In this document: positions 1 through 64,000 of the stretch, piece by piece | Layout of the letters: each line of letters opens with the position of its first letter | Position numbering within the stretch: the first letter of the stretch is position 1 | Virus record (IMG/VR): IMGVR_UViG_3300031992_000031 | Location: 32,001 to 96,000 of that record | Direction: 5' to 3' (one strand) | From: a virus | Lineage: Duplodnaviria > Caudoviricetes | Length of the DNA: 64,000 bases | Program-made: the position numbers and the translations under genes | Notes under the pieces: generated by a model | Databases searched by the model: none | What the model was told of the DNA's origin: nothing | The model's input: only the letters and a program-made list of their open reading frames with translations

Positions 1-9293: not shown

Positions 9294-10193
9294 ATGAAAG
9301 ATTTAACTGGACAACGTTTTGGGCATTTAACTGTATTACGAAAATACGGACACAAAGGTGGAAGAGTTTGTTGGGAATGTTTATGTGACTGTGGTAATTT
9401 ACATTATGTAATTACCTGTAATTTAACTACGGGTCATACGACTCGTTGTTCTAAATGTTCTAATTCTGTTGTTGATTTAACTGGGCAAGTATTTGGACAA
9501 CTAACAGTTATTGATCAAAATAAAACCTATCGTAAAGAAAATAATATTAAAGGTTATCATGCTTATTGGAATTGTCTATGTAGTTGTGGTAATACCACAA
9601 TTGCAAAAGGCACTGATTTGAGTAGTGGAAAAACAACGCAATGTAAACAATGTGCTGGTAATCAGTTAATTGATGAAACTGGAAATAGATATGGTTATTT
9701 AACTATATTAAATTATTTACGGACAGAAAATCATCAAATAATTTGGCTAGCACAATGTGATTGCGGAAATCAATGTGAAGTTAGAATTAATGATCTACGT
9801 CGTGGAAGAGCAAAATTATCTTGTGGATGTAAATCCATACGTTCGAAAGGTGAATTAGAAATTGAAGAATTACTAAAACAAAATAAAATTAATTATCAAG
9901 CACAATATGTATTTGATAATTTAGTTGGGCAACGTAATCGTAGATTACCATATGATTTTGCAATTTTAACACTAGATAATCAAGTTCAACGTTTAATTGA
10001 ATTTGATGGACAACAACATAATATTAGTGTAAATTATTTTGGTGGAGATAAAGTATTAAATCGTAGAAAAGAATTAGATAAAATAAAAAATAATTATGCT
10101 AAAGAACATCATATACCATTAATTCGTATTCCATATGATAAATTAAGTAAAATTACAATTGAAATGTTACTTGGCGATGAATATTTGATATAA
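9294..10193 (+). CDS. Putative homing endonuclease: three DLTG.RFG.L/W.C.CDCG repeats plus C-terminal PD-(D/E)XK-like domain
   Basis: Repeats seen directly; C-terminal SKGE..IEELL, PYDF, IEFDGQQH, LIRIPY. Confidence 0.75.
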   Translation: MKDLTGQRFGHLTVLRKYGHKGGRVCWECLCDCGNLHYVITCNLTTGHTTRCSKCSNSVVDLTGQVFGQLTVIDQNKTYRKENNIKGYHAYWNCLCSCGNTTIAKGTDLSSGKTTQCKQCAGNQLIDETGNRYGYLTILNYLRTENHQIIWLAQCDCGNQCEVRINDLRRGRAKLSCGCKSIRSKGELEIEELLKQNKINYQAQYVFDNLVGQRNRRLPYDFAILTLDNQVQRLIEFDGQQHNISVNYFGGDKVLNRRKELDKIKNNYAKEHHIPLIRIPYDKLSKITIEMLLGDEYLI

Positions 10194-10209
10194 GTGATGG
10201 TTTATATTA

Positions 10210-10416
10210 ATGAGAAATCCGAATCGTATTAAACCTTATTGCGATGCTCTTGCCACTTTATGGCAAATTGTGCCAGACCTTCGTTTATCTCAGCTTATGT
10301 ATACTCTAATGAATGCTTGGGAAGTAAGACGTGGTTCAAGCGCATTTTACGCGGAAGATGAAGAATTTCTTGCTTTTGCATTGGAATATTTAAATGAAAT
10401 TACAGAATCCACCTGA
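10210..10416 (+). CDS. hypothetical phage protein
   Basis: 68-aa ORF MRNPNRI..PDLRLSQL. Confidence 0.65.
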   Translation: MRNPNRIKPYCDALATLWQIVPDLRLSQLMYTLMNAWEVRRGSSAFYAEDEEFLAFALEYLNEITEST

Positions 10417-10608
10417 CATGGCTGTGACTACAAGGCGCGGAAGGATGGCGGCAATCTCTTGCCCAAGCAAGTTGAAACGATATACACCCTTGGGATGAAA
10501 ACTCAATATAGAGTAGAGTGAGATATAACGTGAGTTTAGAACTATAGAAAATGTAGTCGGTCTCCCTGTGGCCCGTTACGCAGTAAATTGGCACAGGGGA
10601 AGCTTCAT

Positions 10609-10689
10609 CGGGATGTAGCTCAGTTGGTTTAGAGCGCCTGTATGATAAACAGGAGGTTTTCGGTAGTTCGAATCTACCCATCCCGACCA
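10609..10689 (+). tRNA. tRNA-Ile(GAT), CCA encoded
   Basis: Anticodon arm CCTGT ATGATAA ACAGG; acceptor CGGGATG/CATCCCG. Confidence 0.87.
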
Positions 10690-10779
10690 CCGGGGCGGGA
10701 AGCTCAAAGATGCGTGGGTGGCCAACACGGTCATGAGAGTAAAATCCAGCGCAAGTAACCCGTAGGATCCCCGGACCAT

Positions 10780-10851
10780 AGGGGAATAGTGACAATGGTA
10801 GAACAAGGGTCTCCAAAACCTTAGATCTAGGTTCGAATCCTAGTTCCCCTG
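10780..10851 (+). tRNA. tRNA-Trp(CCA)
   Basis: Anticodon arm AGGGT CTCCAAA ACCTT. Confidence 0.9.
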
Positions 10852-10969
10852 CAACTTGTTGTTTCGCGAACAACCCAGTGGATGGATTTGACGCATCCCG
10901 TGTCACTACTGCGAGAGGATTACGCCTCTGTTTACAAGCGGACCAAAATCCATGAAGGTGACACACTAT

Positions 10970-11040
10970 GGGGCTATAGTTTATTAGTAGAATAGTTGGT
11001 TTGCACCCAGCAGAGGACGGAGCGTTACCGTCTAGCTCCA
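10970..11040 (+). tRNA. tRNA-Ala(TGC)
   Basis: GGGGCTA/TAGCTCC with G3-U70; loop TTTGCAC; atypical T-loop AGCGTTA. Confidence 0.82.
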
Positions 11041-11047
11041 CATTATA

Positions 11048-11119
11048 GGTTCCAACACTCGTCGGTCGGGTACGGGTCTGCAAAATCCGCGTTAGTGAGT
11101 TCGACTCTCACTGGAACCT
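11048..11119 (+). tRNA. tRNA-Cys(GCA)
   Basis: Loop CTGCAAA; U73 discriminator. Confidence 0.82.
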
Positions 11120-11136
11120 CATTAGGAGTGACATAA

Positions 11137-11451
11137 ATGATAGGAAATTATAAAGTAATAACATTATGTGGGAGTACTCGATTTAAGGAGGACTTTGAAC
11201 GTGTCAACCGCGAACTTACCCTGGCAGGTAATATTGTTATATCCGTTGGCTGTTTTGGTCACGCTGGCGATACTTTCACGGAAGAACAGAAAGTAATGCT
11301 TGATGACATTCATAAAAGAAAAATTGATATGGCAGATGCTATTTATGTAATCAATAAAGATGGATATGTTGGTTCAAGTACAAGATGTGAAATTGGGTAT
11401 GCAATTAAACACGGAAAACAAATTATATTTATGGAAGATGATTTAATGTGA
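11137..11451 (+). CDS. Hypothetical protein, nucleoside-deoxyribosyltransferase-like fold
   Basis: ITLCGSTRF..KIDMADAIYVIN..GYVGSST..EI. Confidence 0.6.
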   Translation: MIGNYKVITLCGSTRFKEDFERVNRELTLAGNIVISVGCFGHAGDTFTEEQKVMLDDIHKRKIDMADAIYVINKDGYVGSSTRCEIGYAIKHGKQIIFMEDDLM

Positions 11452-11696
11452 GAAAGGGACGCGGTATAGACCATAATTGGGATATTCGTAAGTATAAAGG
11501 TGATTTGGCTTTATACGCCCATTGTTCTTGTGGATTTCAATATGCTTGTTCTTCTAATAAAAGAAAAGAAGATGGTTCTTTTAGTTTTGAACAAGAAATT
11601 ACCAATCTATATCATTATTGTCCAAACTGTGGCTCTCATAAATTATAGTATAATGAAGAGCCAAGAAAAATGGATGCTATTTTCCCTTGGGATTAA
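11448..11696 (+). CDS. Zn-ribbon protein (one TAG read through)
   Basis: CSCG..CPNCG; TAG at 11646-11648 followed by 15 further sense codons, then TAA. Confidence 0.6.
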
Positions 11697-11774
11697 TGAT
11701 AGCTAAACCGGACAAGCGCCGGTACCGCTTCGAAAGCGATAGGTAAGATTTAATGTAATTGGGAGGAAAAAATA

Positions 11775-12551
11775 TTGAATTATACATATGTTACTTTATT
11801 AAGTTCTGTTGATTATTTACCAGGCATATTAGCATTAAATGATAATTTAAAAAATATAGGATGCAAATATCCATTACATATAATGGTTACAAATAATGTT
11901 ATTGTCCACATTAGTAAATATCTTATTAAAGAGAAAATTCCTTTTACTATTGTTCCAAAGATTACCTACTCCCCAGAGACAATTGCAGCAATGAATAATG
12001 CAAGATTAGAAACAATCGCATCAAAAATTAATGTATTTAGACTGGAAGAATTAGAAAAAGTAGTATATTTAGATACTGATAGTTATTTTATTAAACCAAT
12101 AGATGAACTATTTAATTATCCAGATGGAGCACTCTATGATTGTGGAGAACCACGGGGATTTTGTGGACTATTTACATGTATCCCTAGAATGCATCCTTTA
12201 GATTATTATATTTCACTATTAAAGCATAATCATATGTGGGAAAGCGATTTAATTGAAGAATTATGGTTTCCTTTTAAATCTAATCCCGACTATCGTATTC
12301 CGTATTCATATTTTGTAAATACTAAAGTTCAGGATTTTAATACACTTTTACCTATTGAAGAAAAGGTACATGGATTTCATTTTTGTGGTGAATTAAAACC
12401 GTGGAAATTTAAAAATCCCTATGATTATATTACGGCATTTCATAAAGAATGGCCTTTTCCTAATGAAAATAGGAACAAAATAATTAAAGATTATTATTAT
12501 CAATATATACAACCAATTAAAGATAAATATCCTGAGATTTTTACATATTAA
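11775..12551 (+). CDS. GT8 glycosyltransferase (glycogenin-like)
   Basis: YVTLL..YLPG, KVVYLDTD, HFCGELKPW. Confidence 0.85.
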   Translation: MNYTYVTLLSSVDYLPGILALNDNLKNIGCKYPLHIMVTNNVIVHISKYLIKEKIPFTIVPKITYSPETIAAMNNARLETIASKINVFRLEELEKVVYLDTDSYFIKPIDELFNYPDGALYDCGEPRGFCGLFTCIPRMHPLDYYISLLKHNHMWESDLIEELWFPFKSNPDYRIPYSYFVNTKVQDFNTLLPIEEKVHGFHFCGELKPWKFKNPYDYITAFHKEWPFPNENRNKIIKDYYYQYIQPIKDKYPEIFTY

Positions 12552-12689
12552 TAATTTGACAAAATTTCAAATTTATATTATAATTATATTGTAAAAAGGA
12601 GATAAGATATACATAAAGGGCAATTTGATAAAATTTGTTGCAAAAAATTAAGAAGTAAAATCTCCTTTCTCGCGGCGCAAGCCGCATAT

Positions 12690-12763
12690 CTGGGTGTAGC
12701 GCAGTTTGGTAGCGTACTAGATTTGGGATCTAGGGGTCGAGAGTTCAAATCTCTCCACCCAGA
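12690..12763 (+). tRNA. tRNA-Pro(TGG)
   Basis: Anticodon arm CTAGA TTTGGGA TCTAG. Confidence 0.92.
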
Positions 12764-12767
12764 CTTA

Positions 12768-12825
12768 TAGGCCATTACAGCAAACTTTGTAGAAATAGGA
12801 AATAATACAACAAACAATGGCCTAG
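12768..12825 (+). ncRNA. CAGCAA-hairpin small RNA candidate, copy 3
   Basis: Stem TAGGCCATT/AATGGCCTA, then ACAGCAA. Confidence 0.5.
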
Positions 12826-12945
12826 CTTTATGAATATTTGCTCCATCTTGGGGCTAATAGATTGCCGCGTTAGGAACCTTATGGTGGAAGAGCCTTATTT
12901 GAAAGAGGTAGAGTAGTATCTACAACTCTTCCGCGGCGTTTTATT

Positions 12946-13098
12946 TTTAGAACTGTAGGCTTAGAAGCAGCCATCAGCTAAAGAGTTTTCGTTTCTCCAT
13001 TCGTGCGAAATGTATTATGGGCTTACGATTATACGCCCCATAAGTATGATGTGCGATAGATAATAGAAAATGAAATTTGGCGTAATAGCACATCTAAA
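12946..13098 (+). ncRNA. 23S rRNA L11-binding domain (H43-H44) mimic with ~90-nt insertion
   Basis: TGTAGGCTTAGAAGCAGCCATCA..TAAAGAGT and GCGTAATAGC match 23S nt ~1058-1100; closed by TTTAGA/TCTAAA. Confidence 0.75.
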
Positions 13099-13100
13099 AT

Positions 13101-13188
13101 GACACTATGGCCGAGTTGGTAAGGCGCTAACCTGCTAAGTTAAGGCCACTTGTAAAAGGGTGCCGAGGTTCGAATCCTCGTAGTGTCG
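13101..13188 (+). tRNA. tRNA-Ser(GCT)
   Basis: Loop CTGCTAA, long variable arm, G73. Confidence 0.9.
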
Positions 13189-13191
13189 CTT

Positions 13192-13296
13192 TGCGGTGGT
13201 GGAATAGGTAGACATTTGGGGCATGACACACGTAAAGAGGTATGCGAGGGCGTGAAGTCTGGGTGTGTCCTGTGAGGTGCAAATCCTCACCCGCAT
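13192..13296 (+). ncRNA. tRNA-Leu-like RNA lacking a canonical anticodon arm
   Basis: D-arm GTGGAATAGGTAGAC; T-arm GTGAGG TGCAAAT CCTCAC; central long arm GACACAC/GTGTGTC. Confidence 0.6.
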
Positions 13297-13300
13297 TTAT

Positions 13301-13457
13301 AGTCCCTTAGCGTAATGGTAGCGCAACGGACTTGTATGGGTCGTCTAGGTTGGAAGGCCGGCTCGGTGTATTAGAATACACAGATGAGAAGAAGTGAGTT
13401 CGATCCTCACCCCATGCATTGACTCCGTATGTGTTGGTCCGATTCCAACAGGGACTG
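13301..13457 (+). tRNA. tRNA-Gln(TTG) interrupted by an 86-nt tRNA-like insert (13333-13418) in the anticodon loop
   Basis: Acceptor AGTCCCT/AGGGACT; anticodon stem ACGGA/TCCGT; removing the insert gives CT-TTG-AC. Confidence 0.85.
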
Positions 13458-13496
13458 CTTTGAAACAATCTTATTTATTAAAGCTTAGGAGGAATT

Positions 13497-14114
13497 ATGT
13501 TAAATATTCTTAGTGTAGATATGGATTGGATTATGGAACCAAGTATTAATTTTTATAATAATCAAGTTTCTGATTAGAATGATTTTTTAGCTGAAAATGA
13601 TGAAAGAATTATTATACCTGCCGATTTAAAAAAATATGCCATGATTACTAAATTAATTTTTTCTTTATTGTCATCTTTACAATTAAAAGATATATTTATA
13701 GCAGAGGGGCATGAAGAAATATTTAAAGCTATTAATAAATGGCAGCTAAATGATAAGTTTAAAATTTATAATATAGATCATCATCATGATTGCGGTTATT
13801 TATATGATAATATATCATTACATAATCTAATTAATGAATGTACTTGCGCTAATTGGGTTCCATATGTTTATAAAAAATTTTCAACATTTGTAAAATACAT
13901 ATGGATTGGAAATAAAAATTCATTCCCATTAGATTCACAACTTAAATCCATTCTTCCAGATTACAATATTTATGATAATCTTGAAATATTAGATAATATA
14001 AAAATAGATAAAATTTTTATTTGCAAATCTCGTACTTGGATCCCAGTTGAATATCGTGAATTAATTGATAGTTTTACATATTCTATTATAAAAGCATTGG
14101 AAATGAGAAAGTAA
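13497..14114 (+). CDS. UPF0489/arginase-fold-like protein (one TAG=Gln)
   Basis: ATG after AGGAGG; ILSVDMDW, NIDHHHD; in frame with track ORF 13641. Confidence 0.65.
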
Positions 14115-14115
14115 T

Positions 14116-14556
14116 ATGAAAATATATACGTCCTATTTTGCTCAATTAAGAAAATTTCCTACTAATTTAATTGGTCTTTCAACCGCGCATTGGAATCCTA
14201 AGTGGCGGCCAATGGGTAAAGATAAGCGAGGTATAATTTGTGTAGATTGTTCTCCATTTAAGCCCGGGCGCGAATGTGATGGCTTATGCCGTGGTGAGTG
14301 TAATCCTAAACATCCAGAAGATTGTGCGTTTCTCAAAGTATATAAAGCACAATTAGACAAATTAAATTTAACACATATACAAGACAGTTTAGGAAAATTG
14401 GCTACTCAAATTGCTCACGATGAAGGATTTAAAGAAGTAAATTTTGCCTTTTTAGTATATGAGACGCCTACAAACTTATGTAGTGAACGAATTCCAATAC
14501 AACAATGGTTCAAAGAGCATGGTATTCAATGTGAAGAATGGCAACCTAATATTTGA
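14116..14556 (+). CDS. DUF488-like protein
   Basis: MKIYTSYF...LVYE.P...CSER. Confidence 0.55.
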   Translation: MKIYTSYFAQLRKFPTNLIGLSTAHWNPKWRPMGKDKRGIICVDCSPFKPGRECDGLCRGECNPKHPEDCAFLKVYKAQLDKLNLTHIQDSLGKLATQIAHDEGFKEVNFAFLVYETPTNLCSERIPIQQWFKEHGIQCEEWQPNI

Positions 14557-14604
14557 CTTTTTATAAAAAATATATTATAATTTTTATAGAAAGAGGGTGA
14601 GAAT

Positions 14605-14964
14605 ATGTACAAATATAGTATGGCTTCACACAAACGCAGAAAGCACCAGCGGTGGTTTAATAAGTATTGCCGTCAGGTTAATAAAGAGATTGAAAATGAT
14701 GAACTATGGCTTGGGCGTTTTTGTATTAAACAATTGCGTTCCGATATTCATTGGTTTGAAGATGGTAGCGGCGGAATGATGGCTGCTGAGATTCTAATGC
14801 GTGATAAGAAAACTGGTATTATTCGCGCAAAATGGTATACTGGTCTTGACATGGATTGGAAATTTTGGTGGGATTTTAACGATTTCATTATTAACGATTG
14901 TAAAGTTTGGGAAGAAGAACCAGATGTTCGCATCAACCGAATTGACTTTAGAAAGAAGGTATAA
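14605..14964 (+). CDS. hypothetical protein
   Basis: ORF after promoter and RBS. Confidence 0.65.
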   Translation: MYKYSMASHKRRKHQRWFNKYCRQVNKEIENDELWLGRFCIKQLRSDIHWFEDGSGGMMAAEILMRDKKTGIIRAKWYTGLDMDWKFWWDFNDFIINDCKVWEEEPDVRINRIDFRKKV

Positions 14965-14965
14965 T

Positions 14966-15175
14966 ATGTTTGAATATCGCGTAAATTGGTATAATGATGT
15001 TATTGATCAAGAAGAATATGTTCGAGGTCTTGTTTATGGGCCATCCTATAAGGACGCTATGGAAAAAGTAATGAAAGATTACGGCGAAGATTCTATTATT
15101 GATGTATACCTTCAAGCACTTGAAGATACGGATACTATTGAACTGGTAGCTATAAAAAAACAGTTCAATCTGTAA
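14966..15175 (+). CDS. hypothetical protein
   Basis: Internal ATG of track ORF 14801, directly after the previous stop. Confidence 0.55.
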   Translation: MFEYRVNWYNDVIDQEEYVRGLVYGPSYKDAMEKVMKDYGEDSIIDVYLQALEDTDTIELVAIKKQFNL

Positions 15176-15180
15176 TAAAC

Positions 15181-15560
15181 ACCGCTCGATGGGTGCAGGC
15201 GGTATAAAAATATGTAACCATCTCTCGTAAGTAGGGGATAGGAAGTGTGAATCCAGCTATACGAGATGAGTCCTGAAGCCCTATTGACTCAATTGGACTA
15301 TGCGTGAAAGCGATACTGTCAAAATATCGAACCACATTTCTTTGCAGCCCTGTTCGAGGCACAACCGCGCTAAAAGAGTCTGAAACGCTAGGCATTTCGA
15401 GTACGCGGCCAGCTCGTTAAATCGGCCTCAGAGGTACCAGTCACTCTGTATAATAACGACTGTGTATCATAGGTGTGATGGCGGCGGCACCTAAAATCGC
15501 CACCGTGCGGCGCCAGTGGGATAATGCGTTAAGCAAAAGTCGCCCCATAAGACTGGCAAA
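15181..15560 (+). ncRNA. Structured non-coding RNA candidate (~380 nt)
   Basis: GC-rich, at least 3 pseudoknots, followed by an intrinsic terminator. Confidence 0.5.
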
Positions 15561-15568
15561 TTTACTTC

Positions 15569-15598
15569 GGGATGGTAATTATACCATCCCACTTTTTT
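15569..15598 (+). terminator. Intrinsic terminator
   Basis: GGGATGGTA-ATTA-TACCATCCC followed by T-run. Confidence 0.8.
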
Positions 15599-15652
15599 AT
15601 TTGACTTTTTTCTTAATTTATTATATAATTTTTATGTAAAGGAGATGATAAT

Positions 15653-16129
15653 ATGCCTATTCTGTATATTATGTGCGGTCCATCTGGATGCGGTAAAACA
15701 ACTTATTGTAGTGATAAGATGGAGTTGGCTCATTGTGTTTATGTTTCTCGCGATGTAGTTCGCTATGAAATTGTTAAAGAAGAAGAAGATTATTTTTCTC
15801 ATGAAAAAGAAGTTTTTCGTGAATTTGTACGGCGTATTGTAGAAGCTATGACCAATGGCTATGATTGTATTGCTGACGCAACTCATCTTAATCAGTTCTC
15901 ACGCCGTAAGCTTACACAAGCCATTGATATGTATACTACTGATTATAAAATTATTTATGTAGTATTTAATGTAGATGCCAATACTTGCGTTGCTCGTAAT
16001 GCTAATCGCACTGGGCGCGCCAATGTCCCAGAAAATGTTATTCGTAATATGTGCCGTGATTTTCGCGCGCCAACTAAGGATGAAGATGAACGGGTAATTG
16101 ATATTATTGAGGTAGGTGATGATAAATGA
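15653..16129 (+). CDS. AAA_33 / polynucleotide-kinase-like P-loop kinase
   Basis: GPSGCGKTT, SRDVVR, DATHL, RNANR. Confidence 0.85.
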   Translation: MPILYIMCGPSGCGKTTYCSDKMELAHCVYVSRDVVRYEIVKEEEDYFSHEKEVFREFVRRIVEAMTNGYDCIADATHLNQFSRRKLTQAIDMYTTDYKIIYVVFNVDANTCVARNANRTGRANVPENVIRNMCRDFRAPTKDEDERVIDIIEVGDDK

Positions 16130-16696
16130 GTGAGATTTTCTTTACAAGTGATACTCACTTTTGTTAGCCATAATAAAGAATTTCTTTATAAGCCGCGTGG
16201 CTTCTCTTCAATAGAAGAGATGAACGAAGCTATTGTAGAAAGATGGAATTGTGTGGTGCCAAAGGAATGTGGTGTAATTATTTATCATCTTGGCGATATG
16301 GCACTATCAGATACTGAAGCCGCAATTCCTTATATTAAGCGTCTAAATGGAGAAATCCGTTGGATTCGTGGAAATCATTGCTCAGATGCTCGTGTAGATC
16401 AAATTCTTGCGGCTTGCCCCAATGTTCAGCTTATTAGTCAAAATAAGGATAATGCTTGGGCATATATATTGAAAGACGGGAAGTGGCGTTTTTATCTTAG
16501 CCATTATCCTACTAAAGTTGCTAATTATGATGATACTCCAAAACATAAAACCTGGTGTCTTTGCGGGCATACGCATACTCAAGATAGATGGAAAGACCTT
16601 ACAGATAGTTGTTATCATGTAGAAATGGACGCTCATGATTGTTATCCAATTTCTCTCGAACAAATTAAAGCTGAAATTAAAGCATTAAATATTTGA
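16126..16696 (+). CDS. Calcineurin-like metallophosphoesterase with a +1 frame break at ~16162-16168
   Basis: Frame 1 gives MSEIFFTSDTHF; the +1 frame continues HNKEF..HLGD..RGNH..SHYP..GHTH. Confidence 0.75.
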
Positions 16697-16843
16697 CTTA
16701 AAATAAAATTTCTGGTATAATTATTATGAAAGATGAAACAGTATGGGATTATTCTGATTGCCAAATCGGACACCCATGTATAAATTGTATAAAAGAATGT
16801 ACCTTCCGACTTGACAAAGTTGTAGATGAAAAGGAGAAAAAAG

Positions 16844-18346
16844 ATGAACGAATTACTGAAAAATCTGAAAAAAGAATCTAATTACCGTTATACTGAAAAT
16901 GGCGCTCTTACTCATAAGACCACCTTTAATAAGGTGCTTGATATGTTTGGTATGGGTGGCGCGATGCGTAATCGCTCTGAGGATGACATTATTACAATGT
17001 TTAAGGGCGCTTATGAAGAAGAGCCCACGTTGGCTCTTCGCTGTTTGTTCTACCTGCGGGACGTGCGTGGAGGTCAAGGAGAACGGCGCTTCTTCCGTAT
17101 CATCCTCCATTGGATGGGCAACTATATGACTGATGAGGTTGAACACCTTATTCCTATGATTAGTGAATATGGCCGCTGGGATGATCTCTTTGAACTCTTC
17201 GGCACTAAGTGTGAGCCTGCGATGCTTGGATATATTCACTATACCATCTCTAAGAACGAAGACCATCTTATTTATAAATGGCTTCCTTCTATCAACGCCT
17301 CCTCTCGCACTACTAAATCTCGTGGTCGCAAGATTGCCACCGAATTTAATATAACTGAACGCGAGTATCGTAAGATGTTGACTGAAGGCCGCAAGGCTTG
17401 TAATCTGGTCGAATCTCTGATGAGTCAGAATCATTGGGATCAGATTGCCTTTGATAAGTTGCCTTCCCGCGCGGGCCTTCTGTATAAGAGAGCATTTATG
17501 CGCCGTGAGGAAACTAAGGCACGGTATGCCGATTTTATGAGCAATGAAAAGACCAAGGTCAATGCTTCGGTACTTAACCCTGTAGAAATTGCTCATCAGA
17601 TCTTCAACTATAACAGTTGGAATCGTCCGAGCGATACCGAGCGCAGCGCTTGGCAGAAATACTGGGACAACTTGAAGGACTATTATAATGGCCGTGAAGA
17701 ACCCGGTATTGCTGTCGTAGATGTTAGTGGCAGTATGTATGGTCAGCCTATTGAAGCCGCAGTCTCCATGGGCGCATATATTGCCGAACGTGGTAAAGGC
17801 CCTTTCCAGAATCATTTCATTACGTTCAGCAGCAACCCTGAACTTGTAGAGTTTAGTGGTGTGGACGTGTATGATAAGTTTATGCGCGCGAGATCGGCTG
17901 AATGGGGCGGAAGCACTAATATCGAAGCCGTTTTCAATTTGCTTCTTGATACTGCTCGTCGGAATCATGTATCAAAAGAAGATATGCCCAAGACTCTTTA
18001 TATCTTCAGTGATATGGAGTTCAATGGATGTATCACTAGTGGGCCCGTATCTTACGATCGTTGGGCTTCTTCTGGCCGTCCTCTTAGTGAGTGTCAGATC
18101 AATACGGTCATTGAAGAACAGGCTCGTAAATGGCGGCAGTATGGTTATCAGATTCCTCGTGTGGTATTCTGGAATCTTGATGCTCGTCATGATAATATCC
18201 CTGCTATCGGAGATGGATTCTCCTATGTAAGTGGATTCTCCATGAACATGGTAGAATGTATTCTCTCTGGCAAAGATGGATATGACCTTTGTCTAGAAAA
18301 ACTGAATAGTGAACGCTATCAGCCAATCTCTAGTGCCCATAAATAA
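16844..18346 (+). CDS. DUF2828 / TROVE(Ro60)-like protein with vWA domain
   Basis: ENGA, RDVRGGQGER, GRWDDL, KWLPS, VVDVSGSM, FSDMEF, VFWNL. Confidence 0.8.
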   Translation: MNELLKNLKKESNYRYTENGALTHKTTFNKVLDMFGMGGAMRNRSEDDIITMFKGAYEEEPTLALRCLFYLRDVRGGQGERRFFRIILHWMGNYMTDEVEHLIPMISEYGRWDDLFELFGTKCEPAMLGYIHYTISKNEDHLIYKWLPSINASSRTTKSRGRKIATEFNITEREYRKMLTEGRKACNLVESLMSQNHWDQIAFDKLPSRAGLLYKRAFMRREETKARYADFMSNEKTKVNASVLNPVEIAHQIFNYNSWNRPSDTERSAWQKYWDNLKDYYNGREEPGIAVVDVSGSMYGQPIEAAVSMGAYIAERGKGPFQNHFITFSSNPELVEFSGVDVYDKFMRARSAEWGGSTNIEAVFNLLLDTARRNHVSKEDMPKTLYIFSDMEFNGCITSGPVSYDRWASSGRPLSECQINTVIEEQARKWRQYGYQIPRVVFWNLDARHDNIPAIGDGFSYVSGFSMNMVECILSGKDGYDLCLEKLNSERYQPISSAHK

Positions 18347-18435
18347 TCTATCATCTCCTATAATGAAAAAGTCAAGTTTAAATACTTGACTTTTTTCATT
18401 TTTTCTGTTATAATTATAGTATAAGGAGTGATAGT

Positions 18436-19239
18436 ATGACAAATACTTATGGTTATAATAGAAAATCTCGTGAAGAAGATGAGGCGATCTTTAAGGCAGT
18501 AAAGCGTCATCATAATGCTGTCGCGGCAAAAGGTTATCTCGTTGTAATGACTAGTTTGGTAGGAAGCCAGAATTATGATCTTGATAATGATAATAGTGAT
18601 ATTGATACTTTTAGTTTTATTTATCCGCCTTTAAGCGATCTTTCCTTGGCGCGAGAACCATATGCGGGAATGTTTGAACTAAAAGATGGTCATTGTGAAA
18701 TAAAAGATATAAGGTTAGCATTTAATCTATTACGTAAAACCTCGCCAAACAGTGTAGAATATTTTACAAGTAAATATAAAATTTACAATCCAATATTTGA
18801 GCCTATTCTAAAAGAATATCTAGAAGATAATATTAGAATATGGAATATGATACATTGTAATTATAATCATATGCTGAGCGCGATAGCTGGTATGGCGCAT
18901 CAACTAACAAAACGTAATATGCCAGGAGGCAAACGTTTTAGTCATGCACTCAGATTAGATGATATGTACTATCACTTTATACATAGTCCAAATGCAAGTG
19001 CGGTTTTAGACTTGCGCGCGGGCGGTAATAGAGAGCTGGCTTTTATATCTAAGCACGATAAAGAAAATGAAAATGAATATGATAATCAATGTCAGCAGAT
19101 TGCGAATAAATTAGATAATTGTAAGGACAATTTTACTTTAAATGAAGAACAATTAAAAATACAACAATATGGGCTATCACTGATTGATAGCCTTCAGTGG
19201 AAATTATTTAAAAAATATTTGGAGGAAGTTAATAAATAA
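18436..19239 (+). CDS. Pol-beta-superfamily nucleotidyltransferase
   Basis: GSQNYDLDNDNSDID (hG[GS]x9-13DxD). Confidence 0.8.
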   Translation: MTNTYGYNRKSREEDEAIFKAVKRHHNAVAAKGYLVVMTSLVGSQNYDLDNDNSDIDTFSFIYPPLSDLSLAREPYAGMFELKDGHCEIKDIRLAFNLLRKTSPNSVEYFTSKYKIYNPIFEPILKEYLEDNIRIWNMIHCNYNHMLSAIAGMAHQLTKRNMPGGKRFSHALRLDDMYYHFIHSPNASAVLDLRAGGNRELAFISKHDKENENEYDNQCQQIANKLDNCKDNFTLNEEQLKIQQYGLSLIDSLQWKLFKKYLEEVNK

Positions 19240-19640
19240 TGGCACTAGATATTTATGCTGGAAAGCATGTACTGTATAAAAACGGTAATAGCGGATGGCT
19301 TGTTGGTACTCTTCAAGAAACAAAAGCCGCTGAAGTAAATGAGCAGGGAGTATGGCTACCCGTAGTACCAAAAGGCATGAGTGCTGAAGAAGAAATTCAT
19401 TGGGCAGAAATCAATAATATCTTTCTTGAAGCATTTCCTCTGGATGATTGGGTTAAAGATTATCCTAAATATTATATGACAAAGAAAGAGTATATTGCTT
19501 TTACAGAAAATGAAGATTTTGAGCGCGCGCGAGAAACCGCATATTTTACTGACGGAGAATATGTCTATTATCCAGTAAGTAAGTTTAGTAAAAGTTGGAT
19601 TGAAAAGCAACCATTTGAATATGTTGTAAGGAGCGATTAA
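19239..19640 (+). CDS. hypothetical protein
   Basis: Coupled ORF with GGAGG RBS. Confidence 0.65.
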   Translation: MALDIYAGKHVLYKNGNSGWLVGTLQETKAAEVNEQGVWLPVVPKGMSAEEEIHWAEINNIFLEAFPLDDWVKDYPKYYMTKKEYIAFTENEDFERARETAYFTDGEYVYYPVSKFSKSWIEKQPFEYVVRSD

Positions 19641-20498
19641 ATGATAAAATTATCTTTACCTGGCTTTTATGTACATTTTAAATTCGTTAAAATGTTTCTC
19701 GTATTTTATAATGAACATCCAGAATACTTTTATAAAGATAGAATAATTGATAGTTTTTATGATGCCGATCCTAATGTTTTATGGCGTGGAGGCAGGACTC
19801 CTCGTATAAATGAATATATATCTATGGATGAAATTCTAAATGAATTTAATCAATATCCTAATATTAAACTACGTCATACATTTACGAATTGTATGTTAAC
19901 AGAACAGTTAATAAATGATTATTTTTGTAATTCCTTTGTGGAAAACTTCATTCGTCCTCAAGACGAAGTTATTTTAAATAATCCATTATTAATTAAACAT
20001 TTTAAAACTAATTATCCTCAAATTCCAATTATTTATAGTACTACTTTAGGAATCACTGATATCTCGCGTATAAATGAAATAACTGAAAAAAATATTTATG
20101 TTCTCAATTATAATTATAATAATGATAATAAATATATTCAACAATTAAAAAATAAAAAGAATGTAGAAATTTTATGTGCTGAACCGTGCGTAATAAATTG
20201 CCCTTATCGTTATAAACACTATCAATTAATTAGTGAAGATGTATTATCTTTACGGCCAACTGAAGATTATAATTGTCCTTTTAATATGGAATCTAAACCA
20301 TTTATTGATATTATGAGTTTACCTCATGCAATTACTAATAATCGTTTAAAAGAATTAGAACAGCGTGGTTTTCAATATTTTAAAATATCCGGTAGAACTA
20401 ACCCAATCCCAAGATGGCTAGAAACTTTAGTATATTATTTAATATTACCAGAATATAAAGAGTATGTTCGTCAACTCTTATTAGATGACTGGTGGTGA
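19641..20498 (+). CDS. U32-peptidase-family-like Cys-containing protein
   Basis: CAEPCVINC..C cluster and FKISGR resembling U32 (L)KIEGR. Confidence 0.5.
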   Translation: MIKLSLPGFYVHFKFVKMFLVFYNEHPEYFYKDRIIDSFYDADPNVLWRGGRTPRINEYISMDEILNEFNQYPNIKLRHTFTNCMLTEQLINDYFCNSFVENFIRPQDEVILNNPLLIKHFKTNYPQIPIIYSTTLGITDISRINEITEKNIYVLNYNYNNDNKYIQQLKNKKNVEILCAEPCVINCPYRYKHYQLISEDVLSLRPTEDYNCPFNMESKPFIDIMSLPHAITNNRLKELEQRGFQYFKISGRTNPIPRWLETLVYYLILPEYKEYVRQLLLDDWW

Positions 20499-20585
20499 TT
20501 ATATCAACTACTTGATAAATGTCAAGTAGTTGATTTTTTTTTAAAATTCTGATATAATATAAGTGTAAAAGAGAGGAGGATAGAT

Positions 20586-21296
20586 ATGCCAGTAGCTAAA
20601 ACCTATGAAAAAATGGCACAGCAGGGAGAACCGTTTAAAGAAAATGGTCGTATGTATGTAAATGTTCTCGCGCCAAAAGGCATTAAGAAAGTACGTTGGT
20701 ATACAGAAGTAGAATATAAGCGTATGTATCCGGACGCCGTGGTTGAACATACTTCATCTACATTTAATGCTCGTCATGCCTTTGGTTTTGATGAAAAAGG
20801 CTATATCCTTCTTTATAAAGGAAGAAATGTAGAAGAATGGGCTGAGAATGATAGGACAAATATTTGGTTTAATCTTATATTTGGATATTATACTCCCAGT
20901 AAATTTGAATGTCCAAAATTAACTGATGGCATTGAGTCGGTTGTATTAAATTGGGACGATGTTGCTGCGAATGATATTAGTATTAAATCCGACGATGAGG
21001 TAAAGAAAATCGTCGCCGCGATGTTAAATGATGAAAATAGTAGTAATTTTCAAGGCAATGTAAATGATTGGCTTCAAAAATTGGTTGTCGTAAAAGATAA
21101 GAAAAGCAAAGAAAGTCATTTTGGAACCAAACATACATATACATTAGAAGATAATGAAGGTAATATGTATATGTGGGAAACCGGGGCAAAAGATTACTCT
21201 ATTGAGCAGGAAGTTTCCCTTAAAATGAAGGTTAAAGACCATAAGGAAATCAATAATACAAAAATAACTATAGTGTGGTATTGTAAGGAGTGTTAA
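20586..21296 (+). CDS. hypothetical protein with possible C-terminal OB fold
   Basis: ORF with GAGGAGG RBS. Confidence 0.65.
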   Translation: MPVAKTYEKMAQQGEPFKENGRMYVNVLAPKGIKKVRWYTEVEYKRMYPDAVVEHTSSTFNARHAFGFDEKGYILLYKGRNVEEWAENDRTNIWFNLIFGYYTPSKFECPKLTDGIESVVLNWDDVAANDISIKSDDEVKKIVAAMLNDENSSNFQGNVNDWLQKLVVVKDKKSKESHFGTKHTYTLEDNEGNMYMWETGAKDYSIEQEVSLKMKVKDHKEINNTKITIVWYCKEC

Positions 21297-21297
21297 T

Positions 21298-22336
21298 ATG
21301 AATTTAACGTGGGATAGACGGTACGATAAATGGGAGCAGCATATTAAAGATAGAGAGCGTTGTAATACATGTATGTATGACGCACCTGAAGGAGAACTAT
21401 GTTGTAAGCACCAGTGCGGTGAGTATAGTTTTTGTACAAATTGTAAAGCTAAATGTCGTGCTGGCAAAAAGTTATGTGAGAAGTGATACTAATGAAAATA
21501 TTAAATCAACGTTATTACGGTATGATTGCTAGATGTAATAATTGCGGCGCAATTCTAGGCTATGAGCCTAATGATGTAAATAGCGCACAGAATGTTAAAT
21601 GCCCGCAATGCGGTTTTACTTTATGGGTACCATTAAATTCTACTTATGATGGAGTTATTAAAGAAAGCGAGGAAAAAGAAAATGATCCTGTGGTTTGAGA
21701 ATAGTCTGGGCATTCGGCGGCAAATCGCCGATTGTGATACTTGGAATGATGTATCTTATTGTATTGAAAAATTTATTGAACAAGCTAATGAAAATAAGCC
21801 AGCTGGCGCCCCAAGATTTAAAAGCTATTATAAGCGTGTCTGGGAGGAAGATGGAATGACGACAATTGATGTTGGCTCTCATACTGAATTTTTTTACTGG
21901 GAGGGTAAGTATGCTGAAAACAGTTAATTTTAATGATGATGCTCATAAATATATTGCACAACTTGAAGCAAAAAATGAAAGACTTCAACGTGAGGTAAAT
22001 TCATTAGAAAATGCTTGCCGTATGCTAAATTATGAAAACGAACAGGCAAAAAAAGATAAACTGCTGGCAGATGCAATAAGAACTATTATAAAAGAATGGA
22101 AAATATAGTGAGGATTTGTGATAATGAGCAATGAATATAAAGATTGGATTTGGGATACTATTCAAGAAGTTGTTTTTGATCGTAATTTAATAGATAAAAT
22201 CACTAAGATTTATCCTATTCCAGATAAAGGCGAACCTTATTATATAGAAGGTTTAAAAAATCTTCAGCAAGTAAAATATTATGTATATTATCTACCAGAA
22301 GAAGGATGGCTCTGTGAGCGCCGGGAGTTAGATTAA
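21298..22336 (+). other. Cluster of 5 small hypothetical ORFs
   Basis: Tightly packed + strand ORFs, two Cys-rich. The ORF ending at 22108 has TAG immediately followed by TGA. Confidence 0.6.
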
Positions 22337-22427
22337 TACATATGTTAAAGTTGATAGTGTATAATTTTTTGACATTTGGTAAAAATTCTGATATAATATT
22401 AGTGTAAAGAGAAAGGAGTGAATTAAT

Positions 22428-23651
22428 ATGTTGAATGCTAATTCTGAGCGCGAACTCGCCTATGTTGTATTGATTGACGGTATTGAGCCTATTCCTGGCT
22501 ATGATCGTGTAGAGCACGCAATTGTTGGTGGTTGGCGTGTAATCGTTCAAAAAGGCCAGTTTAAGGTAGGCGACCCCGCTATTTACTTTGAAATTGATTC
22601 TCGTGTACCTTCTAAGGAGTGCTTTGCTTTTCTTGAAAAGCGGCATTATAAAGTTAAGACTTTGAAGATGTGTAAGACTTTGTCGCAGGGCTTGCTAATG
22701 CACGCTTCTGACTTTGGTTGGACTATTGGTAATGTTGAACCTGAAACTCCATATATTATGGATGATGAACGCATACCTCATTATGTAAATGATGAATCTC
22801 GCTTCCTCACCAAGAAACTTGGCGTAACCTATGTCGATGATGAAGATAATTCTCGTAAGGCTCCTTCAGTAGATAAATACAAGAAGATGGAGATGCGACA
22901 TCGCAAGCTGTTTAAGAATCCTGTAATTCATTGGTTTATGCGTTATAAGTTTGGTCGCAAAGTAATGTTTTTCTTCTTTGGTAAGAAGAAAGATAAGAAA
23001 AATGGTTGGCCTTCTTGGGTCCAAAAGACAGACGAAGAAAGAGTACAGAATATGCCTTGGATTCTTAATAGCACCGATAAGTGGATTGCTACTGAGAAAA
23101 TTGACGGCACTTCTACTACTTTCACCATGAAGCGTGGCAAATTCGGACGTAAGTCTTTCTATGTCTGCTCTCGTAATGTATGCTTCGGTGAAGAAGATAA
23201 ACCTTGCTACTACGATACGAATGTATATTGGGAAATGGCTAAGAAATACGATATTTACAACGTGCTTTCTGCTATGCTTGATGCTCATCCTCATGATGAA
23301 TGGATTACTCTTCAGGGTGAAACCTATGGTGCAGGTGTACAGCGGCGTGAATATTCTCTTGATGGTCATGATTTTGCGGCTTTTAACTTGATTTTCTCTT
23401 CTCGTGGACGTGTTGGAACTGTAGAAATGATTACTATTTTGAGTGAATATAATGTACCATGCGTACCTGTAGTAAAAGCAAATATGACCTTTACAGATAG
23501 ATTTGCAACTGTAGAAGATATGCTTCTCTGGGCTGAAGGCAATTCTCAAGTAGATGGACTTCCGCGTGAAGGAATTGTATTCCGTACTCTCGACGGACAG
23601 AAATCTTTCAAAGCAGTAAGTAATAGTTTCCTACTTAAATATCATGGGTGA
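22428..23651 (+). CDS. ATP-dependent RNA ligase, Rnl2/DRB0094 type with N-terminal OB-like domain
   Basis: Motif I TEKIDGTS, QGETYG, FAAFNL, REGIVF, FKAVS; N-terminal IEPIPGYDRVE..GGW.VIV.KG.F..GD..IYFEIDS. Confidence 0.87.
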   Translation: MLNANSERELAYVVLIDGIEPIPGYDRVEHAIVGGWRVIVQKGQFKVGDPAIYFEIDSRVPSKECFAFLEKRHYKVKTLKMCKTLSQGLLMHASDFGWTIGNVEPETPYIMDDERIPHYVNDESRFLTKKLGVTYVDDEDNSRKAPSVDKYKKMEMRHRKLFKNPVIHWFMRYKFGRKVMFFFFGKKKDKKNGWPSWVQKTDEERVQNMPWILNSTDKWIATEKIDGTSTTFTMKRGKFGRKSFYVCSRNVCFGEEDKPCYYDTNVYWEMAKKYDIYNVLSAMLDAHPHDEWITLQGETYGAGVQRREYSLDGHDFAAFNLIFSSRGRVGTVEMITILSEYNVPCVPVVKANMTFTDRFATVEDMLLWAEGNSQVDGLPREGIVFRTLDGQKSFKAVSNSFLLKYHG

Positions 23652-23914
23652 GAATATGACAAGAATACCTAAACAAGAAGTTCTTAATGGCTTACGCATC
23701 GAACGCGAATGCGTAAGCCGCGATTGTGATAGAGATTGTGCCAATTGTGATATTGTACAAGAACGCGATTGGCTTCTATTAGTATATGACAATGCTATTA
23801 GAATGTTGGAGGAATTATGTTTGGACTAACTCTTAATGAGTTTAAAATCGTTGCAAGTATTATTTTGATTATTATCTATACCACTGCGGTGATTATTAAA
23901 TGGAGGAATAAATA

Positions 23915-24247
23915 ATGAAAAAGAATTGGAAACTTATTATACTAATTGTTATGTTACTTACTACGGTAATTCTTCTATCGAGCTGTACAGAACATAAAAC
24001 CGGTAATCGTATTACTGGCGGAAAAGATGTTCAAACATTTACTTATGCCTATGTTGTACTCGATGGACAAGAAATTGTCAAAGGTGCCATTACGCAATGG
24101 CGCGATTATGATGATAGCGATGTCGTACAGGTGCTTATAAATGGTAAGTATTATTTGACGCACTATTCAAATGTTGTAATGATTGCTGACCCAGAACAAG
24201 GTGCACTTAATTATGGTGACGTAAGTTGGCAAGGAGTGAAAGAATAA
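23915..24247 (+). CDS. Lipoprotein
   Basis: Signal peptide with lipobox LSSC. Confidence 0.7.
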   Translation: MKKNWKLIILIVMLLTTVILLSSCTEHKTGNRITGGKDVQTFTYAYVVLDGQEIVKGAITQWRDYDDSDVVQVLINGKYYLTHYSNVVMIADPEQGALNYGDVSWQGVKE

Positions 24248-24660
24248 TGAGACTCTGGCATACATCCCTAATTTCTGCTTTACCGCGCGAGCAACTTGTG
24301 GCGCAATGGAGAGAATTAAGTGCCATAGCAGGGAAAATTCAGCTTAATGGAACTCCTAATCACGTACTAGTTAATTTTGTTACTGATTATGACTTTGACC
24401 ACTTTATTTCCTATGCCTATTATATCAGACAGGAAATGACCGCGCGAAAATATCGAACAATGAATAGCGTTTGGGAAAAAATTGTTTCGCTTAAACCAGA
24501 TTGGACTCTTTTACCGCTAGAAGAAGTATATAAAAATAAAATGAATGACTTCTATCTAACAGTATGTTATTACAATCTATATGAAAAATATGATTGCGGT
24601 ATGTTTGACAACTTTGATGAAATTGAATCTATATATAGAAAGGTGATTTATAATGAGTAA
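24247..24660 (+). CDS. Pyrimidine-dimer DNA glycosylase/DenV-like protein
   Basis: MRLWH..LI..LPREQLVAQWRE. Confidence 0.7.
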   Translation: MRLWHTSLISALPREQLVAQWRELSAIAGKIQLNGTPNHVLVNFVTDYDFDHFISYAYYIRQEMTARKYRTMNSVWEKIVSLKPDWTLLPLEEVYKNKMNDFYLTVCYYNLYEKYDCGMFDNFDEIESIYRKVIYNE

Positions 24661-25013
24661 TGAGGCACGGCGGTTGCGGTATCTATACCGTATCAATCTA
24701 ATGGAACAGCGGGATGCTGAGGGCAATAAGCATTTGATTGCTAAGCTAAAACGCAGACTGCGTAAACTTGAGGCCGAATGAACGGCCTTTTTTATTTGAC
24801 TTTTTTATTAAATTATATTATAATTTTTATGAGGTGAGAAAAAGATGAAGTATGAATATGATCCTAATGATGCTTTATGGGATGAAGCTTATGAATGGTC
24901 CTATCAACGCGCAAGAGAAGAAGGCGATGTAGATTTAGACTATGATGAGGATTTGATCGCCGCTTGGGCCGATGAATATTATGACTATTTAATACATAGA
25001 AAGGATGATTATA

Positions 25014-25877
25014 ATGCATGATATTTTTTATTTTACAGATGTACATGGGATGTATGATTTATATAAAGCGGCAATTGATTATTGCTTAGAACAAGACCCA
25101 GAATGTATGATTCTATACGGCGGTGATGCGTGCGACCGCGGGCCTGATGGATATAAAATTATGAAAGAACTACTGACACATCCGCAAGTAAATTATTTAA
25201 AGGGAAATCATGAAGATATGTTCGTTTGTGCTGCGCAAGCTATTCAAAAAGATTATAAAGGCTCATTTGATGAACAGCATATTTCTGATTATTTATATTA
25301 TAGCCAACTATCAGAGAGTGGAGAATATAGCATTAAAAATCATTTATACAATGGCGGATATCAACTATTACATGATTGGATGCTGGATGGTATGCCACAA
25401 GATTTTGTAGAGAAAATTAATAATTTACCTATTACATTTTCATATGGAAATATGGACTTTTGTCACGCAGGAGGAAGATATAAAGAATTTTTATCCGCCC
25501 AGAGCGCAGAGTATGAAAATGTTAGGGTGAGTGAAGATGACCAACTTATGCTCTTATGGGATAGAAATTATTTAAGTCAGGGTTGGCGCCAAAATCGTAT
25601 TTGTATATTTGGACATACGCCTGTAACTTATTTAGCCGCGAAATATTATGGAAAAGATAAGAGTTTAGCGGCTATGAAACCTTGTTCTTATATTGGACAA
25701 TTAGATGATAAATGGACTGGTAAAAAAATTGATATGGATACCGGCGCATTTGTAAGTGGAAAATTATATGTACTTAATTGTTTAACTTTAAAAGCGCAAG
25801 GAATTATTGATAAAGATATTAATAACGAGAAAGTGAATAAGCATACAATTGAAAAAATTGAAGTGATTCAACTCTAA
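25014..25877 (+). CDS. Ser/Thr phosphatase-like metallophosphoesterase
   Basis: TDVHG, GDACDRG, GNHE, GHTP, DTG. Confidence 0.85.
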   Translation: MHDIFYFTDVHGMYDLYKAAIDYCLEQDPECMILYGGDACDRGPDGYKIMKELLTHPQVNYLKGNHEDMFVCAAQAIQKDYKGSFDEQHISDYLYYSQLSESGEYSIKNHLYNGGYQLLHDWMLDGMPQDFVEKINNLPITFSYGNMDFCHAGGRYKEFLSAQSAEYENVRVSEDDQLMLLWDRNYLSQGWRQNRICIFGHTPVTYLAAKYYGKDKSLAAMKPCSYIGQLDDKWTGKKIDMDTGAFVSGKLYVLNCLTLKAQGIIDKDINNEKVNKHTIEKIEVIQL

Positions 25878-25948
25878 TAAAAATACATATCTTTAAGGAG
25901 AAAGCCACTCTTATTTGAGTGGTTTATTTATTATATGGAGGTGAAATC

Positions 25949-28846
25949 ATGGCGATTAATAAAGACTTGTATAAAGGCACATTTAAAAAATATAAAAATT
26001 TAATGTTTTATGATGGTCATGAAGTAGATTATTTTTACTTTTTATCTCTATTAACTTATACAGATAATGATCCAGATTATAATTCACTAGCTAACGAAAT
26101 TGTTATGCAGGGCGCCGCAGCATTAGCTAAGCCGCCATTATTCAGAGAAACTAATAGTAGCGAGATGCCAGCTTTAATGCAATTGCAAAAAGCTTTAGAA
26201 TTTTTATAGAAAGCGGTATAGTATGAGCGTACAAACGAAATTCAATATTTTAAATAGAAATTTGCCATCTTAAAAGATAGTTTTTCTGCTGAAGAAATGA
26301 AAGAAATTAAAGAAATTACACAGTTAGAAAAATTATTCGCAGACGGCGGAAAAGGCAAATTCGATTATAATTATATGATAGTATTAATTAATATATTAGA
26401 ATAGGGTTTAAAGTAGACAAAAACAGTAGCACAATATGAAGAGAATCGCATTACAACTATTGCATAGTAGATGGCAAAAATTAAACAATCACGTAGAAAA
26501 TAGCTAGATGGATTATGGAAAAAACAAAATGGCTTAGGAAAAAATGATACTATTAATTAGAATGATCCTAAATATATCGAATATATTAAAAAAGCCAATA
26601 AAAAATTTCATCGAAATATTGAAGTTTCATATGTAACACACGGTAATTTATCTTCTCCTCTTGATGATAAAAAACGTAAACGTATTTGGGGTGCAAAAAA
26701 ATATTTAGCAGATATTCCAAAAACAGTAGATGTTAAAGTAGGAGAGTGGATTACATCGCATATTCAAGAAATTTTTGAATCAGAAATATATATGAAACAA
26801 TTTGAAGAATTAGCTTCAGAATATTTATCCACTGGAAAAGCAAACACTTCTACTGTTCGAGAAATGCTAGTAAAATCAATAATCAATGACGGTGTAAAAC
26901 ATACGGTTGAAATTCTTGAAGGGGCTTATAAAGAGTTACCAACAGATGAATTTATTAAAACATTAGAAGAACAAATTCAAGAAACACGCGAATATAAAAT
27001 TTCTGGCTATTATTCTAATTTTGGACAATATGGTCGTCATTTAGATTTTTTTGACTCTAAAACATTAAAAAATGGACAAGAAGTCGCGGATGGTCTATAT
27101 GATGCATATAGTAATTTAATTAAAGAATTAACTAAGACAAACCATAAACGAACTAAAGAAGAAACACAGCTCATGGCCGCTGTCAAATAGCGTGGACATT
27201 TACAAACATACACTCGTATGATTTCTTTAATTAATAAATTAGAGTCCGCAGAAAGAAAATGGGATAAGTGGCAACAAGATATTGCCTCAGGTCGCAGAAA
27301 GCAAGATAAAATGACACAAATTAATTTAGGATCAGACGGATATGGTGGAGACGTAATTGTACAAGTAAAAATTACTGCTAAGGGTGTAGAATTTCTAGGA
27401 GAATATGAATCACAAGATAGCGGGCAAGTATTAAACAGTGCATTGAATAGAACCTCTTTAATGAGAAAGGTTGGCAACGGTAGAACAAAGGCTACTACAA
27501 TTAAAGGAGCTGTTACAGGATTAAAAACAAAAATGAGTCATAGTTTAAGAAATGATTTATCAACTTCTATCGCATTTATCATGGCAAATCCTAAAAATAA
27601 TAGAACATATGAGCAAGTTACAACTGCATTTGAAAAAGCCTTAACAGGATTAAAACTATCCGTAGGCGGCCCAAAATTATCAGAAATCGCTCCGGGTATA
27701 TTATAGGCAACAATACAAGGTACATTAGACGTACATCATCCAGGCTCAATAAATAGACGTAATGATATGATTACGATTACACTTCAATATAATAATATTC
27801 ATTTAGAATCAACATTAACAGAGATTATGAATCTACGCGCAGAAGAATTGGTAGATAGATTAGATCCAGAAATAGCAAATATATAGAAAAACTATATTAC
27901 AGATTTTGAACACAAGTTTTATCAAAAAATGAGTAAACTTAAAAGTACTGATGCAAACTATAATAGTTTAGCAGAAAATGAAAAAATCTGGTTTGAATAC
28001 TATCAAGAATAGTAGAAACGTTTAAAAGATATTTAGGAATTAGGAACCGAACTTGATAGTGAATGGGGTCAATATGTAGAAAATGCTAGAAAAGAAGGGC
28101 GATCTGAAGAAGAAATTAATGCACAGAGAATAACCATTTTAGAATCATTAAAAGATAGTTTCTTCATCTCTGATACTATGAAAACATACAATTAGTATCA
28201 AAATAATTTAGGCTTTGGTGGCGCAAGTTTAGGAGCAAGCGTAGAAGCGCAACTTGCTAATTTAAATACATTATTTACAAAAGCCGGATGTCCCATTTAG
28301 GACTCGGATTTATTATGGTTACGCAGTGCTATAATCAATTGTTCTCCTGTTAGCATCGTTGGTGAAAAAAATAAAAACATAATAGAAAATTATTTAAGTT
28401 CTATGGCGGCATTAGCAATGTTTGATGAAGGCAGTGCTGAGGCTCAAATTATTGATGATTTAAACAAAAAAGTAGAGGAGCGAGTAAAGACTAGCCCAAA
28501 TATTTTACATTTATACCGAGTAAATGGTATTTTTGTGCCAGGATCCGTTGTATTGTCGCGTACGATAGAAGAATTATCTAAATGTTTAGATGCTGGTACG
28601 CGCTCTTTAGATATGACGTTATCCAAACGTGGTGCTGGCGTTACAATTATTAATACGATGAATGAAGGATTAATTCCTAACAGGTCTACTACCAGTAAAC
28701 GTTATCCCGTGGAGGATACGGATCCATGGGGAACAGTAGCCAGTGCTACTGATTCACATGTAAAATTAAAAATAATGTTTTTAGCTGGTTTATTAGATAT
28801 AGTAAATGATATGAATAAAATTATGGGTAATATACAAGCACCGTAA
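25949..28846 (+). CDS. Large hypothetical protein (965 aa; ~17 in-frame TAG=Gln)
   Basis: ATG after GGAGGTG. Track ORFs 25919, 26792, 27218 and 28403 are one frame with no TAA/TGA until 28844. Confidence 0.8.
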
Positions 28847-28880
28847 TTTATTATATTTCTTCCAAAAGGAGGTGATACCA

Positions 28881-29318
28881 ATGTCAAAATTTACTGACTT
28901 CTTCATGGGTTTCAAACGTCGCTATGATGCATAGGTCATTCGCAACAAAAATATGGACGATTTTCTAGCAACCGCAAAAGATAACTTCGATAAAATTGGA
29001 AAGATGAATACCGCAATAGACAATATCGAAACAAAAGTAGGAACACTCGAATCCAAAGTTGATAACCTACAAACTAATATGACCGCTATGAGCGAACATT
29101 TGGAAGTTATCGGAAGAGGGACTAAAATTGAACTCCTAGAAACGCTACATCGGAGGAAAAAATTATTGACTGAACGAGGATGGAAGACTAAGGAAGAAAT
29201 GAAAGAAGTCGAAGAACTCTACGAATTATACAATAAAAAACTACAGGGTAATGGTTAGGGCACTGACTATTATAATGAAATATGCGCTCTACCTGAAAGA
29301 GAAATTCCAAATAATTGA
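28881..29318 (+). CDS. Coiled-coil protein resembling a lysis-cassette-associated phage family (2 TAG=Gln)
   Basis: AGGAGGTG RBS; C-terminal Y..L.GNG[Q]GT..Y..I..LP pattern (recalled similarity, unverified). Confidence 0.6.
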
Positions 29319-29368
29319 CATTTTGCTTAAATTATTGTATAATATATTTAAGTAAAGGAGGATATTGT

Positions 29369-29887
29369 ATGATACAAGAGAAGAGAAGCAAAGCGCAAAT
29401 TGCCCAACTTGAAATATATACAGATGGCTCATGTAAAAAGTTAGGAGCCAACGCAACATTTGGCGGCTGGAGCTTCATCGCTCTTCGTGGAGGAGAACGC
29501 ATTTATGAGGTTGCCGGAAGCGAATATGGGACCACAAACCAGCGTATGGAATTATTGGCGATACGCAATGCCTTAGAGTTCGCGCAAAAGAATCGGCATC
29601 CAAATGAAAATGTTATTATTTATAGCGATTCAGCTTATGCTATTAATTGCTATACACAAGAATGGTATACTAATTGGCAACGTAATGGTTGGACCAATTC
29701 TAAGGGTGAAGATGTAGCGAATCAAGATCTTTGGATTGAAATAATTCCATATTTTGACAACTTTTGGTATCATTTTTCTAAGGTTAAAGGCCACGGTTCT
29801 AATTATTGGAATAATGAATGCGACCGATTGGCTCAAATAGAATCTCAACAACTAAAAGATAATTTTAAAGGAGAAAACAATGGATAA
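29369..29887 (+). CDS. rnhA: Ribonuclease HI
   Basis: IYTDGSC, TTNQRMEL, YSDSAY, KVKGH, NECDRLA. Confidence 0.92.
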   Translation: MIQEKRSKAQIAQLEIYTDGSCKKLGANATFGGWSFIALRGGERIYEVAGSEYGTTNQRMELLAIRNALEFAQKNRHPNENVIIYSDSAYAINCYTQEWYTNWQRNGWTNSKGEDVANQDLWIEIIPYFDNFWYHFSKVKGHGSNYWNNECDRLAQIESQQLKDNFKGENNG

Positions 29888-30206
29888 TAGTATTTATGAA
29901 GTTGAACGTGATGATTATGCTGGTTTTATTGGTCAGCTTAATAAAGAAATGATGGACGTAGAACAGTATTATGAAGAAAATACTACTATTGTTAAAATTA
30001 AAAGTAAAAATACTGGCGTCCATTTATGTACTCGAATTATTCCAGAAGATGGAAATGAACATTATTACATTTTTAGTATGCCCGCTGATGATGAGCGAGT
30101 CGCGCCAAAACCAATACTAAAAGTAACACTTAATGATAGAGAAGAAGTTCAAGCTTTCTTCAATGCTTTAAGTCAAATACAATCGGAGGCACATAAAAAT
30201 GACTGA
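29880..30206 (+). CDS. hypothetical protein
   Basis: Coupled ORF with RBS. Confidence 0.65.
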   Translation: MDNSIYEVERDDYAGFIGQLNKEMMDVEQYYEENTTIVKIKSKNTGVHLCTRIIPEDGNEHYYIFSMPADDERVAPKPILKVTLNDREEVQAFFNALSQIQSEAHKND

Positions 30207-30408
30207 ATTATTTACTAATATTCCTGGCGATACAAAAAATCTTGCTACCACTATTTGGGATCTAGCTTACGCTCAGAAAAACCCAGTAGCTGCAGCAAAT
30301 TTTTTACACAATGCCACAGAATATTATAGAAATATATTATCTGATGAAGAGATAGAATTTCTCCAGTTCTATTTCAATTTACAGATGGAGATGATGAATG
30401 ATGAATAA
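30199..30408 (+). CDS. hypothetical protein
   Basis: Coupled ORF with RBS. Confidence 0.6.
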   Translation: MTELFTNIPGDTKNLATTIWDLAYAQKNPVAAANFLHNATEYYRNILSDEEIEFLQFYFNLQMEMMNDE

Positions 30409-30961
30409 TACAATAATTATTAGCGGCAAAGCAGGTAGTGGAAAAGATACAGTAGCTCAATTTATGAAAGAAGAATTAGAAAAGCGTGGCAAGCGCGTAC
30501 TAGTAATCCATTATGGAGACGCGGTTAAATGGGTTCTTCGAGAATTCTTTAATTGGGATGGACAAAAAGATGCGGTAGGTCGCACGCTATTACAGCGTAT
30601 TGGAACAGATGTAGTTCGCGCGCAATTTCCTAATTTTTGGACAGGAATAGTTGTCGGATTACTTAAAGCCTTTGAGCCATATAGTGACTTTGATATCGCA
30701 TTAGTACCAGATGCTCGCTTTCCTAACGAAGTAGATATAGCATTAGACACATTACAAAATTGCGTAGCGGTACGAATTGATCGTAGAAATGCTGACGGAA
30801 GTGAGTGGATTAACCCTAAATTAACTGATGAACAGCGGCAGCATCCTAGTGAAACTTCATTAGATTGCTATGCTTTTGATTATGTAATTCATAATGATGA
30901 AGGTCTTAATACACTTGAAGAAAGTGCTCAATCTATACTAAAAGATCTAAAATTGATTTAA
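30398..30961 (+). CDS. Deoxynucleoside monophosphate kinase
   Basis: GKAGSGKD, RTLLQRIGT, DARFPNE, HPSE. Confidence 0.85.
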   Translation: MMNNTIIISGKAGSGKDTVAQFMKEELEKRGKRVLVIHYGDAVKWVLREFFNWDGQKDAVGRTLLQRIGTDVVRAQFPNFWTGIVVGLLKAFEPYSDFDIALVPDARFPNEVDIALDTLQNCVAVRIDRRNADGSEWINPKLTDEQRQHPSETSLDCYAFDYVIHNDEGLNTLEESAQSILKDLKLI

Positions 30962-30970
30962 GGAGAAAAT

Positions 30971-32104
30971 ATGATTAATTATTTTACTAGTGAACCAATG
31001 AAGTATTTTGCTCCACCTTCTACTATGAGTGCGGAGGTAAGACGTGCCAAATTAGAACAAATGGTAGATAGTGGTAATTATCTTTTTGGATTAAAAACAG
31101 ACGGGAATTGGTCTCGTGCTGTAATTACACCTGAGCGTCAAGCATTACAGACTCGTGGTATTTCCACTGTTACTAAAACTTATGGAGAAATACAGGATAA
31201 AGTATTTTTCTGGGATGAAGTTTGTAGCGCTTTTAAAGACACCACAGTTATTCTTGGAGAAGTATATTTACCGGGCGCGATTGATAAAGACGTAGGTTCT
31301 ATCTTACGTTGCTTAACTCCCAAAGCAATAGCACGACAGAAAAATAATCCATTAAAATGGCGTATATTTGATGTCCTTGCTTTGGATGGAGAAGATTATA
31401 TGAACGTTAGCTTTGAAGAACGCATTCAATTGATACCAACGGTAGTAAAACGTATTAATTCTTCCCTCGTAGAAGGCGTAACATATTATGAAATGGATGA
31501 TACATTTTTTGATAAAATGGGCGAGATTTTCGCAACGGGTGGAGAAGGCGCAGTATGCTATCGAAAAGATTCGATATATATTCCCGGGAAGCGCGGTCCG
31601 CACGCATGGGATACCTGTAAAGTAAAACAGGAAATTGCCTCAGAAATTGATGCCTTTATTATGAGTACAGTCCCTGGCGAAAAACTATATAATGGTAAAG
31701 ATTTACCTACATGGCAATTATGGGAAAATCACCGCACCGGAGAAAAGGTTGTTGGTACATATTTTGGAGAGTATCAACTTGGCGGTTCATATATCCCTGT
31801 ATCAAAAAATTACTTTAATAATTGGCCCGCCGCGATTCAGGTCGGCGTTTATGATAGAAATGGAAATGAAGTACCATTGTGTAAAGTATCAGGATTAACA
31901 GAAGAATTTAAGACTTCTTTACGCGATGATCCTAATAGATGGATTGGTTGTCCTGTTACTATTGGTGGCATGATGGTTTCATCAGCTAAGGCAGATTCAG
32001 AAGGAAATGGTATCTCTATTCGCCATCCGCTTTTGAAACGAATTAGAGAGGGCGATTTACTAAAAGAAGATTGTACTTTAGCGAAAATATTTAATGAGGC
32101 GTAA
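30971..32104 (+). CDS. ATP-dependent DNA ligase
   Basis: KTDGN, GEVY, FDVL, EGAV, KVK, IRHP. Confidence 0.85.
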   Translation: MINYFTSEPMKYFAPPSTMSAEVRRAKLEQMVDSGNYLFGLKTDGNWSRAVITPERQALQTRGISTVTKTYGEIQDKVFFWDEVCSAFKDTTVILGEVYLPGAIDKDVGSILRCLTPKAIARQKNNPLKWRIFDVLALDGEDYMNVSFEERIQLIPTVVKRINSSLVEGVTYYEMDDTFFDKMGEIFATGGEGAVCYRKDSIYIPGKRGPHAWDTCKVKQEIASEIDAFIMSTVPGEKLYNGKDLPTWQLWENHRTGEKVVGTYFGEYQLGGSYIPVSKNYFNNWPAAIQVGVYDRNGNEVPLCKVSGLTEEFKTSLRDDPNRWIGCPVTIGGMMVSSAKADSEGNGISIRHPLLKRIREGDLLKEDCTLAKIFNEA

Positions 32105-32122
32105 TTGCCGAAGGAGGTTTGT

Positions 32123-32728
32123 ATGGATTTAGATGAACTATTTAATACTATGCAAACATATGGATTTGATCCTATGATTTATCAATATTTTAATCAACTA
32201 ATGAATCATAGGACTATCATATTTAATTGTGATGTATAGGAAGATATTATAGAGAAGGTATATATTCCTCTGAGAGAATTTGAAAATGATGATTCCAATG
32301 AACCAGTTACTATTATTATGAATAGTAGCGGCGGCTCTGTTTCTGATGGTTTCTTTCTTGCTCATTACATTTCTCAGTATTCTAAACCACTAAATATTAT
32401 CGTGCCTGGGTATGCTTGTTCAATGGCAGCTGTAATATTAGCTGGCGGCGGTAAAAATGAAAATGTAATTAGGAGTTGTTTTCCCTGTTCTTATGCTTTA
32501 ATTCATGATGGCTACGTGGCGTTATCGGCACAAGAAACAAAAACTGCGAATGATATCATGGCATTTAATGATAATATTGATAAACAAATTAGGCAGTTTT
32601 TTATTGATAATACCAATATTACAGAGGAAGAATATGATTCTCATAGTCGTCGTCAATGGTTTTTAAATGCGCAGCAAATGTTAGATACAGGACTAATTGA
32701 CAAAGTTTATGGGAAAACTAAGGAGTGA
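32123..32728 (+). CDS. ClpP-family protease (one TAG=Gln)
   Basis: INS-like MNSSGGSV, ACSMAA, LIHD; upstream in-frame ATG after AGGAGG. Confidence 0.8.
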
Positions 32729-32732
32729 GATT

Positions 32733-33968
32733 ATGATTACTCGTTGGGCTGATACATCAGCCTTATTACATTAGGACGGCCTAATTAATCCATAGGCTGA
32801 TTTAACAATAAGTACAATTACAATAAAAGAATTAGAGCATATTAAAAACGGTAATGATGATAGGGTTAAGTTTAAAGCGCGTGAAGCTGTACGATCAATT
32901 TTAACTTCTAATAAGTTTAATGTGGTATTATCAGATAATAAAAAAATTGATAAAATGCTTAAAAAATATTCATTTTTAAGCGACATACCAGACCATCGTA
33001 TTCTTTGCGCCGCAGAAATCGAAGCTATTGAATAGAATAAAAATATTATATTCTTAACCAGCGATGCTTTATAGTATCTATTTGCTATGCATATGCCGCA
33101 CCTTGAAGCAGTATATCCAATGGGTACTGAATTGATTGAGAAATACGAAGACGAGTGGGCTGGTTGGGGTAAATATTATCCAACAGAAAAAGACATGGCT
33201 TTACTTTATGCCGATCCAAAAATCAATAGTTTAAGATGCAAAACAAATGAATTTGCTGAAATATATGATGGTAGTCAATTAAAGGATTTAGTGTTTTGGA
33301 CTGGACAAGAATATAGACCTTTAAAATATAAAGAAATTAAAAGTGATTTCTTAGGCCAAACTATTCGTCCATTAAACATTGAATAGAAAATGGCTTTTGA
33401 CCTTTTACAAAATCCTAATATTCCAGTAAAACTTCTAACTGGTGTCCCTGGCAGCGGAAAAGATTTTCTAATGTTTTTACACGCTTGGGATCTAGTATAG
33501 AAAGGTAAAAAAGATAAAATTATTTTTATTCGTAATCTAGTGCCATTCAAAGATGCGCCCGAAATTGGATTCCTTGAAGGATCCTTACAAAAGAAAATTG
33601 AATGGGGTCTTGGCCCTATCGCTAGCATATTAGGTGAAGAAGGCTTAAAAATGGCAGAAGATGCTGGGCAAATTGAAGCAGTTAATTTAGGTTTTATTCG
33701 CGGAATGAGCTGGGATAATGTAATTTTATATGTTTCAGAAGGACAAAATATTACTGGTGGTGGCTATAAATTATTAGTTAGCCGCTGTGGAAAAGGAACA
33801 GAATTGTGGATTAATGGTGATACATTACAAACAGATGGCAAAAAATTTGAAAGTAATAATGGTATTGAACGTATGTTAAGAGCATGGAGTGGAAATAAAT
33901 TATTTGGCACTGTAAAAATGTTAAAAACGGAGCGTTCGGTCGTGGCCGAATTAGCTTCGTCTTTATAA
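32733..33968 (+). CDS. PIN + PhoH-family ATPase (6 TAG=Gln)
   Basis: DTSALL (PIN), PLNIE[Q]KMA, GVPGSGK, IGFLEGS, FIRG, GDTLQ. Confidence 0.85.
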
Positions 33969-34085
33969 GTGGGCGAATGCCCTCGGACCGTTACCATTTG
34001 GGACAATTCAATAGAATTGTCCCTCTTTTTTTATTTGACTTTTTTCTAAATTCATGATATAATAAAGAAAAATGGAGGAATAAAA

Positions 34086-34388
34086 ATGGATTATAAGTAT
34101 TTTACTACATTCTGGTCTGACTTCAGTATTGCTGAACACTTTGGTAAAACCGCGATTGAAGACACAGCTAAGCGAGCATATGAAGAGTGGAAAGATGATG
34201 TACCATACCTAACTGAATTGGTAATGGTTATCAATCACAAATGCTGGGATCATTATCGCAATGGCAATAATACGTTATCTAGTCTTTATGGTGATATGTA
34301 TTATGAATATTATGATAAAGCTATTGATTACTTAGATAAGAATGGTAGTAAAGATCAAATAAGCTATTTTATTCAGACATTAGATTAA
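34086..34388 (+). CDS. hypothetical phage protein
   Basis: ORF after promoter and RBS. Confidence 0.65.
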   Translation: MDYKYFTTFWSDFSIAEHFGKTAIEDTAKRAYEEWKDDVPYLTELVMVINHKCWDHYRNGNNTLSSLYGDMYYEYYDKAIDYLDKNGSKDQISYFIQTLD

Positions 34389-34556
34389 GGAGAAAAGATA
34401 TGGAGAACTTTTATGACAAACTAATTGATGAATACTTTAATCGTCACCCAGATGCAGGACTCGCTTGGTGGATGCTACCACTTGAACAGCAACCTGAAGG
34501 TTTCAAGCAAGAAATGTATGATATTCTTTGGGATTTGACGCATAAGGAGGATAAGG

Positions 34557-35183
34557 ATGAATAAAAAACCACTTGGATATTTAGGTGGAGACATCATGAC
34601 ACACGGCTCTAATCTTGCTCGACAAGAAGAATATGACAAATTTAAAGAGGCTCATATTCCAGGAGAAGTATATAGCCCAGTTCAGAACAAATCTATTAAT
34701 GACAAATCTAATATGACAGAAGAGGAGAATAATCATTTAGCAGAAAAGATTGTTGCCGCCGATGTAGAACGTTTATGGAATAGTGATTATACTGTTCTAT
34801 GCCCTGAACAGAGCGCTATTGGTACAATGTGTGAAATGGGCATTCTTTATGGATGGAAGTATATGGCAGACAAACTATTAAAAATACTAGAACAAGCTGA
34901 AAAAGAGAATTGGACAACTGAAGATTATGAATTTAAGTTGGAACAAGAAATTAAGCGTATAGTAAATAAAAAGAATTATGCCCATTATTTTGATATTCGT
35001 ACAAATCATCTAAATGAAAAAGATTGGCGCCGTAGTTTTTCTATTAATCAATTTCTTTATGGAATTATTCTCGCGGCAACTGCTGACGGAACATTACATA
35101 ATTCCTTTGATGAAATTCTTCCTCTTCTACAGAAAGAATATATTAAAGAAGAACAACTAACATTTGAAACAGATTGGAGGTAA
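34557..35183 (+). CDS. Nucleoside 2-deoxyribosyltransferase-like protein
   Basis: YLGG, YSP, D...L..SD, GTMCEMG. Confidence 0.65.
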   Translation: MNKKPLGYLGGDIMTHGSNLARQEEYDKFKEAHIPGEVYSPVQNKSINDKSNMTEEENNHLAEKIVAADVERLWNSDYTVLCPEQSAIGTMCEMGILYGWKYMADKLLKILEQAEKENWTTEDYEFKLEQEIKRIVNKKNYAHYFDIRTNHLNEKDWRRSFSINQFLYGIILAATADGTLHNSFDEILPLLQKEYIKEEQLTFETDWR

Positions 35184-35187
35184 TAAT

Positions 35188-35565
35188 ATGACACTAAATG
35201 ATAAAGTTAAGGTTGGAGATGCAACCACTAGTACAAGTACATCTACTACCACTTCTCAATGGTAGACTTATAATCCTTATAAAGCAGAGAAGGGCTGGGA
35301 ATGCCCACGCTGTGGCCGCATTAACGCACCTTGGGTAAGACAATGTGATTGTTCTAGAAGTTATGAAAAATGGGATATTACTTGGAACAAAGATGATTAT
35401 ACAAAACCCTGGTGGTATGATTATAAAGTTACTTGTAATGGAACTCCTATATAGACACAAACGGAATCTACTGTATATCAAGTTGACGGTAGCAATTGTA
35501 AAGATTCAGTTACTGGGACTTGGGTAAATGTTCCAAAAACTTATACTAATTCAGTAAAGGGGTAA
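35188..35565 (+). CDS. Small Zn-finger protein (2 TAG=Gln; absent from ORF track)
   Basis: GGAGG RBS; GWECPRCGRINAPWVRQCDC. Confidence 0.7.
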
Positions 35566-35570
35566 ATATT

Positions 35571-36857
35571 ATGTTATATGGAATTAATGATAAACTTCCT
35601 GCAAAACGACTATTCGTGGCTGCGATGCAACAGGTTATTGCTTGCTTTGTAGCTACAGTACTAATTCCACAGATTTGTGGAGTACCCATCGCACCAGCTA
35701 TGTTAGGCGCTGCTTTAGGCACATTGTTATATCAGCTATTTACTAAAGGCCAATCGCCAATGTTTATTAGCTCCTCTGGTGCCTTTGTCGCGGCAGTACT
35801 TGGCGCCTTAGCACTTGGAACTGCACCTAATTATCTTGCAGTATTTATTGGTGGTCTAATTGTATGTCTTGTATATTTTGCTGTAGGCTTAGCAATTAAT
35901 CACTTTGGTACCGCTTGGATTAATAAAGTATTACCACCAGTAGTAATCGGTCCTATTGTTGCTGTTATTGGCCTTAATTTGGCGACCTTCATTCCTACGT
36001 ACTTTCAGATTAATGGACAGTATAGCCTAATTGGATTTGGACTAGGTATGCTAACACTAATTATTACAGCTTTAATTTCTCACTATGGAAAGGGATTTAT
36101 TAAGAATCTACCTTTCCTTGTGGCTATTCTTATTGTATATGCTTTCGCAGCCTTGCTAACAGTATGCGGAGTTAAAATTATTGACTTCAGTGTATTTAAT
36201 GGAGTAAAACTATTCCAGCTACCGGACTTTGCTTTCCTACATTTTAGTACTTGGGATTGGGGCTATCTGCCGCAAATTCTTCTACTGTTCCTACCGTTAA
36301 GTCTTGTTACGATTTGTGAGCATACGTCAGACCATAAGGCATTAAGTGCTGTAATCGGAACTGATTTAACACAAAAACCCGGTCTCGGACATACTCTCAT
36401 GGGTGATGGTGCGGCTACAGCTCTTGGCACTCTAATTGGTGCGACCCCGAACACCAGTTACGGGGAGTCTGTTGGTACCACAGGTTTTAGTAAGATTTGT
36501 TCTAAATATGTAATTACATTAGCTGCAATCATTATGGGTATTGCCGCATTTATTGGTCCTCTTCAAGCATTCCTTGTAAGTATTCCCAGTGCAATTTTTG
36601 GTGGTTGTGCGGCCATTCTCTATGGTTACATTACCCTATCTGGTATTCGTACTATAAAGGATAGTAATATCGACCTTAATGATAATAAGAATGTTACTAT
36701 TATCGCGGCTGTATTAACACTTGGTGTTTCCGGCGCGGTTTGTAACTTTGGAGTAGTAAGTATTGGAACTACAGCACTTGCTATGCTGGTAGGTATTGTG
36801 CTCAACCTAATTCTAAAGGAGAAAAATAATGGAGAGAGGATTGAGAGCAAAAACTAA
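35571..36857 (+). CDS. Uracil/xanthine permease (NCS2, UraA/PyrP-like)
   Basis: Multi-TM protein; SSSGAF, PPVVIGP, NCS2 signature region NTSYGES. Confidence 0.9.
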   Translation: MLYGINDKLPAKRLFVAAMQQVIACFVATVLIPQICGVPIAPAMLGAALGTLLYQLFTKGQSPMFISSSGAFVAAVLGALALGTAPNYLAVFIGGLIVCLVYFAVGLAINHFGTAWINKVLPPVVIGPIVAVIGLNLATFIPTYFQINGQYSLIGFGLGMLTLIITALISHYGKGFIKNLPFLVAILIVYAFAALLTVCGVKIIDFSVFNGVKLFQLPDFAFLHFSTWDWGYLPQILLLFLPLSLVTICEHTSDHKALSAVIGTDLTQKPGLGHTLMGDGAATALGTLIGATPNTSYGESVGTTGFSKICSKYVITLAAIIMGIAAFIGPLQAFLVSIPSAIFGGCAAILYGYITLSGIRTIKDSNIDLNDNKNVTIIAAVLTLGVSGAVCNFGVVSIGTTALAMLVGIVLNLILKEKNNGERIESKN

Positions 36858-37026
36858 TATTATTGAAGATACATCTACAATAGATATTAAAGATCTATTC
36901 GATAAATTAGGAATTGAAATAAAAGATGAAACTACTAAAGTTCTTACCAAATTAAGTGAAGAATGGGATTCTTTTTCACAGGAAGATAAAGATAAACTTA
37001 TTGATACTATTTGTAAATTACCTAAT

Positions 37027-37066
37027 TAAATTTGAGGAGTTGAAATCTCAACTCCTCATATTTGAC
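37027..37066 (+). repeat. Terminator+promoter cassette repeat (copies at 37927-37966 and ~38285-38325)
   Basis: TAAATTTGAGGAGTTGAAA..TCAAC.CCTC.TATTTGAC shared between copies. Confidence 0.7.
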
Positions 37067-37099
37067 AAATGATAAAAATTATATTATAATTTATATAGA

Positions 37100-38700
37100 A
37101 AATAGAAAGGAAATAAAATGATGCATAAATCGGAATATGAAATTATGCGGCCAATAAGTCCATTGCAACGCTTATATAATATTGAAAAAACTTTATTTCC
37201 AGATATAGAAAAAATAAAAAGCAATATAGATGATTTTGAAGAAATACTTGTTGAGATTTATTCAGAAAACAGAAAGCGGTGAAGCAATAATGACAGACCA
37301 TACTCTTAATTTAATTTATGCTATTAAACAAAGTGGTAAATCATGGAATCAAGCAGTTAGTGAATACATGTCTGCATATTCTGGTTCTTCTATTGAGGAA
37401 TATGATGAATATAGTCTTAATCATATTTTAAGAGCAGCCTATTGTGATTATATATCTACTTGTGATAATCCCGCAATGGAAGTATATAACTTGTTAGAAA
37501 TGATGGATAGTTATCCAATGTATTCGCGTGCTCATCATTTAGCAAATTGTATGGGAATGGCGCAAGTAAAAGATAAAGGAAAATTTATTAATGGTTTTAG
37601 AGAATGTAATAGGAATGCTGTAAACGTACCAACTATGGATAGGAGGTGAAAGAGGATGACCACAGAGGAATTGAAGAAATTTAAAAATGAAGTATTGTCT
37701 ATAGCTGTTTTGCCTCCTTGGTGTGAAAGCATAGAAACATTAAAAATGTGGGTTGAGGGGTTTGAAGCATGTCAAAGTCAAATTATTGAGATGATTGATT
37801 CGAAAATAAAAAATATGGATCAACAACATTGAAAAGACAGTGAAGTGAATGAGTAATATATTAATTTATTTATTATTTTTTATTGCTGGTATTCTTGTCG
37901 GCGCGGGTTTAGTAATATTAACTCAATAAATTTGAGGAGTTGAAACTTCAACCCCTCTTATTTGACTTTTGTAAAATGTATATTAGGAGGATCTAAAAAT
38001 GTTTGAATCAAAAGAAATTCTAGAAGAAATGTTTCCAATTGGATATATTTATAAAGAAGAACAGGTGAATCAGCGCTTTTACTGCGCTGATGACGTAATC
38101 CTTGAAAAAATTAAAACTTATTATGGCTCTGAAAATGTAGAATGGATTTCGCCACATCATGTAATGTATAAACATTATGTAGCCCATACAGTAGATGGAT
38201 ACATTTATGATGGAAAATACTGGTATCCTGCTACTAATGATGCCCAAGGATGGCATATAATTCCAAAAGAGCAGTTAAAGTAATAATTTAAGGGAGTCAA
38301 GACTCGACTCCTCTTACTTGACTTTTTATAAAAATTATACTATAATATATATAGATAGAAAGGGGATATTTATATGGGAATGGATTTAAGTATCTATGCC
38401 GCGCCAAATCATGAAGTTTTTAATCATGATGGATGGTGGGAATCTGATAGCGTTGAAGAAAAATACTATGCTAGACGATATTGGGATTTAGTAAATCATT
38501 GTTCTTTTCTTGACAATTATACACCAGGGAGCTTTAAAGAACTAAATAAAAATAATATAGAAGAACTGGTTAAAATTGCCTGTGAATACCGTAATTATTG
38601 GTATACATATGATGATGTCCCGAAACTATGTGAATTGCGTGATGAATATGATTCAATTATAGAATCTGGTAAACATTTATACTTAGAGTATAATTACTAA
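37100..38700 (+). other. Cluster of small hypothetical ORFs
   Basis: Track ORFs ending 37649, 38283 and 38700, plus short coupled ORFs. Confidence 0.55.
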
Positions 38701-38739
38701 TAGCTTATCATTTGATAAGCATTTTTATATATCGGAGGT

Positions 38740-38955
38740 GTGGGAATATTGATTGAGAAAATTATAGAGCAATATAAAAAGTTTATGGAAGAGCATTATT
38801 CCAGTCAAGGTGAAGCCGCGGAAGATTTACATATTAGTCGTTCACATTTAAATAAAATAATTAATCGCCGCGACAATCCTTCGCTTACTTTACTTATGAG
38901 AATGGAAGAGGTTATGGAAAATGGCAAATTTAAAAGCATTATCCCTAACCAGTGA
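38740..38955 (+). CDS. XRE-family HTH protein
   Basis: SQGEAAEDLHISRSHLNKIIN..NPS. Confidence 0.8.
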   Translation: MGILIEKIIEQYKKFMEEHYSSQGEAAEDLHISRSHLNKIINRRDNPSLTLLMRMEEVMENGKFKSIIPNQ

Positions 38956-39253
38956 TATAGATAAGAGTAAGTATGATGAAGGGGTTTATGGATATATTGC
39001 GCCAAAAATGTTTCAAAAAATCAATGAAAAAATTCCTGGTAAGAATGGAAATTGCCGTACACTCCTATATTACTTAATTATGCAGAAACAAAATAGCGAT
39101 TTCAAGCCTGCAGAAGATACTATTTGTAAAGCTTGCGGTTTTACTAGTACTTCTCGTTATAGAGAGGCTCGCGATAAATTATGTGAATGGGGTCTTATTA
39201 CTCATATTCCATATAAAGAAATTAGAATAAATTATGAAAAGATAATGGAATAA
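38921..39253 (+). CDS. Winged-HTH-like protein (possible replication-related DNA binder)
   Basis: Pattern TICKACG..SRYREARDKLCEWGLI; followed by a repeat cluster. Confidence 0.5.
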   Translation: MANLKALSLTSDIDKSKYDEGVYGYIAPKMFQKINEKIPGKNGNCRTLLYYLIMQKQNSDFKPAEDTICKACGFTSTSRYREARDKLCEWGLITHIPYKEIRINYEKIME

Positions 39254-39395
39254 GTGACCGTTGAAAGGACGGACAGCCGCTGAACGGTCACTTAAATTTT
39301 ACTATATCTATGGTGTCCGTTGAAAGGATGTACAACCGCTCAGCGATACGGAAGTGACCGGTGAACGGTCGTTGAAGTGTCCGTTGAGCGTACAC
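39252..39395. repeat. Iteron-like cluster of GTG(A/T)CCG(T/G)TGA repeats
   Basis: Four direct copies plus inverted AAGTGACCGTT/AACGGTCACTT. Confidence 0.7.
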
Positions 39396-39473
39396 ATAAC
39401 AAATAAAATATAATAAAACAAAATAAGCGTCGATGTGTGCCCTGGCGGGCACACCGCCGCGAAAGGGGCAAAT

Positions 39474-42400
39474 ATGAAAAACTTAACGGATAATAACTTT
39501 TTAAAAAATCAAACAAAAGAACAACTTATAATTTATCTTCATAATACAGAACTAGAGCTTGAGAGTTTACGTGATCGAATGTATAAAATAACAGGATGCC
39601 GTGATTTTGGTAATCTTGATGGAATGAATGGCACCTGTATTGATTGTTCTTATAATGAAAAAGAATTATTTGACAAATGTTGGAATTTTAAATTCAGTAA
39701 GGAGAAATAAATGAAAGTAAAAATTAAAATTTCTTACGAATGGGAAGAAGATATGACCGAAGCCTGGGAAGAGTGGAAATCCGATGGTTATTCTATTGAA
39801 GAATTTAAAGAAAAAGAAATATGTTATCAAGATACTATTTCACGATTAGATACCGCCGCGGATAATCATATATGTTATGACTATAAAAGAAATTTAGAGG
39901 TAAAATGGGATGAGTAAAACAAATTGTTGTAACTGTGGTGCTGCTCTTGATATCTTTGCGCCAAAATGTGAATATTGTGGTACAAAGAATATTAATATGA
40001 CTGATATCGATTTAGCTTCTGGCGAAGCCGCGAATTTCATTTTCAAATTACCAAATAATATTAGTGTCAATGGTAATATATATATGTCTATGCTTGCTGT
40101 GCCAGAACTAAAAACATTAGAAATGACAAGTGAACCAATAAATATATATGGCGGTTGGAGCGATACTAAATTAGGCTATATAAATAGTTATTCATTAGAA
40201 ATGGGACTAAATTTACGTGCTGTAAATCGTCCAGATAATTCTCTTTGTTATTTGACAACTAAATAAAATTATGATATAATAAAAGAAAAAGAGGTATACA
40301 AAATGGAAATTAATGCCGAAATGAACAAAGTATTTGGACAAGAGATGGCTAAACTTTTTGCCGCGACTATTGATGAAAAAGAATTAAAGGAAAAAGCGCA
40401 GCAAGTCTGGCGCGAAATGAATCATCAAGAAAGATCCTATTATAATCCTAGGACTAATTCAAGAATTGAAAGATATATCGAAGATCAGATACTTAATCGT
40501 CTTTATGAAAAAATCGAAACTATTCTAAAAGAACCAATTAATGAAGAGGTGCTTGAAAAGAAAGCGCGAGAAATAGTTGATAAAGCTAGACGTGCAGGAG
40601 AAGAAGCAATTATACGAGATATGGCTCACCATATGGCAAATAATGCTTTATCTATATATGGTCGTAATGAAAGTATTGTTCAAGAAATACTATCAGAAAT
40701 GAGTCTACAAAAAGAAAATAATAGAATATACTAACAGGCGGTGAAGTGGAATGCGTGAATTAATATATCGTGATGATTGTGATCTCAATGCGCCATCTAT
40801 GGATAGAGATGGCATGATACGTGATTTAATGAATGAATATTCTTTAAATTGGGAAGAATGCGATGAAGAGAAAGTCTTTGAATTCGCAAAAGAACTTATG
40901 GAGAAGGCACAAAATGTAATTAATACTGCACCTACCATTACCACAGATGAAGTAATTGCTTATAAATGTCCTGAATGCAAAACAGTTAGTATCTTATATA
41001 ATAACGATGAATTCTGTCCTGTTTGCGGTATTAGGAGGAAATATGGAAATTATTGAAACTATTCCTATTTATGGCCCACCAATTTGGCCAGTTATTACTA
41101 TTGTTATTGGTATTATAATTACAATTATCTCTATCTCGGCTTTACGTGATACCGAATATGTAGGAATAATTGTAGCTCTTATTGCTATTATAATTATATT
41201 AACTGGAATAATCTCTCTGATTATTTTACGGGAAAGTGAATTTGATCATAATGAATATGTAGTACGTATTACTGATATGCCAACTCAGGAATTTATAGAA
41301 AAATATGAAATAACAAAACATTTTGACTACTCTGATGTAATTCAAGTAAAGGAGATTGAAAATAAATGAAAGTAATTGCTCGCCCGCTAGGTACGGGTAA
41401 AACTAAAGAACTAATGGATATGGCACTTGAGGCTGATGGTATTATTCTTACTACAAATAAACGAGCACTTCAAGTAAAAGCAGAAGCTTATGGCTTTGAT
41501 TCTCTATGCATTATTGACCTTGCTGATTTATTTTATGGTGATTTTGACCATACTAAGCCGCTATTTGTGCATAAACTTGATGATGTTATGCAAGAATATT
41601 TTAAGGCAGATTTTGATCTCGATCTGCAAGGATTTAGTGTTAGAATGGGAGATTAATATGTTTTATAGTTATAAAGATGGTATAAATACAACAATATGTT
41701 CTTCAGATGAACTAACAGAGTTAGTACATAATACCGTTAAATATTACGAAGAAAAGGTTGAAAAACTAATAAAGAAAAATAAACAATTATATTCAGATGC
41801 AGAATCTATTGTAAGAAAAGATTATGAAAAGCAAATTAATAGTCTTAAAGAACAATTAAGTCTATCATATGGTAAGTTTGCTTCACGAAAAGAAAAAGAA
41901 GCATATAAACAGTTCGCGGAAAAGCATATGCATGATAGACAAACATCTATATATAACGGCGGCCGTGCGCCTTATGTAATTCCAACTGGAACTGGTGTTG
42001 GTACTATTTTTAAGGTGATATGCCCCATTTGCGGGGAATCAAAGGATATTACAGATACAAATGTGTGGTGATGTTATATGGAAAAATATGATTATAAGCG
42101 CGCTCTTATAAATGATCTTAAAGATTGGATAGTAAATAATACTGATATTATGGAAACCAGTATTGAAGATGGGCTTAGTGATGATATATTTAATTGGATT
42201 TATGATGAAACCTGGGGTGAAGATGAAATAACAGGCAATGGAATTTTTGGATATGCACCCGCAAGTAAATGTGAAGAATATCTTGCTGGTAATCTTCATC
42301 TCGCACTTGAAGCGCTAGACTCATTTGGAGCATCATTTAAAGACTTACTACCAAAAGCTAATGATGAGTTTATTCGTTATCTAGATTGTACTATTAGATG

Positions 42401-42833
42401 TTATCTTCTAATGGATTGTATTTATATTGCCGTGGAGGAACTTAAAAATGAAATGGGAAGATTATCAAAATAATCAATGGGAACTATATCAAAACCGTGA
42501 GAAAACAGATATTGAATGTCCTAAATGCGGCGCTCTGCTTTGGCGCCGAACAGATATGGTTCTTACAAGTTATCCGCCTCAGTTTAGATATGAATGCGAT
42601 GCTTGCGGATGGGCGGGAAGTGGAAAATGACTGTAAAAGATTTAATTGATGAATTAAAAGAAATGCCGCAAGATTGGCCTGTATGTATTGACGACTATAT
42701 AGGTTCTATTGAATCCACTGAGGAAACTATTAAAATAGAAAAGAAAAAGTATATTACTTTTCCTTTTACTAACAATGATGAATTTAATTATATAAATTTA
42801 AGAGGGCAAAAATTTGACTACTACCCTTACTGA
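39474..42833 (+). other. Cluster of ~11 small hypothetical ORFs (several Zn ribbons, one 2-TM protein, one P-loop-like)
   Basis: Coupled + strand ORFs in the track. Confidence 0.6.
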
Positions 42834-43020
42834 TACTAATGAATTTAATTATATAAATTTAATAGATAAAAGATTTAATTATTAATTTATTGTGAGTCAA
42901 ATATTTAATAAACAAGACAGAGGTTTGACTTTTATAAAAATTATGTTATAATAAATATAGAAAGGGAACAAGATGATGTTTAACTTTCATAAAATTTTTA
43001 TAATATAAAGGAGAAAAAAT

Positions 43021-43440
43021 ATGACTCACGCTACTAGAAACACTACAACCGGACTACAGTTTGAAGAACAGGTACAAGTTAAATCTGAAGGTATTAATCT
43101 TACTAAATACAATCTTTATAAATATCTTGACCAAAATAAAATTAATTGGAAAGATATTATTAGTAAGAAATTGCTTCCAGATGAAGCTTACTTTAATCCA
43201 AAAACTAAAGAACTTAAAATTTATGAAAAAAAATTTCAGCAGACGGCAGGCTCTGCAGATGAAAAACCTCAGACTTGTGCTTTTAAAATTTATCAGTTTA
43301 GAAAAATTGGTAAAGCGATAGGCGCAGAAAAGGTTACTTATACTTATCTTTTAAGTTCTTGGTTTGCTAAACCTGAATATAAGGATATGCTTGATTATAT
43401 CAAATCTGTAGAAGGATGTGATTATAAAATTATGGAGTGA
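43021..43440 (+). CDS. PD-(D/E)XK restriction-endonuclease-like protein
   Basis: FEE, PDE..IYEKKFQ..GSADEK. Confidence 0.6.
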   Translation: MTHATRNTTTGLQFEEQVQVKSEGINLTKYNLYKYLDQNKINWKDIISKKLLPDEAYFNPKTKELKIYEKKFQQTAGSADEKPQTCAFKIYQFRKIGKAIGAEKVTYTYLLSSWFAKPEYKDMLDYIKSVEGCDYKIME

Positions 43441-43444
43441 TATT

Positions 43445-43972
43445 ATGGCTTTAAATAAAGGATATTTAACTGCAAAAACCGATAAGGCTTCAGATGAAGT
43501 ATATACACCAGCCTACGCGGTAAAACCAATTTTAAAATACATTAAACCTAATGATATAGTATGGTGTCCATTTGATATGAATGATAGCGAATATGTTCAA
43601 TTAATTCGTGCAAATGGAAATAAAGTAATTGCAACTCATATAGATACCGGTGAAAATTTTTTTGAATATGAACCTGAAGAACATTATGATGTAATTATTT
43701 CTAATCCCCCATTTTCTATTAAAGATGATATTATTAAGCATCTATATGAAATTGATAAACCTTATGCTATGTTGTTGCCAATTCCTTCGTTACAAGGACA
43801 AAAACGCTTCCAATACATGAAGGATTGTCAAGCTCTTATCTTTGATAAGCGCGTGAACTACTACACAGACCCAACTAAGAAGGAAGTACAAAAAGGTGTT
43901 AGTTTTGGTTCGTTCTATCTTTGTCGAAACTTTTTACCTAAAGATTTAATTTTTGAAGAACTAGAAGTTTGA
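43445..43972 (+). CDS. DNA amino-(N6-adenine) methyltransferase
   Basis: DEVYTP, WCPFD, ISNPPFS. Confidence 0.8.
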   Translation: MALNKGYLTAKTDKASDEVYTPAYAVKPILKYIKPNDIVWCPFDMNDSEYVQLIRANGNKVIATHIDTGENFFEYEPEEHYDVIISNPPFSIKDDIIKHLYEIDKPYAMLLPIPSLQGQKRFQYMKDCQALIFDKRVNYYTDPTKKEVQKGVSFGSFYLCRNFLPKDLIFEELEV

Positions 43973-44028
43973 CTTCTAGTTCAATTTATGTTATAATTAA
44001 ATGTAAAGAGAAAGAAGGATGTGATGAA

Positions 44029-45900
44029 ATGCCAGAACAAGCATATGATATAAATTCAATTCAAAGTCTAGATTTTCGTGAAGGCGTTCGCACCCGTATA
44101 CAAATGTATCTTGGTAGCGATGATATTGAAGGAACTTATCAGGCTTTGAAGGAAATCATCAATAATAGTACAGATGAAGCATTAGCTGGATATGGCAATA
44201 AAATTGAAATTATGCTACATTCTGATAGAAATGGTATCCGCGTGCGTGACTATGGCCGTGGAGTTCCTTTTGGAATTCGTGAAGATGGAGAAAATGTTTT
44301 GGTATCCATCTATACAAAATCCCATACCGGTGGAAAATTTGACCATAACGTTTATAAAAATGCCAGCGGGCTAAATGGCATTGGTGGCTCTTGTGTTTGT
44401 CTTTCTTCTTCATATTTTGAAATTACAAGTATTAGAGACGGCAAAAAGGCACAAGCAATATTCAAGGAAGGAAACCTTGTATCCTATAAAGAGTCATCAG
44501 AAAAAGTTTTAAAAAGCGGTACAGATATTTATTTTGAACCAGACCCAAAAGTTTTTTCTAATGGAGAAATACAATATGACTATGCTCGAATTTGTCAAGA
44601 CATTGAAAATATTTCGTATCTATATCCTGGAATCACTTTTGTTGTAGAAGATAAGATATCTGGCGCAAAAAATACTTATTGCGCGAAAAATGGCATAATT
44701 GATTTTGTATCACAGGCTATAAAGAAACCATTACACAAACATATTATTACTGGTTCAGCTACAGATGGAACAGATTCGCTTGAGATTGCTTTTCAATGGG
44801 GAACTCGTCATGAAACGGCATATGTATTTGTAAATGGTTTACGGTGTCCCGAAGGAGGTAGTCCCATTACGGGTGCTCGTGCCGCAATTACAAAGACATT
44901 TAATACTCTTGCGAATGCTTCTTTTGATGGAGAATATATTCGTAAAAATTTATTCTATGTTATTAATTGCAATGTAGAAAATCCATCTTTTGCTAATCAG
45001 ACAAAATCTAAAATAAATAATGCTTCTTTGCGGACATTGGCTTCTACCGCATTTACTAATGCTTTAAAGGATATGAATACTCAATATCCAAGCGAGTTTA
45101 ATGTAGTGGCAGAAATGCTTACTAAGATTGAAAAAGCAGAAGCCGCTGCAACTCGTGCTCGTGAAGCCATTATGAATCATGAGAAAGAGATGGCTACCGC
45201 CGCGAAGAAGAAAGTTATTGATAATGATAAACTTCTTGAAGCGCGTAAATTAGGTGATGATGCAATGCTTGTACTAGTTGAGGGTGAAAGCGCAGGCGGA
45301 TCGGTAGCAAATGGACGACAAAAAGCTCCTGGTGGAGAAAAAGTTGGTATCCTTAAGTTACGCGGAAAAGCAATTAATGCGCTCGCAAATCCGATAGATA
45401 AGGTACTTGAAAATGAAGAAGTAAAGTTATTATTGCAAGCATTAGGAATTACTTATGGACAAAAATATAACAGTAAGAAATTAAGATATGGAAAGATTGC
45501 AATTTGCTCTGACGCAGACTTCGATGGTTCTCATATTGGATTACTAGTTATGGCAATCATTCAAAAACTTTGTCCAGAATTTATACAAGAAGGTAGACTA
45601 TACTGGTTAAAAGCGCCTGTATGTAAGTTAGAAAGTAAAGGAAAAACCTACTATTACTATACGGAAGAAGAAGTTGAGAACCGTAAGGAAACAAGCGGTG
45701 AAATGACATTCTTCAAAGGTATAGGTCAAATGCAGAAAAAAGATTTACAGGAGTCACTTTTTAGTCCTGCAAATCAGCATCTTGAACAACTTAAACCCAC
45801 AGGAGATGGAGTAGAAGTATTACTTGAACTTATGGGTGAAGATGTACAGCCGAGAAAAGATTATGTACAAGGAATTGACTTTGGAGGATTTAGATTATGA
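44029..45900 (+). CDS. gyrB: Type IIA topoisomerase B subunit (GyrB/ParE-like)
   Basis: EIINNSTDE, DYGRGVP, GLNGIG, EGESA, LRGK, DADFDG. Confidence 0.9.
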   Translation: MPEQAYDINSIQSLDFREGVRTRIQMYLGSDDIEGTYQALKEIINNSTDEALAGYGNKIEIMLHSDRNGIRVRDYGRGVPFGIREDGENVLVSIYTKSHTGGKFDHNVYKNASGLNGIGGSCVCLSSSYFEITSIRDGKKAQAIFKEGNLVSYKESSEKVLKSGTDIYFEPDPKVFSNGEIQYDYARICQDIENISYLYPGITFVVEDKISGAKNTYCAKNGIIDFVSQAIKKPLHKHIITGSATDGTDSLEIAFQWGTRHETAYVFVNGLRCPEGGSPITGARAAITKTFNTLANASFDGEYIRKNLFYVINCNVENPSFANQTKSKINNASLRTLASTAFTNALKDMNTQYPSEFNVVAEMLTKIEKAEAAATRAREAIMNHEKEMATAAKKKVIDNDKLLEARKLGDDAMLVLVEGESAGGSVANGRQKAPGGEKVGILKLRGKAINALANPIDKVLENEEVKLLLQALGITYGQKYNSKKLRYGKIAICSDADFDGSHIGLLVMAIIQKLCPEFIQEGRLYWLKAPVCKLESKGKTYYYYTEEEVENRKETSGEMTFFKGIGQMQKKDLQESLFSPANQHLEQLKPTGDGVEVLLELMGEDVQPRKDYVQGIDFGGFRL

Positions 45901-47981
45901 TAACTGCTCGTAATATGGAAGAAGTTGTAACTGAAAATTTTGAGCGTTATGCAGGTAATGTAATCCTTGATCGCGCAATTTGTGATGTTCGTGATATGTT
46001 AAAACCTAGCGCGCGAATGTTAATGTATTCTCAGCAGCATATAACTAAAAATACTCATAAGAAACCGTTTATCAAAAGTGCTCGTGTAGTTGGTGATTGT
46101 CTGGGTCATTTATATGAGCATGGTGACTCTTCCTGCTATGGTGCGTATATTCGTATGGCTAAACCATATGCTATGCGCTATCCTCTTGAAGAATGTCAAG
46201 GTTCATATGGTACCATGATTACCAATGGTGATGAAGCATCTATGCGTTATACCGAATTGCGTTTAAATGAACTATCAAGTTACATTTATGGCGGCTTAGA
46301 TGAAAACGCCATTGGCCCAGATGCCTGGAGAAATAACTTCGATGAAACAGAGCAATATCCTGGAGTTATGCCGAGTATTGGATATTTTAATATCTGTAAT
46401 GGCACTCAGGGATTGGGCATAGCTATTTCGTCTTCAATTCCGCAATTTAATATCAAAGAAGTAAATGGTGCGATAGTTAAGTTAATTAAGGATCCAAACT
46501 CACCAGACGATCAGATTATTGTAATGCCAGATTTTGCAACTGGTGGAATCCTTACCAATCAGAAGGAAGTCTATGAATCACTTCGTCTTGGTAATGGTAA
46601 ATCATGTCGCCTTCGCGCGAAAATTGATTATAATCCCGCAACAAATAGTTTAATTGTAACTGAAATTCCATATGGAGTTTATACAGAAAAAATCACAGGA
46701 GCAATTAAGGCTATGATCTTGGATGATGAAAATTGTGGAATTAAATCTGTAAATGATAATAGTGGTGATACTGCGGAAATTCATATTGAACTTGAAAAAG
46801 GTGTTAATCCGCAGAAAATGATAGCTAAATTATATCATGATACACCACTTGAATCTCATTTTACTATTAATATGTGGGTATTGAAAGATGGACGTTTTCC
46901 AACTCTAATGGGACTGCGGGAAATTTTTCATAGCTATATTGAACATATTAGAATTTGTAAGCGTCGTGAAATTGAATTTGAATTGAATAAAGCGCTGGCA
47001 CGCGAAAACATTATCGAAGGATTACTATTAGCAATAGCAAATATTGATGATATTGTTGCTATCATTAAGGGGAGCGATAGTCCCGCGGATGCAGCAAAAG
47101 CATTGATAGCAAAATATGGATTTAATAAAGAACAGGTAGACGCAATTCTTGCTATGAAGCTATCTTCTTTATGCCGACTTGATGGCGTAAAATTAAATGA
47201 TGAGCTAGCAGAAAAAAGAAGGTTTATTGCTGACTGTCACTACCTATTATCTGAGCCTACTGCCCTTGATGAAAAATTGATTGAAACTCTAGAAGAAGTA
47301 GCAAAACGTTTTGGTGACAATAGACGTACACAAATTACTAATATTCTTGGTGATGAAGAAGAACCTGAAGAAATAAAAGAACAAGATATTGCTGTTATTT
47401 ATAATGGTAAAATTGTTAAATTAGTAGAAAAAGAAAAGGCTTCTAAAATCTCTAAACAAGAGGTAATTTATACTACAAATCTTGGTTCATTAACATTAAT
47501 TACTGATGCCGGTAAAATGTATAATGCATCTTTAAGTAAATTAAAATTAAACAAAGATTATAAATTAGGTGAAGTGTTTGAAATTGGAGGAGAACATCCG
47601 CGCCTACTGATTGATACATTATCATTTAATGCTTATAAAACTTTAACTTGTATTACAAGAAATGGGTTTATTAAAAAGAGTTCTATTGCCGAATATACAG
47701 CACGTTCTAAAAAAGGTACAATTGTATTAAAACTAGATGAATCTGATTCTCTAATAGCAGTAATACTTAGTAGTGATGATAATGACAAAATTGTAATTAT
47801 TGGAAATAATGATTATTATAATTGTTACCCATTAAAAGATATTAATTGCACCGGACGTGCTACTAAAGGTGTAAAAGCTATTAAACTAGAAGAAAATGGA
47901 TTTGTAAAAGAGGCCAAGTGGATAGGTGATAATTCATATAAAATTACCGGTCGAGCGGTAAAAGGAGTTAAAAATGGATAA
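45897..47981 (+). CDS. gyrA: Type IIA topoisomerase A subunit (GyrA/ParC-like)
   Basis: KSARVVG, HGDSS, ASMRYTE, PDFATGG; short CTD with no obvious GyrA box. Confidence 0.88.
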   Translation: MITARNMEEVVTENFERYAGNVILDRAICDVRDMLKPSARMLMYSQQHITKNTHKKPFIKSARVVGDCLGHLYEHGDSSCYGAYIRMAKPYAMRYPLEECQGSYGTMITNGDEASMRYTELRLNELSSYIYGGLDENAIGPDAWRNNFDETEQYPGVMPSIGYFNICNGTQGLGIAISSSIPQFNIKEVNGAIVKLIKDPNSPDDQIIVMPDFATGGILTNQKEVYESLRLGNGKSCRLRAKIDYNPATNSLIVTEIPYGVYTEKITGAIKAMILDDENCGIKSVNDNSGDTAEIHIELEKGVNPQKMIAKLYHDTPLESHFTINMWVLKDGRFPTLMGLREIFHSYIEHIRICKRREIEFELNKALARENIIEGLLLAIANIDDIVAIIKGSDSPADAAKALIAKYGFNKEQVDAILAMKLSSLCRLDGVKLNDELAEKRRFIADCHYLLSEPTALDEKLIETLEEVAKRFGDNRRTQITNILGDEEEPEEIKEQDIAVIYNGKIVKLVEKEKASKISKQEVIYTTNLGSLTLITDAGKMYNASLSKLKLNKDYKLGEVFEIGGEHPRLLIDTLSFNAYKTLTCITRNGFIKKSSIAEYTARSKKGTIVLKLDESDSLIAVILSSDDNDKIVIIGNNDYYNCYPLKDINCTGRATKGVKAIKLEENGFVKEAKWIGDNSYKITGRAVKGVKNG

Positions 47982-48360
47982 AAAATATATTACACTATTT
48001 AAGGATCTAGCGCAATCTACCGCATCTTCCGCAGAAACGGTAATGGATTATGACCGTGAGAAAAACGATCAGAAAGGGCTAGAAACAGCGCAAACTATGC
48101 GTGATGATTTTCAAGATCTAGCAAATAGAATTAATACAACTGAATATACTATGACAAAGAGTGATGCCGCAAAATTGCTAGTTGGGACAATGATTATAAC
48201 CAATCAAATACAAGATCGTATTAATGGTTTAAAAAAAGCAATGACCGGATATCAAACAGATGTAATTCCTAAATTACAAGAAATTGTAGACAATGCTAAT
48301 ACAGATGAAGAAGCTAATGAATTAGCAAATAAAAAATTTATAATTGAAGATAACGATTGA
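47974..48360 (+). CDS. hypothetical protein
   Basis: Coupled ORF with RBS. Confidence 0.65.
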   Translation: MDKKYITLFKDLAQSTASSAETVMDYDREKNDQKGLETAQTMRDDFQDLANRINTTEYTMTKSDAAKLLVGTMIITNQIQDRINGLKKAMTGYQTDVIPKLQEIVDNANTDEEANELANKKFIIEDND

Positions 48361-48490
48361 ATATTTGACTATTTTGAAAATTTATTGTATAATAATAGTG
48401 TAAGAAGAGAAGCAGAGGAAGTCATGAGCCTCTGAGATAATGTGCCTCATCACAAGTCTCTTACGATTTTAATCAATGAGGTGATTAAAC

Positions 48491-49321
48491 ATGGGATATA
48501 TTTATAAAATTACTAATTTAGTCAATAATAAGGCTTATGTTGGACAAACAAAATAGCCTATTGAAATAAGGTGGGAAGCGCATGTATATGCGGCTTTCAG
48601 AGAAAATGACGATAATAGATATTATCTTCATCGTGCTATAAATAAATATGGTTTAGAAAATTTTAAATTTGAAATAATTGAAGAAGTTCCCAATACTAAA
48701 TTGGATGAAAGAGAAATTTATTGGATAGCACATTTTCACACATATAGATATGACGAAGAAGGAAATCAAGGTTATAATCTAACTCGTGGCGGTAAAGGTA
48801 ACTGGAAATTTGAACCAGAAGCGCTATTGAAAGCATTTTTTAATAATAATGAACATTTAGGAAATACATGTAAAGATATTGGATGTGCAGAGCCAACTTT
48901 AATCAAGGTTTTACAAGAAAATGGATTATTTGGTAAAGGTAGTATGACTTCAGTATATCAAATATCTTTGGTAGATGGAAGTATTATTAAGAAGTTTGAT
49001 TCAGCCATAGAAGTTATGAAAACTTTTAATCGTTGTAAAACTGCAATATGTGATGCAATGAATGGTAGACAGAAAACTGCTGCTGGATATATATGGTGTA
49101 AAGTAGAAGATTATCCTAATTTTAAACTTGAAGAACATATAGATAATAAGCAAAAGAAAGTATTATGTGTGGAAAAGAATTTACAATTTAATATGATTAA
49201 AGATGCTGGCAAATGGGTATATGAAAATGGATATACGACTAGTAGAGAAGTAAATGCAAATATATGTAGAGCATGTAAAAAAGGTATAAAAGCATACGGC
49301 TTCCATTGGCAGTATGTATAA
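48491..49321 (+). CDS. Free-standing GIY-YIG homing endonuclease (TAG=Gln at 48554)
   Basis: MGYIYKITN..KAYVGQT..RW upstream of and in frame with track ORF 48701; NUMOD1-like repeats. Confidence 0.85.
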
Positions 49322-49354
49322 TAATAAAAATATTTATAAAAGAGGTAATGTAAA

Positions 49355-49978
49355 ATGACCATAAACTATTGTGGCCTTGTAGAGTAATCTACATTGAATA
49401 ACCTGTCTAATTCGGGGAAAATCTCTATGAGATAACCGCCGAGCTAAACTTCGTAAGAAGAAATGTGGAACGACTAGCTGAAAAGCGTAGCCTCAAGTGA
49501 GGCGAAAAGACAGGAACCCTACATTTTGAGGGTTGTGATATAGTCTGAACTTTATGGCGACATAAAGCAGTTCATAAGAGAACGAATATAGATTAACGAC
49601 CTATATTGAACATTTTGTAATAGTGAACGTGTATTAAACTTTTTAAAGGAAAATTATGGCAAGGAATTTAGTAAGCAGGAAATCGCGGATGCCCTGGGCA
49701 TTTCTCTATCTGCTGTAATTGGGAGCATCAATCCTCTAGAAAAGAAAGGTTATTCTCATGTAACCCGTGAAGAAGTAATTGAACTGGAGCCCGCTACGGA
49801 AACTCGTAAGGCAAAGACTAAGACCGTTAAGTATCATACTCTAACTGAAGAGGGTCTAGCTTATGATCCTATTGCTGAGGAAGCCGAAAAGATCGCCGCG
49901 AAGCAGGCAGAAAAAGAGCGTAAGGCCGCAGAAAAGGCAGCTGCGAAAGCCGCTAAGGAAGCAGAAGCAACATTTTAA
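49355..49978 (+). CDS. Winged-HTH DNA-binding protein with Lys/Ala-rich tail, spliced (exons 49355-49362 and 49618-49978; 122 aa)
   Basis: Spliced product MTINSERVLNFLKE..SKQEIADALGISLSAVIGSINPLEKKG..KAAEKAAAKAAKE. Confidence 0.8.
49363..49617 (+). mobile_element. Group I intron (255 nt, no ORF)
   Basis: P1 CCAT/GTGG with U-G at the 5' splice site; P10 ACTATTG/TAATAGT; P7 GACTA/TAGTC (AACGACTAG..GATATAGTCT); terminal omega-G at 49617. Confidence 0.88.
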
Positions 49979-50018
49979 TTTATAACAAATCGAAGCAAAA
50001 TAAAAGGAGAAAAGTAAA

Positions 50019-50921
50019 ATGAAAAGTATTCAGATTCAGTCAACTAACAAACTTAATTTGGCAGGTAAACTGTTGGATGTAACTACTGGTAGTGGAAGTC
50101 TGTCTGATGGACGTCCATATCAGCGTGCGACCGTAACGGTTCGCGTGACTCAGACTTATGGCGGAAAGGAAGAAACCAGTGATGTTCAGGTTGGCATGTT
50201 CGCGACCGAATTCACTTCTACTGGTAAGCCGAATCCCGCATGGAAGAGTCTAAATGACCTGAAACTCATGAAGACTGCGCAGAATGTAGGCATTGATAAT
50301 GCTTCTCATGTGCGTCTTACAGGAGCAACTTTGCAGGAGAATAATTTTGTATCTAGGAGCGGTCAGCTAATTAATGGTTGGCAGATTCGTGGCAGCTTTA
50401 TTAATGAAGCTAAGGTTGCGGATGTAGCTTCTTTTGTAACCGATATCTTTATAATGGATATGCATGATGAAGTTGATCGTGAAGGCGACACAACTGGTCG
50501 TTTGATTATTAAGGGCGGTATTGTACAGTATGGTGGAAAGCTCGACGTTGTAGAGTTCATTGTTGAGGCTCCCGATACTGTTGAATATATTTCTCGTAAC
50601 TGGGAAGTTAATGGTACAGTTACTGTTAAAGGACGTATTCGTGTTCTTTCTCAGGAAGAAGAAGTTCAGTCCAGTGGATGGGGCGAAGATGTACCTGAAA
50701 CTACAACTCGCTTCGTGCGCGAACTGATTATCACTACTGGTGATGATGAATGTAAGGAAGAAGATTTCGCGTATGACCCAGTTGAGATTAAGAAAGCGTT
50801 TAATGACCGTAAGGCGGCTATTGAACAGCTTCAGATTAACGCACGGAACACAGCCCCGAAGCAGGGTGCTGGAAGTGCTAACTCTGCGGAAGCTTCCTCT
50901 AAGAAGTATGATTGGGAGTAA
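50019..50921 (+). CDS. Probable single-stranded DNA-binding protein
   Basis: Two OB-like halves, flexible tail ending YDWE, replication context. Confidence 0.6.
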   Translation: MKSIQIQSTNKLNLAGKLLDVTTGSGSLSDGRPYQRATVTVRVTQTYGGKEETSDVQVGMFATEFTSTGKPNPAWKSLNDLKLMKTAQNVGIDNASHVRLTGATLQENNFVSRSGQLINGWQIRGSFINEAKVADVASFVTDIFIMDMHDEVDREGDTTGRLIIKGGIVQYGGKLDVVEFIVEAPDTVEYISRNWEVNGTVTVKGRIRVLSQEEEVQSSGWGEDVPETTTRFVRELIITTGDDECKEEDFAYDPVEIKKAFNDRKAAIEQLQINARNTAPKQGAGSANSAEASSKKYDWE

Positions 50922-51056
50922 TTGTAAGTCAATCCAGTGGTAGGAGTGATTAAAAGCACACCTGGCAATTGAAAACTTACAATGTGATAGAGGAAAAGGG
51001 CATAAGAATTGGCTTATGCCCTACCTCGGACATTCATATGAAAGGAGGAAAATAAA

Positions 51057-52055
51057 ATGGCAGATATTGATATTTTCTCTCTTGAACCATCAAAGATTTC
51101 AAGAGACTTGAAGGGTAAATTCCTTCTTATTTATGGTCAGCCAAAGACCGGTAAATCCACATTTGGTAGCCAGCTACCCCGTGCGCTATTTATGAACTTC
51201 GAGCAAGGCACTAACGCGCTAGCTGGTATTAAGAGCCAGCCAATTCTGCGTTGGACTGATGCAAAAAAGGTTCTTACACAGCTACGAAAACCACAGGCAA
51301 GAGAAATCTATGATACAATTGTAGTTGATACTGCTTCTATTGCTTGGCAACTATGTGAAAAATATATTTGCCAACGCGAGAATCAAGAAAGTATTCGGGA
51401 TATAGCTTGGGGCCAAGGCTGGAATATGTTAAAGCAGGAATTTTCTGAGTTTTGGCGTGAAATTACATTACTAGGATTCGGTATTTTATTCATTGCGCAT
51501 AGTAAAGAAAAGCCAACTGAAATGCGTACAGAAGATGGCGAGACAATTACCGCTGTGTGTCCAGATTTGCCGAACCAGTGTTATACAATTATCAACTCTA
51601 TTGTTGATATTATTGGTTACTTACAGGTTCAGATGAACCCTGATGGCACTTCAGAACGTTTCCTGTATACACGTTCTACACCTACAATATTTGCTGGTAG
51701 TCGTTATCAGTATCTTGCACCTAAGATTAAATTTGGTTATCAAGAACTTGTAGATGCAATTGGCGATGCAATTGATAAAGCGGTTGAGCTGGATGGCGCT
51801 GAAGTAACCGATCATACCGAGATGGCGCAGATTAAAGATCGTCCATTTGCTGAAGTTATGACTGAAGCAAGAGAAGTATGGGGCGCATATCTTGGAAAAG
51901 CAATAAATGAGGAAGAAAAAGATCAGCATTTAGCGATTATGAAGGATATTATAAAGAGAGTATTTGGTTCCGAAGATTTCAAGTTAAGTCAGGCAGTTCC
52001 TTCACAATCCTCACTTGTTGAATACTTTATTGATGAAGTAAAACAGTTGATGTAA
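51057..52055 (+). CDS. AAA_24 (Sak4-like) ATPase
   Basis: YGQPKTGKST, VVDT, FIAH. Confidence 0.75.
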   Translation: MADIDIFSLEPSKISRDLKGKFLLIYGQPKTGKSTFGSQLPRALFMNFEQGTNALAGIKSQPILRWTDAKKVLTQLRKPQAREIYDTIVVDTASIAWQLCEKYICQRENQESIRDIAWGQGWNMLKQEFSEFWREITLLGFGILFIAHSKEKPTEMRTEDGETITAVCPDLPNQCYTIINSIVDIIGYLQVQMNPDGTSERFLYTRSTPTIFAGSRYQYLAPKIKFGYQELVDAIGDAIDKAVELDGAEVTDHTEMAQIKDRPFAEVMTEAREVWGAYLGKAINEEEKDQHLAIMKDIIKRVFGSEDFKLSQAVPSQSSLVEYFIDEVKQLM

Positions 52056-52058
52056 TAT

Positions 52059-52161
52059 AAATATAGTGGCGGAATAGGTAGACGCTTGGACACGTGCAAG
52101 GAATGATACTGATTGTTACATGAACACATTCTATGTAAGGTGCGAATCCTTACCTATATTT
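52059..52161 (+). ncRNA. Second tRNA-Leu-like RNA lacking a canonical anticodon arm
   Basis: Acceptor AAATATAG/CTATATTT; D-arm GCGGAATAGGTAGACGC; T-arm GTAAGG TGCGAAT CCTTAC. Confidence 0.6.
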
Positions 52162-52162
52162 T

Positions 52163-52184
52163 AGAGCCGAAAGGCTCTTTTTTA
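52163..52184 (+). terminator. Intrinsic terminator
   Basis: AGAGCC GAAA GGCTCT plus T-run. Confidence 0.85.
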
Positions 52185-52245
52185 TTTGACTTTTTTTATA
52201 AATTATAGTATACTTTATATAGAATAAAAGTATAGGAGTGGTTAT

Positions 52246-52731
52246 ATGAAACTAACCCGGAAATGTAAAGGTTGTGGACAAGAAATTCGTAAAGATGAAA
52301 TGATTCAGTATGCTACGTTAAGCGGCAAAACCACATATTGGTTTTGTAAGCCTTGTTATGAAGAAAGAATGGAAAGAGAACGTTTTCAAAACAAGGTATG
52401 CCAAATTTTTGGAATAAAGTCTCCTGGGCCAATTATTTGGACACAAAGAAAAAAATTGCGGGATACATATGGCTATACTGATGATGCAATTGTAGATTGT
52501 TTAGATTATATTTATAATGTTCAGCATAAGAATATTCTGTCTGAATCATTGGTATTAATAAATCCTAAAAGTATGAATCAAATGAAAGCATGGAAAGCTG
52601 AACAGCGTGGTAAGGCTGGAAGTATCGCGGCCGCAATCAATACGATGGAAGTAAAAGAATATATTGTTCCAATTAGAGAAAATAAGAAGAAAAAAGAAGA
52701 AATAAATCTAGACGATGCGTTGCTAGAGTAA
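52246..52731 (+). CDS. Zn-finger protein upstream of helicase (possible loader)
   Basis: CKGC..CKPC; position before dnaB. Confidence 0.6.
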   Translation: MKLTRKCKGCGQEIRKDEMIQYATLSGKTTYWFCKPCYEERMERERFQNKVCQIFGIKSPGPIIWTQRKKLRDTYGYTDDAIVDCLDYIYNVQHKNILSESLVLINPKSMNQMKAWKAEQRGKAGSIAAAINTMEVKEYIVPIRENKKKKEEINLDDALLE

Positions 52732-52743
52732 AGGAGGAATTAT

Positions 52744-54339
52744 ATGACGCTATCCGATTCTTATGCTTATATGCAGGTTATCGGTTGCTTAATGTATAAA
52801 CCTCTATTATTTTTGGAATATCCAGACATACAACCACAGGATTTTGATCTAAGACCTGCGAGGGTATGTCTTCTTGCTATTAAAAAATTATATGAGGCGG
52901 GCGCTACTGTATTGACCCCACTTGAAGTGGATCAAGAAATCGAAAGAAGTGGTGCCGCAGCGGCACAAGTATATAAGGCCGAAGGCGGCCTAGACTTTTT
53001 AAAAAATTCTTATGAATACGCCCAATTAGGCAACTTTGAATTACATTATAAAAGAGTAAAAAAGTATTCATTATTAAGAAGATTACAGAAAGCACATTAT
53101 GATATTAGTAAATATTATATAGCAGATAAAGATGTCAAGGACCCTCAATTAGAGGTTGAAATTATTGAGAGATTAGAAAAAGCATCATTAGAAGATATAT
53201 TAAATAATGTAGAAAAAGAATATAGTGAAATTAGAAATGATTTTTTGAATGGCGGCAGAACCAAGGGCGACCCAGCAGAAGGACTTACAACTCTAATTGA
53301 AGATTTACGTAAGTCTCCAAGTATTGGGCCAAGTCTTGAAGGAAAAATATTTAGTTCGGTATGTAGAGGCGCGCGAGAAGGGTGCTTTTTCCTTAAAAGT
53401 GCTAGTACAAGTGCTGGTAAATCTCGTACAAGTATATTTGATGCTTGTCATATTGCATATCCAAAAAGATGGTCCCATGAAAAGAATACATTTATAGAAG
53501 AAATACAGGCAGATGGAACGCCGCGAGAGCCAAGAAAAGTATTATTCATCGTAACTGAAATGGATAAAGAAGAACTTCAAACAATTATGTTGGCATATCT
53601 ATCAGGAGTAGATGAAGATAATATTTTGACTGGAAATTATGACTTAGGAGAATTAACCAGAGTGCGCCAAGCCGCAAAGATAATTGAAGAATACAGTGGT
53701 TATTTTATAGTTGAAGAAATAAGCGATCCTAATCTTCAAAATGTCGAAGCTACGATTCGTAAGTATGCGACAGTAGATGAAGTTAAATATGTATTTTTTG
53801 ATTATATTCATTCAACTGCGAGTATGATTAATCAATTTTCAAAAAATAATATCAGAGAAGATGTTATTTTGATGATGATGGCAAACCAGCTGAAACAATT
53901 AGCAAAAGATTATGGTTTGTTTATCTTCTCAGCAACACAGGTTAATGCACTTGCAATGGGCGATGAGGAAATGAATTTTAAAGATGAAAAGAGTATCCGT
54001 GGTGCGAAAGCTATCGCTGATAAAGCAGATATGGGATATGTAATGACAAGAGTCCCAGAGAAGGGTTGGCAATCAATCGTTCCGACTTTAAAACAAGCTG
54101 CGAGAGAGGGCACAATAACAGCGGATATAATAGATAATCCTCCAACTCATGTATTGGATATATATAAAATGCGGCGTGGCCGCTATAAAATGATTAGAAT
54201 ATGGTGTAGAATCCATTTGGGCACAGGAGAAAGAAAAGATTTATTTATAACAAATGCGGTAAATCAACCGATTAGTGAGCCGATAGATATATTTTCAAGT
54301 GCGAGTGAGCGAATAATTACAATTTAGGAAGAAGGATGA
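52744..54339 (+). CDS. dnaB: Replicative DnaB-like helicase (TAG at 54325 probably read through to TGA)
   Basis: STSAGKS, TEM, FDYI, ATQVN, GAKAIADKAD, KMRRG. Confidence 0.85.
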
Positions 54340-54342
54340 TAA

Positions 54343-55464
54343 ATGACAGCATCATTACAAGGCTTAGATCCAGAATTAGAATTATTAGATATTACAATAC
54401 AAGATATTATTAATTCAATTACATTAGATGATGTACGGATTTTTCTAGAAAGTTTAGGCGTAGATCAGATAGCGGTTTATGAAGATAAAGGATATCTGGT
54501 ATGCCCAACCATCTGTCATAATCCATTAGATGAAGCAGAATCAATGAAATTATATTGGTATCAAAATAATAAAATCTTTAAATGTTATACTGAATGTAAT
54601 GAATCTATGTCAATCTTTACTCTATATCAAAAATTTATGAGAATAAATTATCATAGAGTAGAATTTAATGAAGCGGTTGATTATGTTAAGAAGTGTATAA
54701 AACATATTACATTATCTAATCAGAAAAAATATAAGTCGATTGTTGATTTTGACAGATATAAATTTGATTCTTCGATTCCTAAACTTACAGAATACCCAAG
54801 ACAAATGTTATCATATTTTCTTCCATATCATCATCCATTGTGGTTAAAAGATGGTATTCAACCAGAGGTAATGGATAAGTTTCATATAGGTTTTTGGAAT
54901 AGAGAAAATAAAATAACTATCCCGCATTTTGATATTAATGGAAGATTAGTTGGCATTCGCGCGCGAGCGCTTAACCAAGAAGAAGTAGAAGCATATGGAA
55001 AATATAGACCGGTTCAGATAGGAGATACATTATATGCTCATCCACTTCATTTTAACTTATATGGAATATATGAGCATCAAAACGCTATTAGAAAGCGTAG
55101 AAGCGCAATAATCGCAGAGGGAGAAAAATCTGTATTGTTAGATGAAGGATATTATGGTGACCTAAGTAATACAGTCGCATGTTGTGGTTCTAATTTAAAT
55201 AAATTTCAAGTTAGCTTGCTAACAAATATACTCGGCGCAAATGAAATAACAATTGCCTTTGATAAGGAATATGAGGATTGGCGCTCAAATGAAGCACGAG
55301 AATATCGTGTTAAAATAGAAAATATGTGTAAGAAATATAAATGGCAGGCTACTTTTTATTATATATGGGACATGGATAATCTTTTAGGACATAAAGATAG
55401 TCCATTTGATAGGGGCAAAGAAGTTTTTGAAGAACTTTATAAACATAGGATAAGAGTGAGATAA
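54343..55464 (+). CDS. dnaG: DNA primase
   Basis: Zn domain CHN..CYTEC, IPH..G..VGIRAR, TOPRIM AEGEKS, AFD. Confidence 0.85.
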   Translation: MTASLQGLDPELELLDITIQDIINSITLDDVRIFLESLGVDQIAVYEDKGYLVCPTICHNPLDEAESMKLYWYQNNKIFKCYTECNESMSIFTLYQKFMRINYHRVEFNEAVDYVKKCIKHITLSNQKKYKSIVDFDRYKFDSSIPKLTEYPRQMLSYFLPYHHPLWLKDGIQPEVMDKFHIGFWNRENKITIPHFDINGRLVGIRARALNQEEVEAYGKYRPVQIGDTLYAHPLHFNLYGIYEHQNAIRKRRSAIIAEGEKSVLLDEGYYGDLSNTVACCGSNLNKFQVSLLTNILGANEITIAFDKEYEDWRSNEAREYRVKIENMCKKYKWQATFYYIWDMDNLLGHKDSPFDRGKEVFEELYKHRIRVR

Positions 55465-55629
55465 TATGAAATATAATTTAGAAATAGAAAAAAATAAACA
55501 ATGTTGGTTATATAAATATAATTGTCCATGCCGTACTGGAGGCTGCTATGGATTACCAGATGAAGGTTGTCCAGTATACGAATGGTTTAAACAAGTTATT
55601 GAATATCAAGAAAGGAGTAATGATATGAA

Positions 55630-57402
55630 ATGAAATATAGACTACGAAATAATTATAGTACAAATCCTGATAAAGCATTAAAAGAAATATTAAAAGATAG
55701 AGGAGTCATAGATATTGAAAATTTTATGAATCCTACGCAGAATTGTGAATTAGACCCTTATAATTTGGTTAATATTGATTCCGCCGCGGAAAGACTTCTC
55801 TACCATCTAAGAAAAAATAGTAAAATACTTTTTATTGTAGACGCTGATGCTGATGGATATACAAGTAGTTCTATCTTGTGGCTGTATATTAAACATATTT
55901 TCCCAGAGGCACAATTAGAATTTACAGTGCATACTCATAAACAGCATGGTTTAGATGATAAAATAGATTGGATTTGTGATGAAGCACGCTGGGACTTGGT
56001 ACTTTGTCCCGATGCCGCGAGTTATGATATAACAGAACATAAAATGCTCGGTGAACTTGGTATGGATGTAATTTGTCTTGATCATCATGAGCAATTATAC
56101 GATGAAAATGGAAATCCTGTAATTTCAAATATTCCAACAGCTATTATAGTAAATAATCAACTATCACCTAATTATTCTAATAAATCATTATGTGGCGCAG
56201 GAGTGGTATATAAATTTTGTGAGGTTCTAGATGAAAAGCTAGGTATCCAACAGGCACATAATTATATTGATTTAGCTGCGTTGGGTGAAATCGCTGATGT
56301 TATGGATAGAACAGATACTGAAACTAATTATATTATGATGGAAGGTCTAAAAAATATTCATAATGAAGGATTCCGCACGCTAATTGAGGCTCAATCTTAT
56401 AATTTGAAAGAAAAAGCTGTATCTCCATATCCAGGATTAAATCCAATAGATATAGCTTTCTATATTGCTCCACTAATTAATGCTATCACCCGCGTTGGTA
56501 CGCAGCAAGAAAAAGAAACACTATTTTATTGTTTCATAGAACCAAATAAAGCCATTCAAAGTAGTAAGCGTGGTGCTCGCCCAGGTGATATTGAATATGC
56601 CGCGGAACAAACAGCTCGTGTTGGTAAGAATGCGAAAGCGCGTCAAGATAGACTAAAAGAACAGGCTATTGGTATTATTGATTTTAAAATTCAAAAAGAT
56701 GGGCTAGACGATAATAATATTATTATCGTAGAGTTAGATGGGTCTGATAATATTCCGCAGGAATTAACTGGTCTAATTGCTATGAATATAGTAAATAAAT
56801 ATCATAAACCAGTTATGATTGGCCGCAGAAATAATCATAATGAAATACAGGGCAGTATCCGTTCTGATGGAAATTTTGCTGGATTGCCTAGTTTTAAAAA
56901 GTTCCTTGAAGATAGCGGATTAGTTACTTATACAGCTGGTCATGATAATGCCGCGGGTTGGGGCCTAAATGGAGATAAGTTAGATTCTCTACTTAAATAC
57001 GCAAATAAGAATCTAAAAGTAGAAGATTTTGAAAATTGTTATATTGTGGATTATGTATTAGACGGTAGTGATTATAACGATGAACTATTGGGCTGTTTGG
57101 CAGCGCATCCGGAGTACTTTGGTAATCATATAGAAGAGCCAATGTTTATCATTAAGAATATTCCACTAATGAATATTATGGCAATGGGAACTAATAAAGA
57201 TAGTATGAAAATTTCATATAACGGTATTGATTATGTGAAATTTAAAGATTTAGATTTTGTAGATGAAATTACTAAGAATCGCACAAAAAAGCTAACTGTC
57301 TATGGGCGCGCAAACCTTAATGAATGGATGGGCAAGCAATCAGTACAAGTCTTTATTACAGATTATGAATTAGTAGAAGATACTAGTAAATATGAATTTT
57401 GA
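55630..57402 (+). CDS. recJ: RecJ-like DHH exonuclease
   Basis: DADADG, LDHH, LCGAGV, GSIR, AGHDNAAG. Confidence 0.87.
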   Translation: MKYRLRNNYSTNPDKALKEILKDRGVIDIENFMNPTQNCELDPYNLVNIDSAAERLLYHLRKNSKILFIVDADADGYTSSSILWLYIKHIFPEAQLEFTVHTHKQHGLDDKIDWICDEARWDLVLCPDAASYDITEHKMLGELGMDVICLDHHEQLYDENGNPVISNIPTAIIVNNQLSPNYSNKSLCGAGVVYKFCEVLDEKLGIQQAHNYIDLAALGEIADVMDRTDTETNYIMMEGLKNIHNEGFRTLIEAQSYNLKEKAVSPYPGLNPIDIAFYIAPLINAITRVGTQQEKETLFYCFIEPNKAIQSSKRGARPGDIEYAAEQTARVGKNAKARQDRLKEQAIGIIDFKIQKDGLDDNNIIIVELDGSDNIPQELTGLIAMNIVNKYHKPVMIGRRNNHNEIQGSIRSDGNFAGLPSFKKFLEDSGLVTYTAGHDNAAGWGLNGDKLDSLLKYANKNLKVEDFENCYIVDYVLDGSDYNDELLGCLAAHPEYFGNHIEEPMFIIKNIPLMNIMAMGTNKDSMKISYNGIDYVKFKDLDFVDEITKNRTKKLTVYGRANLNEWMGKQSVQVFITDYELVEDTSKYEF

Positions 57403-57586
57403 GGTATAATATGACAGTAAAAGAGCTAGTTGAAAAATTACAAGAAATGCCGCAAGACTTACTTGTGGTAGATTGGGGACATTTTCACATAGAAGGTTGT
57501 CATATTGTTGAAGGATATGAAGATGGAGATGGAGCTAATCCTAACTGTCCTATCTTAACTGTAGTAATGATTGATTGAGGTGTAGC

Positions 57587-57982
57587 ATGAAATTAATATT
57601 ACTGTTTGTAATGATATTTTGCCATATTGTAGATGATTATTATTTACAAGGAATATTAGCAAAGATGAAACAAAGAAAATGGTGGATAGAGAATGCGCCA
57701 AATCCTATGTATAAAGGTGATTATAAAGTAGCCTTAATAGTACATGGTTTTTCTTGGGCTTTTATGATATTATTACCATTATTAGTTTATGGAATTATAA
57801 ATAATTATGGTGAGATGTTTTTCTATTTTGATTATCCATTATTTCTACTGTGGAATACATTCTTGCACGCTTATATAGATAATGAAAAGGCAAATAAATT
57901 AGAGATAAATTTAATTACAGACCAAACATTACATTTAATTCAGATAGCTATAACATATATAGTATTTCTGTTTTGGCATTGA
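57587..57982 (+). CDS. DUF3307-like membrane protein
   Basis: HIVDDYYLQ, H..ID..K, DQTLH. Confidence 0.7.
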   Translation: MKLILLFVMIFCHIVDDYYLQGILAKMKQRKWWIENAPNPMYKGDYKVALIVHGFSWAFMILLPLLVYGIINNYGEMFFYFDYPLFLLWNTFLHAYIDNEKANKLEINLITDQTLHLIQIAITYIVFLFWH

Positions 57983-58032
57983 CAAAAGTTTAATTTTGTG
58001 ATATAATAGATATAGTAGAAAGAGGTGAGAAA

Positions 58033-61000
58033 ATGTCACAATATCCAGGTAGTGTGCACAATCATACTGAATATAGTAATGAAACTTTGCGCGATTGTAT
58101 TAACACTGTACAAGGTTTGATTGATTTAGCCATAGAACTTGGGCATGAGTGTGTTGCAATAACAGACCATGAAACTATATCAAGTTATATTAAGGCAGAA
58201 AAATATTATAAGAAGATTAAAGAAAAGCATCCAGATTTTAAGTTGATTCGCGGCAATGAGATTTATCTTACAAGAAATGGTTTAACCGCGAAAAATTATG
58301 ACAAGACAAAAGATAAATATTTTCACTTTATTCTTCTCGCAAAAGATATTGAAGGATATAAACAAATTTGTGAATTATCTACGAGAGCATGGCAGCGTTC
58401 ATATATGAGTCGGCGCCAGCGTAGACGTCCAACTTATTATCAAGATTTGAAAGATATCGTAAAGCCGAATCAAGGGCATTTGATTGCAAGTAGTGCTTGT
58501 TTAGGCTCACAGTTGGATAAGTTCTTACTTCAATATATGGACACTGGTGATGAACAATATTTTGATACGGCTCGCCGCTGGTGCGAATACATTGAAGATA
58601 TATTTGGTTCTGGAAACTTTTATCTTGAACTACAACCGTCTGATAATAAAGAACAGATATTTGTTAATAAACAACTGTTAAGATTGTCAGAAATGTTAGG
58701 TATCAATTATATCATAACAACTGATAGTCATTATGGACGTCCAGAAGATGCTCCAATTCACGAAGCATTTCTTAACTCACAAGATGGTGATCGTGAAGTA
58801 AAAAGTTTTTATGCCACAACTTATATGATGAAAGATGAAGAGATTAGAAGTTTTCTTCCATATCTTACATCTGAACAGATTGAAGCGGCATATACAGCGA
58901 TTCGAGAAATTAAGAATAAATGCGAAGATTTTAGTATCTTAAAGCCGCTAAAAATCCCAAGTTTGCCGTGGCGTGAGTTTGATGTAAGTAATGATGAAAT
59001 TGAAGATGCTATTGAAAAGATTCCAGAACTTGAAAAGTTTTTAGCATCAGAATATCGAGCAGATAATAAATTGGTAGAAGCGGTTGTTGAAGGTATAAGA
59101 AAACATCCAGATTTACAAAATGAAAAAGCATATGAAGCATTAAATGAATGTCTTGAGATGACTTGGGTGTCTTCAGAAGTAAATAAAGCACAATGGTCAG
59201 CATACTTCTTAAATCTTCAGAAAATTATTGATGAGTGTTGGAATGCTGGAACATTGGTTATGCCAGCACGTGGTTCTGGTATGGGATTTGTTCTTCTGTA
59301 TGCTTTGGATATTATTCAGATAAATTGTCTACGTGAAAAGACTAAAACTTATCCTTGGAGGTTTTTGAACCCGGCGCGTGTATCAGTACTTGATATTGAT
59401 GTAGATATTGAGGGTGTTCGTAGAGCACAGGTTCTAGAACATTTAAGAAAGGTATATGGTGAAAATCGTGTATCTAATGTTGCGACGTTTAAGACAGAAA
59501 AATCTAAATCGGCGATTCAAACAGCTTGTCGTGGATTGGGTATTGATAATGATGAAGCGTCTTATATTTCAAATTTAATTCAAGCTGAACGTGGTCAGGT
59601 ATTCACTTTGAAGCAAACATATTATGGTGATGAAGAAAATGGTTTGGCACCCAACCAAGCATTTATAAATGAAGTGAGTAAGCATCCTGGACTTTGGGAA
59701 GTTGCTCAAAGAATTGAAGGATTGATTTGCGGTCAAGGTATCCATGCAGGTGGCGTAGTTTTCACAGATGAAGACTTTACAGAAAGTAGCGCATTGATGC
59801 GCGCGCCCGATGGCACAGTAATTACCCAATTTGAACTTCATGACCTTGAAGATGTTTCAATGATTAAGATGGACTTGTTAAGCGTTGAAGCTGCGGATAA
59901 GATTCATACTTGTCTTGATTTGTTAGTAGAGCAAGGTTATATTAAACAATATCCAACTTTAAGAGAAACATATGAAAATGCTCTTGGAGTTTATAAAATA
60001 AATCGTGATGATAAAAAGATGTGGGACATGGTTCAGAACCATGAAATAGTCAGTTTGTTTCAGATGGAACAACAGAGTGGAGTTCGCGGGATTGCGTTGA
60101 CACACCCGCGGAGTGTTGACGAACTAGCAGTTCTTAATTCTGTTATCCGTCTAATGGCTACTGAAAAAGGCGCAGAAAGTCCATTGGATAAATATGCGAG
60201 ATTTAGGGAGAATCCGAAAGCATGGGATAGAGAAATGCAACAGATGGGTTTAACCGAAGAACAAAGAGCAATTATGCATCGTGAATTGGATATATCCGAT
60301 GGTATGTCAATCACACAAGAACAGTTTATGCAGTTAGTTCAGTTGCCGGAATGCGGTGGCTGGGATTTACAATGGGCTGATAAACTTCGTAAATCAATTG
60401 CTAAAAAGAATCCTAAAGATTATGATGCCTTAACTAAACAGTTTTTTGATAACGTTAAGGAAAAGGGATTAAACGAAAAGTTCTGTCATTATGTATGGGA
60501 TGTTGAAGTAGCATTGAGCCGTGGATATGGATTTAATGCGGCACACACTTACTCGTATTCAATGATAGCACTTCAAGAAATGAATCTCGCACGATTCTAT
60601 CCAATCATCTTCTGGAACACCGCGAACTTAATTGTAGATAGCGGTGGTATTCAAACTGAAGAGGTTGAAGATGAAGATGAGGGTTTAGATGTTGAACCCG
60701 AAGCTGAAGAAGAAGATGACGAAGATGAAGAAGAGTGGGAAGAGGAAAATGAGGTAACCGAGGGTGAAAAAGAGGATAAGAAAAAAGAAAAGACAAAATC
60801 TGTGGACTACGGCAAAGTGGCATCAGCGATTGGACGGTTCGATAGTTACGGAATTAAAGTTTCACCGCCCAACATTAACAGTTCTTCTTATAGTTTCACC
60901 CCAGTTGTGGAACGAAATGAAATCCTATATGGGTTGCGAGGTATCACACGGTTATCTACGTCCATTATTAAAGAGATTATGGAAATGCGCCCATTTGACT

Positions 61001-61989
61001 CATTGGAAGACTTCCTCGAAAGAGTTAAAGTAAATAAGATTCAAATGACTAATTTGATTAAGTGCGGGGCATTTGATGACATGATGAAGATTCCGCGTGA
61101 AAAAATCATGGAAAAGTATATTGATTTAGTTGCGGATAAAAAGCAGAGATTAACACTACAAAACATGCAGATGTTAATCAATTATAATTTAATCCCGGAA
61201 GAAATGAATTTTGGTAAGAAAGTATTTTTATTTAATAAGTTTTTGAAGCAACAAAAGAAAGTTGAGTATTATCAACTGAATGATGCCGCAATTAATTTTA
61301 TAGCAGATAATTTTAGTGTAGATATTTTAAGAAATGGAACTGAATTATCAGCGGCGAAATGGGAACTTATTTATCAGAAAGCAATGGACCCAATGAGAAT
61401 GTATTTAAAGGCACATAAAGATGAGATGCTTAAAGCATTAAATAATGCGTTATATAAAGAAGTGTATGATAAGTATGCTCTTGGTTCAATATCCCATTGG
61501 GAAATGGAAGCAGTTAGTTTTTATAGTCATTCTCATGAACTTGCAGAATCTCAATATTTATATGATGATTTCTTCAGTTTACCGGAAGAGCCTGAAATTG
61601 ATTACAGTTTTGTTGGTAAAGACGGTAATGAAGTTAGAATATATAAATTGAGAAAAATTATTGGAACCGTTATTGATAAAAGTAAAATGAAAAATACAGT
61701 TACATTATTAACTCCGACAGGAGTTGTAAATGTAAAAATTTATAAGAATCAATATGCGGGATTCGATAAGCAACTATCACAAAAGGGCGCAGACGGCAAA
61801 AAGCATGTTATCGAGAAGAGTTGGTTCTCACGCGGTAGTTTGTTAATGGTTCAAGGCATTCGTAGAGGTTCTGATTTTATACCGAAGAAGCGCAAAGATA
61901 GTTTTTATCCAGTTATTTCAAAAATAATTAATGTACATGATGATGGGACATTAGAGTTTCAGACAGAGCGGGCGGTGATAGAAGAGTGA
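58033..61989 (+). CDS. dnaE: DNA polymerase III alpha subunit
   Basis: PHP HNHTEYS/AITDHE, RGSG, DIDVD, GIHAGG, KMDLL, GYGFNAAH. Confidence 0.95.
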   Translation: MSQYPGSVHNHTEYSNETLRDCINTVQGLIDLAIELGHECVAITDHETISSYIKAEKYYKKIKEKHPDFKLIRGNEIYLTRNGLTAKNYDKTKDKYFHFILLAKDIEGYKQICELSTRAWQRSYMSRRQRRRPTYYQDLKDIVKPNQGHLIASSACLGSQLDKFLLQYMDTGDEQYFDTARRWCEYIEDIFGSGNFYLELQPSDNKEQIFVNKQLLRLSEMLGINYIITTDSHYGRPEDAPIHEAFLNSQDGDREVKSFYATTYMMKDEEIRSFLPYLTSEQIEAAYTAIREIKNKCEDFSILKPLKIPSLPWREFDVSNDEIEDAIEKIPELEKFLASEYRADNKLVEAVVEGIRKHPDLQNEKAYEALNECLEMTWVSSEVNKAQWSAYFLNLQKIIDECWNAGTLVMPARGSGMGFVLLYALDIIQINCLREKTKTYPWRFLNPARVSVLDIDVDIEGVRRAQVLEHLRKVYGENRVSNVATFKTEKSKSAIQTACRGLGIDNDEASYISNLIQAERGQVFTLKQTYYGDEENGLAPNQAFINEVSKHPGLWEVAQRIEGLICGQGIHAGGVVFTDEDFTESSALMRAPDGTVITQFELHDLEDVSMIKMDLLSVEAADKIHTCLDLLVEQGYIKQYPTLRETYENALGVYKINRDDKKMWDMVQNHEIVSLFQMEQQSGVRGIALTHPRSVDELAVLNSVIRLMATEKGAESPLDKYARFRENPKAWDREMQQMGLTEEQRAIMHRELDISDGMSITQEQFMQLVQLPECGGWDLQWADKLRKSIAKKNPKDYDALTKQFFDNVKEKGLNEKFCHYVWDVEVALSRGYGFNAAHTYSYSMIALQEMNLARFYPIIFWNTANLIVDSGGIQTEEVEDEDEGLDVEPEAEEEDDEDEEEWEEENEVTEGEKEDKKKEKTKSVDYGKVASAIGRFDSYGIKVSPPNINSSSYSFTPVVERNEILYGLRGITRLSTSIIKEIMEMRPFDSLEDFLERVKVNKIQMTNLIKCGAFDDMMKIPREKIMEKYIDLVADKKQRLTLQNMQMLINYNLIPEEMNFGKKVFLFNKFLKQQKKVEYYQLNDAAINFIADNFSVDILRNGTELSAAKWELIYQKAMDPMRMYLKAHKDEMLKALNNALYKEVYDKYALGSISHWEMEAVSFYSHSHELAESQYLYDDFFSLPEEPEIDYSFVGKDGNEVRIYKLRKIIGTVIDKSKMKNTVTLLTPTGVVNVKIYKNQYAGFDKQLSQKGADGKKHVIEKSWFSRGSLLMVQGIRRGSDFIPKKRKDSFYPVISKIINVHDDGTLEFQTERAVIEE

Positions 61990-63077
61990 TAGGTTTAGTA
62001 GACTTACAATTGTAGAGTTGGCAGAAACCTTCACTCTGCCCTCCCAATTTAGAAATAATGAAGTTAGCTACATATTATACAACAGAAGAAAATAAGTTCT
62101 GTCGTTTAATCAATTTAGATGAAACTGAATTTGGCGGCTATGAAAAAGTATATATATTTAGTGAATCAAAAGATTTTATTACTGTGCCCGAAGCATTTAA
62201 ACGAGCATCAAATGTAATATATGGAGGTTCAGCCTTTACAAACGGTAAATACATTCCATTCTAGAATAAACTAATAGATTATACTATCGCTCGGCCGCGA
62301 ATCTATGCTAACTTTCTTAAAGAAAAATACCAAGCTGGATTAAGAGAAATTGAAATAACAAGATTATTAGATAATACTTATTATAGATGGCACGCTGGAA
62401 AAGAAGTTTTACCGCTTCCTGCTATTAAAAAACGTCATCGAATTTATATATACGATTTAGATTTCTTTTAGGAAGGTTGGCGCAATATTATAGATAGAAT
62501 AATAAAGCGTTCTCCCTCCTCTATAAATTTTATACATCCAGCACATTATAAAAAGATTTCAGATTTTCTGGAAGTACGTGAAAACTCATTAATTGCCAAA
62601 GGAAATGATGCTTACTTGGATTTAAACATTCCGCTAAAAGAAACGCCTATTTTAATGAAACATTATAAAAATCGTTTATTAGCAGTAATAAATCCTAGCG
62701 CGCAAGTATATTTATCTTTAGGCGGTTCATTCCATTATCAATCTGACTATTTAAAAGATATTATTTATAAATTAAATTTACTATATGTATTTTGGAGTTG
62801 TAAAATTCCTTTAAAAATAAAATATGAAGAACCGGCATTAGGATGTTTTAATCCAATACCGGATCTTTCAAAATTAATATCAACTTGGACGCAAGGTGAT
62901 ACTTGTAATTATAAAAGTATTATAGATAGAATACCAAAAGATAAAAGTTTAACTGATATACGCCCTGAGCGCGAACAGTTAAGACAAATATTAGATAGGT
63001 ATCCTTCATATGAAACCTTGTTTCGTCAAACCACAGGAACAGTTAGAAAAGGAGGTCTTTGGAAGTATGGATATTAA
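61986..63077 (+). CDS. Hypothetical protein (3 TAG=Gln); N-terminus resembles PNL..MKL radical-SAM-associated proteins but lacks CxxxCxxC
   Basis: GTG overlapping the dnaE stop; joins track ORFs 62058 and 62616. Confidence 0.65.
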
Positions 63078-63273
63078 TAGTATTAAAGTACAATATGAAA
63101 CCTTAAATAAAGATTTAAAGCAGGCACTAAGCCGCATGGAACGCACTGATAGGGTATTTATTATAAAAGAAGCAATGAATGATCTATAGAAAATGTGCCC
63201 GCATGATAATGGATCATTTGATTTCTCTACAACCGAATATTGCCCGTATTGTGGAAAAAAGTTTGGGAAGTGA
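63067..63273 (+). CDS. Small Zn-ribbon protein (1 TAG=Gln)
   Basis: CPH...CPYCG; GGAGG upstream. Confidence 0.6.
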
Positions 63274-63277
63274 TATT

Positions 63278-64000
63278 ATGGAATTACAAATTAAAAAACG
63301 AACAGGAGAATTAGTTCCATTTAATAAAGAAAAAATTGAAACGGCTATTTGTAAAGCATGGCATGAAGTTTATCCCAATGAACAAGGTAAACCTTCTTAT
63401 GGGCAAGAAATAGCTGACATGGTAGAAAATGTAGCAAAAGAATTAGATGAGTCTATTGGAGTTGAAGATATTCAAGAATTAGTTGAAGATTATTTAACTG
63501 ATTATGATCTAAAAGTTGGTAAAGCGTATATTAAATACAGATACAAGCATGGTATTATGCGTGCGAATTCTACTGAATTTATTCGCGCTATTAGTGAGAA
63601 ACTTCGCGCTTCTAATGTTCAGAATCAAAATGCTAATGTAGATGAACATTCATTTGGTGGCCGTGTTGGTGAAGCCTCAGATGAAATGATGAAGCAGTAT
63701 GCTCTTGATTTTTGTATGTCTAATATGGCAAAACAGAATCATTTAAATAATGAAATTTATATTCATGATTTGAGCGCTTATGCTGTTGGTATGCATAACT
63801 GTTTGAGTATTCCATTTGATGACTTACTTGCTAATGGATTTAATACTAGGCAAACTGATGTGCGTCCTGCTAATTCAATTAATACTGCTTTCCAGCTTGT
63901 AGCGGTTATCTTCCAACTTCAAAGCTTAATGCAGTTCGGCGGCGTGAGTGCAACTCACCTAGATTGGACTATGGTGCCTTATGTAAGAAAGAGTTATTTT
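63278..64000 (+). CDS. nrdD: Anaerobic ribonucleoside-triphosphate reductase, 5' part (runs off window)
   Basis: ATP cone IKKRTG..FNKEKI; NANVDE, IYIHDL, HNC, QFGG. Confidence 0.9.
   Translation, partial: MELQIKKRTGELVPFNKEKIETAICKAWHEVYPNEQGKPSYGQEIADMVENVAKELDESIGVEDIQELVEDYLTDYDLKVGKAYIKYRYKHGIMRANSTEFIRAISEKLRASNVQNQNANVDEHSFGGRVGEASDEMMKQYALDFCMSNMAKQNHLNNEIYIHDLSAYAVGMHNCLSIPFDDLLANGFNTRQTDVRPANSINTAFQLVAVIFQLQSLMQFGGVSATHLDWTMVPYVRKSYF

Follow-up and report, generated by a model that had tools for sequence, protein, structure and literature searches.

Why would a phage carry, among its tRNA genes, a short stretch that resembles the uL11/GTPase-associated centre (GAC) of 23S rRNA, and is this stretch an RNA under selection or a captured piece of rRNA? 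The locus comes from a ruminant-gut phage represented by a 133-kb virus record that is 75% complete, of which a 64,000-nt stretch (the window) was analysed. It occupies window positions 12945-13099 (+) within a tRNA/tmRNA cluster, between tRNA-Pro and tRNA-Ser. The initial annotation had described 12946-13098 as a stand-alone mimic that reproduces the H43 and H44 loops, and the sequence is as described; the E. coli sequence quoted there is that of Salmonella 23S rRNA, and also that of the construct in PMC1802607 apart from the U1061A change of the latter.

With E. coli numbering anchored at G1062 = window position 12958, the mimic corresponds to 23S 1051-1108, and the arm of about 90 nt that had been noted within H44 is a 93-nt insert (12987-13079) between 1090 and 1091 (Table 1). 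The compensatory change proposed for H43 is present as C1057-G1081 in place of A-U. The closing helix TTTAGA/TCTAAA is present too, though at 7 bp it has one pair more than first drawn. The H43 and H44 loops of this copy match rRNA almost perfectly, its own tips being rRNA-like; C1057-G1081 and C1082·A1086 are rare in true rRNA. Small defects are visible: the C1082·A1086 opposition, where the family mostly has U-A, C-G or A-U, and, in the arm, a C·A mismatch at a pair that is C-G in relatives. As the initial annotation had claimed, there is no other rRNA alongside: Rfam finds no flanking rRNA around the mimic, and its LSU match is confined to 25 nt at 12953-12977 (model 1098-1122; E 0.45, 11.6 bits versus a gathering score of 50). 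An LSU rRNA gene or fragment (RF02541) was rejected as an identity for the element, given no continuous LSU sequence beyond the GAC, and A1101 and the 93-nt insert versus U1101 in 89/89 true rRNAs. The pair U1090-A1101 is a hallmark of the phage family described below.

Table 1. Features of the element and its operon (window coordinates; 23S positions in E. coli numbering).
Feature	Position	Strand	23S equivalent or likeness	Remarks
Sigma-70-type promoter	12556..12584	+		TTGACA-17-TATAAT, 12/12 match; heads RNA operon
tRNA-Pro(TGG)	12690..12764	+		Upstream, same operon as mimic
Whole non-coding RNA	12945..13099	+		About 155 nt; self-closed uL11/GTPase-associated centre mimic with inserted arm
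Closing helix, 5' strand	12945..12951	+	1049-1055	7 bp; stands in for top of H42
H43 equivalent	12953..12977	+	1057-1081	C1057-G1081, U1060, A1061, loop 1066-1072
1082-1086 loop	12978..12982	+	1082-1086	C1082·A1086 in this copy
H44, 5' strand	12983..12986	+	G1087 A1088 G1089 U1090	U1090 pairs with A1101
Inserted arm	12987..13075	+		Stem P1, internal loop, short helix, A-rich bulge, ~10-bp helix, RAAAU/GAU internal loop, distal hairpin
Arm module 1, strand GUGC-GAAAU-G	13003..13012	+	Like 1119-1122 and 1127-1131	
Arm module 1, strand U-GAU-GUGC	13047..13064	+	Like 1031-1036 (H42 base)	With six more paired positions and an A-rich bulge
UUUG linker	13076..13079	+		Conserved; leads from arm back into H44
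H44 hairpin, A1101, C1102, A1103	13080..13092	+	Hairpin 1091-1100	
Closing helix, 3' strand	13093..13099	+	1104-1110	Pairs with 12945-12951
tRNA-Ser(GCT)	13101..13189	+		3' of mimic, one base apart

The operon is headed by a consensus promoter, and no terminator was found between the promoter and the mimic. Cleavage at the 5' end of tRNA-Ser would yield the 3' end of the mimic. Release by tRNA processing, as first suggested, thus explains the 3' end but not the 5' end, which lies 180 nt after tRNA-Pro; the spacing of 2 nt given for tRNA-Ser was an error, one base only (13100) separating the helix from the tRNA at 13101. The best sequencing runs with this stretch were two RNA libraries from one sheep-gut sample, whose contigs span 12600-13500, that is the RNA cluster, and mostly not the flanking ORFs. 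This coverage is a weak hint of transcription of the cluster, weak because DNA can be present, because the contigs give neither strand nor ends, and because one sample is involved. A depth peak of run X2 at 12901-13000 is probably host rRNA, and runs with a small word share were left out. The joint 12986>13080 that splicing of an intron or self-splicing insert in the GAC would leave did not appear in the contigs of four RNA runs, contigs being an assembly product that drops rare forms.

Other elements were recorded in the same region. A 9-bp terminal stem surrounds CAGCAA and an A-rich loop at 12768-12825. A tRNA-Leu-like RNA at 13190-13297 has D and T arms and an irregular arm that replaces the anticodon, and some contigs skip it exactly. 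The tRNA at 13301-13458 is split, its anticodon loop housing a further, tRNA-shaped element of 86 nt (13333-13418; Rfam tRNA E 0.032, fold z -2.45); RNA-run contigs that skip 13333-13418/13419 represent either relatives without the nested element or its excision. Rfam places a cow-rumen-3 RNA and a phage tmRNA at 4345-4440 and 8296-8620. Just downstream of the RNA cluster, 16826-18346 encodes a 506-aa RNA-binding protein (phrog_850, E 1e-117) that is probably Ro60/TROVE-like.

The element belongs to a large family. An exact scan of viral contigs with the H43 16-mer gave at least 118 loci, with nearly all of the matches listed being non-rRNA; in metagenome contigs the same 16-mer returned mostly true rRNA, which provided the control set of 89 true rRNAs. 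The family holds 180 distinct members and 53 more of a U-triple variant type, laid out alike as closing stem, H43, AA[AGU]GAGU, arm, UUUG, H44 hairpin, ACA and closing stem. The cultured phages GAP32, CBB, pf16, UNO-G1W1 and Aeromonas 4_4572 carry the full element, unannotated, and XacN1, Serratia BF and fHe-Yen9 match its 5' part. A same-strand tRNA lies within 500 nt at 54 of 134 loci and within 30 nt at 32 of 134, many loci being cut short. The genome_contigs set gave real elements in only 32 of its 107 H44-motif matches, many of them on MAG contigs that are possibly phage. Matches in Paenibacillus phage Pd_22F and in L706 were rejected as true LSU rRNA. Neither this element nor that of 11 relatives has a match in Rfam 15 at the gathering score, and no description of the family was found in searchable papers, a coverage with subscription journals outside it.

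Variant copies were also seen. Two records carry two copies each (L058, 5125-5700; L458, 4320 and 5362). L014:3710-3790 is an arm-less divergent copy. The reverse strand of L072 (~4360-4420) holds a stand-alone arm-less GAC with the rRNA-type U1101 and an outer TTTAGA/TCTAAA stem, lacking an rRNA match and located directly upstream of the ribosome-binding site of an ORF; this form is possibly a separate cis-acting element or recently captured.

The element is accessory. A contig from a related strain skips it with a precise joint (12946>13099), so the element comes and goes as a whole, and it is absent from most relatives. No recurring dedicated neighbour protein was found; only homing-endonuclease-like ORFs and clade genes recur. 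Neither uL11 nor a release factor was found encoded in this phage (G000, the 75% complete record). A cis-acting ribosomal protein leader was rejected on the grounds that tRNA-Ser follows the mimic, that none of 50 carriers has a uL11 gene, and that no downstream gene is consistent.

Folded as a single sequence, the mimic scores only slightly above shuffles (z -1.63), so the proof that its structure exceeds chance is comparative. Across 124 distinct cores the closing helix, the H43 base, the 1082-1086 pair and the first arm pairs covary. The pairs from 1051-1108 to 1055-1104 form in 83-100% of cores with MI of 0.7-1.3, and U1060 and A1088 are invariant (124/124). RNAalifold on 24 members of the same arm type recovered the model unaided, with double changes in 22 of 33 pairs; together with pair counts, this alignment is also the basis of the arm model. 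Pairing in the proposed structure reached 91.5% of cells; shuffles gave 76.5% and slid controls no more than 47%, measures that relatedness inflates.

Tertiary structure is under selection too. We scanned for the variant hairpin with U1092-A1099 while leaving position 1072 free. Position 1072 proved to covary with the 1092-1099 pair, which is the base triple known from the rRNA: C·C-G in 70/70 members and U·U-A in 47/48, 117/118 together, with arms of 26-355 nt. The covariation shows the predicted GAC tertiary fold to be held across any arm length. Besides the GAC secondary structure (terminal helix, H43 and H44), the mimic has the tertiary contacts U1060·A1088 and the triples at 1071 and 1072 with H44. 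It is therefore a real, tertiary-folded, free-standing GAC copy in a large phage RNA family, and the proposal of a stand-alone, structurally selected mimic is borne out by covarying helices and a base triple in homologues. A captured rRNA fragment in neutral decay would account for the H43/H44 identity to rRNA and for the absence from most relatives, but it is refuted by the covarying helices and triple, by U1090-A1101, and by one insertion site across hundreds of phages and many hosts. Base-triple covariation is not what a decaying fragment leaves, and the search for phage homologues, proposed as a check, returned no random decay; we give this explanation a negligible chance.

What, then, might the RNA bind? 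In the rRNA, the C-terminal domain of uL11 contacts 1058-1060, 1062-1065, 1075-1083 and 1088, and thiostrepton binds at A1067 and A1095 (PMC1802607). Across the family, pairing and the invariant bases are retained in the region of these uL11 contacts. The loop tips are less constant: among members detected by patterns not anchored on that loop, A1067 is kept in 58%, G1068 in 68% and A1070 in 81%, and A1096 stands at 83% in the family versus 100% in true rRNA. The closing helix, G1056 and U1082-A1086 are likewise free in the family, versus nearly fixed in the 89 true rRNAs. Position 1061 is commonly A or G in the family, versus 96% U in rRNA; the A found here is the base that stabilises the free domain in Mg2+ (PMC6239185, PMC1802607, PMC2719339). 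Kink-turn 42 is missing, its place being taken by a continuous Watson-Crick closing helix.

Since the fold and the uL11-contact positions are fixed while the factor-facing tips and closing helix vary, this conservation favours uL11 binding over a decoy role for GTPases or toxins. Judged from this pattern, the mimic quite likely binds host uL11, and its partner is probably neither uL10 nor a translational GTPase. The initial annotation had offered a decoy or sponge for uL11, for translation factors or for a ribosome-targeting toxin; of these the uL11 branch gains from the retained contacts of the C-terminal domain, and the factor and toxin branches are weakened by variation at A1067, G1068, A1070 and A1096. 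A uL10-binding stalk base was rejected, no kink-turn 42 lying below the terminal helix.

The RNA could instead be a decoy for something that attacks or docks at the GAC, be it an anti-phage nuclease, a modifying toxin, a translational GTPase, RelA or a thiopeptide. Its place in a tRNA/tmRNA cluster beside the gene of the Ro60-like RNA-binding protein would suit such a role, as would the near-perfect loops of this copy, but the bases that face factors and thiostrepton vary in the family. Nor are we aware of a defence nuclease that targets H43/H44 specifically. A docking site for translation factors made of the GAC and a sarcin-ricin loop was rejected on the drift at A1067 and on the arm, in which no sarcin-ricin copy is present here; the exact motif occurs in only 2 of 108 arm clusters and a relaxed one at chance level. 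A decoy role is accordingly unlikely in our judgement.

If uL11 is bound, it may also be withheld from ribosomes. The step from binding to a uL11 sink is tentative and falls a little short of an even chance, and we hold with the same reserve the best overall explanation, that an RNA of the tRNA operon captures host uL11 away from ribosomes. The RNA would be transcribed from the strong promoter within the tRNA operon and trimmed at its 3' end by tRNA-Ser processing. Its two ends would fold, as the covariation indicates, into the compact 58-nt uL11-binding domain of 23S rRNA, and the RNA would bind the C-terminal domain of uL11 through the conserved positions. uL11 drawn off host ribosomes would, from what is known of its biology, blunt (p)ppGpp stringent control and RF1-dependent termination, to both of which the protein is tied (PMC1802607). 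This phage, being TAG-recoded, would profit from weaker UAG termination as a side effect, which is not why the family exists. Expression of an L11-binding rRNA fragment in E. coli reportedly titrates L11 and leads to UAG readthrough (Van Dyke, Xu and Murgola 2002). The action of a sponge may be slow, since a lytic cycle is short and most uL11 is already ribosome-bound while it runs.

The phage at hand does recode. Coding cover is 0.51 under code 11 versus 0.88 with TAG read, and one gene of 2065 aa contains 56 TAG codons; the phage reads TAG as Gln, in late genes outside the window (L195, L197). A long-arm tRNA with anticodon CUA lies at G000:23445-23532 (L196:3445-3532). A 639-aa YcaO-family protein with 10 in-frame TAG codons is encoded at L196:3407-5326, its predicted frame overlapping the CUA tRNA gene. 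An amber tRNA and TAG reading would fit a titration of uL11 that weakens RF1 termination, and the RNA might thus be a dedicated helper that suppresses RF1 termination for readthrough of TAG-containing late genes. Recoding is shared by the closest relatives that have this arm, and L028 and L062 each have a CUA tRNA no more than 700 nt away from the element. Among 36 related phages compared through NrdD, 17 are TAG-recoded and a few (L237, L244, L253, L257 and G029) look TGA-read, but the mimic occurs in 4 of the 17 TAG-recoded phages versus 2 of the other 19, counts that come from broader patterns and leave out a G001 match without an H43 match. It is absent from 8 of 11 near-complete recoded genomes, and in each of the 20 carriers for which a terminase match exists, the terminase has no internal stop. 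Both codes occur among close carriers of the same arm, G065, G066 and G044 showing no TAG gain. The RNA is neither needed for recoding nor confined to it; the co-occurrence led us to reject an amber-recoding role as a requirement and leaves a dedicated helper very unlikely. An accessory benefit for recoding in this phage is possible.

A uL11 sink leaves one feature unexplained, namely the near-universal arm at one exact site with its recurrent modules. Arms range from 26 to about 370 nt, all inserted at the same position, where the P1 stem and the UUUG linker are conserved. The arm here is a long kinked hairpin. Module 1, at a fixed 19-22 nt from the arm start, consists of GUGC-RAAAU paired around GAU-GUGC, with about 10 bp and an A-rich bulge; it is present in 34 of 180 members and in 12 of 108 arm clusters, where shuffles gave 0.075. 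Module 2 (CACCCC-loop-GGUAAGG) is found in 19 of 108 arm clusters, versus 0.375 in shuffles, and ends 15 nt before 1091; it occurs in the arms of L015, L096, L123, L169 and others and has no good match in the 23S profile. We propose that the arm is a variable accessory domain, here equipped with a module like the base of H42.

Such an arm could be the working part of the RNA, with the GAC core recruiting uL11 as a handle that protects the RNA, stabilises its folding and seals its two ends, much as the stem of Y RNA binds Ro60 and carries an effector domain. The single insertion site, the conserved P1 and UUUG, and the fixed spacing of modules 1 and 2 are what such an arrangement would predict. 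No motif is common to all arms, however, the smallest are plain hairpins of 26-45 nt, and stand-alone arm-less copies exist (L014, L072). We regard this explanation as somewhat unlikely.

Module 1 itself offers a lead. Against the 23S profile, GAUGUG scored best at 1031-1036 (0.40, next 0.10), UGCG at 1119-1122 was among the top three, and AAAUGUA was best at 1127-1133. All three pieces map to the base of the GAC-bearing helix H42, in a matching pairing register, and about 10 bp separate module 1 from the bulge, as in H42. The apparent likeness is a lead only, because it was noticed after the fact and only a fifth of members have the module. Scans with gapped module 1 patterns beyond the mimic returned too many chance matches to be informative. 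Module 1 was rejected on inspection as a canonical kink-turn, the bulge lying on the wrong side of the GA pairs. If the likeness holds, the uL11-bound RNA might sit on the 50S subunit as an extra or replacement stalk base. Against this, few members have the module, the arm leaves H44 and not the H42 stem, and its bulge lacks the conserved bases 1043-1050/1109-1112 of kink-turn 42; docking of this kind is more improbable still than a dedicated recoding helper. A fuller picture combines these elements with capture of uL11: RNA copies of the stalk base would take uL11 and retune ribosomes towards a relaxed stringent response and leaky UAG reading, here aiding late-gene readthrough, and the imitation of the H42 base by the arm would recruit a further ribosomal component. 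As a whole, this picture is doubtful.

Should uL11 be bound, phages would have a means, made of RNA alone, of changing the composition of host ribosomes, stringent control and the way stop codons are read. The cultured carriers, some of them with hosts that are easy to work with in the laboratory (Pseudomonas pf16 and UNO-G1W1), make the family testable now, and its hundreds of natural variants are a ready mutational map of a classic RNA fold free of ribosomal constraints.

The closest known system is the 23S GAC itself (E. coli 1051-1108, comprising the top of H42, H43 and H44; part of RF02541; PMC1802607, PMC6239185, PMC2719339), whose helices are the same in the mimic. Both share U1060·A1088, G1071, C1072·(C1092-G1099), A1084, A1085 and A1103, and the 58-nt rRNA domain is known to fold alone and bind uL11. 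Unlike the rRNA, the mimic is a free-standing phage gene with its own closing helix, U1090-A1101 in place of U1101, an arm and UUUG between 1090 and 1091, and relaxed loop tips, lacking kink-turn 42 and any other rRNA. Ribosomal protein mRNA leaders also mimic rRNA sites, as in the L1 site of rplK-rplA, the L10 leader and the L20 leader, and so share the imitation by RNA of a protein-binding site in rRNA. These leaders regulate their own operon in cis and imitate a minimal motif, whereas the mimic reproduces an entire tertiary domain and is encoded as a gene of its own within tRNA arrays. GOLLD, ROOL, the T4 species I/II RNAs and theta ribozymes are large or stable phage non-coding RNAs in tRNA clusters, and resemble the mimic as structured RNAs of a phage tRNA region that are probably released by tRNA processing; to our knowledge none of them is a copy of an rRNA domain. 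We are not aware of any natural trans-acting RNA modelled on an entire rRNA tertiary domain, and none was found in Rfam 15 or in searchable papers. The working model put forward here has its counterpart in the engineered L11-binding fragment, a free GAC that reportedly titrates uL11 in E. coli and alters stop-codon-specific termination; that fragment is a laboratory construct with no arm, whereas the mimic is a natural gene that has one.

Follow-up and report, generated by a model that had tools for sequence, protein, structure and literature searches.

An 86 nt tRNA-shaped insert, probably an intron, between anticodon positions 34 and 35 of a phage tRNA-Gln gene

The tRNA-Gln(UUG) gene of an amber-recoded (TAG-to-Gln) gut phage is interrupted in its anticodon loop by an 86 nt element that itself has the shape of a tRNA. 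This insert is a real feature, and it is a variant of a kind of intron that was noted before, unexplained, in Lak megaphages. From comparison of related sequences, we propose that the insert is a tRNA-shaped intron that lies between anticodon positions 34 and 35; that it is spliced out by some route has a probability of roughly 0.8. We would give about even odds to one specific route, in which RNase P cuts at +1 of the insert, a second cut falls after N74, and a phage ligase seals the halves.

The window (the whole 64,000 nt stretch of DNA that was analyzed) belongs to a phage record of 133 kb that is ~75% complete, so absences from this record count for little; related phages have 130-190 kb. 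[quoted passage not shown] We infer a rumen Firmicutes host from a match to the cow-rumen-3 RNA, the promoter type, and the A34 tRNAs. The tRNA-Gln gene closes an RNA cluster with a sigma-70 consensus promoter upstream of it. The relevant features of the window are:

13301-13457, + strand: outer tRNA-Gln(UUG) gene with its insert, read from the sequence
13301-13333, + strand: tRNA-Gln(UUG) 5′ exon, positions 1-34, which in the preferred register ends in the wobble base U34; its sequence matches that of the empty allele L174 throughout
13334-13419, + strand: 86 nt tRNA-shaped insert (alternative register 13333-13418), recognized by its fold and by a free-standing homolog, L012:7215-7286
13420-13457, + strand: tRNA-Gln(UUG) 3′ exon, positions 35-73, with G73, no encoded CCA, and C55 in the T loop
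1864-1982, + strand: tRNA-Asn(GUU) with an unrelated 46 nt insert (1898-1943) consisting of an acceptor and T arm, at site 34/35; the comparison case in the window
12556-12584, + strand: promoter with a 12/12 match to the sigma-70 consensus, identified by consensus match only

Other RNAs and genes surround the tRNA-Gln gene. Directly 5′ of it (13192-13295) lies a tRNA-like RNA with conserved ends (a Leu-type D loop and a T loop) and a highly variable interior of 60-130 nt, for which there was no Rfam match; an RNA of this type is likewise found directly 5′ of the Gln gene in L001, L002, L005, L009, L011, and L180. A stand-alone mimic of the L11-binding region of 23S rRNA, carrying a long inserted arm, occupies 12946-13098 (L038 has two copies), and a phage-encoded tmRNA and the cow-rumen-3 RNA are at 8296-8620 and 4345-4440. 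Hairpins with a short CAGCAA motif repeat at 12768-12825, 3903-3967, and 4075-4140, and also just upstream of the window (genome G000 31544-31670), where the marked hairpin contains two tRNA halves in reverse order, the 3′ half first, that pair in a perfect 7 bp acceptor, the arrangement of a permuted tRNA-like RNA. In this phage group, several tRNAs, empty Gln alleles included, have C in place of U at position 55 of the T loop (13438-13444 and 8727-8800 in the window). The ORF just 3′ of the Gln gene (13497-14114) contains an in-frame TAG and has no Pfam or PHROG match, and the tRNA cluster holds free-standing GIY-YIG and HNH homing endonuclease genes (2376-3257 and 9294-10193).

The outer tRNA has a 7 bp acceptor stem starting with A1-U72, a D arm, a 5 bp anticodon stem (13326-30/13424-28), a T arm (13433-49), and G73 without CCA; A1-U72 and G73 match the suppressor tRNA of this phage. 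In relatives, the 3′ exon shows compensatory anticodon-stem and T-stem alleles. The anticodon loop is 93 nt long, compared with the normal 7 nt, and the insert within it comprises an acceptor stem (13334-40/13411-17), a D-like arm (13343-58), a non-canonical middle stem with a hairpin (13362-88), a T arm (13394-13410), A73 (13418), and a 2 nt tail that ends at 13419. It has neither an anticodon loop nor CCA. Pairing is complete in the inner acceptor (7/7) and the inner T arm (5/5), with pair probabilities of 0.98-1.0, and among 20,000 dinucleotide-shuffled versions of the insert, 1 combined a T arm with a 7/7 acceptor in the same geometry. The first-pass annotation had described a tRNA-shaped 86 nt element that splits tRNA-Gln(TTG), with an acceptor, a T arm, and A73 but no CCA, and these results support that description.

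The remaining parts of the element are less tRNA-like than had been supposed. The inner D arm is visible as sequence identity with the free-standing homolog, its one line of support, but the D stem has a pair probability of 0.004 in the computed ensemble. The middle arm, previously read as GTGTATT/AATACAC, is instead a 6 bp hairpin (13366-71/13376-81) with a 4 nt loop, enclosed in the loop of a non-canonical stem (13362-64/13386-88) made of two G.A plus 3 bp; this stem closes on an 8 nt loop in the free form and on the hairpin in the nested form. The inner element does not qualify as a decoding tRNA (5 bp anticodon stem, 7 nt loop, and U33), and it scores 23.3 bits against the Rfam tRNA model, under the cut-off of 29. 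In its intron mode ARAGORN reports an 86 nt intron in the Gln gene, with wrong boundaries and a wrong tRNA-Thr identity; its relaxed modes returned noise. An assembly artifact is ruled out by the presence of the insert in 8 loci with different flanks.

We located relatives of the Gln gene by searching with its 5′ exon and found the same gene in five states:

Empty, with anticodon TTG: L174, L177, L178, L182, and L009 (5 loci)
With this 86 nt insert: 8 loci (our own and seven others)
With an unrelated 43 nt mini-tRNA ending in ACCA, at site 34/35: L173 and L176
With an unrelated 83 nt insert, at site 35/36, with the tail AC: L181
With an HNH cassette in the anticodon arm, bringing its own replacement tRNA-Gln: L011 and L180

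The three unrelated inserts have tails of 2, 2, and 4 nt and occupy sites 34/35 and 35/36. In the seven other loci, the 86 nt insert carries at most one internal substitution, while the neighborhoods and the outer alleles differ; the anticodon and T stems of these outer alleles are compensated, and in L006 recombination has left the anticodon stem mismatched. The near-identity of the eight nested copies indicates recent spread, and such copies do not establish long-term selection in the nested state; with 2 SNPs, covariation among the nested copies alone was uninformative. The HNH gene of the fifth state contains an in-frame TAG and is accompanied by a replacement tRNA-Gln(TTG) (L011:7619-8180, L180:4496-5055, and also L179); the cassette sits in the anticodon arm of the same tRNA-Gln gene and leaves both tRNA halves behind.

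The states also differ in whether another glutamine tRNA gene is present. An intact Gln(TTG) gene is absent from five near-complete phages whose Gln gene is nested, whereas HNH-split and empty-allele phages have exactly one each. In our own record (~75% complete), the split gene is the sole glutamine(UUG) tRNA gene found. The lack of a spare gene in nested carriers, compared with its presence in HNH-split phages, suggests that the nested gene still yields a tRNA.

The free-standing homolog (L012:7215-7286) lies in the tRNA cluster of the related phage G006. It matches the insert over the entire D-like arm and the purine-rich linker and lacks the inner hairpin, and it keeps 100% of the stem pairs, with compensatory changes at 3 acceptor, 2 T-stem, and 1 middle-stem pairs; whether a seventh pair counts depends on how the sequences are aligned. 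Pair conservation as high as that observed occurred in 0 of 500 shuffles, in a covariation set of only 4 sequences that compares nested with free forms. The homolog scores 30.1 bits against the Rfam tRNA model, aligned from G(+1) to G73, and it has A at -1 and no usable anticodon loop. A covariance model search recovered this one free homolog, and the next best matches examined (L330 and L331) were ordinary tRNAs. Because a free homolog exists whose stems change in a pair-keeping manner, we rejected a neutral recombination scar; the insert belongs to a small family of tRNA-like phage RNAs, and the structural conservation for which a covariance analysis had been suggested is supported, with all stem pairs kept and six compensatory changes. 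The homolog also indicates where such an intron comes from. The insert of L113 has a free paralog on the same contig, and in L065 and L133 the insert is an ordinary tRNA in full.

We scanned IMG/VR for two T loops 27-34 nt apart and then applied a nested-tRNA grammar, which gave at least 51 well-parsed nested cases with at least 48 distinct inserts. Among the matches listed, the outer tRNAs are Lys, Gln, Asn, Ile, Thr, Glu, Arg, Pro, and Leu, and the inserts start at the inner +1 and occupy sites 34/35, 35/36, and 36/37. The tail past the acceptor stem, again among the matches listed, is 4 nt and mostly NCCA (36), 2 nt ending in N74 (9), or 1 nt ending in N73 (6); none of the 51 has a 3 nt (NCC) tail. 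Removal of the insert restores a 7 nt loop in these 51 matches, with an anticodon that mostly matches the outer body. The inner D and anticodon arms of the matches listed range from absent to complete, and the acceptor and T arm are kept; the search itself dictated the T-loop consensus, and acceptor pairing was partly a filter, but 7/7 acceptor pairing in most of these cases is far above the shuffle rate.

A scan with a second T-loop pattern gave mostly chance matches, as did a scan of GTDB, in which the few nested cases were on MAG contigs of unclear origin; the sole 33/34 site among the matches listed in the survey proved to be a mis-parse of a different insert design. A second design is present in Tyr/Cys/Phe-like tRNAs (L076, L089 [three], L098, L109, L152, and L172) and resembles the Lak tRNA-Tyr intron, having a T-arm-like end without a clean +1-to-CCA acceptor. 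Nested tRNA-shaped inserts were also seen in L279, L321, and L272/L303/L309, which are on GC-rich MAG contigs (Planctomycetota, Proteobacteria, and Armatimonas) with few tRNAs nearby, and thus the class may extend beyond phages. The 86 nt sequence has no blastn match among GenBank phages, with the Lak introns (Table S6) compared by description only.

An insert of this kind could also be a passenger whose flanks are never rejoined. A mature tRNA-like RNA would have been mis-ligated into a broken anticodon loop and then copied into DNA, killing a dispensable phage tRNA, and what matters would be the inner RNA (as a decoy or mimic) or immunity to homing endonucleases at the DNA level, so that the element would be selfish or protective. 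The boundaries are mature tRNA ends, which fit an origin by ligation as well as they fit processing; free-standing relatives exist (L012 and the paralog of L113), the nearly identical copies point to a young insertion, and the recombined L006 allele has its mismatched stem. However, the outer tRNAs are canonical in ~50 unrelated cases listed, with inserts degenerated to an acceptor and T arm, and random truncated tRNAs should give the 3 nt tails that do not occur among the matches listed. Carriers also have no spare gene, whereas HNH-disrupted alleles bring one. We therefore regard this explanation as fairly unlikely.

The exact boundaries of the insert bear on how it would be removed. Relative to the empty allele L174, two registers fit (13333-13418 and 13334-13419), and both give the same 71 nt tRNA; the earlier statement that removing 13333-13418 restores a normal loop thus holds, but 13334-13419 does so too. 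The first-pass annotation had preferred the former, with U13333-A13418 extending the acceptor to 8 bp, and RNase P cutting at -1 in the manner of tRNA-His; an RNase Z cut after A73 and ligation at site 33/34 would complete this route. The U-A pair can indeed form (p 0.93), 8 bp acceptors redirect RNase P in tRNA-His and tRNA-Sec, and the identical mature tRNA would result from textbook cut sites only; L006 would then read tRNA-Gln(CTG), which is synonymous, and L279 likewise Lys(CTT). Because the pair is stable and there is no CCA to anchor RNase P at +1, the -1 route keeps some probability for the Gln insert.

Comparison with other inserts argues against it. The free homolog starts at G(+1), which corresponds to 13334, and has A-1 and G73, which places U13333 outside the element. 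Of the 36 CCA-ended inserts among the matches listed, 25 could form a -1/73 pair, and these must be cut at +1 because a -1 cut would destroy the anticodon. In the same Gln gene, L181 combines U-1/A73 with a 2 nt tail, and the -1 rule yields TCG, whereas +1 with a cut after N74 yields TTG. Across the seven independent 2 nt-tail inserts among the matches listed, the -1/N73 rule gives a wrong anticodon or is unpairable in four (L181, L168, L179, and L321), and the +1/N74 rule gives no conflict with the outer body. The empty alleles have TTG in 5/5 and CTG in none, and no well-parsed 33/34 site occurs among the 51 matches listed. The insert thus does not fit a tRNA-His-like arrangement, in which the boundary would follow from a -1/73 pair within the element, and the -1 route is quite unlikely. 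We favor the boundaries 13334-13419 and site 34/35, a site common to the 43 nt insert of the Gln gene and to the Asn insert of the window. The first-pass annotation had noted that the Gln and Asn genes carry unrelated inserts of the same architecture at nearly the same site; in this register, the site is exactly 34/35 for both.

In the route that we propose, a tRNA-like phage RNA that lodged in the anticodon loop would have given rise to the intron, which would adopt a tRNA fold within the folded outer tRNA. RNase P of the host would cut at the inner +1, leaving a 3′-OH on U34, and a second cut two nt past the inner acceptor stem would leave a 5′-phosphate on U35; a candidate for this second activity is an RNase Z-like enzyme, or a cut followed by one-base trimming. 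The phage ATP-dependent ligase would join the halves, producing normal tRNA-Gln(UUG) and a freed tRNA-like RNA. RNase P and RNase Z leave 3′-OH/5′-P ends, and such ends are the chemistry sealed by Rnl5 ligases. The acceptor and T arm are the parts recognized by RNase P (PMC11143913), and the cut sites described for RNase Z, which leaves a 3′-OH, lie behind N73 or CCA and do not include N74 (PMC7479834). Our record (~75% complete) yielded no RtcB, RNase Z, or RNase P RNA, so the nucleases would be those of the host; RtcB was absent from five complete carriers as well. The candidate phage enzymes are:

22428-23651, + strand: ATP-dependent RNA ligase of the DraRnl/Rnl5 type with an N-terminal OB domain (PF09414 + PF21189, phrog_968), the putative sealing enzyme
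15653-16696, + strand: AAA_33 kinase and metallophosphoesterase genes, a possible RNA end-healing pair

The ligase matches TIGR02306 under the cut-off and aligns with NgrRnl 5COT (E 2e-27), including the motif I lysine. Ligases of the DraRnl type, whose OB domain resembles a tRNA synthetase domain, seal duplex nicks and do not circularize single strands (PMC1807946). As a break in the anticodon loop is single-stranded, this preference counts against the ligase step; the 3′ boundary, which lies 1, 2, or 4 nt past the stem among the matches listed and not at one fixed distance, likewise counts against the proposed route. An ATP RNA ligase is encoded by 15/15 near-complete carriers and 6/9 comparison phages (p ~0.04, for phages that are not phylogenetically independent), and this co-occurrence carries little weight, given that the ligase is also encoded by insert-free relatives.

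A dedicated enzyme of phage or host that measures the outer anticodon arm or recognizes the inner fold could take the place of RNase P and RNase Z. Heterogeneous 3′ tails together with exact restoration of 7 nt suggest that the outer loop is read, and the phage has a kinase, phosphoesterases, a nucleotidyltransferase, and many unannotated genes. Against this, the 5′ boundary of unrelated inserts is at the inner +1, which is exactly the site of RNase P, and our record (~75% complete) yielded no candidate endonuclease and no RtcB; such an enzyme is decidedly unlikely. Ligation of ends cut at +1 and N73, which would use textbook sites only and give a 72 nt tRNA with an 8 nt anticodon loop that still works or shifts frame, is most improbable, because loops of exactly 7 nt result in the 42 other listed cases with 1 nt or 4 nt tails, the loops of empty alleles have this length too, and the tRNAs of seven independent inserts would all have to accommodate the extra base.

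The presence of an HNH cassette in the anticodon arm of the Gln gene suggests that inserts may deprive an endonuclease of its target and hitch-hike through gene conversion, in the manner of collaborative homing (PMC10448857). Gene conversion would probably carry the 86 nt insert from phage to phage, with the help of HNH endonucleases that enter this arm and to which the interrupted gene would be immune.

Lak megaphage tRNA introns were called “enigmatic” (Devoto et al., 2019; PMC6784885, Fig. 4, Table S6), one of them was said to “itself encode a tRNA” (PMC6784885), and a jumbo phage survey of 2026 counted such introns again (PMC13037316); neither paper gives a boundary rule, mechanism, or origin for them. 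Our literature search found no mechanistic paper on tRNA-like introns or nested tRNAs in phages. Like the Lak introns, the Gln insert is located in the anticodon loop of a tRNA from a code-15 gut phage, is optional, and is near-identical where shared, and Lak phages also encode an RNA ligase; the canonical outer tRNA, the empty alleles, the restoration of 7 nt, and the tRNA shape agree as well. Unlike the Lak reports, our case concerns tRNA-Gln in a smaller phage and an insert with a 2 nt tail and no anticodon loop, and it includes a free-standing homolog and one gene that is host to three unrelated inserts and an HNH cassette.

Group I introns of bacterial and phage tRNAs are also optional, mobile, and located in the anticodon loop, but the Gln insert folds as a tRNA. 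We rejected a group I intron because 86 nt is too short for the P3-P9 core (~200 nt or more) and the insert ends in U, not G; it has no Rfam intron match. Group-I-intron-like inserts of ~320 nt are present in tRNA-Leu(UAA) of related phages (L017:7671-8072, L038:11082-11483, and L021:2208-2528). In archaeal and eukaryotic tRNA introns (EndA/TSEN with RtcB or Trl1), as in the proposed route, proteins remove the intron from the anticodon loop and the ends are then ligated. However, those introns are mostly at 37/38, and the Gln insert is at 34/35 with boundaries at the inner tRNA ends; its predicted fold has no bulge-helix-bulge motif, and the predicted ends are 3′-OH/5′-P, not cyclic phosphate/5′-OH, in a record without RtcB. 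Phage T4 Pnk and Rnl1 repair tRNA-Lys cut by PrrC, a case in which a phage ligase reseals an anticodon loop; in the Gln gene, by comparison, the break is genetically programmed and the ligase is of the Rnl5 type, not Rnl1. Processing signals of the mascRNA type are tRNA mimics that bring RNase P and RNase Z to a transcript for cleavage, but we know of no case in which the flanks of a tRNA mimic excised by RNase P/Z are rejoined.

What is new here is the five-state allelic series, the test of register, and the free-standing homolog with its covariation. The Gln locus is an unusually good test system: a single 71 nt gene is available in an empty form, in forms with three unrelated inserts, and in a form split by an HNH cassette. 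Annotation tools mis-call this gene (ARAGORN makes it tRNA-Thr), and phage tRNA sets are miscounted as a result. The splicing route probably uses tRNA-trimming enzymes and a phage RNA ligase, a combination not known from any system described so far. We would put a little less than even odds on the broader reading that phages have a distinct form of tRNA splicing, in which a tRNA-mimic intron is excised by host end-processing nucleases and sealed by an Rnl5-type phage ligase, new introns arise by ligation of free tRNA-like phage RNAs into broken anticodon loops, and the inserts shield the gene against homing endonucleases and possibly the precursor RNA against anticodon nucleases. If the insert is spliced as we propose, it would represent a new tRNA splicing chemistry, with 3′-OH/5′-P ends made by end-processing enzymes; the “enigmatic” Lak introns would be explained, and the uncharted Rnl5 ligase family would gain a physiological substrate.

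Follow-up and report, generated by a model that had tools for sequence, protein, structure and literature searches.

The ligase locus and its RNA-repair neighbourhood

The window analysed here is a stretch of 64,000 nucleotides from a tailed phage whose record comprises 133,461 bp and is 75% complete. Its central feature for this work is a gene for a predicted ATP-dependent RNA ligase, located downstream of two tRNA genes that are interrupted by tRNA-shaped inserts and of several genes with probable roles in RNA repair. The relevant features are the following.

1804..1832, plus strand: promoter consensus upstream of the split tRNA-Asn gene (11/12 match)
1864..1982, plus strand: split tRNA-Asn(GUU) gene, broken after position 34 (halves 1864-1897 and 1944-1982)
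1898..1943, plus strand: 46-nt mini-tRNA insert in tRNA-Asn, with acceptor stem and T arm, no CCA
13301..13458, plus strand: split tRNA-Gln(UUG) gene, broken in the anticodon (halves 13301-13333 and 13420-13458)
13334..13419, plus strand: 86-nt insert in tRNA-Gln, shaped like a degenerate tRNA-Tyr(GUA), no CCA
15653..16129, plus strand: Pnk-like P-loop kinase (AAA_33, phrog_505)
16130..16696, plus strand: calcineurin-like metallophosphoesterase, candidate for 3'-end healing
16826..18346, plus strand: DUF2828/DUF7788/vWA protein (phrog_850 'RNA-binding protein'), putatively TROVE/Ro-like
18436..19239, plus strand: RlaP-like Pol-beta nucleotidyltransferase
22369..22397, plus strand: sigma-70-type promoter TTGACA-17-TATAAT (12/12 plus extended TG), predicted by consensus match
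22414-22418, plus strand: ribosome-binding site AGGAG of the ligase gene, predicted from the sequence
22428..23651, plus strand: predicted Rnl5-family ATP-dependent RNA ligase, 407 aa, with OB and nucleotidyltransferase (NTase) domains

The kinase, the metallophosphoesterase, the DUF2828/vWA protein and the RlaP-like transferase are all encoded between the tRNA cluster and the ligase. Besides the ligase at 22428-23651, no Rnl1, RtcB or any other RNA ligase was found in the 75%-complete record, the missing part of which could hide another one. The RlaP-like transferase was not detected in about ten complete genomes that carry similar inserts and is for this reason apparently dispensable; it was rejected as a needed splicing factor.

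The late genes of this phage read through TAG (coding density rises from 0.52 to 0.90), and a CUA tRNA is present. Regions where long ORFs appear only with TAG as a sense codon (code 15) are found at 92-1786, 25919-28846, 48491-49321 and 61986-63077, as well as in the record outside the window. The replication and RNA-repair genes of the window are mostly free of TAG, and the ligase gene has none in frame.

Family and predicted structure of the ligase

An initial reading of the sequence alone (hereafter the sequence-only reading) had described the ligase as an Rnl2-type enzyme with an N-terminal OB-like domain, transcribed from its own promoter. The OB domain was recovered by Pfam (PHA02142 OB, PF21189, residues 11-91, followed by the RNA-ligase domain PF09414 at residues 217-397), and the promoter at 22369 agrees with the sigma-70-type consensus at 12/12 positions and carries the TG extension. 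The Rnl2 label has to be replaced. TIGR02306 (DRB0094) matched with an E value of 8e-31, as opposed to 0.003 for TIGR02307 (Rnl2), whose 17 bits are far from the 197 required (NCBIfam). The TIGR02306 score of 107 bits is itself under the 151-bit equivalog cut-off, and judged by these scores the protein belongs to a divergent clade and is not strictly the DRB0094 equivalog. No match to the Rnl1 ligase domain (PF09511) was found in the protein or in the phage record.

Sequence matches of the ligase in the PDB were NgrRnl chains only, and profile comparison gave E values of 4e-60 for NgrRnl and 2e-7 for T4 Rnl2. We have used an alignment of 57 homologs to obtain an AlphaFold model (pLDDT 87, compared with 32 for a single-sequence fold). 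This model superimposes on NgrRnl with a Z score of 35.1 (rmsd 2.3, 317 residues aligned), versus 18.7 for T4 Rnl2, where only the NTase domain aligns, and 13.9 for Rnl1. The eight active-site residues of NgrRnl, Arg4, Asp53, Arg149, Lys170, Asp172, Glu227, Glu312 and Lys326 (PMC7261155), correspond to R8, D57, R205, K224, D226, E298, E381 and K395 of the phage protein, all of them invariant or at least 90% conserved across the 57 homologs. Motif V is represented by K395 and the protein ends at residue 407, without any C-terminal appendage, its C-terminus aligning with that of NgrRnl; Rnl2 enzymes (T4 Rnl2, RELs), in contrast, have a helical C-terminal domain behind an N-terminal NTase domain. 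Between the OB and the NTase domains there is a basic helical insertion (residues ~140-195, with 18 K/R) that is missing from NgrRnl. Sequence and model together identify the product of 22428-23651 as a predicted Rnl5-family ligase, not Rnl2, in which the predicted active site is intact. The clade is large, with at least ~8,000 relatives at E≤1e-20, and 333 cultured-phage records contain Rnl5 relatives.

The two split tRNA genes

The nested tRNAs that the sequence-only reading had described in the Asn and Gln genes are real, in that excision of the inner element restores a canonical tRNA in both. Removal of 1898-1943 yields a canonical tRNA-Asn(GUU), the sole Asn tRNA detected in the 75%-complete genome. 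Homologs of this insert interrupt another tRNA-Asn gene at the same position and show a compensatory change from C-G to U-A; they have a non-canonical T loop and one additional 3' base after the stem.

Removal of the 86-nt insert likewise yields a canonical tRNA-Gln(UUG). This insert spans from the +1 of the inner tRNA to two bases past its acceptor stem (13333-13418 and 13332-13417 are equivalent registers). Intact orthologues of the tRNA-Gln gene exist in the related phages L021, L027, L412 and L421, the spliced sequence being identical to the intact orthologue of a relative at 70/72 positions, and the complete phage G004 has an identical copy of the insert, which is therefore a presence/absence polymorphism. 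The Gln locus was not found in any cultured phage. Directly upstream of the split gene there is a tRNA-Leu-like element with D and T arms and no anticodon arm (13192-13296), and a similar element precedes the same Gln gene in G004.

A group I tRNA intron was considered for both inserts and rejected, their 46 and 86 nt comparing with a P/Q/R/S core of ~200 nt or more plus a terminal G; neither insert matched an Rfam intron.

A class of tRNA-shaped inserts in phages

The intron mode of ARAGORN proved too noisy and mis-registered the junctions, so we have written an excision-based detector instead. Together with pattern scans it has provided 65 distinct tRNA-shaped inserts of 44-141 nt, 38 of them located after position 34 and 23 after position 35 of the outer tRNA (61/65 together). 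The inserts begin at the +1 of the inner tRNA, this register having been chosen where several were equivalent, and where only one of bases 34/35 is U, that U is found at -1 of the insert in 24/27 cases. Some remain complete tRNAs (Phe, Asp, Gly, His), and those that have no anticodon arm keep the acceptor stem and the T arm. Dozens of independent outer tRNAs are canonical once the insert is excised (ARAGORN scores of ~110-126), and in 9/10 genomes for which the DNA was fetched and examined no copy of the isoacceptor was detected other than the split gene. CCA-terminated inserts predominate in the class. Among 19 inserts found without selection for CCA, eight end in N73-CCA (seven by script and L039 by eye) and three in one-letter variants; a relaxed search added three further CCA-ended inserts. 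A strict double-T-loop pattern undercounts the class, with 3/17 genomes against 8/17 for the relaxed detector. Since standard scanners miss split genes, tRNA inventories of phages are undercounted.

A scan of bacterial and archaeal genomes identified real inserts at three loci only (L302, L348 and L382), all in MAG contigs that are probably phage. There is also a second subclass (L081, L120, L130, L094 and L113), left out of the counts of complete genomes given below, in which the acceptor strand of the inner tRNA and the anticodon loop of the outer one overlap, as in the Tyr-type introns of the Lak phages.

Co-occurrence of inserts, ligases and kinase

The sequence-only reading had proposed a check, namely whether phages with nested tRNAs commonly lack an ATP-dependent RNA ligase. 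In the genomes covered here they do not. Insert-bearing records were chosen by DNA pattern only and 24 of them are at least 90% complete; all 24 encode such a ligase, compared with 6/19 complete, large, tRNA-bearing control phages (Fisher p 7e-7, for genomes that are not independent). The insert-bearing set consists mostly of gut phages, perhaps 7-8 independent lineages, and the controls come from mixed habitats. No inserts were seen in the control phages inspected, an inspection narrower than a genome-wide scan. As PF09414 alone misses or mixes ligase types, the families were separated with TIGR02306, PF09511 and PHROG 968. Twelve of the 24 genomes have a full-length Rnl5-like ligase with OB and NTase domains (two subclades) and the other twelve have Rnl1, never both in full length; Rnl1 or Rnl5 was present in 4/19 controls. 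At least four ligase lineages are represented among insert-bearing genomes. A search of 56 records found RtcB in none. Four Rnl1-bearing genomes (G057, G068, G073 and G079) have an extra short protein of ~220 aa that matches only PF09414, without OB domain, and one of the twelve Rnl1 genomes also has an Rnl2-like gene.

The reverse relationship is much looser. Within the clade of the window's ligase, an insert was found in 8/17 complete genomes, and in the tRNA clusters fetched from the other nine, which include the closest relative (G001), there was none. On a quick IQ-TREE phylogeny of Rnl5 the insert label is scattered (7 changes, a number as low in 79/500 shuffles). A Pnk-like kinase accompanied the ligase in 41/41 ligase-bearing genomes tested, versus 6/19 controls. 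An insert implies a ligase, and a ligase does not imply an insert. The nine genomes without insert and the constant company of the kinase suggest that the ligase is a general repair enzyme, and speak against the dedicated splicing role first assigned to it.

Processing of the junctions

It had been proposed that host RNase P and RNase Z excise the inner element and leave exactly the ends that the ligase joins. RNase P prefers U at -1 (PMC10465520), and RNase Z cleaves 3' of N73, a CCA end generally blocking it (PMC3161902). Most of the class shows the features expected for RNase P, i.e., a 7-bp acceptor stacked on the T arm, a start at +1, U-1 and RCCA, although the window inserts have no CCA and the Asn insert has G-1 and a G.A closing pair. 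The non-canonical T loops of the Asn-insert homologs and of two other inserts would weaken this recognition. The 5' junction is in line with RNase P (inserts at +1, with U-1 in 24/27 informative cases); it is at the 3' junction that the proposal breaks down. An RNase Z cut fits only the window's Asn insert, and there by counting the G.A mismatch as the 1:72 pair, so that the claim of exactly right ends is true for this insert alone. Canonical cuts are one base off for Gln (giving an 8-nt loop) and for all seven matches to the Asn-insert homologs, and three bases off at CCA-ended inserts, at which RNase Z is blocked. Between the T arm of the inner element and the junction the spacing varies by 0-3 nt, yet the rebuilt loop always has 7 nt. 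The 3' end would have to be fixed by a different nuclease, by trimming, or by a distance measured from the outer stem. No RNase Z-like metallo-beta-lactamase gene was found in five genomes of the clade. When the halves are refolded the nick falls in the unpaired 7-nt loop.

Two functional suggestions made along with this route found no support either. A timing switch is difficult to reconcile with a ligase promoter of the same sigma-70-type consensus as those of the tRNA clusters and with a gene that has no TAG codon; besides, Asn and Gln tRNAs are available from the host itself. As to hiding the anticodon loop from nucleases, the spliced loop is canonical.

A proposed heal-and-seal kit and its possible use by tRNA-shaped introns

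The account that we favour, and hold to be somewhat better than even, is that the ligase does the sealing in a heal-and-seal kit of the phage and that the inserts are mobile introns which persist only where this kit exists. The kit would consist of the Pnk-like kinase, the phosphoesterase and the ligase and would mend anticodon loops, with the Rnl5-family enzyme taking in these gut phages the slot that T4-like Rnl1 takes in others. Host RNase P would cut at the +1 of the insert and leave a 3'-OH on base 34 of the outer tRNA. The 3' junction would not come from one canonical RNase Z cut but from an enzyme that cleaves behind CCA, from cleavage plus trimming of 0-3 nt, or from a nuclease whose 5'-OH product the phage kinase then phosphorylates. 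With the tRNA halves held together by their paired stems, the ligase would seal the 7-nt loop, possibly aided by the basic insertion, which might supply loop specificity. As for the origin of the inserts, a mature tRNA (5'-P and CCA-3'-OH) was probably joined by mistake into a cleaved loop, and the product later copied into DNA; the inserts would then have degenerated to the parts that the trimming enzymes need, the acceptor stem and the T arm. That phages host mobile, protein-dependent tRNA introns in this full sense, as tRNA mimics cut by tRNA-maturation nucleases, sealed by a phage ligase that in about half of these phages is a loop-adapted Rnl5, and arising and spreading by ligation of whole tRNAs into cut loops, has in our estimation an even chance of being right.

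The simpler route, in which canonical RNase P and RNase Z cuts alone give right-sized ligatable ends and the ligase, dedicated to splicing, works as a timing switch, appears very unlikely. Both window inserts are devoid of CCA, as RNase Z requires, the Asn insert fits exactly with its G.A mismatch taken as 1:72, and the Gln insert would also fit if RNase P miscleaved at -1, where the U could pair with A73. At the canonical sites, though, Gln and all the Asn-insert homologs are one base off, about half of the inserts found without CCA selection end in N73-CCA and would block RNase Z, the ligase is retained in 9/17 clade genomes where no insert was detected, and its gene has an early-type promoter and no TAG codon. 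It is also unlikely, if less so, that the inserts are never spliced and represent relics of mis-ligation or decoys for anticodon nucleases, their co-occurrence with ligases reflecting origin and not removal. Positions 34/35 are the cut sites of several anticodon nucleases, the insert ends (+1 and CCA) are those of mature tRNAs, and a mis-ligation origin by itself predicts linkage to ligases that join 3'-OH and 5'-P ends; the phage copies may moreover be dispensable to a virus whose host has its own tRNAs. The same ligase chemistry could explain how the inserts originated, and for this reason co-occurrence alone is no proof of splicing. Against this reading, the outer tRNAs have stayed canonical in dozens of independent instances (ARAGORN ~110-126), and the inner elements drop the anticodon arm while retaining the acceptor stem and T arm. 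One family of Asn inserts is found at one and the same position of two distinct Asn genes, which indicates mobility with precise ends, and an intact second copy of the interrupted gene is usually missing.

A further reading disconnects the ligase from tRNA altogether: it would seal RNA-containing duplex nicks in DNA repair or at Okazaki fragments, like DraRnl, and the inserts would leave by other means (through a ligase of the host, through a phage gene that escaped detection, or by the freed 3'-OH attacking the 3' junction). The biochemistry of Rnl5 ligases and the DraRnl knockout phenotype agree with it. NgrRnl and DraRnl act on nicks in duplexes and have only feeble activity on single strands, breaks in loops being the speciality of Rnl1/Rnl4 (PMC4408790), which counts against loop sealing here, since the nick in the refolded halves is unpaired. 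The presence of Rnl5 relatives in 333 cultured-phage records and the position of the gene, with the nearest split tRNA 9 kb away and the kinase 6 kb away, point the same way. Still, we find it improbable, given that Rnl5 and Rnl1 swap cleanly across insert-bearing genomes with a Pnk-like kinase always beside both, and that the phage already has a separate ATP-dependent DNA ligase (30971-32104). The mutual exclusion of Rnl5 and Rnl1, with one or the other in 24/24 insert-bearing genomes, supports the heal-and-seal account, in which the ligase re-joins the split tRNAs.

Comparison with known systems

The closest characterized enzymes are NgrRnl of Naegleria (PDB 5COT) and DraRnl of Deinococcus (DR_B0094), which share with the phage ligase the OB plus NTase build, the lack of a C-terminal domain and the eight active-site residues. 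The phage protein differs from them by its ~30% identity, its basic helical insertion, its tRNA-cluster context with a Pnk-like kinase and its proposed substrate, a nick in a loop instead of in a duplex. The demonstrated role of DraRnl is in DNA repair (PMC5397189), and the physiological RNA substrates of Rnl5 ligases have been described as unknown (PMC4408790, PMC5397189). Pnk, phosphoesterase, RlaP and TROVE proteins form RNA-repair modules in large phages (PMC7824862). Together with the T4 Pnk plus Rnl1 system, these modules share with our locus the gene set, the heal-and-seal logic and the adjoining tRNA cluster. Compared with T4, the sealer here is Rnl5 and the proposed substrates would include programmed splicing intermediates.

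Inserts of this kind were already noted by Devoto 2019. In the figure and table consulted (PMC6784885 Fig. 4, Table S6), the Lak megaphages have 'enigmatic' tRNA introns, a remark repeated in the relevant part of a 2026 survey (PMC13037316). As far as this material goes, the Lak introns resemble ours in being anticodon-loop inserts that may encode a tRNA, in being present or absent between relatives and in belonging to alternatively coded phages. Most of those in Table S6 have a common 5' leader and no terminal CCA, whereas the class described here starts exactly at the inner +1; by the same partial comparison, L081, L120 and L130 constitute a Lak-type subclass (5' leader, no terminal CCA). 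In the literature covered, with subscription journals mostly outside the search, we found no excision mechanism or ligase link for phage tRNA introns.

Splicing of tRNAs in archaea and eukaryotes uses EndA/TSEN with RtcB or Trl1, and bacteria have group I tRNA introns. The phage genes share with these systems an intron in the anticodon loop and, as proposed here, the rejoining of halves, but no bulge-helix-bulge was seen, the site is not 37/38 and RtcB was missing from the 56 records; with 44-141 nt the inserts are too short for the group I core. Both the ligase family and the inserts were thus already known, and what we add is a testable link between them and the Rnl5-or-Rnl1 pattern, which joins two questions, the substrates of Rnl5 and the phage tRNA introns considered enigmatic since 2019. 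If the proposal is correct, it would amount to a protein-dependent tRNA splicing in bacteria, built from housekeeping nucleases and a counter-defence ligase, by a route unlike ribozyme or EndA splicing, and it would provide the Rnl5 family with a physiological RNA substrate.

Split suppressor tRNAs and other structured RNAs

In phage G031 an amber suppressor tRNA(CUA), on the minus strand of L429 near 4374-4522, is split by a 77-nt CCA-ended tRNA-shaped insert; this phage also has a second, intact suppressor tRNA. The suppressor tRNA(CUA) of G007 (L415:13711-13975) is split by a 194-nt insert that looks group-I-like by eye and had no Rfam match at the gathering threshold. Split suppressor tRNAs could tie splicing to TAG recoding, and that of G031 is a better candidate for regulation than the Asn and Gln genes of the window.

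The tRNA cluster of the window also includes a phage tmRNA gene (RF00023, 8296-8620) and a cow-rumen-3 RNA (RF03083, 4345-4440), the latter pointing to a rumen-type phage. A tRNA-Cys(GCA) with an odd D arm (11048-11120) falls below the default detection threshold. The region at 12958-13100, which had no Rfam match, resembles the L11-binding region of 23S rRNA (H43-H44) with a long inserted hairpin, and a similar one is present in L012. Short structured trailers directly after tRNA genes (C1:29838-29880 and 4843-4900 of the window) we take to be possible HDV-like theta ribozymes. The sequence CGGTATATAAAGAA occurs three times in non-coding RNA regions (4590, 4707 and 2311). Finally, a stem-closed element with RCAGCAA after a 9-bp terminal helix is found in five copies (3901-3968, 4074-4146, 12767-12826, C1:30953 and C1:31543) and again in relatives. 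Its cargo varies, one copy containing an Asn anticodon stem-loop and another a permuted tRNA-like domain with the T arm before the D arm, and these elements may be RNA partners of the DUF2828 protein or serve as decoys.
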